NCBI RefSeq assembly: GCF_009834535.1
Contig: NC_045696.1
Span: forward strand, 41,294,001 to 41,358,000
From: Camelus ferus
Taxonomy: Eukaryota
DNA: 64,000 nucleotides
Reading direction: 5' to 3'
Shown here: one piece after another, positions 1-64,000 of the stretch
How the letters are laid out: every line of letters starts with the position of its first letter
How positions within the stretch are numbered: the stretch's first letter is position 1
Position numbers and translations under genes: made by a program
The notes under the pieces: model-generated
Database searches by the model: none
Seen by the model: only the letters and a program-made list of their open reading frames with translations
What the model was told of the DNA's origin: nothing

Positions 1-34
1 AAAGCACTTGCGGAAGGTCAGAAAGCGGCATTAC

Positions 35-94
35 CAAATGCTGTCGCTGGGGCCTCTTTTATAGGAGTAACTGGTTCAAAGACTGTAGCTGGAA
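35..94 (-). CDS. ABI3BP: ABI3BP repeat exon D, copy 1: VPATVFEPVTPIKEAPATAF
   Basis: 60 nt; acceptor tttttggtcag, donor gtaatg. Confidence 0.86.
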
Positions 95-743
95 CTGACC
101 AAAAATAACAACAGTAAAAAATGAAATATTAAACATTTATACAATCTCAGACGGGACATGGTGTATCTGCTCTCGGGTACCAATTTATCCCTTAGGAAGG
201 GTTGTCTTTGTACTCAGATAACTGTCCCTGAGAAGTGCCCCAGAAGTTCACATTCTGTGATGATCCCCGTCTAAGTAATGGGCCAAAGTAGACATACCCA
301 TCTTGCCAAAAACTCATCTTTGGAAAGAGATCATGAACTTGGCCCATCTGGGGTCCTTAAGAGAAGACGATAAGGGGCAGCCATTCATTCTGTGGTGCAG
401 CCGTATCCCTCTGCCTTACCCCAGGGAAAGCGTATGGGGTATGGATACTGATGATGCTCACGTGAAACCCAAAGTTCTAAGTCCAGTAGTAAAATTCACT
501 TTTCAACTGGTTCTATGAACCCACTGAGATGCAGGAGTGTCAATAAAATATTCTGATTAGTACTTAGAAACCTGAGAGCCTTTATCAGTCAGAGAAGCCT
601 CTGTCTCCCCTCACTGGTCTCCTCTCATGTCCTTGTCTTTCTGATATACTTCATCCTTCATTCTCTGGTTACCAAATATAGAGTGACTTCATGGCTCAAG
701 TCGTTCCTAACTCTTCTGGCCAACCCTGACTGTTTCTTTAAAC

Positions 744-934
744 CAAACATTGACAGACTCTGGCCCTGAGGCCAAAACTTGCCCATGGCTTGTTTTCATA
801 CAGCCCATTTCTATCTTTAATTTGTTGTTTAAAAAAAAAAAAAAAAGAGAAAAAATGCATCAGAGACTATTTGGGCCTCAAATCCCCAATATTGACTAGT
901 CTTGCCCTTTACAGACAATACTTGCCAACTCCTG
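744..934 (+). mobile_element. MER58-family hAT-Charlie MITE (in unit copy 1)
   Basis: 3' end ...ttgccctttacagacaatacttgccaactcctg resembles the recalled MER58 terminus. Confidence 0.65.
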
Positions 935-1190
935 CCCTAGGGCTGTACCATGAGTTATACACCACAAATATATCACCCTGCAGATACATATTCTTAACTA
1001 AGTTCCTACTTGACTCTCTTAAAAACCAATGAGTTTTTTTTCTAACACTTTTCAATACATTAAGAGGTAAATAAGTGACAATTGACAAGAACATAAGATT
1101 CTCAAGAAGCAGAAGATGAGGTTATGACGGTGATGAAATGGGTCTGAAATGAGCAGAAGCAGATGCTGACAGACATATTGTGTCATTTAC

Positions 1191-1250
1191 CTACTGTCGT
1201 CCCAGGAGCCTCGGTCCTAAGAATACCTGGTTCAGGGATTGTGGCAGGAA
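1191..1250 (-). CDS. ABI3BP: ABI3BP repeat exon B, copy 1: VPATIPEPGILRTEAPGTTV
   Basis: 60 nt; acceptor ttttgatcag, donor gtaaat. Confidence 0.86.
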   Translation of the reverse strand, partial: FLPQSLNQVFLGPRLLGRQ

Positions 1251-2208
1251 CTGATCAAAAGTAATCAAAGAAATCAAAGAGATTTTTGTGAATGCATGGA
1301 ATGTCAGCAAAGTCATCCTACCGGTAACAATAATGCTTCTAAGGGAGAAGGGGGAGGGGGAGGATGGATGACACACAAAAGCTGTAACACCAAGAGGCAG
1401 GAACTCTGGGGAGGTGGGTGGTGATGGGGACGAGGGGGTTATCCTGGGTTCTGTCCTCCACACATAGAACAGAGCTGAAAAGAAGCCTAGACGCTACTAA
1501 GAGACTAAGTCCTTAGTGAAAACAGTGGCATTTAATATATTAAGGTAAGAAACATCATCTCATATTGTGGTATCATATTCTAGGCATTCTTCATATTCTA
1601 GGCATCTTCAGTTCTAAGCAGAGAAAAAGCAGGGGACTGGGTAGAAGTAAGGATCACTGAAGCCCACTGGATCACACTGGAGCTCTTAAGAGGACATCCC
1701 AATCCCCTTTAATTCACCCTACAGGCCCATTCAATAGATGTGTATCAACAAGTCACCCTCTGTCTGGGACACCAGCTTCCTTCAGCACATTCCCTGTTCC
1801 CTCATCCCTCCACTCATTCAGATTTTGTACTGATTTTTTCCTAATTATCTGTGATCTTTTCCTGCTCCAAATACTGCACTTCTAGCATAAGCATTTGGAC
1901 TACTTGAGAAATCATCTTACATTTGTATCAATGTGCTGCCATATGTTATTTTCTACCCGTTTATACCAGAAAGGCTTTTGTTTACAACTATAGTAGGAAA
2001 TGGTAGGGAAAGAAAACATAATGCCTACTTCTATGTGTCTCACAGCTGCTAATATGGTTATGAGGATACAGAAGGGTTTACTAATGAGAGTGGCTTTTAC
2101 TATTAAGGGATATATAACATAAAGACCTGTACCAATTATGTGCTTAGAATTTAGGGTCCCAACTAAGGTAGAGGCTTGGATTCCTTAACCCAGAAACCAC
2201 ATATTTAC

Positions 2209-2298
2209 CCAGTTTGGTGTGAGGTACTTCTGGACGGGGTGTGGTTTTAGCTTTGGGACGTGGACGACGGGGTCTCTTTGTTGTTGTTGTTGTTGGCG
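2209..2298 (-). CDS. ABI3BP: ABI3BP repeat exon A, copy 1: APTTTTTKRPRRPRPKAKTTPRPEVPHTKL
   Basis: 90 nt; canonical sites; inside supplied ORF 2144..2326. Confidence 0.88.
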
Positions 2299-3511
2299 CT
2301 GAAGGAAGAAAATTTAGGGTTAACATGGTGCTGTACGGCTCCGTTAACTCTGAGCGAGTGGTGTAACTGGGCTCTAAGCTTTCTAAGACTGGCCGGAGTT
2401 TCCTTGATCAGGAGACAACTTTGGTTCTTGGGTTTGTACTTTTCCTCTTTAGTATTCTGATAGGTTTTCTTTTATAACTGGGAATTGTCTAGAGATTAAA
2501 AATTACATTAAAAAAAGTTCAAGATCACTGTGAAGCCAAAAATCACTTCACCATTCGCTCCCTGGGGGTGTATGGTGTTACATATTCAACCAGTGACAGG
2601 CTACCAGGCTTCTCAACCCAGGAGCCTGCTTTGGTCTGTTGCATCTCAGCCACACCGGCACATGGAGTGGTTTTAAGTATGTGTTGTGAATGATATGTCC
2701 ACTGGGATGCTTTTGCAAGTAGAAAAAGATAAAGTCTAGTTACTTTAAAGCTTACACTTCCGCAAACTACAGGTTTTTAAAAAAAACTTTAAGTTTTCCA
2801 AAGCTTGATAGATTTTCCTCTGTTTCATAAAATGTATCTTTCTCAACTGAAAAGTTTGCCCCTACCGTGCTATTACACCTTCCTTTGGTTTTGAGGCATT
2901 GTGGGGACAAAGCTGACATATAAAATGAAGTTATTAATTCAGATAGTCAAGATTGGCATTTTTATCATGCTCTAGAGGTCTCTGACTGCATTAAAAAGTT
3001 AATCATTTCTAAACTAAGGTGGACAGTAAGGGGGAGTCAGATTCAACTTAAGGATGGTGCTTACTATTTAAACTTCTTAGCCTTGATCACATTGTCTTTT
3101 AGACAATTCACTGAAAACATATTACCCAAATGTTTAACTTAACAACAACAACAACAAAAAACAGATAGAGAAAAAAGACAGGTGTACAATGGATGGGTAA
3201 AAAGTACCCTGTCACAGGCTGGATGGCACAGATCAGGATCAGGGTTCTCCTAAACACATAAAATTTACCTGACAAGAGAATTCTGGTTGAGCTAAGAACA
3301 TTAAGTGGCATGAAAAAAAATTTAAATAACTTAATAGGGCGTAAGTATCCCAAACTATATCTGGGCCTGGCTCCCTTTAGAACAAGAGGTAACTTGCTTT
3401 ATGCATGTTTAACTCATAAGATAATTTAACTGAACTGCAATGGAGAGGCAAGGACAGAAGTTTGGTAAAGAGCAGAAAAAGCACTTGCGGAAGGTCAGAA
3501 AGCGGCATTAC

Positions 3512-3559
3512 CAAATGCTGTCGCTGGAGCCTCTTTTATAGGAGTAACTGGTTCAAAGA
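3512..3559 (-). CDS. ABI3BP: ABI3BP repeat exon D, copy 2 (in frame only as the 48-nt form VFEPVTPIKEAPATAF)
   Basis: Donor gtaatg intact; the homologous acceptor (exon start 3569) gives 58 nt and a stop; the internal tttgctatag acceptor gives an in-frame 48 nt exon. Confidence 0.55.
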
Positions 3560-4222
3560 CTATAGCAAACTGACTGATAATAATAATAATTAAAATATAA
3601 AGTGTTACACATTTATACAGTCTCAGAGGGACGTGGTTTATCCGCACTCAGGTACCATTTATTCCTTAGGAGGGGTTGTCTTTATACTCAGACAACTGTG
3701 CCCTGGGAAGTGTCCCGGGAGTTCTTCATTCTGTGATGATGCTTGTCTAAGTAGTGGACCAAAGTAGACCTACCCATCTTGCCAAAAACTCATCTTTGGA
3801 AAGAGATCATGAACTTGGCCCAACTAGGGTTCTCAACTGAACAAGATAAGGGGCAGCCATGCGGTCTGCTGGCGCAGCCGTATCCCCCTGTTCCTCCCCA
3901 AGGAAAAGCCGACCAGGTGTGGATACTGACGATTCTTATGTGAAAACTCAAAGTTCTAAGTCCAACAGGAAAAATTCCTTTTAAACTAGTCCTATGAACC
4001 CTGAGCTGCAGGAGCTTCAGTAAAAATGTTTCGATGAGCATGTAGAAGCCTCAGAGCCTTTTATCAGTCAGAGAAACCTCTGTCTCCCCTCACTGGTCTC
4101 CTCTCATGTACTGTCTCTCTGACCTTCTTCAGTCCCCATCTCCTAGTCAACCAAATCTATGGTGATTTCAATGCTCAAGTCCTTCCTAACTCTTCTGGCC
4201 AACCCTGACTGTTTCCTTAAAC

Positions 4223-4414
4223 CAAACATTGACAGACTCTGGCCCTGAGGCCAAATCTTGTCCATGGCTTGTTTTCATACAGCCCATTTCCATTTCTAAG
4301 CGGTTGTTAAAAAGAAAAACCAAAAGAAAAAAATGTGCATCAGAGACATTTTGGGCCACAAAGCCCCCAATATTGACTGTCTTGCCCTATACAGACAATA
4401 CTTGCCAACTCCTG
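4223..4414 (+). mobile_element. MER58-family MITE (in unit copy 2)
   Basis: Paralog of 744-934. Confidence 0.65.
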
Positions 4415-4675
4415 CCCTAGGGCTGTACCATGAGTTATACACCACAAATGCATCACCCTGCAGATACATATTCTCAACTAAGTTCCTACTTGACTCTCTT
4501 CAAAAACCAATGAGTTGTTTTTTTAACACTTTTCAATACATTGAGAGGTAAATAAGTGACAATTGACAAGTTCACAAGATTCTCATGAAGCAGGAGAAGA
4601 TGAGGTTATGACAGGTGATGAAATGGGTCTGAAATGAGCAGAAGCAGATGCTGACGGACATAATGTGTCATTTAC

Positions 4676-4736
4676 CTACTGTCGTCCCAGGAGCCTCGGT
4701 CCTAAGAATACCTGGTTCAGGGACTTGTGGCAGGAA
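4676..4736 (-). pseudogene. ABI3BP: ABI3BP repeat exon B, copy 2, frameshifted (61 nt; real or assembly error)
   Basis: One extra base (c at 4724) relative to copies 1 and 3; reads VPATSP* if included. Confidence 0.6.
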
Positions 4737-5706
4737 CTGATCAAAAGTAATTCAAAGAAATCAAAGAGATTTTTGTGAATGCATGAAATGTCAGCAAAGT
4801 CATCCTACCGGTAACAATAATGCTTCTAAGGGAGAAGGGGGAGGGGGAGGATGGATGACACACAAAAGCTGTAACACCAAGAGGCAGGAACTCTGGAGGG
4901 GGAAGGGGTGGTGATGGGGACGAGGGGGTTATCCTGGGTTCTGTCCTCCACTCATAGATCAGAAAGCTGAAAAGAAGCCCAGACTCTACTCACTAGGTGA
5001 CTAAGTCCTTAGTGAAAACAGTGGCATTTAATATATTCAGGCAAGAAATAACCTCTCAGATTGTGGTATCACAGTGGACTCGGCATCTCCAGTGCTAAGC
5101 AGAGCAAAAGCAGGGGCCTGGCTAGAAGTAAGGATCACTGAAGCCCACTGGATCTCACTTGAGCTCTTGAGTAGACATCCCAGCCCCCTTTAATTCACCC
5201 TACAGGCCTTACCAACAGGCGCACATCAACAAGTCATCCTCTGTCTGGGACGCCGGCTTCCTTCAGCACATTCCCTGTTTATTGAGTCTTGTTGCCTCAT
5301 CCTTCCACTCATCCAAATTCTGTACTAATTTCTCCTAATTATCCTGGATCTTTTCCCTCTCCAAGTACTTATTCTACTTCTAGCATAAGATTTGGACTAT
5401 TTGAGACATTATCTTACATTTGTATCAACATGCTGCCTTATGCTATTTTCTACCTGTTTACAAAAGATACAGCTTTTGTTTACAACTATAGCACAAAATG
5501 ATAGGGAAAGAAAACATAATGCCTACTTTTGATGTGTCTCCCAGCTGCCTATATGGTTATGTGGATATAGAAGGGTTTAATAGTAAGAGTACGTTTTACC
5601 ATTAAGAATGTATAGTATAAAGACCGGTATCAATTATGTGCTTAGAATTTAGGGTCCCAACTGAGGTAGAGGCTTGGATTCCTTAACCCAGAAACCACAT
5701 ATTTAC

Positions 5707-5802
5707 CCAGTTTGGTCTGAGGTACTTCTGGATGGGGTGTGGTTTTAGTTTTGGGACGTGGACGACGGGGTCTCTTTGTTGTTGTTGTTGTTGTTGTTGG
5801 CG
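5707..5802 (-). CDS. ABI3BP: ABI3BP repeat exon A, copy 2: APTTTTTTTKRPRRPRPKTKTTPHPEVPQTKL
   Basis: 96 nt; canonical sites; inside supplied ORF 5642..5872. Confidence 0.88.
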
Positions 5803-7015
5803 CTGAAGGAAGAAAATTTAGGATTAATATGGTGCTGATGGCTCCATTAACTTGAATAGAATGATGTAACATGGCTCTAAGCTTTCTAAAACTGGCTGGA
5901 GTTTCTTTGAGTGGAGACAGCTTTGTTACTTCAGTTTGATATGTTCCTCTTTAACAGATTGAAAGGTGTTCCTTTATAATTAAGAATACTTTAGACATTA
6001 AGAGTTACATTAAAGTTATGTTTAAGATGATTGTGAAGCCACAAATTTCTTTACAGTTGCTCCCTGGGGGTGTATGGTGGTACATTTTCAGCCAGTGACA
6101 GGCTACCAGGCTTCTCAAACCAAGGACCCTGCTTTGGTCTGGTGTGGTCCCAGCTACACCTGGACTTGTGGTGGTTTTAGGTTTGTGTTGTGAATTATAC
6201 GTCCACTGGGAAGTTTTTGGAAGTAGCGACGATAAAGTTTAGTTCCTTAAAGCTTATGCTTCTGCAAATACTAGGTTTTTTTAAAAAAAATCTTTAAGTT
6301 TTCCAAAGCTTGGTAGATTTCAGTCTGCTTCAGGAAATGTAAGTTCCTAGTCTGAAAAGTTTGCCCCTACCCTGCTGCTGTATCTTCCTTTCATATTGGA
6401 AGTATTTTGGGGACAAAGTTGACATATAAAATGAAGTTAATTCAGAAAGTCAGAATTGGTGTTTTTATCACATTCTAGATGTCTCTGACTGCATTAAAAA
6501 GGTTAAGAACCATCTAAACTATGGTGGAGGATAAGGGCAGTCAGATTCACCTTAACACAGGGGCTTACTATGTAAACTTATTAGACTTGATCATATTATC
6601 TGTTAGACAATTCACTGAAAACATACTACCCAAATGTTTAAACAACAACAAAAACAGGCACATAAAAAAAGAGGCTGGTGTACAAAGGATGTATACAGCT
6701 ACTTCCCTGTCATGGGCTGATTAGCACAGGTCAGGATCAGAGTTCTCCTAAACAGATAAAATTTACCTTAACACAAACCTCTGCTTTAGCTAAAAATAGT
6801 AAGTGGCAGTGAAAATTTTTAAGCAATTTAAAGGTGAGGAAAATATCCCTTGCTAGATTCAGGTATGGCTCTCTTTAGTACTAGAGGTAACTTTTTTTTA
6901 ATGCATGTTTGACTCACAAGAAAAAGAACAGTAACTGAACAGCAATGGAGTGGAAAGAGCAGAAGTTTGGCAACGAGCAGAAAAAGCACTTGCTGAAACC
7001 AGAAAGCGGCATTAC

Positions 7016-7075
7016 CAAATGCTGTCGCTGGGGCCTCTTTTATAGGAGTAACTGGTTCAAAGACTGTAGCTAGAA
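7016..7075 (-). CDS. ABI3BP: ABI3BP repeat exon D, copy 3: VLATVFEPVTPIKEAPATAF
   Basis: 60 nt; acceptor ttttggttag, donor gtaatg. Confidence 0.85.
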
Positions 7076-7686
7076 CTAACCAAAAAGAAAAGAAATGTTA
7101 AACATTTATACAGTCTCAGAGGGACCCGGTTTATTTGCACTCAGGTACCATTTATCCCCTAGGAGGGGTTGTCTTCGTACTCAGATAACTGTCCCTGAGA
7201 AGGGCCCCAGAAGTTCACAATCTGTGATGGTCCTCGTCTAAGTAATGGACCAAAGTAGATGTACCCGTCTTGCCAAAATACTCCTCTTTGGAAAGAGACC
7301 ATGAACTTAGCCCAACTAAGGATCCTTAAGAGAGGCAGCCATTTGGTCCGTATCCTTCTGTCCCTCCACCAGGGAAAGCCTACCGGCTACTGGATACTGA
7401 TGATTCTCCTATGAAAGTCAAAGTCCTAAGTCCAACAGGAAAAATTCCTTTTCAACTAGTCCTGTGAGCCCAGTCAGCTACAGGAGCTTCAATGTTCTGA
7501 TGAGCATGTAGAAGCCCGAGATCGTTTATCGGTCAGAGAAGACTCTGTCTGCCCTCACTAGTCTCCTGTCACTTCTTGTCTTTCAGACCTTCTTCATCCC
7601 CTATCCTGCAGTCAAACAAACCTACAGTGATTTCGTGCTCAAGTCTTTCCTAACTATGCTGGCCCACGCTCATTATTTCTTCAACC

Positions 7687-7880
7687 CAGGGGTTGACAAA
7701 CTATGGCTCAGAGGCAAAATCTTGCCCATAGTTTGTTCGCATATTTCCCATTTACATTTTTAAGTGTTCATTCTAAAAACAAAGGGAAATGAGAGAAAAA
7801 TGTGTTAAGAGACTGTCTGGGCCACAAAGCCCCCAGTATTGACGACGTTGCCCTTTGTAGACAATACTTGCCAACTCCTG
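7687..7880 (+). mobile_element. MER58-family MITE (in unit copy 3)
   Basis: Terminal inverted repeats caggggttgacaaac ... ttgccaactcctg; best-preserved copy. Confidence 0.75.
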
Positions 7881-8219
7881 CCCTAGGGCTGTACCATGAC
7901 TTACACAACTTTTACAGATACCAAGAACAACCTCCAATTTGCCCAAACACAGGTTTCCTCTGTAGTTGTTTCAGTCTACCACACACATTCCATATTTAAA
8001 GCATGAATGCAACTGAAGGAGAAGCCAGTGAAGCAGACACTGAGAGAGGGGACTGCAAGTCACACGCGGAAGGAGCTGGGCTACCACCTGAGACTCAGAC
8101 TGGGCTCCGGTTCGCTACTCCAGAGGGAAAGTGGCCGCTGACCCTGACTTGCCCCTTCCCCGTCTCTGGACCCCACTGGGATGGGCTCAGGATTCCTTCC
8201 CCAAGATCTACACAGTTAC

Positions 8220-8304
8220 CCAGTTCTGCCTGAGGTGCTTTAGGACTCAGTGTGGGTTTAGATTTGGGACGGTGGATGAAGAGGTCGACGAGGCACTTTG
8301 GGAG
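8220..8304 (-). pseudogene. ABI3BP: ABI3BP dead basic-type exon C (APKVPRRPLHP-fs-RPKSKPTLSPKAPQAEL)
   Basis: 85 nt (not 3n); acceptor reads ttcctttAT; donor gtaact intact; clearly paralogous to A-type exons. Confidence 0.8.
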
Positions 8305-9124
8305 ATAAAGGAAGAAAACTCAGGTTAATAGTGAGATTTTAGCTCCAGAAGCTGTGGAAAGGACTATACTTGTTATCATTTCTTGAGATTCAGGACATTT
8401 TTGTTTTGAATTTGAAATATTTCCCCCTCTTTTGATTTTGCCTCTTTGTACCATTTGTATTACTCTGGAAAGCAGAAATCCCACAGAAACATGGACTAAG
8501 GAAATCCTTACTGAGATTTCTGAAAGGAAAAAAGGTTACAAAAATCCACTTAACTGTGTTGATGGTAAGGAAAGCATAGGGTGACTTTACACAGATGATG
8601 GTGCTTTTATTTCCATTTCCTAGCCCTGGGCATATTTTCTACTTCACTCCTTACTGAAAAAAGACTGTATCAGGACTTAAAATGGCAAAATAAAGACAAT
8701 GCAGGTAGTGAACAGGTAGGAATCGAGACCTGCACAGGTGTCACGTCCCACTATAACAGCTGTGACAGTGTATTCAGCTCAGGTCAAGGACACACACCCC
8801 ACCCCGAGCCTCCACTGCCTATGTCTGAAACTCAGTAACACAGAATGTGATTAAAAGGTTAGCTGGGGGTGAGTGGCTACAAATTTAAATGCATCGCCTT
8901 GCAGATAAATATTCTCAACTAAGTTCCTACTTGACTCTCTTAAAAACCAATGAGCTTTTTTTCTTTAACACTTTTCAATACATTAAGAGGTAAATAAATG
9001 ACAATAGAGGATGACATATGAGTCTTGTGAAGCAGGAGAAGATGAGGTTATGATGGTGATGAAATGATGAAATGGGTCTGAAATGAGCAGAAGCAGATGC
9101 TGACGGACATAATGTGTCATTTAC

Positions 9125-9184
9125 CTACTGTCGTCCCAGGAGCCTCAGTCCTAAGAATACCTGGTTCACGGATTGTGGCAGGAA
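9125..9184 (-). CDS. ABI3BP: ABI3BP repeat exon B, copy 3: VPATIREPGILRTEAPGTTV
   Basis: 60 nt; acceptor ttttgatcag, donor gtaaat. Confidence 0.87.
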   Translation of the reverse strand, partial: FLPQSVNQVFLGLRLLGRQ

Positions 9185-10143
9185 CTGATCAAAAGTAATT
9201 AAAGAAATCAAAGAGATTTTTGTGAATGCATGAAATGTCAGCAAAGTCATCCTACCGGTAACAATAATGCTTCTAAGGGAGAAGGGGGAGGGGGAGGATG
9301 GATGACACACAAAAGCTGTAACACCAAGAGGCAGGAACTCTGGGGAAGGGGGGTGGTGATGGGGACGAGGGGGTTATCCTGGGTTCTGTCCTCCACACAT
9401 AGAACAGAGCTGAAAAGAAGCCCATACTCTACTCACTAGGTGACTAAGTCCTTAGTGAAAACAGTGGCATTTAATACATTAAGGTGAGAAACAACCTCTC
9501 AGATTGTGGTATCACAGTGGACTCGGCATCTCCAGTGCTAAGCAGAGCAAAAGCAGGGCCCTGGCTAGAAGTAAGGATCACTGAAGCCCACTGGATCACA
9601 CTTGAGCTCTTGAGTAGATATCCCAGCCCCTTTTAATTCATCCGAAGGGCCCATTCAGCAGATGTGTATCAACAAGTCATCCTCTGTCTGGGACGCCGGC
9701 TTCCTTCAGCACATTCCCTGTTTATTATGAGTCTTGTTGCCTCATCCTTCCACTCATCCAAATTCTGTACTAATTTTTTCCCCTAATTATCCTTGATCTT
9801 TTCCTGCTCCAAATACTTACTATATGTCTAGCATAAGCATTTGGACTATTTGAAAAATCATCTTACATTTGTATCAACATGCTGCCTTATGCTATTTTCC
9901 ACCTGTTTACACAGGAAAACCTTTTGTTTACAACTATAGTACAAAATGATAGGGAAAGAAAAGATAATTCCTACCTCTGTCTCCTAGCTGCTAATATGGT
10001 TATGTGGATATAGAAGAGTTTAATAGTAAGAGTAGCTTTTACCATTAAGAATATATAAGGCGTGTACTAATTTTATGCATAGAATTTAGGGTCCCAACTA
10101 GGGTAGAGGCTTGGATTCCTTAACCCCAAAGCCACATATTTAC

Positions 10144-10236
10144 CCAGTTTGGTCTGAGCTGCTTCTGGACGGGGTGTGGTTTTAGCTTTGGGACGTGGAC
10201 GACGGGGTCTCTTTGTTGTTGTTGTTGTTGTTGGCG
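10144..10236 (-). CDS. ABI3BP: ABI3BP repeat exon A, copy 3: APTTTTTTKRPRRPRPKAKTTPRPEAAQTKL
   Basis: 93 nt; acceptor ttcttccttcag, donor gtaaat. Confidence 0.9.
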
Positions 10237-11041
10237 CTGAAGGAAGAAAATTTACAATTAATACAGTGCTGATGGCTCCATTAACTCTGAATATTATATA
10301 TGTTCAGGATGATATAATACTGGCGCTAAGCTTCTAAAACCTGCCAGAATTCCTTGGAGTGGAGACAATTTTGTTACTTCAGTTTGAAATTTTCCCCTCT
10401 AATATATTAATAGGTTTTCTTTTCTAACTGAGAATGCTCTAGAGATTAAAAATTACATTACAGTTATGTTTAAGAAACGAAGATGAGAAATTATCAGCTT
10501 CTTGCAAGTGTCCCTGCATACAGATTACTGCCAAACTATGATGGTATGAGAGAAATTCACAGCATCTTAGATTATTCCCTTATAATTTAAAATAACTTAG
10601 ATTGGGCAAGTGTTCTACTTGGTAATTTATTAGAATAAGTACATAAAATTTGATGAAACATCACGTACATTAAAAAAAATTATGCAGTACTTAAAATCTA
10701 GAGATAAAGATGCCTGGAGAAACTCCATGGTATCATAACTGATACTGCATTGGTGGTCTAGGGATTTACGGAGAATTACATTTGGACCTCAGCTCTAGCA
10801 AACAGCGTTCTTTAAACAGAAACTCAGATTGACATGACGCAATTACAAGCGGGGAGATGGAGCAGATAGCTGTCTTGAATTTAGTCCATAGACATTAACA
10901 TTAGAAAGAAAGCCTTTTATATTTTAAGATGAATACAGCAACAGGATGACATCAAATTACGGCATCATCTCGGTGGTACCACAGGTAAGTCTGACAATAA
11001 ATACACAAGAGCACCTGCTGAAGGACATAAAGGATCATTAC

Positions 11042-11074
11042 CTAAAGATGTCTAAGGACTAATAGGTTCAAAGC
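11042..11074 (-). pseudogene. ABI3BP: ABI3BP 33-nt exon with in-frame stop: GFEPISP*TSL
   Basis: Intact acceptor (ttcttgccacag) and donor (gtaatg); TAG at 11052-11054 in the phase-1 frame. Confidence 0.72.
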
Positions 11075-12418
11075 CTGTGGCAAGAAATGTTTAAAAGCAA
11101 TTAAGAAAAGAAATGTTAAACACATAAGGAAAGTCACCCAACTCCCTTGAAAATGATCTTTACAGGGTAGCATTGGTTCTATAGCCAGAAAGCAAAAATT
11201 TTAAAGTTCCAAGGTGAGGGTACAGAGATATTTGTTCTTATGAAATGGTTAGGTCCTTAGTATCACCACATGATTATCTACAAGTGTTGCTTTTTTATAT
11301 CATCTGATAATACAATAGAAGACTCTGCTTAGAAAAATCTTTAGGCATCTGTCTAATAACACTATGGTTAACAATTATGGAAAAGAATGTCAAAGTATAA
11401 TCTAAGACCCTATATGCTAGGTAACAAAGCCGTAAGTCAGGATAGATGCAATTGTTGATACATTTAAGCAGATACTGTAATGAATAACCAAAATAGACAA
11501 TGCACTTCTTTGTTGAGAGTCCACTTTGGAAAAAGACTAAGACCTCTGTCAAAACAACGGCACAGAACAGAGCAGGATACAGTGGATCATTCAGTCTGCA
11601 AACCTTGTCAGTGCATTTCTCTGTTTTCAGGACTGAAAAGGGCTGACCCAGGGAGGATAGAGTATGCTGTAGCCAACTGGCTCAAATCCAATCACTGAAG
11701 TCATGCATTCAAGGTCCTCTTTGCAGACTCATCTAAAAGTAGCATCACTAACCAAAATGTCTGAGTGCCAGCCAAGTGAACACTGCCTTTCTCCTTTCTG
11801 ACATTCAGGTTCCACTTCTAAGTGATATCTGTTTTGCTGTCACCCACACATCTGGCACCTTCCTGCTTCTGGTTATTCCTGCTCACCCCTCCAACAAAAT
11901 TTACAGACACACATTTCAAGGTCCACGTTCCACTTATTAGCCCAGGGATCCTTCACTTCTCTAAGAATTAACTATTTGGCTAACAGCTGGTGAAACTCAA
12001 TAAATACGTTGCTTTTGCACATATTCCTTCATATCCATTTAGGAGCAGTTTCACACAAGAGCAGCTTCCTTCCTCAAAGAAGTGAAGGCACTTGTTATTT
12101 CTAAACTATTCCTCACCGAGGCTAGTGCGGCACATAATTAAAGGTGAGACTAAGTGAACTAAATAGGCTAGATACTTAACTAGGTAAGTTTTGCTGAGTC
12201 AGAATCAAAGAGAAAACTGACGGGTCAGAGAAGCAAATAAAATACGCAGATACCAAGAAGCTACCAAACAGCATGAGGAAGTGACATGTATTGACTACAG
12301 CACTTGCCGCCTGAGCCCTCACCCTGAGGGGTCACAGGGTGATTAGGTGTCGAGTTACACTGCCACCCCAGTGTCACATCCACCAGGGTTCCACAGGCAC
12401 CAGCCACCACATATTTAC

Positions 12419-12517
12419 CTAGTTTGGTCTGAGGTGTCTCTGGACTCGGTGTGGTTTTATATTTAGGACGTGGACGTCCTGGACGATGGGGTCTTGTTCT
12501 TTGTGATGTTTTTGGAG
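12419..12517 (-). CDS. ABI3BP: ABI3BP stalk exon (basic type): APKTSQRTRPHRPGRPRPKYKTTPSPETPQTKL
   Basis: 99 nt; acceptor cctttcttcag, donor gtaaat; phase 1-1. Confidence 0.9.
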   Translation of the reverse strand, partial: LQKHHKEQDPIVQDVHVLNIKPHRVQRHLRPN

Positions 12518-13312
12518 CTGAAGAAAGGAAACTGGTTAATGGTCATCTTATGACTCCAGAAAAAAAGGATTATACATGGCTCTAGGTTTTCTAAAATTTT
12601 GCTAGTTTTTCTTAAGTCTTGAGAAATTTATCCCTTTGGTTTGGGATTTTTTTGTCATCTATATGCAAAAAATTGTGAAGGTGTCTATCAAAAGTTCTTT
12701 TGAGAAAAAACATACAGCATTGTATTAATTATCTGAAAACTTTACTATTATTGCTAGTGTCAGATTTTCAAAGAGGACCTAGACCCAAGGGAAGTCAGAA
12801 GCACAGCATGTCCCTATCACGTTAGAGAGGGTCCCAGGCTCACCTGTGTTCGGGAAATTGTATTTAGAAATCACTTGGCTTAGGCAGACATCCCATTAAA
12901 CATGATTAGAATAAGCATATCTCATTTTTTAAAATCACTGGTAGACAATAAAAATGCCTAGCAAATCTTAAAACAACTCTCTGTTGATGGCCACAGAATT
13001 ATACCTAGTGTTTATAGGGCAGACACTCCTAACTGTATTTGAAATTCAGCAGAATCATAGGCTCTGTAAAGCATTAATAAAATTGGATAATATGGGTGAC
13101 ATACTCTGCACTAGCTTCATACAGGCTTATATTCTAACCAAGTGACTTATTTTAAACATCTTCAGTGCATTAAAATGAAGACTATAGTTGAGTGACAAAA
13201 GAGGATGATGAAAAAAATCCATCAAAGAGAAACCCTTTGGTCACGATACTCCTGGAGAAGACTAGACAATGAGAAGAAAAGGCTCTGGGTTAAAGACATA
13301 AAAGGTCATTAC

Positions 13313-13372
13313 CTAATGTTGTCTGAGGAGCTTCGGTTCTCAGAGTTACATGTTCAATGTCTGTGGCAGGAA
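13313..13372 (-). CDS. ABI3BP: ABI3BP stalk exon (acidic type): VPATDIEHVTLRTEAPQTTL
   Basis: 60 nt; acceptor ttttggtcag, donor gtaatg; phase 1-1. Confidence 0.87.
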
Positions 13373-14853
13373 CTGACCAAAAGCAATACAATAAACAATG
13401 CAGATTTAAGAAACGTAGGAAAAGAAGAAAATTGTCTTGAAAATGAATCTTTTTAATCCTGTAATGTTTAAAAAAATTTATGAACTCAGGAAAAATAGTA
13501 TTTGTTCTCTAATAACTGGCTGTACTCCTGATACCCATTTGTCTCACAAAATAGCCGTGTCCCCTTGCACTTTGCATCCCCGTGAAGCCAATGAAACGTG
13601 CTTTTTTGGGTGTTTAATTAACTGCTTGCATCTATATTCGAAACATGGCTTCCAAAAAAATCTCATTTGATATGGTTTTTAAATTACTCTGAAAAATTAT
13701 TATGAAAACTTCTTTTAGTATTTGAAAAGCTTTCACCACTATTTTTAGTATTTTTTTGAGAATGGTGGTAGTGTTGAGAATTTTTAAAAATATTTTTAAT
13801 CAGTCCGTTTATTGGAGATTTGTAACCATTATGAAAAATAAAAACTTTTTCCACAAAAGAATGTGATACTCTTTCTTACAATTTGTCCTTATTTATTCAT
13901 TTATTTCAGATGGACTTAGGAGATAGCTACTCAATTGAGGAACAAGGATGATTAAGAAAAAAGTGAAAAAGTTAGTAATTCAACTTTTTGTCTGGATAAG
14001 CAGGATTCCTGTAATTCTATAATATGCTGAAATAACTGAATTATACATAGATATGAAATTAAGATTTATGACTCCTTGGTTTTAAATTAGTGTCTCTATT
14101 TTTCATTAACTCCAGAAAATTAAATGTAACATTAAAATATCTTATCACCAAAAACTCTGTCAGCATTTATATGGAGGCTGCCTTTTGCTGACTCGCCAAG
14201 ATAACACAGCACCAAGTTGGTTTAAGCCACATCTGAGAGCATCTTCTGAACTAATGGAAAACACGGCATCCAGAAGAGATGGAAAGCGAGGACAACAGGA
14301 CAAAAGCAATATTCAAAGCTGACTGCCTTCAAACAAAAAAGGAGATCCTATTTTGTTTGGAACTCAACACCACAAGACGAATTTGTCAACAGAAAGGTCC
14401 AGTGCATTCAAACAGTATAGAGTCAAGGAAGAAAGGACTTTTGTGAGGAGACAATTACGTATTTTCTCAAGCCCCAACCAGCTGTCTCGTTGTTCCCTTC
14501 CCACGTCATAAATTATATACACATAAAAGCAGAGATTTTAAATGTCCTGGTTTGAAGGATGGATGGAAAGAGCACTTGTGACTGTTGACAGCATCGAGGG
14601 CTGCAGGTCATCTGGCCACCTCCTAAGGTGATCCAAGAAAGAACGACCCTCAGGGGTTATAAGCGGAGCAGCAGGTGTAAGACTGCCCAACGATATTAAG
14701 AAGGTCCCTGTTGAAAATATTAAACAATTTTGGGAAAGAAATGAAAAAGGTGATGAACCACAATTATTTACACAAGAGAATAAAGACAATGACAGGGATG
14801 AGAGAGGCAAGCTCAGAGAAACATGGACCAAGAAGGAAGACATCCAGCGTTAC

Positions 14854-14901
14854 CTATGGTTGTGGAGGGAGCTTCCGTCTCAAAGGTAATATCCTCAAAG
14901 A
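14854..14901 (-). CDS. ABI3BP: ABI3BP stalk exon: VFEDITFETEAPSTTI
   Basis: 48 nt; acceptor ttttatgacgcag, donor gtaacg; phase 1-1. Confidence 0.82.
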   Translation of the reverse strand, partial: SLRILPLRRKLPPQP

Positions 14902-15572
14902 CTGCGTCATAAAAAAGAAACAGGTATGAGTAATCCAGGTAAGGAAGCCTCAACCTACAGGTATGATTAAGTCACGGGGTACAGAACCTGGTTTATTCCA
15001 AGTTGCTATAAACTGCCTTCTCGATAGGCTTATTTATTATGAGAGATCCTCTCTCAGTAAATTAGAATTTTATTAAAGAATCTTAGGACAAAAGTTCAAT
15101 TGAAAAACAACTGAATTTTCAGAACTGTTATATAAATATCTTCTTATTTGGTAGAAAATGCCAAAAAGTATTTTAGAGAAAGCCAATCTCCATGTTCCTA
15201 GAAAGGAAGAACCCAGTGTCACCCTCCCTAGCGTTGCCTAGTGGTGGCCACTAAAGTCACTTTCAAAAATGCTCCAGATACAGAAAAACCAGGCTTCTGT
15301 TCACTACAAACCTGAATTCAGAAAACAAAGCCTAAAAATGCTTTAAGAAAATGGAATCCATCAGACAGTCAGACGTAAAATTTACTCATTCCCACACATT
15401 GATTTGCTGATTTAACACTTAAAACATCAGTGTGGCTACCTTGAGAAGACAGTGAGCAAAATCACAGTATTTGAGTTTCTATGCTTTATATGATATGACT
15501 AATTGTAAGCATTTTCAGCAACATCCCCAAAGGAAAAGCTTCTTAAACAAAAGCACGGGAAATTATGTTTAC

Positions 15573-15647
15573 CGGATTTAGATGGTGGTATATCTGGTTT
15601 TGCTGTGGTTTGGGGTATAGGAGGTAATTGCTCTGGTGGTTTTGAAT
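15573..15647 (-). CDS. ABI3BP: ABI3BP stalk exon: DSKPPEQLPPIPQTTAKPDIPPSKS
   Basis: 75 nt; acceptor ttttttcttcag, donor gtaaac; phase 1-1. Confidence 0.87.
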
Positions 15648-15762
15648 CTGAAGAAAAAAGGTGCTGTAATTAGTATCAAAGCAGAGCTGTGAACGCCAAG
15701 ATTAACGTTACGTACACACCATTTTCCCAGTCATGGATCAAGGCACTGAAAGTGGTGATTAC

Positions 15763-15825
15763 TGGGCTGGATTTGAGGTGCATCGGGTCTGCATATGGTT
15801 TTAGGTCTTTTGAATGGTTTTGACG
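15763..15825 (-). pseudogene. ABI3BP: ABI3BP pseudo-exon with lost acceptor: ASKPFKRPKTICRPDAPQIQP
   Basis: 63 nt open exon-like segment with donor gtaatc, but the acceptor reads ttttctttGG instead of AG. Confidence 0.75.
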
Positions 15826-16901
15826 CCAAAGAAAAAGGTATTAAAGTGAGCATTATGGTCACGGCTATAGCTGTCATGATTAAGCGCACGTAGCTTGAGT
15901 AAAGATACTATATAAATTCAGTGAATACACAACAAAATTAATTCCTAGAATGTGGGAAGGGTGGGAAACGTGTCCATTTCTACTGATTTTTCTGATAGAA
16001 AAAAATCTTCAGGCAATGTTAAATGTATCTTGAAGCAAAAATAAGGAGGACTATAAGACTTTTTTCTATGTAAGTAATTTCCAAAATGACAAGTATAATA
16101 GTTCTATTTCTTAATTGATAGTTTTTTTTTTTCAGTATAAAAACTGTAAGGTAGGAATTTGAAACCTGCTTAATAGGGGACCTGGAAAATATTCCATAAA
16201 CACTTGATGCTATACACAATGTTACATGGCTATTGATTTCTGGAATTTTCTAAAGTAAAGCAGTGACAGATTTATTGTGACTACTGAGAAATTATATGAA
16301 ATAGTTATACTCAAACATCACTAGTACCAAAAGTAATAAAAACCAGCTTGGGACTTTTAACATTCTCAAGTAACAAAGACCATATTTTTATCTTGGACCC
16401 TAGACCAAGACAAGAATAGTGTGTGCGCCTTTGGTTATCAAGACATACTCAAAAACATTCTTCAAGGAAACAGAAGAGCTGAAGAAGCCATTATTTCATG
16501 CAGCTTTTTAAAAAGGAGAAAGCCTTACAAGTTGAGTAAAGCAATGAAATGGTCATCATGGCCCTGGAATAAAATGTTTCCATTTGTCAAGCCCAGGATG
16601 AGCACAGAGGTCCCTGAGAAAGAGTGGATGGTTTTCTCAATACAATGGCACATGTGATACGAGGACAGAGGGTTTGTGGAAAACCAGGAAGTTGTGTCCA
16701 AAACCACAGACCTTCCCTAAATAAGCACACAGATTCTTCCAGAAGTCTCCTAGCTGCAGGCTCTCCAGACCCAGGTGGGAAATGAGAGGAAAAGCATGGA
16801 ATGAGACTGTGATGGTGCGCAGAACTGCAGTCATGCCTGGGTGGAGAGGAGGAAAAGCCAAAGCCACAACCCGGGTAAGTGATTGGAGGGGAGCAAATTA
16901 C

Positions 16902-16949
16902 CGATCGTGGGCACCAAGAGCTCCTGTTGTACCGTAGCAGGTTCCAGAG
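16902..16949 (-). CDS. ABI3BP: ABI3BP stalk exon: ALEPATVQQELLVPTI
   Basis: 48 nt; acceptor gcttctgtag, donor gtaatt; phase 1-1. Confidence 0.82.
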
Positions 16950-17384
16950 CTACAGAAGCAAAAAATCAAAAACACTACGTCAAGAAGCAGCATCTCGAGG
17001 AAAGAAATGTTACTCTTCATTCTGTAGTTAGATGGTGTACTTTTTCTGAATGTCATCTTCCTTTTTATTTTTCCCATTTCCCCCTTCTGTCCCCATTGTT
17101 TTCCCATTCCTCATCTGCCATGAATATGCAGCCCAGGTAAGGTATTTCAGGGGCCCTACTTTAATGATCCACGTAGTGGGCCAGTTTACTGCTGCTGTGT
17201 GTACTTAATAACTATAAATAAAATATCCATATAATGTGAATATAGAAAGGATAGATGCTTACATATAAAAATCAACTACACAGGTTCCTAAAGCCCAGCT
17301 ATTTAGGTGGTAGGGAGCTACCCTACCAGAAACCACCAGTATTTCACTTTCTATGTTAGTTGGAACCCTGAACATCACATTTAC

Positions 17385-17477
17385 CAGGTTTGGACTTGGG
17401 CACATCTGGACTAGGTGTGGTTTTAGGGCGAGGGCGAGGGCGAGGGCGACGACCTGGTCGTTTGGTCTTTGGTGGAG
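17385..17477 (-). CDS. ABI3BP: ABI3BP stalk exon (basic type): APPKTKRPGRRPRPRPRPKTTPSPDVPKSKP
   Basis: 93 nt; acceptor ttctttcttcag, donor gtaaat; contains (CGCCCT)4 coding RP repeats. Confidence 0.9.
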
Positions 17478-18135
17478 CTGAAGAAAGAAAATCAGCTAGT
17501 TAATACGGGAACAGTAGCTCTACAAGCTGACAATCAATACCACGTTCACCTTAGGAGCACACTGAAGCCCTTTGATTTCTTACGGGTATGCGTATTTCTG
17601 TTGTGCAACTTTCCATTATTATTTACCCAGTTAAATGAGTCTTGAATAATGGGGGTTTTTCTGGCCAAATATTTATAAATAACTGTTCAAGAGATCTCTC
17701 TATTCCTCTAAGTTGGAAAACTCAGAACTTTGTACAGCTTAGGGAAGGCAATCTCATAACCTTTTCTTTTTTTAAGTGTATGTTCAATGGGAACATGAGA
17801 AAAGTTACTTTTAAGAAGTCACTAGGGATAAAAATTAAAATTAATTTGGCCTAAGATTCGAAAAGAGATGTTTTTCACTTTAGCACTGAAAAATCTGCAA
17901 ATCAGTAACATGTGTAAAAAGGCTTTGAATTCAGAAATTATTTCAGGGAACACAACCTTTTAAGAATGAGATGTATAATTTTTAAATACTAGGGTTTAAA
18001 ATTTTTCTCTGAGAGAACAGAGAACACACATATGCAAATAAACATTAACGAACAAACCCATTAATGGGAGCCTGTTGATAAAGTTTCCAGCAGGCAAGAA
18101 AAGAAAAGACAAAAGTTACTGACTCACTGCATTAC

Positions 18136-18183
18136 CTAATGTTGTTGTTGAAGGTTTAGTTCCCAGTGTTTCAGGTTCTAAGA
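18136..18183 (-). CDS. ABI3BP: ABI3BP stalk exon: VLEPETLGTKPSTTTL
   Basis: 48 nt; acceptor tttttcctgcag, donor gtaatg; phase 1-1. Confidence 0.85.
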
Positions 18184-19008
18184 CTGCAGGAAAAATGATC
18201 AAGAAGGAATCAACATCAAAGGAAAAAATGATGAACTGTATGTAAATATGAAAAATGCTTAATTTTTAATTATGAAGCTGAGCAAACGGTGAAACTTAAA
18301 TCCATGTAAGAAATTGCTTTTTTATGTAAATAGAGTCCTGTGTTTCTAGACAAAATGAACAAAAATGTAGCCAGTCAGTTAAGTTTGGAAAGACAAATGG
18401 AAAAAGGGGGCACGATTCTCATCTGGAAGATGTGAACGCAATAAAGTAACCAACTGCTCATGTTATGAAGGAAAATGTAGGTAACTGGCCAAGATGGCAG
18501 CAGCAGAACACATGTCTTGCTCTCTTGAAGAAAAAGAAGCTATAAAGATTGGGGTGAGTGCTTTTCTCTTTCTCTTGTTTAATGAATTTCCTAGTGACAC
18601 CTTGAGATACTTCGATCTGGAAAGACCACAATGCTTTTCAAGAAAATCTGCAAATGTTAGAGTTGTAAAAGTAAGAAAAACGCCTCCCACAGTGAAAGGA
18701 CAAATACGCCCTAGCGAAGCCAGGGACCTCTGTGGGCAATAGCCAGGCTACAACAAGCTCGGGGCACGCTCCCCAAATACAAGGAGGGACCGTAAGGAAT
18801 GGGACTGACCAAATAAGCACAGCTTGCTTGGCCGCCTCAAAACCCCTGCTTAGTCCTGACACAGGCAGAGAGTGCACATGGCGAAAAGAAAGATCTGAAG
18901 GACAATGAAGAAATAATTTTTAAAAGGCCAAAGCTTAAAACAAAGCTGAATGCAGAGGGTGTGAAATAAAGGTAGTTCTTTTTCACTCAGTGGAGGAAAC
19001 ATCATTAC

Positions 19009-19050
19009 CTATTGGTGACTGTGGTGGTGGTGGAGTCTCAGGTTCCAGTG
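19009..19050 (-). CDS. ABI3BP: ABI3BP stalk exon: ALEPETPPPPQSPI
   Basis: 42 nt; acceptor ttcattgcag, donor gtaatg; phase 1-1. Confidence 0.82.
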   Translation of the reverse strand, partial: HWNLRLHHHHSHQ

Positions 19051-19968
19051 CTGCAATGAAAGCAAGTGTTAAAGGGGACGCTGAAAAGCACCGTCTTAAG
19101 GTAGAAATTAAATACCCTTTACCAGCACAAGGGTAATTTTCACTGGTGAACAATCAGATTCCATTGGCTTATGACGTAAAGCTCAATCACCCCACAGCCT
19201 CCCCACAAGCTACAATAGAAGAAAGAACTGAGAAATCTAATTTTTGTTGTCGATTTTTAGCTGTTTTCCCCACCACTCCTCTGCGTGCCTGAGGAGATAC
19301 AACTTTAAAGAGAGGTCAGGGTAGCCTCTCCGAGAGGTTCACCTGCCATCTTGTTTTCATGCAGGAAGGTTAGCTTCATCCAAGGAAATGGGAAGAGACC
19401 ACAGACCCGTCAGACCTGCAACCATGTCTGAGCTCTGTTTGGGATGATTTTCAGCCTGACTGGGTCTGACATTCTTTCACAAAAAATAGGAATTGAATGT
19501 ATGGGCTAAAAAGGGCCACAAGTGTTCAGATGGTGTTCCCCAGATTTATTAGCATCTACTGCTGGTGAACAAATTGATTTACATACGACATTTATTCTAT
19601 TGAAATCAGCAAATCAACAGAAGTCAGAAAGTAATCTCAGATTTCACGACAAGCTGAATAAATGAGTAACGTTATCTAAATAGTCTGACAGATAAACTCT
19701 CCAATGTCATTCAGATTATAAATTATACTTTGCTGAATATAGTTTGGTTACAATGTTTGGGCTCTTAAAAAGTAGATCATACCATAGGTTTCTTACTCTA
19801 CAGAAAAGAATTCTTTTCTTTCAAGAAGAAAATAAAAAGGAACTCAAATTTTTGAAACAGAAAAGTGAAGATGGACTTTTTTTCTTACAGAAAGAAAATA
19901 ATTAATATGCAACAGCTTAACAGAACTTAACTCATTCTGCATTTAGATATTTCTTATATTACATTTAC

Positions 19969-20037
19969 CAGGAGTTATCGCTGATATTTCTAGAGGTACA
20001 GAAAGTTTGGGGGAAGCAAGTAGTGACTTCTTAGCAA
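19969..20037 (-). CDS. ABI3BP: Probable ABI3BP cassette exon: VAKKSLLASPKLSVPLEISAITP
   Basis: 69 nt, open, phase 1-1; acceptor ttcttttttag, donor CTG/gtaaat as in neighbouring exons; peptide not recalled from human isoforms. Confidence 0.65.
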
Positions 20038-23000
20038 CTAAAAAAGAATATATAACAATAAATAATTCAGAAAGAGAATTTTCCTTTATTCTGAAAGCAA
20101 AGCATAGTAGCACAAGGTGCTACTGAAAGGCGGCATCATTCATTAGAATGTCTGTGTCCAAAAAAAGAATTCTGATTTCTCAAGAACTTGTCAGAAATAG
20201 ATCACAACAGAGAAGTGGCAAAGCTGTAATGATGTATCAGATAGAAATACACAAAGCAATCTTAAAAGTGTTTGGGGGTGGGGGGAGGGAGTATAGGGTG
20301 TCTCAGATTCTATAGGAGAAAAGGAAAATAAATATCAGTAATTAAATATAATAAATATCAAAAAAAGCATCCACACCCAAAAAGAGCAAAAACAAAAATT
20401 TCTCTTAAAACGTCAAGTTTGTAATTTATGTTTTAATTTCTACAAAGTTGCCTTCTACAAGTGTGAAAAAGATTTTCTACTTGTAGCATCTTTTAGCATT
20501 CTTTAATCTTTGTGAAGGCTGTCTTTTGAATTTCATAAAGAAAAATCAGCATTTTTGAATTCCTGAGACTGAGACCAAATAGGTCTGGAACCCCATCAAC
20601 TAAGCTTCCAAATAAGCTGCATATAAAAATAATAGCGTCTGTATTTATGAAAAACAAACAGATCTTCTAATAAGACTTCCTCATTTCACAGCGTTAAGGT
20701 GTTACGGATAAAGGTATAAAAATGTTCCATAAAAAAAGCTGAATGGCATGCAAATAACTGCCAGTCACCCGAGCACAAAACAAAGAAAAGTAAAAACCCG
20801 CTCATGGATTTGTGACTAACGAGGGGTACAATTTACAATTCCACCCACCGTGTCAGAGAACTGTGTGCCACAAACACCGGTAATCGGAGGTCTCTCCCTT
20901 TTTTTCAGTTCATTAAGGGCTTGAAGAGTTGAATGTTCTTACACTCTTAACAACTCACTAAGAAGGAAACAATTCCTACTGGATGAGGCAGACAAGCTGG
21001 CACACGGTAGATGGCTGGGATTCTCAAGAAACTGCTGGATTCTGCCTCTAAAACAAGCCAACACCAATGTGGGTTTTTACTCATTAGTTGAACCACAAAG
21101 GAAAACCAAAGGAAAAGCAGCCTGATGGAAAGTGAAATGGAAAAACAGGAGTGTGCGGAGAGGGCTGGGAAAGCCAATGGATGACTCAAATCCGAAAGCT
21201 TTTGGTGCTTTATTTGCTCTCCTGAACCTTGGCTAGAAACTGAAATCTTCAGCAGAGCTATAACAGTGGCTGCCATAAAGTAAATGCATTTTCAAAAGCT
21301 AAAACTCAAGCAATAGTTTGCGGAGATCCAGCCATTACTCTGCGTTGCCACAGACTACTTGAAGTCAGCTCGAGTTGGCTTAAGTTTAAGGTGGATTCTA
21401 AGTACTGGTAGTTGCTGTAAGGGGGAGAAGTGTGCGTGTTCTTAGGTGATTAGAAGGTAGAGATCAAAGGAACATAAACTCAATGGCTTCCAAATAATTT
21501 CCCACATTTTAAAAGGAAATGTCAAATTAAGAAGTCTGTTTGCTCAAATACCTTAGAGTGATGAGAACACATCCTCCTGCCCTAACTTGAATTAAACAAT
21601 TTCCCCTCAGAAACCTTTTTTTCCCCCTAGAAATAACTAAAATTAATAATACCACTTATCATGTGTAAATGGTAATCAACATTTGGAGACTTTTTTTTAA
21701 TATTTTTCAAATTTTATCTGGTAATAACAGAAATAATTAGATTGGAGAAACATTTATTAAAACTTGGTGACTCAAACATAGAGGAATACTTTCTCCATCT
21801 GCTTGCTAATGGCCCCCTATTGAAAATATAGTATAAATATAATAGTTACTACCTCATTCTAAAGGCCTCTGGGCATAACTTTTAAACAAATGTACATTAA
21901 ACCCTTCTCTCTGAGAGCTAACTGTCAGAGTTCTTTGATTTAAACTGCTAGGGCTCTTGAGTTTTATTAGCTATGCTTCTTTCTCCAAATAACCTCTTGG
22001 CGTCAGAATACTTCATTCCATTTCTCTGACCTGGAGCGCTCACCCATGGTCACAGCATCATCTATACTCCCTCTGCTTAATCCCTCATTTCCTTCCATCT
22101 GACACCTCCAACACCTGGAAATCTCACTGCCTCTTTAAAAGGAGTCATGAGAATTCTTTTTCTGAGAAGTTACATTTTTCTTCCTTACCCATTTCACTGC
22201 AAAGAACAAATCATGCCCACTTAAGCAGAAAATCCCTTGCTTTAACAATCCTACTTTGTAAATACACATTAATGAAAAATCCATTGAACATTATAGAGAG
22301 AAATAGATTCTTCTCAGAGCTAAGGGGTTAACTTTTTGATGAAAATGATGAGTAGTGACAAAGTTCCCCATATACAGTCTTATAAATCAACATTGAAGAC
22401 TGCTGTCTAGATTCTGGACAGAGAGGAAAAATGAAGATTTGATCACTTAATATGTCCTGCAATCCTTATGCAGGGACCTGTCTCTGTTTTTAATTACACA
22501 CACAGAATAACCCCTCCCTGCTAAAAAAAAAAAAAAAAAAAAGCCTTCTTTTCTTCAGCAAAACACCACTAATACCTCCTGAGAAGCAAACAGAAGTCAG
22601 TGTTCAGAAATCAGCTCCATTTAGAAAGAAGTCATAGAACATTAAAATACAACCACTGCCGGTCATGCAGCCTGAGAACTGAGAAGTCCCCCAAACAAGG
22701 CAGAGTTCTTAGGGGATGGAAAGACTTCTCCACTTCTCAGCTAAAAGGCTACTGTTCAGTGTGATCTAAATTCCAGTCAGCTTTGGCACTGGAAACTATT
22801 TCGCAGTTCTAGACAAGGAAGTCCCCAATCATACACATCACTGTATCTCTGTGTTTTCTCTGTGATGGTCGTGAGCATAGTAATCCACCATGTAGCTCAG
22901 AGCAATGCTGTGATAATATCAGAGGGGCCGGTTATAATGAGATCATCTCATCACATTTTTGCTCTTTTCATGGAAAGATGTATCAAATATCAAAATGCAA

Positions 23001-23086
23001 AGCAGAAGTTCTTGCTCCAAAGAGTGGCATAAAATGATTTTTCAATCCTACTTTTGGAAGATCAAAATAAAACTCGGGGTAATTAC

Positions 23087-23161
23087 CAGGTCTGGTGTGT
23101 TTCACTTCTGGACTGAGAGGAATTTTAGGTTTCAAAGAAATAAATTGTGTTTTACTGGGAG
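23087..23161 (-). CDS. ABI3BP: ABI3BP exon: APSKTQFISLKPKIPLSPEVKHTRP
   Basis: 75 nt; acceptor tttttccag, donor gtaatt; phase 1-1. Confidence 0.92.
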
Positions 23162-23953
23162 CTGGAAAAATAAAGAAACAAAATAATCAACAAATCAATA
23201 TTGAGGCATTACAGTGTCTAAAACCATAAAAGGAAAACCTATACTTTAAGGGAGAAATAAACCCATCACCTGGAATGATTTTAGAACTATTCCATTAAAA
23301 TAAACTTTCACAAGCAGAATTTAATGAAAATACAGTACTAAATTTTCATCTGGTTTGAGAAAACATTTCAAGAGACATAGCATTGCTGCTAAATAGTCAC
23401 AGTAAAAACACAAAGTAAGACAGTGATTTTAACCCATGGTTTAAAAAATAACAGAATCAGCGTCTTGATTTTGTACCTTACTTCACATTTCTCCACTGTA
23501 TCTAAATCTTTAAAGCACCAGAAAATGTTTTAAAATTGGTATTTACTGATAGGTGTACCACTATGATCTGCAAGCATAAAGAAATTTTACTAATATCATA
23601 CTAGAAAGCTTTTTTCCAGATCAAGTTGAATTTGAGGGCTTTACTCCAAAAAATAGAGAACTATGTATAAGACTCAACTTCAAAAACAATGACTGGGTAG
23701 AAGATGAGAAAGCACCAGAGGTTTAATAGCTTTCCAAGGTACAGGATGATGTCTAAGTGCTGAGTTCATATCCACTAACTGTCGGGCCAGCCATCCAAAA
23801 CCATAGCAGCCATGGAGTTGATGTACTGAATGAGATATGTCGTATTGTAGAAAAGCTTCTATTAGAATAGTGACTGAGACATGACATAGAGGCGGGGATA
23901 CAGGATTTTCCATGTGAAATGAAGTAACACATCTACTACGGATATATTGTTAC

Positions 23954-24025
23954 CCAGTGTCGTCCGTGTAGGTTCAGGGCTTTTAGAAATTTTAGATGTA
24001 ATTGTTCCAGGACTTGTGGTTCTTT
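23954..24025 (-). CDS. ABI3BP: ABI3BP exon: ERTTSPGTITSKISKSPEPTRTTL
   Basis: 72 nt; acceptor ttccatcaccag, donor gtaaca; phase 1-1. Confidence 0.92.
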
Positions 24026-24930
24026 CTGGTGATGGAAAGGAAAAAAAAAAAATATATTGAGATATTCTAGAGACAATTAAAAAAAATCCTCCAAGGAGGA
24101 ACTGAACGACCCTTTTAAAATCCTACCATATTTAGTCAGTGTTTAGGAAGTACACAGTGAGTAAAGGTTCTGGGAAGGACTTTTTAAATTCAGTCATAAT
24201 AGTGTAGGGTATAAAAAAATGGAAATAAGCTATGGAATAAGCAGCACCCAGTTTATTGAGCATGATTCTGAGTTTATCATTACACAATGAAGAATATCAC
24301 CTCTAAGGTGATAAACTACCTCTACCTCAAACTCTGGGCCATAACATACATTGTTCCCCTCCCCTTTCCCTCTGGCTAAACCCTGCACATATTTTAAGGC
24401 TATACATCCTCAACTCTTCCTTTCTTTTTCTGAGCTTCTGCAAAGTACCATAACCTCACAAGCAGAGTATATAATCTTACGTTACTCTCTGTTTATGATG
24501 TATTATCTTTGAAGGTTATGAGCAATGAGAAAGGCAGGGTCACGTCCTCTCCATCTCAGCCATCGCCCTAGTACAAAACCTGAAAACGTGTTCTGCACCA
24601 AAAACAAGAACTGGTAGCCTAATAAACCCTCAAATACAGATGCACACCAGGAAAATAAATTACACTCTATATTGCTGTAACAGGAGGGCTTGTTTCTAGG
24701 TTTATGCCAAAATTTACATGCAAGAACATCACTTAGATAATTTTCAATAAAATCTTTTTGAAAATGTTTGATTTTTATTATTGTGCATTAATTATTCATC
24801 TTCAGTTAATTTCAGATTTTATAAAGAACTTTTAATCTATAGAATCATAGCATTTCTTTTTATGATAAGGAGGTAGACAATATCTATTTGGAATTAAATG
24901 TCCTGAAAGGTTAAAGAGACAATTATTTAC

Positions 24931-25005
24931 CAGGTTTAGTTCTTGGTGTTTTGGGCCGGGGGCGTCGTTTAGGAGTAGAAGGGACAGATGTAGTTTGCAG
25001 GGGAG
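24931..25005 (-). CDS. ABI3BP: ABI3BP exon: APLQTTSVPSTPKRRPRPKTPRTKP
   Basis: 75 nt; acceptor ttctttcag, donor gtaaat; phase 1-1. Confidence 0.92.
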
Positions 25006-25963
25006 CTGAAAGAAGATTTAGTAGAGCTTTGATAAATGATACTCCTCAGGAATCAATCAGACTGTAGCTATAAACTTGTAAATCTCTTGAGTACAAGAAC
25101 TGCTTTTTAATTCTTTGTATCCCTAGAATGCCCCACACTGTGTTTTATACACAGTAGGTGCTCCAGTAAGTAAGTGTTGATTGGGCCAAAGGAATTCAAT
25201 GTCTATGTGAAAATGGAAGGTACATTGTTCAGTTAAATGTCCCAGAAAGGGAGGAATTTAGGAATACAAGGTACAGTTAAGAACTCAAGAGATGGTTTAG
25301 CACACAGCGGGGGAGAAGCACAAGTACTTGGAATTTAGAGAATGGAAATTTTAGAACTTCTTTAATTCTGTAGGTCATTACTAACCTCACCAGGAGTTAA
25401 TGAACTTCATGATTCCAATAATTTTGTCATAGAATACAGGTTGAGTTCCCCGCTTTCACTCATCTTTCTTCATCACGGCCAGGACTACAGAGCCTACTTG
25501 GTTCTCTTTATACTTAGACTACTTTGAGAAAAATACTCTGACCAAGTGGTATCTAAACGTTAACCGAAGAGAATATCTTTTAAAACAAGTATCATCTATA
25601 ATTTCACTGCTATTTTTCTGGTTGGGAAAATTATGAAAGAAGGGTACAAAGGAAATAATTCTTCAAAATAATCTGTGCAAAGACTTGAATCATTAGGTTG
25701 TTCATCTGAAATTAGTATTATGGATTCATTTTAGCTCAATTAAAAAAAATATATATGTAGGCACCAAGATTATGAAGATTCTTTGAGGATCATCACAAGG
25801 CTAAGTACAATTGATAACCCACTTCTTTAAAGAATTTCATGGTAGAGAATGAAGGGAAATATTTACTGCCGAAAAATTTTCTGAAAAGGCCAACATGACT
25901 GATTCTTCTTATCACTTTATCTATTTTTTCAAAATACACAACTAAATAAATGTCATTAGTTAC

Positions 25964-26038
25964 CAGGTGTTGTAGGTTGCATTTCAGGACTGGTAAAGAT
26001 TTCCGGTTTTTGAGGAACAAACGGTGTTTCCCTTGGAG
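25964..26038 (-). CDS. ABI3BP: ABI3BP exon: APRETPFVPQKPEIFTSPEMQPTTP
   Basis: 75 nt; acceptor gtgttttcag, donor gtaact; phase 1-1. Confidence 0.92.
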
Positions 26039-26584
26039 CTGAAAACACAAATCCCCCATCCCACCAAGTAATTCCAGTTAAAATGAGGCATTTTAAGAGG
26101 TTCAACATGCTTTTAGATGGTGTTACAAAGCACATGCTACCAGTGCATGACGGAGGATGAAAAATGCATGTGGTCTTGAAAGCTGGTGGATGAAATGATC
26201 ATTTAAAGTGGGGGAAAGGTCAGAATGAAATTTTTCAGCAGCTGACTCCAGGCAGATTCAATGCGTGGGAGACAGGTGATGCAGGCCACAAACACATGAG
26301 ATGGGATGAGATGGGTGATGAAGATGTCCATGCAGCTTTCAAAGCTTTTCATTCTTTTAAGGATGGAAAACATATCATCTATACAGTTCAAAAAAGGAAA
26401 GAGAGAGCCCAAAATGGAAACAAGATGCCTGCATTATAGGAAAAAAATTTGTATTATATTCAGAAATAGGAAAGAAATAAATGATTAGATGTGATGGAAT
26501 GAAATGGTCACTTGGAAGAAAGGCATTCACATGAATTTTCTTTTGATGGAAAACAAAGTACAATTTTTCTGTTAAAAACATTAC

Positions 26585-26659
26585 CCAGTGTTGCCCTTGG
26601 CTGTTCAAGAGTTCTAGAAGTTTTAGGTGGGACAGAATCCAGAAACAGATCGCTTGTTG
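26585..26659 (-). CDS. ABI3BP: ABI3BP exon: ATSDLFLDSVPPKTSRTLEQPRATL
   Basis: 75 nt; acceptor ttccaacag, donor gtaatg; phase 1-1. Confidence 0.92.
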
Positions 26660-27258
26660 CTGTTGGAATAAATGTCAACATTTATAAAAGCCGTAGAAGG
26701 CCCCAGGAATAAAATACAAATTCATGAGTAATAAATTATGCTTCAAATGGGGAAAAACATCAAGCATACTTGAGAGATTGCTGAATATTTTTAACCTAGT
26801 GATTCATTAGGAGTTGAAGATGAGCTCACTTTTAAAAACGTACATATTTTAAATGTTAGAAACCATGATAAAACCGTGTTTCATATAGTCAACTTGTTTT
26901 CAACTGGTTTTTCAGGTTCCTTCCCTCTGCTTCTTAACTACCTGGTTGAACCCACTCTAAGCATTCTATTTCATTTTTTTCCTTATTTTCTGCCTGCCGT
27001 TTAAAATTATTTACCTTTGTCAGGGCATGCATAGAGCTAAGGCCATGCAAAAAATACCAGACATGTGTCTTTGTGTGGCAGAGACCAGTCTTATTTACTC
27101 TGAATCTCCTGCAGGAACTTGTTTAGTGAGCGCTTAACAAACGCTTGCTAAAAGGAGCTACTGGACTGCGTTAAAGTCACTGCAGATGGGGCAGTAAGTG
27201 AAGGCCAAAGATTAGACCCAGCTGGACCTCTGCAGATGAGTGAATGACATGTCCTGGA

Positions 27259-27478
27259 GCCGGATTTCTCACCTCGGCACTACTGCCCTTTAAGGGCTGG
27301 ATAATTCTTTGTTGTGGGGGGCTGTCCTGTACATTGTAAGGGTTTAGCAGCATCCCTGGTGTCTAAATGTCAGTAACGCCTTCCCCAGTTGTGACAATCC
27401 AAAATATGTCTAGCCATGGCCAGAAGTTTCGGGAGTGGAGGGGAAGAGAGCAGAAATACCCCCACTGGAGAACCACTG
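27259..27478 (+). mobile_element. MER20 DNA transposon
   Basis: tttctcacctcggcactactg...ggctggataattctttgttgtggggggctgtcctgt...gagaaccactg matches recalled MER20. Confidence 0.85.
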
Positions 27479-27794
27479 CTCTAGAGAAAACTCTTTAAGA
27501 ATTTAAAATCTTTTAAGGATGATTCTGAACAACAGAGCAACAGGCCATGGTTTCACTGTGCCTCAGTGGTAACCTAATCTATCTGCATCTCCCACACGTG
27601 GTAGAATTTACTGATGGATGTGAAGAAATAATCACTCAATGGGAGAAGTGGGTAGAATTCATCTCCCTGACACAGACTGCCCCTTCCCTCCTCTAGGCTT
27701 GGAAGAGAACACTTTTTCACTCTGCAGAGGGAACCAGGTGTGGTATTGTCAGAACACCTGGCATCCAAAAAATGAATTGAGAGGCTGGGTATAC

Positions 27795-27860
27795 CTGTGT
27801 AGGGCTCTGATATTTCAGGCTCATCTGATGTTGTAGAGCTTGAGAAAACATCATAAGCTG
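27795..27860 (-). CDS. ABI3BP: ABI3BP exon: AAYDVFSSSTTSDEPEISEPYT
   Basis: 66 nt (63 nt with the second AG of a NAGNAG acceptor); donor gtatac; phase 1-1. Confidence 0.9.
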
Positions 27861-28171
27861 CTTTTAAAAGAAAAGGTAAAACAAAAGAGAAGGTATTAAT
27901 TTTTTATTAATTTTTAAAGATTTCATGACATGCTGGCTAAAGGAGCACAGTTTTATGTAGGTGTGAGTGGTTTTGGCTGCGAGCTACTGGTCTTGTCACT
28001 AATGTGTCAGCAATCACCAAGATTTGCATCTAGTCCTTCTTGTCCTGAACTAAAGGCCTTTAATGCAGTGAGCCCCGACACTGGCCTTTAGGTGATGTGA
28101 GCATAATGCTATACGTTTGCAATGAGGTAGTGCCAGCTCTAAATCAAGTGGCTTCAAAGAGTATAAACATA

Positions 28172-28487
28172 AACGACACAAATGAACTTATTTACAAATC
28201 AGAAACAGACTCACAGACATGGAAAACAAACTTATGGTTACCAGGGGGAGAAGGTGGGGTGGAGGGATAAATTGAGAGTTTAGGATTTGCAGATACACAC
28301 TATGTCTAAAAGATATAAACAACAAGGTCCTACTGTATAGCACAGGGGACTATATTCAGTATTTTGTAATAGCCTATAATAAAAAAATATGAAAAGGAAT
28401 ACATATATATATATAACTGAATCACTATGCTGTACACCAGAAATTAACACAACATTGCAAAACGACTATACTTCAGGAAAAAAAAAA
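28172..28487 (+). mobile_element. 5'-truncated L1 3' end (artiodactyl-type) with poly(A) and target-site duplication
   Basis: L1 3'UTR motifs (aaacagactcacagacat, tactgtatagcacaggg, ctgtacaccagaaattaacacaacattg); A-tail; agtataaacata at 28160-28171 and 28488-28499. Confidence 0.88.
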
Positions 28488-31194
28488 AGTATAAACATAC
28501 ATGAAGTCAGATGGCAACTTAAGGAGAGGTTTCCAAAGAAGAAAAGAGCGGTCACACTGAGGTTATTTGCACAAAGCCTACAGCTCAGTCTTTCTACTTC
28601 GTAAAAGCTACCACCGTGATGTCTGGACAGCCCTTTACAGTTGGCACAGCACTTTCTCATATATTAGCTTATTTAAGTCTCTAAACATACCTGAAAAATA
28701 GATGAGGTAGACATTTGCCCCATGTTATAGCTAAGGGGGTAGTATCTCCATTTTCTAGACAATGAAATTGCGATTCACTGGGGCAAACATCTTCTATCAC
28801 CAATGTTTACTTTAGTGGGTGAAATGCTTCAGCTATTCAACATTAAGTACTATTTCTAATCTTACGTTCACAGAACAGAAATGGTACCAAAATTTGCACC
28901 GTCTAATGTGAGTACAATAGTTATTTCCAATTCAAAGGTTATAAATAGCAATATTTCTTTCAAAAAACAATAGTAACTTGTAATCATGATTACTAAACTT
29001 TACTTTTATATTTCACAGAAAACACAACAACGATATGAAATAAGTCACATTACCATTTGTTTATAACTTCCTAAAATTGCATTGCTAAATTCTGTTTCAT
29101 TGGTTGTACATTTTATTTTCTCTCTTAAAAAACTGATTAAATGCAAAATTCACACTAAAAATACTTTGCTATTGCTCTGGAATCAATGCAAGCATAGACA
29201 AAGCATGTCCAGTTATCAGGATTTTATCCATTTATTTTATCCAAATTCCATGAATATTAATAGCTATGGGGAAGATTTCTTTTTAAAAGTACTTAGATGA
29301 AAGCCTGCATGAACTCACTAGGACATAAATTGTTCTGTCATGCTCTTTATGCAAAATTTACCCCAGGGCCTGGGTCATAGGGAGACTCCATGGAATTAAT
29401 CTGTAAGATTCCCATTACAGTGAACAATGAGTTTGACTGTTGGGTAGTTTATGCTCTTAGTACAAATCAAGGAGAATAAATGAACAGGTCCTTTACTTAT
29501 TTTATGACACACACATGCGCACAAATCTCTTCCTCTGCTACACAATTACCTGCCATATGCTTGTGTGGCCATACTCTGCATGGAAACAGACTCCTAAGCA
29601 CATATGGAAGAAACAAGGAGAAAATACAAGAGGACCATCAAGAAGTAGCTGGATGAAAAGAGTATTCACAAACACCACACACAGAGTTTCCAGTGCCACT
29701 CACATAAGCAAATAACACTCTCTTCAATTCATGGAAACATAAAATATCTTTCTGGTTGGCCTTGAAGTCTGAAAATCCTGACTGCGAGAAAATACTCACA
29801 AAGAAAACCCAAAGGCTGAGACTATAAATCTCTAAGAGACCACAGGAAATCTGTAAACCATCTGCTATACTTGAGTTCTATTTTCCAGATCTCAAAGTAT
29901 CAACGCCACCATTTATTCCAATTTTTCTTTTCCCTCTCTAGGGCTTAATCCAGTTGGGGGCCAGACTTGTGCTAATCAACACCTCAGGGGTGGACAATAA
30001 GGTCCAAATGTAGAGTTCAACCTCTTTTCGAGCCCACTGAGCAAACCTGGGGCCAGAACTTTCCAACGAGTAGACCACTTCCTTGAGTAGACTGATCACT
30101 TCACCTTTCAAGTCTTTAAGTCATTTATAGAGCTTAAGTACACATAGCAAGAATTAAACACCAAAAATAATTAGCCATGAACTCCTAAAGGGAGCTTGCG
30201 AAGTGGGTTCTAATGAAAAGACTGAGGCTGACCATCCTTAGTTCTGTCAAGAGACATCTCTAAAGATAACTGTTTATTGCTCAAGGGGAAATAATTGTGC
30301 CAGAAGAACTGTCATCTTAATAAGTTACAGTAACACAAAATGATACGTTACGACACATTGAGAAGGAAAAAGCAGTTTGTCGGAACATGTTAGGGGAAGA
30401 ACAGGCAGGAGAGTTTTCTAAAGATGAAAATAAACATGTTGGATTATCTTGGGTTATAAAAGAAACCATTTTCTTGATTTAATTTTGGCTTCAAATTCCT
30501 CCTGGTACTAAATGATGGTTTTTAAGGGAATGACCAAGTAAGTTACAGAGGCTTAACACTGATAGCATTAGCGAGCCGGAAACACAACACTGATTTCCAT
30601 CCTCCTCTTCCAATTATAAAAGGCTTTAGAAGTCATGCGTATGCCCCATCTATGGAGGGATGTATATACGACATGTGTGCTGCTTCTCCCACTTCTGATG
30701 CCCGCAGACAACACATCGAGTTGGTCGTGGTATCATTTTACTCCCTGAGCCAAGGCCTCAGAGTCCAGTTTACAGAATGATGCAGGCTTCCACTCTAACC
30801 AAATGGTGCAGCCGTGTGATACGATTCAGCATCTCTGCCGTGGGGTTAACAGGACATCATCAGGCCATTCTCACAGGTTGCAAGGCCTCTTCAAATCACA
30901 CGGCACGTGTCCTTTCCATCCTTCCTAAACATTTTTACACAAGTGAAATGAAGACCCAAGAATCATTTGGTATGTTTTTGTATGTATGAGCTTAGAGTAT
31001 TTTCTCCCTTGCTTCTTTTCTTTCTTTTTATCAATTAAAAAATTTATTGTTGTTATTGAGTGTCTGCGGCAATTTGGGAAGTTTGGGATAGACAGTGTAG
31101 CATAGTGGGAAGAGGGTGCATTCAGTGCAAGGGCCAACTGTATTAAGGAAATGTTAGTGGGGCTTCCTCAGTACTGTGAGTTAGGTTAAGTGAC

Positions 31195-31370
31195 TTACAC
31201 ATTATTCCTAAGACATAACAATCCAATGAAAATTATTATATTATTTCCATTTTATAGATGGGGAAGCTGAAGCTCTCGGGGGTTAAATTACTTGTCTGCA
31301 GATGTATAAGTGGCAAATTGTTGAGCTATCGGTTTATTAACCCAGCTCTGTCTCACCCTATAGCTCACAG
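31195..31370 (-). mobile_element. MIR SINE fragment
   Basis: Core ccattttatagatggggaagctgaagctc...ggttaaattacttgtc. Confidence 0.65.
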
Positions 31371-32499
31371 ATCAGTGATCACATTCACAAGGAGAATGAA
31401 CTCTGGGACAGGCCAGCCTTTCTCTCAGACCACTTGATGTCTCTTAAAAATCTAGAAGGGACCTGGTCCTAATAAGAACATGGAATTTATTCTGCTGTGA
31501 AGCTATTCTGCAAAAATTTCAAAGCAAGCTATATGACATTGTTTCACTTTTAACTTGGAGTGGTTTGTTGGAGAGAAGCATAGGAAAGAAATGAATGAGG
31601 ATCTAGTTTTTGTTCCTCTACCTGCTCAGAGACCAGTCTCTCACATATCTCCTTATGATAAAAGAAAATGATAACTTGCTTTGCTTCCAGGGACTTCTGG
31701 AAGGTCAATCTGGTGGTATATATATAACCCTTTGAATCTCTTAATAGAACACTACTATGCAAATACAAAATTATATTATTCCAGTGGAGAAGTAATCCAA
31801 CAAGTATGCACACATGCATGCACAATTTATCCAGGGGTGAAAGGTACTGAGAACTTTTCTAGAACTCACTCTATAGGAACAGAAATCATAGTCAAGTGGC
31901 TATCTTCCAATAGAACCCAAGACCAATTCTATTACATCACCAGAAAGATTAACTTTTCTGAATGATTGTTACAAGCACTTAAGTATTTCTAAAATGTGAC
32001 CAACTCTCTTAATACAGAATTTATAAGTAAGTTTACATCCTGTCATATAGTTATAGAGCAGATTTTTATAATTTCCTTTCTGTACTTTAAGGAAAATTGG
32101 ATGTGCCAGGGAAATCAAAATCAATCAATCCCACTTAAACATACTTTAGAGAAGGTTTAATATCAACTACAATTCCAAATAATGAGATCACAAAACATAG
32201 CACTAATCAAAGACTAGGGCCAATAGGCCAAAAGTGGGGAAGAATACATCTGACGGCTACACCTCTCGGATTTCCTAGGCTATTCCAAATTCCCAATAAC
32301 CTGTCCCACTCTTGCCATAAACTATTGAAGTGATTTCAACGTGCATGTTAGAATTTCCACATACCCTTTTAGATTTAAAAGTAATACAGAAATCTTTCTG
32401 AGAGTGTGCATTCTGATTATTTGATACAGAATATGAAGTAAATGTGGAAAACAAATCTAGTACATGCCGAAGCAAAATGAATTTTACAAAAGGTAATGA

Positions 32500-33046
32500 T
32501 AAACCATTTAATGGCTGATAAAGAGAAAAGCAGCCCTTGGCATCGGGATGCTGGCCAGGCCACAGCTAGGCTGTTGTGTTCTCCTGCTGACATTGACAAT
32601 TTAAAAGAATACCACCATCAGACAAGTTCAGTCGGTGACCAAGATGGACCAAGACAAAAACCAGACCATTCTATAACTGTGTGGAACACAAATGCACAAA
32701 CACAGAAACTACTGTCCCCGCATTCTGGTTCATGTCTTTATCAGTCACATCTTCAGTTTCACTCCTCTTTTCTTGCCTTTTAGTTAAGAATTATTAAGAT
32801 ATTCAATCAGGGATTACTCCCACTTTCTGACAGCAACCAATTCAGAGCAAAGCTTCACTTCCTTAAACCCTCCCCAAAATTACCTAGTACAAAACCAAAT
32901 CCCATAATGTCTTTCCAACATCCTGTTACTAAGAGATCCACAGTTCCTCCTGGTCTGCATTCTCCATTGTCACAATAAGTAGATCAACCTAAGTTTGTTC
33001 AAATACAGGTGTGTTCCTGGTGGTCACTGGCTGAAAGGAATCGACA
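32500..33046 (+). mobile_element. ERV1-class solo LTR (MER67-like; boundaries approximate)
   Basis: 3' part cagagcaaagcttcacttccttaaaccctcccc...caggtgtgttcctggtggtc...gaca resembles a recalled LTR and ends in CA. Confidence 0.55.
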
Positions 33047-33617
33047 TAGTAAATACAGATGCACTGTACCCCAACAGAGAAAACAAAATGTATTCATTTT
33101 GCTATAATAATGTCATTAATACCAGCTGAAATATATCATTTCTTCAAAAGATCTAACAACAAAAACCGGACCAATGACTTTCTGGACCGGTGTTCAGGTA
33201 CTACCTCTACCTCTCTTGTCTTCATTCTCAAATAACTGCATTAGGAAGTCGTGTGAGTAACTGGGAAATAATCATATAGGTTGAAACAAAATAGGAAATA
33301 GAAACTTAGTGCATGTGTAAAGTCACACAAAATCAATCAAGAAACAAGGCTGAAATGAATGAAAGGACTGTGTGAGTGTATCAACTCTTTAAATCACAAA
33401 TAACACACCTGATAAATTTTACTTTGAAATTTAACCTGTTAGGAAGCTGCCATAGAACACTTAATACAAGAGTTAGACAGGAGTGTTGCAAGCATTAGCA
33501 GAAACAAGAGGTACTTAATTACCCACTTTGAGAAACCAGGCCCTCTCTTCTATAACTGACCACATTGGATGATTTTTACCCACACCATGGAAAATGTTAC
33601 AGACTACAGTGACAAGG

Positions 33618-33780
33618 AGGTGCTCCCCAAGCTTTAATATTCACACAAACCACCTAGAGAGCTTGTTAAAAAGCAGATCCTGATTCAACAGATGTGAAGT
33701 AGAGCCCAAGATTCTGCCTTTCCAACAAGCTCCCCGGCGACGCCAATGCTGCTTGGCCAAAATCATACCAAGTGGCACAG
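33618..33780. mobile_element. MER5-family DNA transposon fragment
   Basis: cacctagagagcttgttaaaaagcagat...gcccaagattctgcctttccaacaagctcccc. Confidence 0.65.
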
Positions 33781-35842
33781 ATATAAAAACTAAAGGCTGC
33801 TGTAAGGACAGGCTAGGACGCTCCTGTGGCTAATGCTCATGTCCGCAATCACACCTACTGAACTGTTACAGCCCGTGCCAAGCTCCTGCACGTCACCTAG
33901 AGGGTGACAGCTGGCAGTCGACAGGTTTCGGAAGTTGTCTGGCAGCCTAAGGTGGCCCTGGCAGGAGATAGGCAGCTGAATAATGAAACTGCTTCCCGCT
34001 GCATTGGCCACTATTCATACTCCATCACGGCGACACCAGAATATTCCTCTTCTGTCATTAAAGGCCAAAGGAACCTTCCTTTTACTGGGATTTCCAATCT
34101 TATCTAACTCTGTCTCTCTGTAACTCTACAACCCCCAACACAGTCTCCCTATTCCCCACTGTTTGCTTGCATTCAGGCTTTATATATCATTCGTGTCCCA
34201 GGCATTACAACTTCATGAATGGTTTCCTTGAGATTTTGGCCAGTTTGCTCTTAAATAATCATAGACACCAAAAATCTAGAGGCTGCTTAATGAAACCCAG
34301 GAAGATTCTATGTTCCCTGCGTTTATAACACTAAAGCTAAGAGATAAAAGGGACCCAAGAGTTCATCTAGTCCAGTGGGCCCAAAAGTCTTTGGTTCGGG
34401 AGACGTAATACTCACAAAGGACGTGAGAGTCAGGCCAGGCCTGGCACAGGGCAGCAGCTCAGCCATCATGCACGCCCACACCAGCCACTGCTCCACGGTC
34501 AGTGCCGCTGCGCCCCTGGGATGTTCAATAGAACTAGAGGCTCAGGCTAAAACTCTACCCAGAAACTGGGTTTCAGATTCAGGTGACCCGGACTGCTGAA
34601 GGTGTTTTTGCACCCACATTAAGTAACTGCGCTAGAGTTTCAGGGTCTGTGACAAGGGGAACCAGGGCTTAGAATTTGAGGCTTCTCTGGATTGGCTGAC
34701 AACCATCACCAACTTTCAAGTGTTTTCCCATTTCAGAAAACTAGGGGAGACTGTAACAGACATGCTGACTTCATTTGATACCATCCTTGTATTTTTTGCT
34801 AAGATCAAACCTTACACTTCCTAGAGAAATGACAATTTGACGAAGATCTATGCATCTGTAGCTCATTTTCATCCTTCCTCAAACCAATCCTCTGCTGGTC
34901 TCCTTGCTGGAGAATACCACAGAGTGTTGGTGTATTTAACATTATGACATCAACTTCTAATTATATTATATACTAATTACCTGTACTTAAAAAAATCACG
35001 ACTAGAAGGCTCATTAAAGTAAAATACGAATAAGTAAAACAAAAATCATGGAAATAATCGCACAAAGTGGTTTGCAAGGTTTTCTTATGTTGAATATTTT
35101 CTTTAGTTGACTGCTAGACATCAAAGAAAAGATGTAAAGGAGAAAACTCTTTGAGAAAAATCTGTTTTTTAAAAAGAGAAGCTATTTCTCTCAATCTGCT
35201 TTAGTGCTGGAACACAAGAAGTCTCAGGAGAAAAAAGCCAAGTGCTACAGTTTACAAAAGAGCAAACTTAGATCCAGGAAAGTAGAGAAAAATAAAAAAT
35301 ATATGGTTGGTAGTAAAACCAGAACTGGAACCAAGGTTTAGTACTTGTGCCAAGAGCTGTGGTCTTTCCTCTGTATCACAATATGCTTACAGATTTTAGG
35401 ACTTAGCAATAATATCTTACACATAGTAAATTCTCAAATGTTCACTGAATATTTTACTGATACAGAAGCAAATATCTACCTGCAAGGGAAATATTAAATT
35501 CATACTGTTAAATCAGATCATGATGGTGCTTATTTTTGTTACTGCTCTCATGACACCAAAGAGATCTCTAGAAATTCAGTGAGCCAATTTGCAGTTCCTC
35601 TCCTTGCCAGACTTCTAATTATATATCCAGACATGAAAACACAGATCTTTAAAACGAATGCAAAATCATTTTGCTTTTGTATTGGAAAAAAAATGAAATT
35701 CATCTAAGTATCAAGAATGACAGCTTTACCATTTACTACAAAGTATATGGATAATCACCAAAAAAACCTATAAAAACAAAAACAAGAGAAGTTATCCAAC
35801 ACTGTGCTCCAATCTATTTTTTTAAAAAAAGAATGCAATTAC

Positions 35843-35917
35843 CAGTTTGAGGCGGTAGGATTTTGGAATCTTCAGATGTTTTACTTGTAGGCACAATCCA
35901 CGGTTTTTCACTTGAAG
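35843..35917 (-). CDS. ABI3BP: ABI3BP exon: ASSEKPWIVPTSKTSEDSKILPPQT
   Basis: 75 nt; acceptor ttttgctgtag, donor gtaatt; phase 1-1. Confidence 0.92.
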
Positions 35918-35943
35918 CTACAGCAAAAAGAAACGGAATTCAC

Positions 35944-35976
<33 letters not shown>

Positions 35977-36396
35977 GAGAAGAGAAAGAGATAGGAATAG
36001 GTTGCTGGTGTGGTTAAGTGGCCACCAGTAGCCTGAAAGGAAAAGCACACACTGATCCAATTAAAAATCATTGTACATCAGGAAGAAATCAATATGCTCC
36101 CAGAGCATTTGAGTAGTGACTAGAGAGAGACCAAAATTTGGTGTCATACTCTCAATCTTTTTGAGGATAGAAAACTATTATGGAAATAGCAGATTGATGA
36201 TTGTTACTGAATTTGTAGAAAAGCCAATAGGTTTTTGTTTGTTTGTTTTTTTAATCAAATCAACCACTTGTCTGGCTGAGTTAACTGAATTCATCAGCTC
36301 ACTGAGGTGTGCGGAGGTGGAATCCAGTAATCATGTCCTACAGAATGAAGCAATCACCACCCACTTCTAATACCAGACTTAAGGTGCTGTTATTAC

Positions 36397-36468
36397 CCAA
36401 GGTTCCCCCAGGTTTCTCAAAAGGGAAAGGTGTTTTTGCCTGAGGAAATTCTGGAAGCCTTTTTGGAG
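36397..36468 (-). CDS. ABI3BP: ABI3BP exon: APKRLPEFPQAKTPFPFEKPGGTL
   Basis: 72 nt; acceptor ttcattgcag, donor gtaata; open, phase 1-1. Confidence 0.87.
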
Positions 36469-37305
36469 CTGCAATGAAACACATAAGAAATGTTACGACT
36501 TGAAGAGCAAGTAAGAGAAAAGCTTTCTAAAATCTCAAGCTTGCAAAAACCGAAGACAAACATGAAAATGCAAGCTACTCAGGTAAGGTAAGGGACTGTT
36601 AGTATCCACCTCTTACTCCTGCGTTTCAATGATGGATAATATGAGAAAGCTTCTTTTTACATTTTTAATAATCAAGCCACAAAATTTGAGGAGTTTGGGC
36701 TCTTCTTTTTACCCTTATTAAACTAGTGTCCCAATTTCTTTAGCTATGTGTATGTATACTCTCAGATATGTTTCATTTAAACCACATAAATCTGAACCAG
36801 AAAATGTCCCTCTAAGAGCCTTAAAAAATCGAATTTCAGTAACTACATGGCTTTATATTTAAGCTCCCCCAAGAACTTTTTTGCTATTGCACTCAAATTC
36901 CAAAAATTCTAAGAAGCAGTCTGCAGAAATATCATAAACGTATCTTCTTTTTCAAGAGAAACAGTGGAGTAAAAAGATACTTAGGAAAAAATACAGAAAA
37001 TAATTTATTCAGTGACACAATGATTTCTGAATGAAGAGAATCAAATATAATATCAAAATATGACCACCACAAAGGAAAATCACCAAAGGATTTGTCATAG
37101 AGAAGGACTCTTTAGGATCCTAGATTATAAAATAAAGATTTTATAACATTTAAGGGCTTGGTGTTGGGGAGTTTACTGTTCTATAAGCCATGTGTGCCTT
37201 CTTTCCTGTGAGGAGATAAATTTGAATGAATTAGCTTAGGACTTCTTTCAACCATGCATAAAATTTCCAAGGTAAAAAGAAGCTGCATTGTTTAATAATT
37301 TTTAC

Positions 37306-37380
37306 CTAGAGTGCTCAGTGGGAATTCAAACCTAGGTATTAAAATAGTCTGCGATGTTTCGGGGGTCCTTTCCCTGAGAG
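37306..37380 (-). CDS. ABI3BP: ABI3BP exon: ALRERTPETSQTILIPRFEFPLSTL
   Basis: 75 nt; acceptor tttattgcag, donor gtaaaa; open, phase 1-1. Confidence 0.85.
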
Positions 37381-38128
37381 CTGCAATAAAGAAGAATTCA
37401 GTTAGAGACTCTGTGAGTCGGGATTTGATGCTGTGGTTTAGCCGTATGGTGTAGGCATGCTCCTAACAGAGGGCGCACTGGGCAGCTGATGCCTTTCATG
37501 CAAATAGCTGGCTTTCCCTGGAAAAGTTTTACATAGTTGTTATAATTTGAAGGTGTACCTTCAAATGGCCATGGTGTGGCATGGAAGATCAACATCACAA
37601 GTACTGAACACAATACGTACATGCTGTTCCTTTTTTTCTGAAGAGAATAAAGCAAGTTAGATTCTCTTGGGCCAAGAAGCAGCTAACTTGCATGGCATGA
37701 AATTCTTATTAAAAGACAGGACACTTTCGGGGATTCTCCTTAAGTTTAGTACACACAGGACTTGGAAAAGCCAACCAAAATGGAAAGCACAGACATAGTC
37801 AAGACTTCCACCTTTCCAGGCTTTGTAAGTTAGAAACCTGACATTCTGTTTTTCTAGACATCCCAAGGGACTGGTAAAAAGGGTGTGCAGTTAGCACCTA
37901 CCATCCAGAGCTTCCTAGAATATTAGTCACCAGGATCAAGACATGTTGTTAACTCTTTAATGGAATTGGTCCAAGAAAATAGGAAGATGAACTACTGCCA
38001 GTAATGGGGGAGAAAAGTGGGGAGGGTGGGAAAGCCAAGGCACTGGGGTTACTCTTCTTTTCTATGAGGGCTGAGAGGTGGGGTTTTTTTTTTTTTTTTT
38101 TTGAAGAAAAAAAAGTTCTTAGAATTAC

Positions 38129-38203
38129 CCAGTGTTGTTTCTGAAATGTCTAATGCACTAGACACAGTGGGTTTAGTGGTTCTTGGAACTGATTCAGGAG
38201 TCA
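38129..38203 (-). CDS. ABI3BP: ABI3BP exon: VTPESVPRTTKPTVSSALDISETTL
   Basis: 75 nt; acceptor acctttcag, donor gtaatt; phase 1-1. Confidence 0.92.
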
Positions 38204-40029
38204 CTGAAAGGTAAAAAAGACAACTTTACAAATTAAGATAAAATGATGGCACAACTGAAGAATATAAGGCACTTTTGTTGTCCTTTGGAATTAAAGCTGA
38301 CACTTGCACAGACCAATTGTCTTCAAGTTAATTAAGTTAAGGGCTCTCTGGCTTGCCCCAGTGCCCAAACTCCTCCCAAGCCTTCCTTTCTGGGTTTGTC
38401 CAGTTTCCACATCCTCCAAAAAGCGCACAGAATTGACCTCCATGGAAGCACTTATCCGATTAATCATAACTTAATTCCTCTGTCTTAGCACAACGTCTGG
38501 GGTATAGTAAGCAAGCACATAGTAAATATTTATGAAATGAGTTAATAACTGGGCAGATAAAAGAATGACCCAGGGCAAAAAAGGGTATTACGTTTTAAGA
38601 TTTCTTTCTTCCCAACTGCAGTCAACATGCAAAGCTTGGAAGTGGGTTGAAATGATAAGGATTCAAATGCCGAGACACAAGTTTGTTTCAAGTGCTAACT
38701 CAAAGGCAAAGATGACCCGCAGGTAAATAGTTTTTGAGAAATAAGAACCAGGATCACTGAGATCTGGAATGAATTGTGAGCTACATGATACCAGAATTTT
38801 TTAGGGGAAGGACACAAAATAAACACAATAACAATGAATAATAAGTTATGGTGTTCGCCTAAGTGTTTTTGAAGTGGAAAATTCTGAGGAGAGTCTGGCA
38901 GAAAACTAAGAAATCTGTAGACTCTCCCATCAGATACTGTGCCAAGAGAAGAAAGGATAACTGGGAAAAAAATTGATGGACTCTCCACTGGGTCATGCCT
39001 CTGCTTTTCTTGGTGTTGACCAATTATACTGAAATCAGAAAACTACCCAGAAATTTCCTTCAGATACATTATTCCAGCATCAGATACTACCTCTGCTCCA
39101 ACTCCCATGAAGGTGGGGGATGGAAGGTCATCTCTCTCCTTTAGGTAGGACCGTAAACTTCTTACTCCATCAGAAATATTTTTATTTCTTGAAATCAAGT
39201 TATTTGACTTCTCCACCAATCTTTATCATCTCTGGACCAGTTATGAATCCAAGAGTTTAGTAACAGGTAAGTATCACTGATATTTCAATTCACAGCAACT
39301 TTATGGATTAAAAAATTCACTTTAGATTGGAGTTACTTTGCTCAATGTGGATCTAGGGGATTTCCTGCCAGATGTTTGTTTCACAGAGTACTGGATGAGG
39401 TGGTACTGCTCTGGCAAAAACTCTGTGGTTCAGAGAATAATGTGTCCCCTGTGGGCTGGACTTGGGCAGTTCATTCATAGAAGAAATGATGAATGTTTGT
39501 TAGTAACGGCTGATAAACTATGGGGAAAATGCATACTGCATTTATTCTTTAAAGGATTTTTACTGAACTATTACATATTTTCTACACAAAAATTGTGAGT
39601 CTTCAAGAGACATTATTATTAAACGATTCCAGGGTACTTTCACACTTATCAAACCATGGATTTGTGAGGGATAATGGCATTTTGCTAAACTAATCATTTG
39701 TGAAAGTGAAGAAATGAAAAATGGTCTAATGTCTTCTTGTAAAAGGAAAACACCCAAACCATGTTTTTACATTTTAGTGTAAAAATATTTCAGAATGTTG
39801 AGGTAACAACTTTCACTTACAGTGAAAAATACAGCTTCCACATTACGTATTACTTATATAATTCAATAGCTCATTTTGCATCTAGAATCCCCTATTGTTG
39901 TGTGCTAATAATTAAAATGAATTTCCTACAGGCTCTTCACTGAAAAAAAAATAGTCTTGTCAATCATTTACTATTTGGAAAAATACATTATTTACTTTTT
40001 CAAAGTTAATAACACAGGGATCTCATTAC

Positions 40030-40107
40030 CTGTTATGGGCCGTGCTGGGATTTTTTCTACCTCTGGCGTTTTAGATTCAGCAGGCAATGCCAAGGTTTCA
40101 TTCTTAG
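40030..40107 (-). CDS. ABI3BP: ABI3BP exon: AKNETLALPAESKTPEVEKIPARPIT
   Basis: 78 nt; acceptor ggctttttag, donor gtaatg; phase 1-1. Confidence 0.93.
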
Positions 40108-41045
40108 CTAAAAAGCCAGAGAACAAACAGTTTACCTCACTTCTTCATAAGAGAGTGTCCAAATCCAATTCACTCGAAACAATCAAGCAACAGATTATTT
40201 CAAGACATATCTTGAAATAATGCTCTTATCCCATCCAGTCAGGCAGCCAATACATTTATTATGCATTTCTACCAGGGGTTAGTATTTGTAGACGACAGTC
40301 TTCAGAATTCCTTCTCATTAACCCTAGATAATTCTTTAAGATCTAAGCTGGCACTGGCATGAAGAAAAAAACCCACAAGACAGTACTTGGATAACTCTCA
40401 AGTCATTCTGATTCGTAAATAGAGTTTCTCAAAGGCAAAAGTCGTACAGCAAATACTCCTTGGAATTTTCTTTTCAGTTATTCCTAATTTCCTTTAAAAA
40501 AGTCAACGAATAGAAATTACCATTATGTATGGTAACAAATGTAATAGGTTATCACACTAAAGTTCTAGAAAAACATAAATAACACATATAGGAAACTGAG
40601 TTATTTGAAGATATTTGTGGTGAAAAGAATACCGGCCGTTTATTTATTTGAGCCACATGTTAACACAGATCTTTCTTTCGGCTGGTATGGGAATTAAGTG
40701 TAAAAAATAAAATCTGGTTTTGTTTTTTTTTTTTTCCTCTTTGACAACTATTCGGGAAACTTCCTTCTAAAATTTAGGTATTCTTTTTCAAAGAAAGCAC
40801 ATTTCTCTACTAGGGTTTCCTAACGATCAAGACATTCTCCATTTAAAGAACGCATTTAGGATTAACTGGATTCAGCTCTTTGGCACACTGAATGAATGAC
40901 CTAGTTATAATATTTTGAAACAGTCTAGTGGCATGAAAGAATTCATTCATCTTTGAGATACCCTGATCACTTTGCCCTGAACTGATTATTGTCAGATGGG
41001 ACTTTTTTTTTTTTTTTTAAGCCTTCTTAGACTGTAAGGAACTTC

Positions 41046-41261
41046 CTGGGTTTCTCAACATTGGCACTACCAACGTATTGGGCTGGATAATTTTTTATTG
41101 GTGTGGGGGGGATCTTTCGTGTGAACCGTAGGATATTCAGCAGCATCTCTGACCTTTACCCACTGGATTCCACACTTCCATAGCCTTGACAACTAAAAAT
41201 GTCTCCAGACACTGCCAAATATCCCCTGGGGGACAGAATCGCCCTCTGTTGAGAACTACTG
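41046..41261 (+). mobile_element. MER20 DNA transposon
   Basis: ggtttctcaacattggcactac...gacaactaaaaatgtctccagacactgccaaat...ttgagaactactg. Confidence 0.85.
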
Positions 41262-41878
41262 ATCTCATCTGTTCCCTCCAAGTTCTTTGAGGATGCAGAT
41301 TTTGTAACACTGCTGAAAAGGCTATTTTCTTCTTTTCAGTTAACATGGGCACAAAATATTTATTTACTTCTGATGGACTAAAAGTCAATTCTAAAGTCAT
41401 CCCTTTTACAAAGTTGATAGAAGCAAATCAATTTTCAATCTGAATGATGGAAGTGTACAAGAGAGTCCTAGAACTAATGATTTTCGAGAGTGACTGAAAA
41501 TGCTAGAAACAGGCACAAGTACTACCGTACTTGCCACAGCTGCCAGCAGAGTGTGTGTTCTGATCCCTGTGCAAGCGGAGTTGCACAGCGTGTCTGCACA
41601 CAGAGGTTTTTACTAAAATTGTTCAAACTGATTTAGCAGGGCATAAAGGAAAGGGATTCTCTTTTGGGAATAACTAAAAAAATAAACAGATCCAGTATCA
41701 TTTTATGATAAATTCTATTTTTCAGATTGCTAAATTTTATCAACATTTTTCTTCCTGCTTCTTTTGTGGTCACAGCTTACGTTTAGAACCATTGTGATTG
41801 TTAGCATGGGAAAAACAAACAGATTATAAATATTCATGAGCTCTGGTTCTATTATTTTCAGCGTGTACATAGGAAGGG

Positions 41879-41989
41879 TTTTTTTGTTTGTTTGTTTGCT
41901 TTGTTTTTTTAATGGAGGCACTGGGTATTGAACCAGGACCTCATGCATGCTAAGCACATGCTCTACCACTGAGCTATCTCCCTCGCACC
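41879..41989 (-). mobile_element. tRNA-derived SINE (camelid Vic-1-like)
   Basis: Minus strand reads gggagatagctcagtggtagagcatgtgcttagcatgcatgaggtcctggttcaatacccagtgcctccatt plus A-rich tail; A and B boxes present. Confidence 0.85.
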
Positions 41990-43259
41990 AGAAAGTTTTC
42001 CTTTAATGCTCTCTTCTTTTTCAGTGTCCTCTTTTCCTTCAGGGTATCTTTGCTAAACCTCTCCTTTCTGTATAACATCCAACACTCTTCATGGTTCCCT
42101 AGCTGACTAGGACCATGTAGTCATTTATTGAATTTATTTGGGGAAATTATTTATTTTAACTTCCAGATCCTAGACTTGCAGACAATGCTCTGGTGTGCTT
42201 TGCTTTAGCTCCTTCTGTTCAAAGCATGCCCTTAGCCAGTGACCCCACTCACCTAAAATGAGGCTGTTAACGAAGGAAAAATGATCAACTACCTTTCCCA
42301 GAGATACCTGTCTTCTTTACACATCACCAATTCCTTATAGAGGTAGGTGGTGTTTCTAAATATGGCATTTCAGACATCAGAGAAGTTGGTAGGAGGGGAA
42401 GATAATTGAATGGAGACGCTTCATGACTCCTATCAAGCCGTGAGTATTCATCAACACCATCGCGTACAACTGCCGTCTTGGCAACAGCAGAGAAAGGCCA
42501 CCAGAACACAGCCTAAAACCCAGGAAGTCCCTTTTCCTCCCTGATTCTTCTGTACCTTTTTTCAACAGAGTTGTTTCCTTTCATTTTTGGCAGGCTAAGT
42601 CTTCGCTTTGGCAAACCCTTTTTTATGTCTCTGGGAAATGTGTGTGTAATATTAGCTTTCTTGTTTATTTCTCTCATTAGTCACACCATGTGTTCTTAGA
42701 ACAAACCCTACTTATTTTTTGATGGCCCATTTTGGGTCCTGCTGGAAGGAAGATATTTTTAGGCTTTACCTCTCACAAAATAGGACTTTTCTGAATTGCA
42801 GTGATAAATAACTTCAGGAAAGTTTATTGCTCCTTTGTTGGTATAAAGAACTGTTGATGCTCACATTTTTTTCCATAAAACCAGTAAATCTAAAATGTAA
42901 ATTGTGAACACAGTCTAAGGTGATATATTTGATGGATTTACTGGTCACTTTCAAACATACTGCATACTAGTCTTTACAATGTGTACGAAATTTGCCATGT
43001 GGTATTTTAAGATAGGTGTTTCCTGAGAAATAAAGTTTAACAAGATATTTACTATTCACATAGAACTTGTCTTCATTAAAATCACACTTAATCCTGGAGC
43101 TTTAGTGAATCATATCAGAATAAAAAGAGTAAAAAGCAAAGCAAACCAAAAAATGATCCGTTTAATTCTCTCAATTAAAGAAGACAAAAAGGCTGGATTG
43201 GTATTAAGGCAGTATGTAGAACTTTGCAAAAAAAGAAGGAAAAAAAAAAAAAGGAAATA

Positions 43260-43739
43260 GTCCTCATGGTAAATGGCACTCCCCCAGGCACCATGACAGC
43301 TCCGAAGCTAACCATAGAAGGTCAAAAAGTGGGTGGTGGCCCAATTCCAGAGAATCTCAGTCCTTTCCCCAAAAGCAGTTGGAATAATTCTCCTACTTGT
43401 TAGCATATAAAGCTACCGAGCCCATAAAAACTAGTAACACCTCACCTTGTGGCCTCTCACTCCCCGCCTTCCAAGACAGCCTGCACTCTGTCCATGGAGT
43501 GTGTATCTACTTTTACTTTCAACTGAGCACCTAACCCCCACACCTTGTGGCTTTTCTCCTGCCTTCTGAAATAGCCTGCACTCTGTCTATGGAGTTATGT
43601 ATCTTTCTGAATAAATCTACCTTTATTCAACTGTGGCTCGCTCTGGAACTCTTTCCTGCATGAAGCCAAGGACCCTCACTTGGCGGGGTGTGTCCCTGGG
43701 ACACAGCCATCCTCTCGCCCCACATTTTTCCAGTAGCAA
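43260..43739 (+). mobile_element. ERV1-class LTR (likely solo or 5'-truncated) with internal tandem duplication
   Basis: TATA-like cataaaaa, AATAAA near 43610, U5-like ctttcctgcatgaagccaagga; motif caccttgtggc...agcctgcactctgtc.atggagt occurs twice. Confidence 0.65.
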
Positions 43740-44534
43740 TTCACTAAGGGGATTTCATTTGGAAGCTTCCTAGCCTGCAGAGCAGCATTAGATGATGTGG
43801 GGTTGAGTCTCAGGGTTTTACAGCTACACAGGAGGTGATCAGGTCTGAGGCACAAATTAAAGAAATGAAACCTGGAATCATTTCTCTACATTCCTGGAGA
43901 TAACTCACCATAGCACTACCAGGTGTGAGTGTTTTACAGTAAAAATGTAAGAATGACACAAAATCACAAGGATGTATTAACAAATATGTTCACCTCTTAA
44001 TAAAATGGTGATACATAAATTTTGAAAAATTTTCTCAAAGTGTAAGTCTAATAGTCTATTAATTCATGCTTTTCTACCCACTTAAGGCTTTGCTCCTCCT
44101 TCATCTAGGAGGTTTGCAAATTAACAGCTTAAGAGAATGTTAAGAGTTCACCTTTTAAAACTGTTACAATCTGATGGCCCAGCATCAGACAAGCCAGTAA
44201 GTCAGACCTCCAACGAGGGACGAGAAATGAAGTCTGAGGTCCCTGGATGCAGAGGTCCCGCGTTTGGGTACCTCCACATTATGTCCCCGGCAATCTGCAG
44301 TTCTGGTGCCAAGTAATGCTTAATAAATATTTGTTGAATGAATGTTGTCAAACAGAGACTTGTTTCCACATCCATAAAATGTGAAGATTCAATTATGTAA
44401 GTGTGAAAGTTCTTAGCCAGTACATCGAGTTCAGGGAAAACATTGTTAAGTCTTGTTCAGTTTCTACCCCATCATGCCATCTTCTTCCATATTAATCAGT
44501 GGCCCACCCAAGAAGTTCTCCAGAGATTTTAGAA

Positions 44535-44702
44535 AGTGTGGTTTCTGGACCAGCAGTATCACCTGAGTACTAGGTAGAAATGGAAACTCTCTGCCCCACT
44601 GCCCTAGACCTACTGAATCAGTGACCTGGGGGTAAGCCCAGCAGTCTGTGTGTGACAAGCCCTCCAGGAATTCTGGTGCTTCCTCAAGTTTGTGGTCTCC
44701 TG
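44535..44702. mobile_element. MER5A DNA transposon
   Basis: gtgtggtttctggaccagcagtatcacctg...agacctactgaatcag...acaagccctccagg. Confidence 0.8.
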
Positions 44703-45149
44703 CTACAGAGAGAATCCACACCAATTTGATACTCAAATGCAGCAACTAGCGTAGCCCAGTGACCACCCCAATTGTCTCCTGGGCTCCTTTTAAAGGGTTT
44801 TGCTGTTTTTTTCCTCCAAATGTTATGTTTTTTAAACACTAAAATCGTATCAGGTTCTTTCTTGAAGTAGGAAGCAGTATCAATACCAGGGACATAATTC
44901 TAAGAGACCTGACCTTTACATCAGTTCTCACTGAAACCATCTATCTAGTGGCCCCCTGACAGCAGAGCACAATGAGTATTTTTCATAACAGTTACTCCAT
45001 TGGACTCTTATACCTACAGAATGTGTGTATTTTGGATAATCTGATAAATGTTCACTCTCCTTTCATAAATGTAAATATAAAATAACCATTTCCCACAGAA
45101 TGGGATTTATATGAATACCTCCAACACTCCAACCTGTCTGCCTTTTTTT

Positions 45150-45790
45150 TTTCCTCCAATTTTTGTGGTAAAAGATTTACAGTCTTCACTGTTAAGTGTG
45201 CGATTCAGTGGTATTAAATACGTTCAGAATATTGTGCAATCATCACTACCATCCATCTCCAGAACTCGTTTCATCTTGTAAAACTGAAACTCTGTACCAT
45301 GGAACACTAACTCCCCATTCTCCTCCTCCTCCAGTCCCTGATAACCATCATCATACCTTCCGTCTCTATGAATTGATCACTCTAGTACCTCATACAAGTG
45401 GAATCATATATTCTTTTTATCCTTTGTGACTGGCTTATTGCACTTAGCACAATGTCCTCAAAGTTCATCCACATTGTAGTGTACGTTGGAATTTCCTTTT
45501 TTTTTTAAGGCTAAATAGTATTTCATTGTGTGTATATACCACATTTTGCTTATCCATTCATTTGTTAATGGGCACTTAGATTTCTTCCACATTTTAGCTG
45601 TTGTGAATAATGCTGCTATGAACATGGGTGTACAAGTATCTCTTTAAGAACTTTTGTTTTCCACTTCTTTTGGTTATATACCCAGAAGTGGAACTGCTGT
45701 ATAATATGGTAATTCTATATTCATTCTTTTGAGGAATGGTTGTATTGTTTTCCTGTAACTGTAGCATTTTATATTCCTGTTCACTGTGCA
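45150..45790 (-). mobile_element. Old L1 (L1MA/MB-type) 3' fragment
   Basis: catacaagtggaatcata, gactggcttattgcacttagcacaatg, gtgaataatgctgctatgaacat, atatacccagaagtgga. Confidence 0.85.
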
Positions 45791-45920
45791 CATGCCTATT
45801 CCTTACTTGTTACTTTGAGGTCCCCAAACAGCTTACTTGCTAGATCCCTTGGCTATCCTAAGACTATCAGTGCTAGTCTTCAGTCACTGCAAAGTCCAAA
45901 TATAGATCTTTGCTGCTTAC

Positions 45921-46013
45921 CTAATTGTGTCTTGACTGCATCTGAAATTTCGAACATTATGGAGGTAGGAAGTTTTACAACGGTTTCATTGAGACCTGGA
46001 ATAACAAGGTGGA
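45921..46013 (-). CDS. ABI3BP: ABI3BP exon: VHLVIPGLNETVVKLPTSIMFEISDAVKTQL
   Basis: 93 nt; acceptor ttcttgcag, donor gtaagc; phase 1-1. Confidence 0.93.
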
Positions 46014-46604
46014 CTGCAAGAAAATAGAATAAAACAAAAGAAAACGTGTCACGACACAAAGCTCAGAGCATCGGATACTAGAAACCATGAAGTTCAGTGG
46101 TTATTTTCCTTAGTCAGTTTTACTCCAAACTTTAAAATGACAGAAAAAATATGACAGGAACTTTTAAACAGAATCTTTTTCATATTCAGAACTGAAGTAC
46201 CAAAATACTCTGGCTTTTAATCCATAGACTCAAAAATGGTAAATTGGCTGCTTAAAATGTGTGGTGAACAAACACCATTATTAATGATAATTTTTAAAAG
46301 AGCAGTTCACTATGACAAAGACCCTCATAACTGCAACAACCCTGCGGGGCAGATAGGATGGGCACCCGCATCCCTGCCAGGCACAGGCTAGAGCTGTCTA
46401 ACACACCATGATAGAGGTAGCATCTCTTGGATCGTAGCCTGGAATGCACACAAGCCAGGATGCTAAATACTGAAAGGAAATGAACCAACATCAATTTAGC
46501 AGAACCGCTCACAGTGAAAAATTCCATAACAGCCTAATTATCAAAAAAAAAAAAAAAATAGCCTGACTAGCTTATTGTAGGTGTAGATTTCAAGATAAAC
46601 TCAC

Positions 46605-46676
46605 CCAGTATTGTTCCTCCGAAGGGAGTCTTATCTGGGGATTTAGTTGAGGCCTTGTGAGTGACATTCTGAATCA
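46605..46676 (-). CDS. ABI3BP: ABI3BP exon: VIQNVTHKASTKSPDKTPFGGTIL
   Basis: 72 nt; acceptor ttcaacag, donor gtgagt; phase 1-1. Confidence 0.93.
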
Positions 46677-47586
46677 CTGTTGAAATATCAAAAGGTAATA
46701 GTGTGAATGCAAAAAAAGAAATCGTCATGAAGCAGTAACAAGCTTACATTGTGAAGTCATCTGCACTGCAGAGGCCCTGATACAACTTTTTAATAGAAAG
46801 GAACTCACTGGGCTGGTTACACAGCCAAGAAAAGGACTAGAAGGCATATCATAACACCTGTGCCTTCAAGTAACAAAAGGCCATTATTATTCCATCATAT
46901 CATGTTCCATTCTAATGAGCTGAAAATTTCCTTTCTCCACTCCCCTCCCTGCAGGCTCCTCCAGGTAAAGAACTAGCACAAAATGACCCAATAAATGAAA
47001 GTTAGAAATGTATATTCTCAAAGCAAAGACTCTTAGGATGATTCCAATATTATCCGGTTCTGAGAATACACTTGGGACATCGTGTTTTCTTAAAATGAAG
47101 AACTATCTTAAGTACACAATCTCTTCTACCAAGAAACTTTCTGGAAATAATGAAGTCATTTTAATAACCTGAAAAACGGGAAGTCAAAACAAAAACGACT
47201 GTATACTGAAATGAAATAAGACCTTATTCTTCAAATTTGGATTTCTTTACTTTCCCTAATGTGACCACTAAATCGTTACCATTTCATTAATTCAAATATC
47301 CTATTAATGATTAATGATGGAAGTTACCTTAGTCCTGAACTAAAGCCACACATGTTTCGTTGGCTTTTTACAATTTCATACTTTGTTAGGGCTATTTTGT
47401 CCTACTTGTCTAACTAACATGCCTTGCTGAGACTTGACCTATAGGTATACAAGTCAAAATTATCTGTTAACTTCTAATTTATTAGATCCTACTGATTTCT
47501 TCCAACTTTTTTCCTGAAAAATAATCAGAAAAGTTGAAAAAAATACATGCTATGTGTAACTATCTCAGTTAAAAAGTAGATTATGA

Positions 47587-47632
47587 AACTAACATAACAT
47601 TGTAAATCAACTATACTTCAATTAAAAAAAAA
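47587..47632 (+). mobile_element. Very short L1 3' terminus
   Basis: taacataacattgtaaatcaactatacttcaatt(a)n, same terminus as the L1 at 28172-28487. Confidence 0.55.
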
Positions 47633-47709
47633 GCAGCATTAACAACAATAACAAAAAGTGTATTAGAACAGTTCTGAACACATATCCAGAGCAGACTTGC
47701 ACAGATTAC

Positions 47710-47758
47710 CTTGCTTGATGATTGTTACTGGGATTAGTTTCCTTGGGACGTACGATGG
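47710..47758 (-). CDS. ABI3BP: ABI3BP exon: PSYVPRKLIPVTIIKQ
   Basis: 49 nt; acceptor ctcttttcag, donor gtaatc; phase 0 to 1. Confidence 0.93.
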
Positions 47759-48940
47759 CTGAAAAGAGAGGAAGAGTCAGCTTTTGAGTTACTGTGAACT
47801 TAAAAAAAAATAAATCAAAGAATTGGAAGTAGCCCTTTCTTGTACTCAATGAAGTCTCCCATGACACTGGCTTAACAGTTGCTGGAAAGAGCTTTAGTAC
47901 ATATATCTGCCTCTGTTTTATTGTACTCACTTGGTTCCCCCGTAAATGTCTGAAGATTTGGCAGAAGCAGTTTCTTCAAAACTCCCATTAGTTTAGTTTA
48001 CTTACAAACTGCAGTGGAAAGAAACTAAATCCTCTGGATTGCCTACGTGTTTATTTTCACTTCATTTGAGATGTGACCCAGCCGAATTCTGTCTTTACAT
48101 TAGACCTCAAAAAGATTCGAAGGTAAGTATTGTCTTTTAAAACCAATTAACATCCAGTGTTTGCTTGTGCCTCCTGGCTGCTGCTACCTCAGACAACACA
48201 ACCACCGCGAGCTCCTGACACCAAGCACTCCCTGGTCCAAGGGGGCGAAGCTGAGACTCACAGCCAGCATTTCTACTTCCAAAGCCTGTGCTTTTTACTA
48301 TTCTGTACATATTTATGCCCAGAGGACCTCAAAACTGGAAGGGCAGATTCCCAAGGACTCTGCATTCTTCCTTCTCCCAAACTGCCTTAGCTGTCCCAAG
48401 GGAAGTTTTAAGGTCACAGAGCGACTTGAACTAGGGACTCGTTTAGTGTGAACTTTATGGTGGAGTCATCACCAGACATGATGTGAGCCAAGGATAAGAT
48501 AGCCAGGGGAGAGGGGCAGGAACAGAACAAGGGCAGGGCAGCAAATATAGAGAAGAAACAGACTGAGTTCAAGAGATAAGCACGGCACTGATGTTTTGAC
48601 ACTTGATTTAATCCACGTATATGATACAGATAGTCCAGGCACCAGAACTGCTGACAATCCAGGATGTGTAGAATGAGATACTTAGTCACATAGGTGTTTA
48701 CAGCTATGAGAAAAAGAGCTTTGCTAACATACTTCCATTCTAAAAAACAATAGGCCCATAGTAAAGAAGGGCCACAATGCCATGCTTACTCTTGGCTATT
48801 TTCCTTCTTGTATTAAAGACCTTATGTTAAAAACAAAACAAAACAAAACAAAAAACCCCCACAAAATACAAAAAGTTTACTCTTACCAGATTATTTTTTA
48901 AAAGAAGTATTTTTACTTCTTGCATCATATATTGACCGAG

Positions 48941-49286
48941 TGCTGTAGGCTGAATGTTTCTGTCCCCCAACCAAAGCATGTATTAAACTTAACCCCCAGT
49001 GTGATGGTATTTGGGAGTGGGACCTTTGGGAAGTAAATAGTCATGAGGCTTTGGAATCCTCTTCCATGGGATTAGCACTCTTATGAAACAGACCCCAGAA
49101 AGCTCCCACCCTGCTTCCGCCGCGTAAGGACACAGCGAGAAGATGGTTGTGAGCCCGAGGCGAACTCTCACCAGACACCAAATCCGCCAGCTCCTTGATC
49201 TTGAACCTCCCAGGCTCCACAACTGTGAGAAGTAAACGTTTGTTGCTGTGGTATTTTCCTTATAGAAGCCCTAGTGGACGAAGGCA
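48941..49286 (+). mobile_element. MLT1 (MaLR) solo LTR
   Basis: TG...CA ends; ctgaatgtttctgtccccc, aggacacagcgagaagatgg, ccttgatcttgaacctcccaggctccacaactgtgaga. Confidence 0.85.
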
Positions 49287-52200
49287 CCCAGTAATTTCCT
49301 ACTTAGCAACCTAGCCTATGGGGTTAATCAAAGATACAGTCATCATTTGTGTGTAAATGTGTTTATTACCACCATGTAAAACAACCTCATCCGCCAAAAG
49401 CAGAGGTTTTGCTATATAAATTATGGTTCAAATTTTTGACCTCTATATAGTAAGGTGGGAAAATATGCATAAGATAAATAGAAAGGGTACAAATTTATAT
49501 TTATAGTATAATCTAAGTGTGTAACAAATATGTAGAGACAAAAGACCAGAAGGAAATAGATTATAGTTTGGTTTTTTTTTAACAGTAGCTATTTCTTATA
49601 AGCTGATGTTAATTTCATTTTCTGTACTTTCCAAATTCCTCACAAGGGCAAATTACATTTATAATTAGGGAAAGCTATTTTAATCAGCAGTCTGTTTAGC
49701 TACTATATATGCTTCTGTACTGCACAGCTCACACACTATTGGGAAATAGAAGAATTATAATGTATACACAATTTTTTCCCAGGCAAGGGGTGGGGGGAAT
49801 AGTAAGTATAGAAGTATAACCTTTAGCAGGAAAGAAAAAAAAGGGTTCAGCTTTGATGTCACACTGGCAGAGGACCTCTTGGCTTTACCATAAGAAAATT
49901 AAGTAAGAGCACTTGCTTACAGGACCCTTTCCCAGAGAGGGACAGTCAGGCCCATGGCACTGTCTCCTGTGTCTACCTTACTCCCAGTGAAAGGATTACC
50001 ACACATGGTCGCTATCTTTTCTGAGAATTTAAAATCCCTGTTGAGGCAACCTCCAGTTCCACAGGAGATGCTTCCTAGAGGAGCCAGGTTGTCTTTCCAG
50101 GTACGAATAATCATTTTTTGCTAGAGCTGTGGCTACAGTTCCAGAGTTTTGAATGGCTTGTCCTCTATCTGCCCTACGAGTTCGCCATCTAATGCACATT
50201 TTGCAAAACGTGATGTTTTTCAGACACGTTGCATTCTAGTGGAAACACCTATGTGTTGCTGTGTTGAGTTTGAACTGCGTTATCCCAATTCTTACTTCCT
50301 TTGCTGTAATGATTTGTTTTAAACAAGTTTTTGACTGAAACAAATGGAAAATATTTCACTCTTCACGTGAATGGAACAAAGTTTCTGTTTGAGTTCTTGA
50401 GTACAGATCAGTATTCTGTTAAGATGATGACAAGACTATATGTATAGTATGTGCTGCCAAAAATTAAGGACATCATTTAGCTGCAGAATCCAATTCTTTC
50501 TAGACCTGTAATTATTCTCTTGCCTAATCCACAATCCAAAGATGCACCAAGACTGGACTAATGAGCAAGCAGCTGCCACTCTGTAAGGAATTTTTTACAG
50601 GACATCAGGAAAGTCCTTCTGCCCAAAGTGTCTATGCTGAAGTCTCTAAAATTCCCACTAAGAAACCCACACTGAATTCTTTCCCTGAGTCCTCTTACAA
50701 AAAGGGTAGGGAAATGTCTTTTACCTGAACTCTCAGAGAAATAAAATATTGTGATAATTTCTAAGTGAACACGTTTAATCAATTACAACTCAATTTCAGT
50801 TAAGCTGTTTAATGTACAGTGTTTTTTTTTAAAGAAGTTACCAGTAACTTTTCTTTGCCGTCCTGGGCTTGCTGTTACGAGCATCTGTCAACATGCAGAG
50901 GAGTCTCCGAGTAGCTGGTGTGGGGCACGGGGGTGGGATGTGAGGCAAAGTCCCACAACCCACAGGCTGCTGCACAGTTTGGCTGGGGCGGCCCCAGCAC
51001 AGCACTGCTGCCCGTGGACACCACCCTCAGACCATGTTTTCTTTCTCAGGTCATTTCCTTACTGGCTCTTTTCTCTGCAGCTGGCTGACCCATTCCTGCT
51101 GCTAAACAGCCATCACCACTTCCTTCCTCAACTCTCATCTCTCCCTTCAGCAATTATTTTTTAAATGTTGACTATATGTTAGGAAACAAGCCTACTTCCC
51201 TCCTAGCCTGTAAGAGATGGTTTTTTTCTCCCCCCTAAGTTTCAAGATATTCTGTCCCTTAAGAACCCAGGTTGTGCTGCATCTCAAGCAGGGTGACTGA
51301 TTAAGGGGATTCACTTTTACCCTCTTTCTGGGGATGTTGAGGCTAAGTATCCACTTGGTGAGATACAACGCGGGGAGGATGCTGAAGTGGTAAAAGGAAA
51401 TGCCGCTGATGATCAATTCAGCTTGCTTTTCAGTCCTGGCTAGGGAAAGCCTACGCTCATCTAGAAATAACCACAGCAGCCGTGAGCACACAGTATGAGG
51501 GATTTTTGATTCACCCTGTGTTACACTAACTTCCTCCTGATGTTATTTTTCAAATCAGCTTTCACAAAAGCAATGATAACACCAGGATGCTACTCTTTGC
51601 AGGTTATTCTTTACAGGTTTACCCGCTTGGTATTTTTGTGGCATCAGTATATCCATTGTAGATTAAACTTTATTTTCAGGCCTGGAGATAAAGAACTGTC
51701 TTTTGGGGAGTGGCTAAGGGTTGCTCAAAATCAAATTTCGATGACTCAAGGGCTAAATCACATGAGAAAAACTTGGGAATGTCACATTCTGGTTTTAATT
51801 CATTTTTAGGGTGTTCTAACGAAAGTTACGAAATACACTGATTCAATCTAACATCTGACTAAAAGTGAATCTAACATCCTACTTGCAAAAGTCTCATGTT
51901 TCTGGTCAGCTAGGGAGAAATCAGACATACGTCTTTGGTGATGTTGTTAGTCTAGATGTAAAATTCTCAAGTTTCTGTTTAGGACACTCACTGCTAAGGG
52001 TGGGAAACCTGATGTATTCAGTGCACACAATCTTAGAGTGGGAGTAGGGACCAGACCGTATTTCTCTCTATTCACTTATCTGCTAACTGTAATACTTTAA
52101 AATTTGATACCACTTCTCTTTTTGCAAATGATAGACACAGCTTCTGAGAAAGGCAGGTGGATCTCTGATGGGAAAAATGGAAGGGTGAAAATAGATGTCA

Positions 52201-53739
52201 TATATGAGGGGAACATTGATTGTAAGGAGACTTGAGTTAATTAGATCATTATTAAGCCAATATTTTAAAATATCTGTTAATAAATGCTATGTACTTCAAA
52301 AATTTATTGTTAGTGATCTAGTTAGATAACTCAGTTTTTTTGCATACGGAGATATATATATATATTAAAATTAGGTCCTCTTAGTCATTATCCCTTTTTA
52401 AATTTTAAGTAATAATAAAACCTAATCGTAAATGTTATGTTTCATCTTGATAAAAGAGTGCTCTTGATTCTCAACATGAAGAAAATAGCACAATTATCAT
52501 GTGTTTTTTTCCCCTCAATTACATGGATCTCAAGTGATACAATTTGTATAGAAACAATCATGGTTTTGTTTATGCACACCTGATTTTTTCTAGAGGTATA
52601 GGCAGGGGTGATATTGAAAGTATTTAACAAGCAGTAGAACAAAGGCACTAACCAATCAGAAGAGATCCCTGCTAAGTGTCCTTTGGCACAAGTGTACTGG
52701 GACTGGCCCACAGAACGCATGCTTAGAAACAAGAATTACAATACGTAATACAACCAGAGGCTTAAGATGGGGCTGTACTTAACATTCACATTTTTAATCT
52801 AAATATTATTTATGTGTTAAAAATGAATAGCCTGTTTACCCTATTTTGAATCTCTCTTTAGAAGGTGTTAAGGAGTTTCACTGCATGTAAGTTTGAGGTG
52901 TGAGCACGTGCATATGAATAAAAACATTTTTCAAGGTGTCTATTACTTAAAACTCTGGAATTAATTTCCTATCTCTTGAGATACTCCCTTCTAAGGTCAG
53001 TCTCAGAGAATGGGGTAAACATTTGGATTGATATCGACTTTATTTGGATTAAAATATACTTCTAATCAAATCAACTTTCAGAATCAATTCTAAGTGGTCG
53101 TGTAAGATGGTCAAAGACTCTGACAAGTGGTTCCCTTTTCAACTTCCCATGTTCCAGAGTTACCCAAGAGCACAGAAGGCAGTTTGGGAGACATGTTTCC
53201 TGCTGTCCAGAAGGTAAAAAGAAAGCCTCACAGAGAAACCTTAAAATATCTTTTCAATTAACTTGGGTTTTCCTTTGGAAATAACCAAGAGTTTCAAACC
53301 ACAGGTCATTAGAGCTGGCTGGAGTCGGGGGTACTCCGCCTCACAGCTTGAAGTGATAAAATGTCTGGCTCTGTGTCATCGATGCAGGAAGTTTCTTCCT
53401 GGACCTTCTTGTCATGGCTATTTACGATGTGGAAAGGGTATTAAATTTCTTGGGAGTAAAACGTCAATCATCTTTCCCAATCCTGCTGAGTAACTCATCC
53501 TAAATGAAATATTCTGCCAAAAGAAATACCCATATTGGGATATGACTGCTGAAAAGACGGAATGAAAGAAATGACATCACTGAGTCACATGTAAGACAAA
53601 GCATGAGAGCCAAGAGGGTGGGAGATAAGATATGCTTCCTAGGAAACCATTCACAACAACAGTGAGGATTGTTCTAGAAGAGACTGGAAGAACAACTCTA
53701 TTCCCTGTGATTGGATTTAAGAGAGACAAAGCCAAAAGG

Positions 53740-54900
53740 ACCTTAGAGAATGGCACAACTGAATACTTGGTGCTAAGCCAACTGGTTCATTATTTGGAAA
53801 AAATATATAACCTCGTCAATATAGAACCTTACTAAGTGTAATACAGCAAAATAAAATCCACATAGTTTAGAGTTTGTTACAAAATCAAACCACATTATAA
53901 AACTAAAAAAAAAAATGGGGAAATATTTATCTGATCTCTGGATAGGGAAGGGCTTTCTCAAATATAAGGCAACTGAAGATATGCCAACAGAAAAGACAAG
54001 TAATTTGATTATGCAAAGTAAGACTTGCCTATTTCAAAAATTCCCATAAACAAAATTGATAACAAATGTGAGAATAATGTTTCTAGATGAGATCACAAAA
54101 AGAGTCTATGTTCTTTCTAAAGTCTTCTAACTATTCAATCAAAAAAAAAACAAAAACATAAGACACCCAATAAACAAAGAACTGAAACTAAAGTCATTAA
54201 ATGGAAAATGCAGATGGCTAATAAATAAGTAAAGTGCTGCTTTGTCAGCAATCAGAAACAGAACTTAAAAACCATTTTACACGATTCCATTAGCCGAAAA
54301 TTTAGTGATGGAAACACGTAATGCTGTAATTAGGGTACTAGAGCAAGATAACTCTGATACACTGCTGGCAAGACTGTAAATTGATAAAAACCTTTTTGGA
54401 AAGCAATTTGACCAAACATATTAGGAAGTTTAAAAAATGTTAAAAATCTAAACTGCTACCATTACTAACTGATGACATTCTAAGTATCTATTTTAAGGAA
54501 ACAATCAGAAATGTGAACAGAAATTTATGATCATAAATGTTCACCATAACATCACTTACAATTGAACTATTAGAAATAAACATCTACAAATTGGAAACCG
54601 AGCAGCTCAAAGTGTATTTAGATTATGTAATACATAGCACTTGAAATTATGTATATGAAGAGCATTTAATAACATGACACATGCTATGCCATATTTTGGC
54701 TAAGTGAAAGCAGTGAGATAAAATTGCATACACACACACACACACATACACACATATATATATATATGCCATAGCATGAGATTCTAATTTTATAATGAAA
54801 ACATGCTTGGGAAAAAAAAAGCCAATGTTCTAAAGTTTTAACAATAGACCATAAATGGTTTTATACAGGTCTTTGGCAGTGTTATAGGTAATTTTGTTAC
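53740..54900 (+). mobile_element. Ancient L1 (L1ME/MC-like) ORF2-3' remnant
   Basis: Degenerate motifs tgctaagccaactgg, gatagggaagggctttct, acactgctggcaagactgtaaattg, tttttggaaagcaatttg. Confidence 0.6.
54727..54767. repeat. (CA)n(TA)n microsatellite
   Basis: Seen directly. Confidence 0.9.
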
Positions 54901-56211
54901 TATTTCTTTTTGCATTTTATATATTATAAAGCTTCAAATATCAGATAATTAGGAAAATAATCAAACAGAGAGGGAAAGAGAGGAAGGAAGGAAGAAAAAT
55001 GAATGAATTGGTCCAGGCCTGGGAATTTATCTACTAATCTCCTTCCTTATGTTATGATTTGAAATATGTCAAAATACTTTCCTGGGCAATCCTAATAATC
55101 TAATAATCATGATTTGTTAATAATTTTCCAACGTACACACTTTTCTGCCAAGTCAAACCCAAGAAACACTTACCATATCAGGAATAATTCTCAGCTCTAT
55201 TTTATCCAAACCCATTTTCTCTCACTGAGAAAATTTTGCATTTTTTAAGATTCAATGAGGTATGTACTAACTTTTTCCACGACTGGGCTACATGAGCAGT
55301 GGGTTATTCTGTGTACTATTTAATTAGACATAAAAAGCTATCCATCCACATACATCACATACACATTGAATAGAGCAAATCTGCAACCATGAGTAGAGTC
55401 TTTGCCTGTTCATGTGCCTGTTCCCTGGCCAGGTACTCCCAATTCGCAGGGACCAAAGACAGCATCAAATTCCCATTTTCTCACCAAAGTGCCTCCTCTA
55501 CCCGCTCAGTGACATAATATCCTTCACTTTATAATTAGGCATGTGATTTAAAAGGCAAACATATCTGTGATGATTATGACAATGGCTTACTTTTGTAACA
55601 GGCAGTATGTAACTGATACGATGTGTCCTGAGAATAGGCTGTGAAAAGCGGAGGGAAAGAGGAGAACAGGGGCTGAGTTTCTGGGGTGAGAGAGAAGAGG
55701 GTTCTAGACAGAGGAAAGGGTTCTAGACTGGCATGTGAAATACACAAACCTTTACTGCACCGAATAGAGACTGGGCACATTACAAAACCAAATGAGCTGC
55801 TTGTAAGTAGGAAATGATAGAAAATAGAGGAAAGATTTGAACAATCACAGTTTAAGGAGAGCATGTACTAGTTCGCTCTCGAAACATGTTATAGTAAAAA
55901 AACATCCCACAGGACAGGAGATAATAAGCATAACCTCAAAATACCTGGAATCCCGAAAAACCGGACAGCTAGACTGAACATCAGAATTTTAGAGCTTTGA
56001 ACAAATTAGAGATGATCTGGTCTCATACTTCCACCTCTATTTTCTGAAAAAGAAACTAATTCCTGAAACAGTGTACTTGACCCAGCACCCTACAGCTAGG
56101 CAGTTAACTCAGTTTCAATACATCATCATAGGACTATTTCCTTATTCAAATAAAAAGTATAATGCAGACACAACTTTTTTTAAATGTTCTTGAAAGTAAG
56201 CCGGTACATAC

Positions 56212-56267
56212 CACAGTGTGGACCTGGTCGTAGGTGCTCTGGATTTTCCCATTTACTTTGCTTTTAC
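56212..56267 (-). CDS. ABI3BP: ABI3BP exon: SKSKVNGKIQSTYDQVHTV
   Basis: 56 nt; acceptor tttttgtcag, donor gtatgt; phase 1 to 0. Confidence 0.93.
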
Positions 56268-56816
56268 CTGACAAAAACAAGAGGAGAATGACATGCTTTT
56301 CATTCTTCTTATTCCTAAATCAGGCCTTCCTAATCGTTCTGAAGACAACTAGGACTCCTGCTCTAACTCGAGCCTAGTATTTTATTTGCTGTCATTTCAA
56401 ACACTGATCCCAGTGATCGGAAGAAGACACACAGGATGAAAGCCGGGCCCCCAAGCTCTGCGCGTTCATTTCCACTGGCCCAGCTTTCTAACTGGACATT
56501 TGCACACAGGAGGGTTTTTTGGCTCAGTTGGTGTTCACAGGTCCGAGACTGATTTAAAATATGACAATGCCAATAAACTGTTCAATGATTTGTTCTTGTC
56601 AAATACTAGCTTATCATTTATTCTTTTTTTAAAAACCCGCTCACTATAAAAAAAGATTCTGAAATACCAATGTTCCAATTCTGTTCATTGTATTTTCTCA
56701 AATATACCTGATGGGAATTGACTCATATCATAGTATACAGCTAATGAAATAATTTAAAATTTGGAAATTAGGGGGAAAATTACAGAAAGCTCACTCAAAT
56801 AGTTCCAGATACTTAC

Positions 56817-56998
56817 TTCCAACAATAGTCTTGTGATTAAAAATCTTACTCCAAATTCCACCTTCTACATTGTCTTTCACTCCAAATTCATAAACCGTGT
56901 CAGGCTTTAGATTTTCCACGATTGTTTCAGTGGCTGGACAGAGTTGAAAAATCCATTTCTTTTCCTTATCCTTTTCTCTATAGCGGATTGTATAAAAT
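56817..56998 (-). CDS. ABI3BP: ABI3BP exon, FN3 domain (about exon 5): (R)FYTIRYREKDKEKKWIFQLCPATETIVENLKPDTVYEFGVKDNVEGGIWSKIFNHKTIVG
   Basis: 182 nt; acceptor ttcaacag, donor gtaagt; phase 2 to 1; inside supplied ORF 56791..57033. Confidence 0.97.
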
Positions 56999-57639
56999 CT
57001 GTTGAATAACCAAAATATGCTATGAAACCACAAGGAGATTCAGAATCTACTTCAAATTTCTTCACACATCACAGACTCCCATCTACTCTGAAGATTTAAT
57101 ATTGGCTTCTGTTTAGATTTTTTAAAATTTGCAAAGAACATGAAAAAATTGCTCAGTGTGTGCTTAAGTTTTTAATTTCTCACAGCAAGTTAGGGGACCG
57201 GGTACAGCATAGTCACAGTCGGACAAAACTCCAGATCTCTCAGTTCTATTATTTGCTACTTTGCAAAATGAAGGTTGGAAAACAGTAGATGTTTGGTTTT
57301 TTTTCTGTTATGCATAGAGAAGAACACAGGCATATTTTTATAACTAGTTAACATTATAGTTTCATGAGTGTATGAGTTTTAAGCCTTTTTACTCCATGGA
57401 AGGTGAGTTAGAGGTATTTGTAAAAGGAGAAGCATAGACTCTAAGACACATCCAGGACAGCATTTCAAGGGTGACATTTCCTTATTATTAAAAAAAGGAT
57501 CAAGACCAATAGCCAAGCTAAGGGTACAAAGAGAAAAATCAAATAATGTAAACTCAAGATCACTGCTACACATGTGCTTAGGGCTTTATAACATTCAGAA
57601 GTACACACGGCAAAGTAATGATAATCCTCACCACTACTT

Positions 57640-57860
57640 TTTTGCACCTTTATCACATGGTAGGTCTTCAATATATTTTCTCATTTACTTGCCACAAAAA
57701 CACCTTGACTAGTAAAAATTGTGTGTCCCAATTTACAAATGTGAAAACAAGAGTATCAGAAACATCACTTAGCTTGCCCAGCGTCACCCAGCTGGTGATT
57801 TTACCAACAGCAGCAGCAGAACCAGAATAGAAGATGACTCCTCTGGCTCTGTTCTAAACA
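57640..57860 (-). mobile_element. MIR SINE fragment
   Basis: cccaatttacaaatgtgaaaac...cttgcccagcgtcacccagctggt. Confidence 0.55.
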
Positions 57861-58218
57861 GCCCACTGATGGGGCAGCAAGTCAGGAAAGGGGGTTGCAT
57901 TGCTACTGTACAGGGTAATGAGAATGATTAAACTAGAGCTACATGTAGCAATATGGATAGATTTCACAAGCAAAATTTTGAAGGAAAATAGCAAATGACA
58001 AAAGGATACATGTAGTTTCATACCATTTACACAAATATTAAAACACTGAGACCAAGTACGTTACCATGGATTATTCCTAGCAGTGGAAAGCGATGACAAA
58101 CACAGTCATGGTTTGGCTCCCTATGGGCAAGTAGGAAGCTGAATGAGACTAGAGGTGGGGCCAATAGATAAACCTGATCTGTTTTTTTATTCTTAAACAA
58201 ACATTTTAAGTAAACAGA

Positions 58219-58270
58219 GGGGAGAGGCTATAGCTCAGTTGTAGAGGGAATGCTTAGCATGCATATAAAC
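58219..58270 (+). mobile_element. 3'-truncated (tailless) tRNA-derived SINE head with 12-bp TSD
   Basis: ggggagaggctatagctcagttgtagagggaatgcttagcatgcat flanked by taagtaaacaga at 58207-58218 and 58271-58282. Confidence 0.75.
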
Positions 58271-58552
58271 TAAGTAAACAGAAGAAAATAGCTGTCACGT
58301 ATCATGATAGAAACATATGTGTTTGTTATACTATTTTAGATTCTTTTGTACGTTTTAAATTTTCTCTCAAAAATTTAGTACCTCTCCCTGACTCCTCAAC
58401 CCAGCAAAATTAAATGGATTAAGATTCATGTCAATTACTTTTATTTAAAGACTTAAAAGTCTTGTTTACTCATGCTAAAAACATTTATTGTGTCCTAAGT
58501 GTCAGGCACAAGTTCTAGATACAAAAAAAATTATCAAAAATCTGTGGAAACA

Positions 58553-58735
58553 AGGGCCAGGACTGGCCACATAATTTGTGGGGGTCATTGCAAGATGAAA
58601 AACATGGGGTCCCTTATTCAAAAGGGATGAAGACTTTTAAGACAGTGACAATAGAGCATTAAAGCAAGCATGGGCCCTTTTAAGTGGTGAAACCTATGAA
58701 ACTGTATGGGTTGCACGCCCGTGAGGTCAGCAAGG
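58553..58735 (+). mobile_element. MER45-like hAT-Tip100 element
   Basis: agggccagg...cataatttgtgggggtcattgcaagatgaaaa...ggtcccttattcaaaa...ggttgcacgcccgtgagg. Confidence 0.6.
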
Positions 58736-61700
58736 GGACTACAGTTGCATTAAGTGCAGAGAAGAGATGCATTTGTATTTTCAGCCCACTATCTTACTGG
58801 TCACAAACCACTGAAATGCTTGAAATCATTCATCAGCTTGCTTCTCTCTAGTAAGAGCAGCTCTCTGGGCTCCAATCCCCCATTCCCAAGTCACAAACAT
58901 CAGAACGAGGGAAGGAGGCTGTTCCAACCAAAACACTAACTGCTACTGGGAACAAATGTTATACAATACTAATCCTGTGTGCTGTGAGTTAAAACACCAA
59001 CAGTGACTTCTGAAACACATTTGATGACAAGTACGTCACATGGAATTTCTGTTGTTGTTTTTTCCCTGCCCTGGTTATTACAGGACTTGAGGGAGGTTCA
59101 GAGAAGCTGAAATCCAACCAGATGGGCTCCACCACTAAACTTCTCTAGTCTGGATATATTTCTGATGTCCTGAATTGCTTGCATGAGCCAGGTTGGGGTA
59201 GGGGGCATTGCTAACAGAATTACCAAAGGTCAGATTCCAGAATTCCTGGTAAGTTTGATTTTCTATCATCTTCCTAGGATTAAAATGAGACAGAAATGTT
59301 CTAAGAACGTGTTAAAAAAAAATCCAGCCTGTAAATTTTTAAAATTTTGATCACAGAGCTTTCTAAATACCCTCTCTTGTACCAAGTTTGTCAGGAAAAA
59401 TAAATATAAAAGCAGCCAAACCTTCTCTTCTGTTTCAGTTAGTTTCCCCTCATCAACACTGGCTTAATTGGTAATGGTATAAAATAGGCAAGTTCTAGAT
59501 TTTAAAAGAGATGGTAAACAAGACTACCCAACTCTTCAGTGGTGAAATAAATTTTCTTGATTTTAAGGCAAAATATAGGTCTTATAATAAACAATGCTAT
59601 ACAACCTAGCACAGAGTAGGTACTCCATAAATACTGTGGAATGAAGAGACCAGATATTTAGGTGCTCATAGGATCGTTCTAAAATTAGAATATAATTGCT
59701 CTAAATGGCCAAAAAACTCCATCACCAAAAAATACTCATTTAAGCCAGTAGGTCTACAATTATATTTTGCAATATGGCATTGCATGAGATTTCACTTACC
59801 AGGATTCAGCATTCTTATACAATCAATGCAAATGGAAGGAAAGTACAATATATGCCTATATTGCACATTTGCAGAGGGCTTAAGATTTTTTAATTTATTT
59901 CCATTTATCCATGTAATGAAGTCTACGATGAGCAGAGCAAGAATTATTATAGAAGAAAAAGATAGGCCAGGAAGTATCTAAAGTCTGGTCATCAGTGACA
60001 GAGCCAACCAAATGACTGTTTTTTGACTCCTAAGCTAGTATCTCTTGTATTGCATTGGACTATTTTTCTACTGCGGTGCTAGGCAAAAGGAGATGGGAAA
60101 AAGACAGGTAAAAACAACCCAGGATGGAAGCAAAGTAAAAGGAATCAGAAGTCCTTTTAACATTAGTCAAGGCTTTTTATTTTTTGTCTTATTGTGTATT
60201 TATTTATCATGCCGTATAACCACAGACTTCCCATTACTGTCTGAGGACATTCAGGATTGAATGTTGATTGTACTTTTTTCTGTGGTTAATTAAATTTGGG
60301 CACATGTGCATGGAGAGGCAACGAGTCTATTAAAGACAGAAGTAGCAGCCAGTGTGTGTCATTAGAGCAGACCTCCGGAAAGCCTGCCTAGCAATTTGGA
60401 TTTTAGAAACAAGAGCATCTCATATCCTAATTAAGTGGTAAAGAACTGCTGAGGTTAGTGCTTGGTTCAACTGATAGTAGTCTGTGCTCAGATCTCCCCA
60501 ATAGTTTCAAAATTAACAATAATTGTTGTAACTTAAAAATCCATGGTTTCTCATGGTAATAGAGAAGGCAGAGAATGGCTTGACTTGGATATTTGCCAGC
60601 TGCAAGCTAGTAGCACAACCTCCATGAAGTCTCTCCACCCACTTATGCATCAGTTTTCTACTCTGAAAAACAGGGGGGTGGATTAGACAATCTTTGAATC
60701 TTTTGCTTCTAAAATTTTATTCTAGCTACATATGAGGCATTCTATTCTAATAAAACACAGAGGCAGAACACAGGCTAGAAACCCCATAAATAAAATATAT
60801 GATGTAACTGGCACTGAATTATACCAAGTGGAGACAGTGAATAATGTCAAAAGAAATTGAGTCTTTCACAAACTAGCCTGGATAGATGCACACAGTTGGC
60901 CATCTTTGGGACTTTGTCTAGTTTTTTCAGTATTTTTTTTATTTCTATGTGATTAATTACTATATTTCCTAAAACAGATTCCACACACACATTTTTCTGC
61001 TCTCTTCATGTCAAAGGACACTTCCTGCTGCCCCTGTTGTCCGTATCCTCGCTTCTTGCCTTACTGAGACTGTGACTGCTGACAAGTTCAATCCCCACTT
61101 CCTTCCTCTCAAAGACTCTCTCTCCCCCTTCACTCTCCCCATGCGCCTCTCCGATTCCAGGGTTCTTCCTTCTTCTAAAAAATAAGTGTCTTGGTAATTT
61201 TATTCCATTTTCTTATTCCATCCACTCTTGCATCCTTTCTCTCAATTCTTCGACAAGTCTTCTCTGACTCAAAATGCTGTTTAAATGTTTTCCATTATAT
61301 CAAAGCAAAAATAAAATTAATACTTCTTATCCCTGCCTTTATCTTTTAAAACACAATTTCTCAAAAGTCATCTCCTTTCTTCCCTTTTCTTCCCACCCAT
61401 AATGCCTATATTTCTTTGCAGTCTAGTGTCTGACCTGTTAGTAGAGGAAAACCTCATGATCAAATCCAGTGATTTAATCATCCAAGAATTTCATAACTAC
61501 CTTAAAATCGACCCATCTTTCCCAAATCTCTTCCTATTCCTGTTGATGTCACGTTCCTCCTCCCCCGGTCCAATCAGTTTGCAAGTGCAGTCCCACTTCC
61601 CTGGATGAAACCCCCGTGCTCAGCCGTCCTCCACTCCGAAGCAGCACTCAAGGGCCCAGTTCAGGTCTGTACTATCTCTGGACTCTTGTAATAACTTTCA

Positions 61701-61884
61701 CACCAGTAAAACCATTTCCCCAAATCTCTATCACCCACTGCTGGCTGGTTTAAGCTCAACAAAAGAAAGAAGTTTCTAGAGATTTTAACGCTATCTAAAA
61801 CGGAATCGCTCGTCTGAAGTGGCAATTATCACAGAAGGTAACTAATATCAAAACCATCAAGAAGTCTAGCAGCAAATGGCCCCA

Positions 61885-62100
61885 CTTCCAGAGTGTTCAC
61901 TGCATGCCAGACGCTATATTAGCATAGCTTCATTTTACATGTGTCATCTCATTTAATTCTGACACCCCTATGAAACACTACTATTATTATCCTCATTTTA
62001 CAGATGAGAAAACCAAGGCTTAAAGCATTTCAGTCACCTGTCCAAGGACACTCGGCTAATAGAGTAGAAGTTTGAACTTGGGTCAGTCTGACAAGAATTT
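61885..62100 (-). mobile_element. MIR SINE
   Basis: tcatctcatttaattct...tattattatcctcattttacagatgagaaaaccaaggct...tttgaacttgggtcagtctgac. Confidence 0.8.
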
Positions 62101-62239
62101 ACACCCCGAGCATTCATGCTGTGTTACCACCCCTGGAGGTGGTCACTGTGGCCTCCGGACAAGAGATGCTGCAGAGAATGTTCAAGGGTTGAATGGACAG
62201 GCTAGATTTTTTTCAAGGCTCATTCTTGACATTTCACTT

Positions 62240-63090
62240 GCTTGTTCATTTATGCACGTTTAGACCTACTGTTATAACATGTGATGCTAGGTTGTGTGTG
62301 TGATGGAAGACAAGTAAGACACCAGGCATGACTTCAAAAATGAGCTCACAGGATGGGGAGTTGGGGAGGCAGATGCACATGTGAATATGACTAAAGAAGG
62401 CAGGATGAAAAGGAGAGAGTGCCGAGGGTGTCTGGGTTTGGCACCCTGCAGCCCGAACTTGTAAACTAGACAGGCTGCGTTGTAAATCCCATCCCCATGG
62501 GATGACTTAAAGCAGGACTTTCTACCCAGATGCAGGGAAAGAAGAGTAGGCCAGATGTAAACCTCATCTCAGGAGCATGACTCACATATTCCTTGAGATA
62601 GATTCTTGGAGAGACTCTATGATTTCTTTTACCAGGCAGTGGGGAGCTGGTAGAGATTCTTCAACAGGTAAATAAAGTTAAGCAGGGTGAAGGAAGGCTG
62701 ATTTATCAGCAGTGGAAGAATTAGAGGAAAACAGGAGGGAGGAATCTCAATATGCTATAGTCCAGATATAGGATGACAAAGGAGTGAATTACAGAAGAAA
62801 TAGAACGAAGGGGGGAAAAAAATGGAAAAGATCAAAGTTCTATTTCTATGAAACAGTTGACAAGACTCTTTATGCAAGGAAAGTGTAAATAAAAATCAGT
62901 TTTCACACTTAAGAAGAGGGAAGTTAAAGTGATGAAAAAGGAGTTCTGGTAGTAGTACTGAAAACATGCATTTAGCTTGAGTTTGAGGTGCTGAACACTG
63001 TTACCTGGTCATTCTAAAGAAAATATTCCACAGACAACTAAAAATACACTCTCAGAACTTTGGAAACGGGTCAAGGTCAGAGGTTCAGCA
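62240..63090. mobile_element. Degenerate L2 remnants (approximate)
   Basis: Purine-rich degenerate segments such as catgcatttagcttgagtttgaggtgc and tatagtccagatataggatgac resemble L2. Confidence 0.35.
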
Positions 63091-63119
63091 TTGTAAGTTA
63101 TTTCCATCTTCAACACCCC

Positions 63120-63270
63120 TACTATTCCCCATAGAAGAGCAACATCAGACATTCCTGGGAGCTCTTAGAAATGTACAATCTTAGGCTCTTCCTCAGGCCT
63201 AAGAATCAGAACCTGCATTTTAACAGCATCCCCCCAATTTGCAAGCACATCAAAGTCTGAGAATCATTGT
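63120..63270. mobile_element. MER5-family DNA transposon fragment
   Basis: ctgggagctcttagaaatg...aatcagaacctgcattttaacagcatccccc...aaagtctgagaatcattg. Confidence 0.7.
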
Positions 63271-63827
63271 TCTACACAGAGGTGATAGTTAAAGACATGG
63301 CTTATAGGTAAGGGAAGATCTCTACTCCACATCTGAGATGGGATAACAAGTAAGCAAAAGAGAAGAGGAAGAGGGTAAGAGAAAAATTTAAAAATTTCAA
63401 CGAAAGAAAGAGTTTAGGACTGGGAGGATGGCCAAACATTCCGTAAAAGAGGTTTAAAAGGTTAAGAACTGAGAAAACTCTCCTGGATCCAGCAATTGAT
63501 CACCAAGAGAAATTTCAGCGGAAAGGTACAAAGAGGATGGAAACCAGTGAAAGGGAATGAAGACTGTCTGGACTATACAGAAATCAAGACTATGAGAGCA
63601 GATCAGTCTGAGAAGCTTCAGGATTAAGACAAGAGAGTGCAAAGCAGCATGGAAGCTATAACAGGGTCAACAGAAGATGCTGTTTGGGGTAGGGACATCT
63701 TGAGCATGTCTGACAGCCAGAGGCAGGGCATCAGTATCAGAGAAGAGGCAAATGTGAAAAGGCAAAGTCTTACAGAATGTGGAAGGGGTGGGATGATGAG
63801 CAGTGTCTGAAGTCGGAAATGTGCTCT

Positions 63828-63951
63828 GGGGTGGAGGTGGGTATAGCTCAGTGGTAGAGTACACGCTTGCCATGCACTAGGTCCTGGGTTCAATCCCTGG
63901 TACCTCTGTTAAAAAATAACCAAATAAGCCTAATTACCCCCCCCCCAAAAA
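63828..63951 (+). mobile_element. Full-length tRNA-derived SINE (camelid Vic-1-like)
   Basis: gggtatagctcagtggtagag...ggtcctgggttcaatccctggtacctc...aaataagcctaattaccccccccccaaaaa; A and B boxes plus the characteristic cctaattacc(c)n tail. Confidence 0.85.
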
Positions 63952-64000
63952 GGAATATTCCTTGGTAAGAACAGAAGAGAGGTAAAGATAAATCTGGGAT

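Follow-up and report, generated by a model that had tools for sequence, protein, structure and literature searches.

The window analysed here, a stretch of 64,000 nucleotides from Camelus ferus (a Bactrian-type camel; NC_045696.1, positions 41,294,001 to 41,358,000), carries ABI3BP on its minus strand, with three colinear tandem units within the region that encodes the stalk of the protein. These units very probably arose by an ancient tandem duplication of symmetric exons confined to camelids, followed by patchy gene conversion and offset by the loss of other exons. The assignment to ABI3BP, proposed in the first-pass annotation, was confirmed by the core of an FN3-coding exon (56821-57000, minus strand, as are all exons and exon remnants below), which has 97-100% identity to the 120 matches listed, nearly all of them named ABI3BP or target of Nesh-SH3. 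Also, all 17 single-copy window exons tested are found in the Bactrian model. The ABI3BP stalk is described as an alternatively spliced disordered region, with a longest human isoform of 1786 aa (PMC5740500, PMC9239745, PMC13518942), and in humans splicing of this stalk is altered in osteoarthritis cartilage and during osteoblast differentiation (PMC9239745, PMC13518942).

Self-BLAST aligned positions 1-4441 with 3478-7907 (82.7% identity), 1-961 with 6983-7907 (78.8%), 4446-6027 with 8887-10475 (88.4%) and 966-2510 with 8887-10460 (84.6%); over aligned columns, unit-to-unit identity is 85.4, 85.7 and 88.4%. The copies are adjacent, lie on the same strand and include their introns, as in tandem exon duplication, in agreement with the earlier proposal that whole exon-intron blocks had been duplicated. 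The starts given at that time (1, 3478 and 6983, for a unit of about 3.5 kb) are indeed homologous positions, but the true junctions are located at 10475, 6027/6028 and 2524/2525, and the units occupy 4.4 kb, 3.5 kb and, where truncated by the left edge, 2.5 kb of the window. Unit 1 (6028-10475), the 5'-most of the gene, carries exons A1, B1 and D1 and the dead exons C and E, and reaches 4.45 kb because it retains a 980-bp segment (7908-8886) bearing the dead fourth exon, C; this segment is absent from units 2 and 3, deleted at the identical point in both. Unit 2 (2525-6027; 3503 bp) holds A2, B2, D2 and a dead E, and unit 3 (1-2524) holds A3, B3 and D3. As anticipated, the array passes the left window edge, as judged from self-BLAST and from a fourth unit that the protein models place beyond that edge. 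Tandem Repeats Finder reported no relevant repeat in the window.

The nine array exons all have AG/GT ends, and seven of them are multiples of three in length and of phase 1-1. Exon A, a basic Pro/Thr/Arg repeat, measures 93, 96 and 90 nt in units 1 to 3 (10144-10236, 5707-5802 and 2209-2298), exon B 60, 61 and 60 nt (9125-9184, 4676-4736 and 1191-1250) and exon D 60, 58 and 60 nt (7016-7075, 3512-3569 and 35-94), the two exceptions in the window being B2 (61 nt) and D2 (58 nt). Since the newest models of all three camelid species carry an intact B2 of 20 aa, its extra base in the window is probably a consensus error, that is, a false frameshift. Unit 2 looks error-prone in general, having 12 unique single-nucleotide insertions, where unit 1 has 2 and unit 3 has 7. 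Exon D2 has a weakened acceptor and occurs in no camelid model; an in-frame rescue of 48 nt through a downstream AG is possible on sequence and is seen in none of 112 camelid models. Thus, of the expectation that each intact unit adds about 70 residues without frameshift, frame neutrality was upheld, but unit 2 adds about 50 residues and the newest models never contain more than three D exons.

Pseudo-exon E, what is left of a basic-type exon (6139-6222; 84 nt, AG/GT ends lacking), has a second copy in unit 2 (~2636-2718), and its signature occurs in none of 229 protein models. An 84-nt open frame in the conserved patch, upstream of B, was considered as a hidden exon and rejected, its signature being likewise found in 0 of 229 models. 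An old element of about 195 bp with imperfect terminal inverted repeats (7687-7880) was duplicated along with the units (copies at ~4223-4414 and ~744-934), as previously noted. It may be MER58-like (hAT-Charlie); its ends match at 11 of 16 positions, and no 8-bp target duplication was seen.

In alpaca, dromedary and Bactrian alike, the newest models reach four units in one common order, with at most four A, four B and three D exons; this full set occurs in 7 of the 9 new models for Bactrian, likewise in 7 of 9 for dromedary, and in 17 of 19 for alpaca. Older models reach at most two A copies in dromedary, three in Bactrian and four in alpaca, and the lower counts probably reflect assembly gaps through which units were under-counted. 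Exon inclusion was judged from database gene models, in which isoforms of one annotation are non-independent, and unit orthology was compared at the protein level, alpaca being represented by protein models. At this level, unit-specific residues recur in order across the three species, and the D exon of unit 2 is missing in the two camelid genera compared. All 199 non-camelid mammal models contain no exon A or a single one. Four deer models with two D-like motifs hold no duplicate, the second motif being an older upstream exon. A search of shorter proteins for camelid fragments derived from sequencing runs gave 7 matches out of 8000 candidates scored, and none of the 7 was identified as camelid. 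Because four units occur in three camelids and no second exon A in the 199 non-camelid models, the duplication appears to date to the camelid stem, the ancestor of camels and alpacas, rather than to a false duplication of haplotypes. The suggested lineage specificity therefore stands among the mammals seen.

The further suggestion that the expansion is relatively recent does not agree with intron divergence. Outside the patch around exon B, K2P distances between units are 0.189, 0.199 and 0.154, which at an assumed rate would place the duplication roughly 35-45 My ago, and the array is common to camels and alpaca. The copying probably began with a single duplication of an A-B-C-D-(E) block, at a junction without obvious homology, after which the new copy would have lost the C segment and unequal crossing-over would have added two more copies, all before the camel/alpaca split. 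A block duplication of units 1 and 2 into 3 and 4, suggested by the alternation of two A types, was rejected: like unit 2, which it resembles more closely, unit 3 is without the C segment that unit 1 retains.

Following duplication, non-allelic conversion has probably kept the exons and their flanks alike. Array exons and a 380-bp homogenised patch around exon B (9060-9440; counterparts at ~4610-4997 and ~1126-1501) are 96-97% alike between units, with K2P of 0.03-0.04 among all three units versus 0.154-0.199 in introns. The near-identity once ascribed to the kb-scale units is limited to these exons and patches; overall identity is only 85-88%. The longest identical intronic runs (143, 113 and 110 bp) were equalled in 0, 0 and 1 of 2000 shuffles, and synonymous differences number 2, 1 and 1 where the intron rate predicts 7.5, 7.8 and 6.2 (P = 0.014, 0.002 and 0.010). 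Also, in alpaca as in Bactrian, unit 2 and unit 4 share the same A and B sequences, which differ at 4 residues between the two species, and species-specific residues are spread across paralogues. Identity tracts beyond chance, low synonymous divergence and likeness of paralogues within species are the marks of concerted evolution and, since exons and patch are 96-97% alike and species-specific residues are shared across paralogues, point to patchy gene conversion as the apparent cause. Selection on splice enhancers or signals could account for part of the low synonymous divergence.

Duplication was accompanied by loss. No camelid model retains any of five ancestral stalk exons (X, Y, C, I and L): their signatures occur in 0 of 113 of these, as against 37, 66, 60, 35 and 70, respectively, of 116 long non-camelid models. 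Broken remnants of three of them remain in the window, X and Y upstream of the array and C inside it, and the loss of I and L, which lie outside the window, is seen in protein models only. Pseudo-exon C (8220-8304; 85 nt) has a broken frame and AT as its acceptor, and human, rhino, whale and pig have a coding orthologue of it. Pseudo-exon Y (11042-11074; 33 nt) has intact splice sites and an in-frame TAG and is coding in other mammals, while pseudo-exon X (15763-15825), a basic exon of 63 nt with an open frame, has GG as its acceptor and matches the rhino exon at 17 of 20 aa. Between these two lies A0 (12419-12517; 99 nt), an older single-copy basic paralogue. In camelids the core stalk is 666-700 aa long and has 8 basic modules, compared with 585-612 aa and 8-9 modules in whale, dolphin, rhino and sloth, giving a net gain of about 60-110 aa and a basic repeat count that is about unchanged; in composition, S+T account for 169 and P for 127 of 700 residues. 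The proposed lengthening of the stalk is thus real but partial, because five ancestral exons are missing, and the protein is rebuilt more than lengthened.

In functional terms, stalk exons that are all of phase 1-1 and multiples of three in length would allow copies to join or leave a Pro/Thr-rich disordered linker between FN3 domains with the frame kept. The spacer of the camelid long isoform would therefore be somewhat longer and more uniform, its basic repeats about as numerous as before. The most likely account of these changes is turnover that is nearly neutral, the region being tolerant. A more doubtful one is that selection holds the number and charge of basic repeats roughly constant, so that three extra A exons replaced, or made harmless, the loss of X, C and I: three basic exons would have died and three been born, repeat count and charge remaining ancestral and conversion keeping the copies uniform. 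The human cluster comprises 10 related exons (PMC5740500), and counting gives the same number for the long Bactrian model, including a degenerate one, with three lost and three gained; camelid cores carry a net charge of +30 to +42, those of a sperm-whale relative, rhino and sloth +31 to +43. However, bats, deer and bear have 6-7 basic modules and charges of +18 to +25 without compensating copies, and dolphin has +22, also without such copies (some of all these models not being the longest isoform); the cluster has reportedly been lost in mouse and rat (PMC5740500). Moreover, a single lineage provides a single data point. If true, compensation would be a natural experiment showing that what selection sees in a disordered linker, whole exon by whole exon, is valence and charge and not sequence.

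Still less probable than such compensation is a recent array that remains copy-number-variable and acts like a mucin VNTR. Unequal crossing-over could be seeded by patches that are 97-100% identical over as much as 143 bp, unit number differs between annotation versions, and the best DNA runs contain 0.72-0.73 of the sampled words of positions 1-10000, shares that give no copy number; runs with shares of 0.10 and 0.00 were disregarded. Against this, overall unit identity is 85-88%, and the same four-unit order, with unit 2 lacking D, occurs in two genera that split 11-25 My ago (PMC1939714). False duplication of haplotypes, which the excess of single-base insertions in unit 2, one within exon B2, might have suggested, is effectively refuted by a unit divergence of 12-15% compared with a reported camel nucleotide diversity of <0.1% (PMC7305198), by the same order of unit-specific residues in three species and by the presence of that share of words in 14 DNA runs from 7 studies, one of which may be from the source animal. 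Old duplication with patchy conversion and exon loss thus remains the preferred reading. It implies that the ABI3BP stalk tolerates wholesale rebuilding in a mammal. In practical terms, older camelid models give too few units, and exon B2 of the window probably carries a false frameshift.

The nearest known system is the stalk cluster of human ABI3BP/TARSH itself, the same gene with the same phase 1-1 exons. This cluster is already described as 10 similar exons with lineage-specific loss in the mouse/rat ancestor (PMC5740500). Human has a single A and has kept X, C and I, whereas in camelids A is present as four near-identical exons in duplicated kb-scale blocks, and X, Y, C, I and L are missing. 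Near-identical stalk repeats also occur in non-mammalian ABI3BP (sparrow, tailed frog, spadefoot, fire-bellied toad, newt, skate, stingray and pit viper), although their sequences, known here at the protein level, are unrelated to the camelid repeats. Among long representative proteins with this C-terminus, 16 of 41 have a 40-aa repeat at ≥36/40; eight of these 16 were checked and are named ABI3BP, and the other eight may include paralogues.

In titin PEVK and in the triplicated blocks of nebulin and titin, kb-scale exon-intron blocks with symmetric exons are likewise repeated in tandem within one gene, in an alternatively spliced flexible region. The nebulin and titin blocks are about 99% identical, and nebulin copy number varies in people; the camelid array has a similar architecture with units 85-88% identical. 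In mucin PTS-domain VNTRs, the repeats lie inside one large exon and vary among individuals, MUC3A being a single-exon example (bioRxiv 10.64898/2026.06.30.735536). The camelid stalk shares with PTS domains a repeated spacer rich in Pro, Thr and Ser, and its composition fits, but its repeats are separate exons of 58-96 nt, partly strongly basic, which appear fixed, and the units as a whole fall short of near-identity. No literature was found on dense O-glycosylation of this PTS-rich region, nor any paper on duplication in camelid ABI3BP, subscription literature being partly covered. The duplication is real and of a familiar kind, and it reveals no new mechanism; what is new is the loss of five ancestral stalk exons beside it. 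Camelid ABI3BP is a clean and datable case of exon birth, exon death and gene conversion within a single gene, where the dead exons can still be read next to the new ones.

Self-BLAST bore out the first-pass annotation's claim of at least three colinear copies, resolving three colinear units (1, 2 and 3 from right to left) in the left 10.5 kb, with junctions at 10475, 6027/6028 and 2524/2525 and pairwise identities, from a three-way alignment, of 85.4% (units 1/2), 85.7% (1/3) and 88.4% (2/3). Each unit encodes on the minus strand a basic stalk exon A and two acidic exons, B and D, with AG/GT ends throughout; 7/9 of these exons are of 3n length and phase 1-1, the exceptions being those of unit 2, B2 (61 nt) and D2 (58 nt). 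Exons A1, A2 and A3 lie at 10144-10236, 5707-5802 and 2209-2298 (-), respectively. A 980-bp segment (7908-8886) is present only in unit 1 and missing at the identical point in units 2 and 3, a deletion shared by both. A duplicated element with imperfect inverted ends (11/16 positions matching) may be a MER58.

An FN3 exon query retrieved ABI3BP/target of Nesh-SH3 models (best 120 of 2769 matches listed). All 17 single-copy window exons tested are unchanged in a Bactrian model, as are 15/17 in one dromedary model, 14/17 in a second, whose three misses include two exons skipped by that isoform, and 12/17 in alpaca; judged by these matches, the window is of Bactrian-type camel. Open frames in an ABI3BP intron at 45227-45809 (-) resemble the end of a LINE-1 ORF2.

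The array is real, camelid-specific and old. Twenty-nine models were tiled against rhino exons, and signatures were counted in 312 fetched proteins (113 camelid and 199 non-camelid models; A,B,D counts on 112 of the 113). Exon A occurs zero times or once in all 199 non-camelid models, and the best internal 40-aa repeat reaches at most 32/40 in these and 34-40 in 104 of the 113 camelid models.

Signatures of the ancestral stalk exons X, Y, C, I and L occur in none of the 113 camelid models; of 116 long non-camelid models, 37, 66, 60, 35 and 70, respectively, carry them. Remnants were located in the window of X (15763-15825, acceptor GG), of Y (11042-11074 (-), with an in-frame TAG and both splice sites kept) and of C (8220-8304, 85 nt, acceptor AT); if ever included, Y would be a poison exon for long isoforms. 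By tiling, exon G has lost most of its basic residues in camelids. Exon C is also missing from tiled ruminant and bat models (P0186, P0202, P0208, P0227, P0100), suggesting repeated, independent losses. An older dead exon, E, at 6139-6222 in unit 1 and about 2636-2718 in unit 2 (-), fills the only break, between D and F, in the pattern of alternating basic and acidic exons along the mammalian stalk, and therefore probably died before the placental radiation.

Divergence among units is only 0.03-0.04 in the exons and in a 380-bp patch around B. The longest identical intronic runs (143, 113 and 110 bp) were equalled in 0, 0 and 1 of 2000 shuffles, and synonymous differences number 2, 1 and 1 vs 7.5, 7.8 and 6.2 expected, these being small counts over ~45 sites from non-independent pairs. 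Unit 2 matches unit 4 exactly in A and B, both in alpaca and in Bactrian, with four residues differing between the species, and a residue confined to B1 in camels occurs in all four alpaca B exons; the overall pattern suggests gene conversion between units. Selection on splice enhancers could contribute to this likeness, as could mis-polishing between paralogues; old and new alpaca models agree wherever an exon is present in both. Within the patch, upstream of B, lies an open frame of 84 nt bounded by AG/GT (9256-9339 (-); copies at 4809-4892 and 1322-1405). It is nearly invariant across the three units, matches none of the protein models and may represent a tract regulating splicing or just a conversion tract.

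Unique single-base insertions number 12 in unit 2 vs 2 in unit 1 and 7 in unit 3. The extra base of B2 is probably a consensus error, since it falls at a codon that differs between Bactrian and dromedary models and all three species have an intact B2 in their newest models. The inactivity of D2 is probably real, as this exon is missing from every model in both genera.

Outside the B patch, intron K2P is 0.189, 0.199 and 0.154. At the rate of 1.1e-8 per 5-year generation assumed in PMC7305198, the duplications would be roughly 35-45 My old, an estimate lowered by conversion and raised by sequence errors. A firmer, phylogenetic bracket places them later than the divergence from pigs, ruminants and whales and earlier than that between camels and alpaca, for which PMC1939714 gives 11 My from fossils or 25 My from mitogenomes; the expansion is thus not relatively recent, contrary to what was first proposed.

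The array would have begun with one duplication, whose junction shows no clear homology; the new copy would next have lost C, unequal crossing-over would have yielded two more copies, and conversion would have come later. Old duplication with near-neutral turnover is the quite probable reading. The longest camelid models fetched, among isoforms other than X1, have 1888 aa (Bactrian X5) and 1859/1867 aa (alpaca), and outgroup models 1800 (Kogia X1), 1791 (rhino X1) and 1775 aa (sloth X1), the human protein having 1786 aa (PMC9239745). Basic modules number 8 in camelids vs 8-9 in the Kogia, rhino and sloth outgroups, and 6-7 in bats, deer and bear. Compensation, in which extra A exons offset lost basic exons under selection on repeat count and charge, is compatible with the same history and appears unlikely.

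The newest camelid models run A1 B1 D1, A2 B2, A3 B3 D3, A4 B4 D4, unit 4 lying outside the window. Continuing variation in unit number is improbable: in each of the three species the newest models reach (4,4,3) for A,B,D (7/9 Bactrian, 7/9 dromedary, 17/19 alpaca) and never exceed it, although older annotation sets, with at most two (dromedary), three (Bactrian) and four (alpaca) A copies, count against a fixed number; their lower counts would reflect assembly gaps. The camelid evidence comprises six annotation sets from three species, isoforms within one annotation not being independent. That the array is an assembly artefact is scarcely credible. Exon A starts with a trinucleotide microsatellite encoding 6, 7 and 5 threonines in A1, A2 and A3; the A2 run has 7 in Bactrian models and 5 in dromedary, with a proline run there in alpaca. 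This microsatellite is a likelier origin of length polymorphism than the number of units.

ABI3BP is a matrix protein working via integrin-beta1, its general function being described as largely unknown in PMC6426741, and its linker is alternatively spliced and disordered (PMC13518942, PMC9239745). The frame-neutral exons would supply this linker; their basic repeats may bind glycosaminoglycans and their threonines may be O-glycosylated, and the literature search found no paper on either property of these repeats.

The search likewise found no description of camelid ABI3BP exon duplication; the duplicated exons are already included in RefSeq models. Human ABI3BP has a cluster of 10 similar phase 1-1 exons, which the mouse/rat ancestor lost, according to PMC5740500 and its supplement 3. 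Of 41 long representative relatives, 16 have near-identical stalk repeats; the eight identified by name among them come from a sparrow, three frogs, a newt, a skate, a stingray and a pit viper. Re-expansion of the stalk is therefore habitual in the ABI3BP family, though none was observed in the other sampled mammals.
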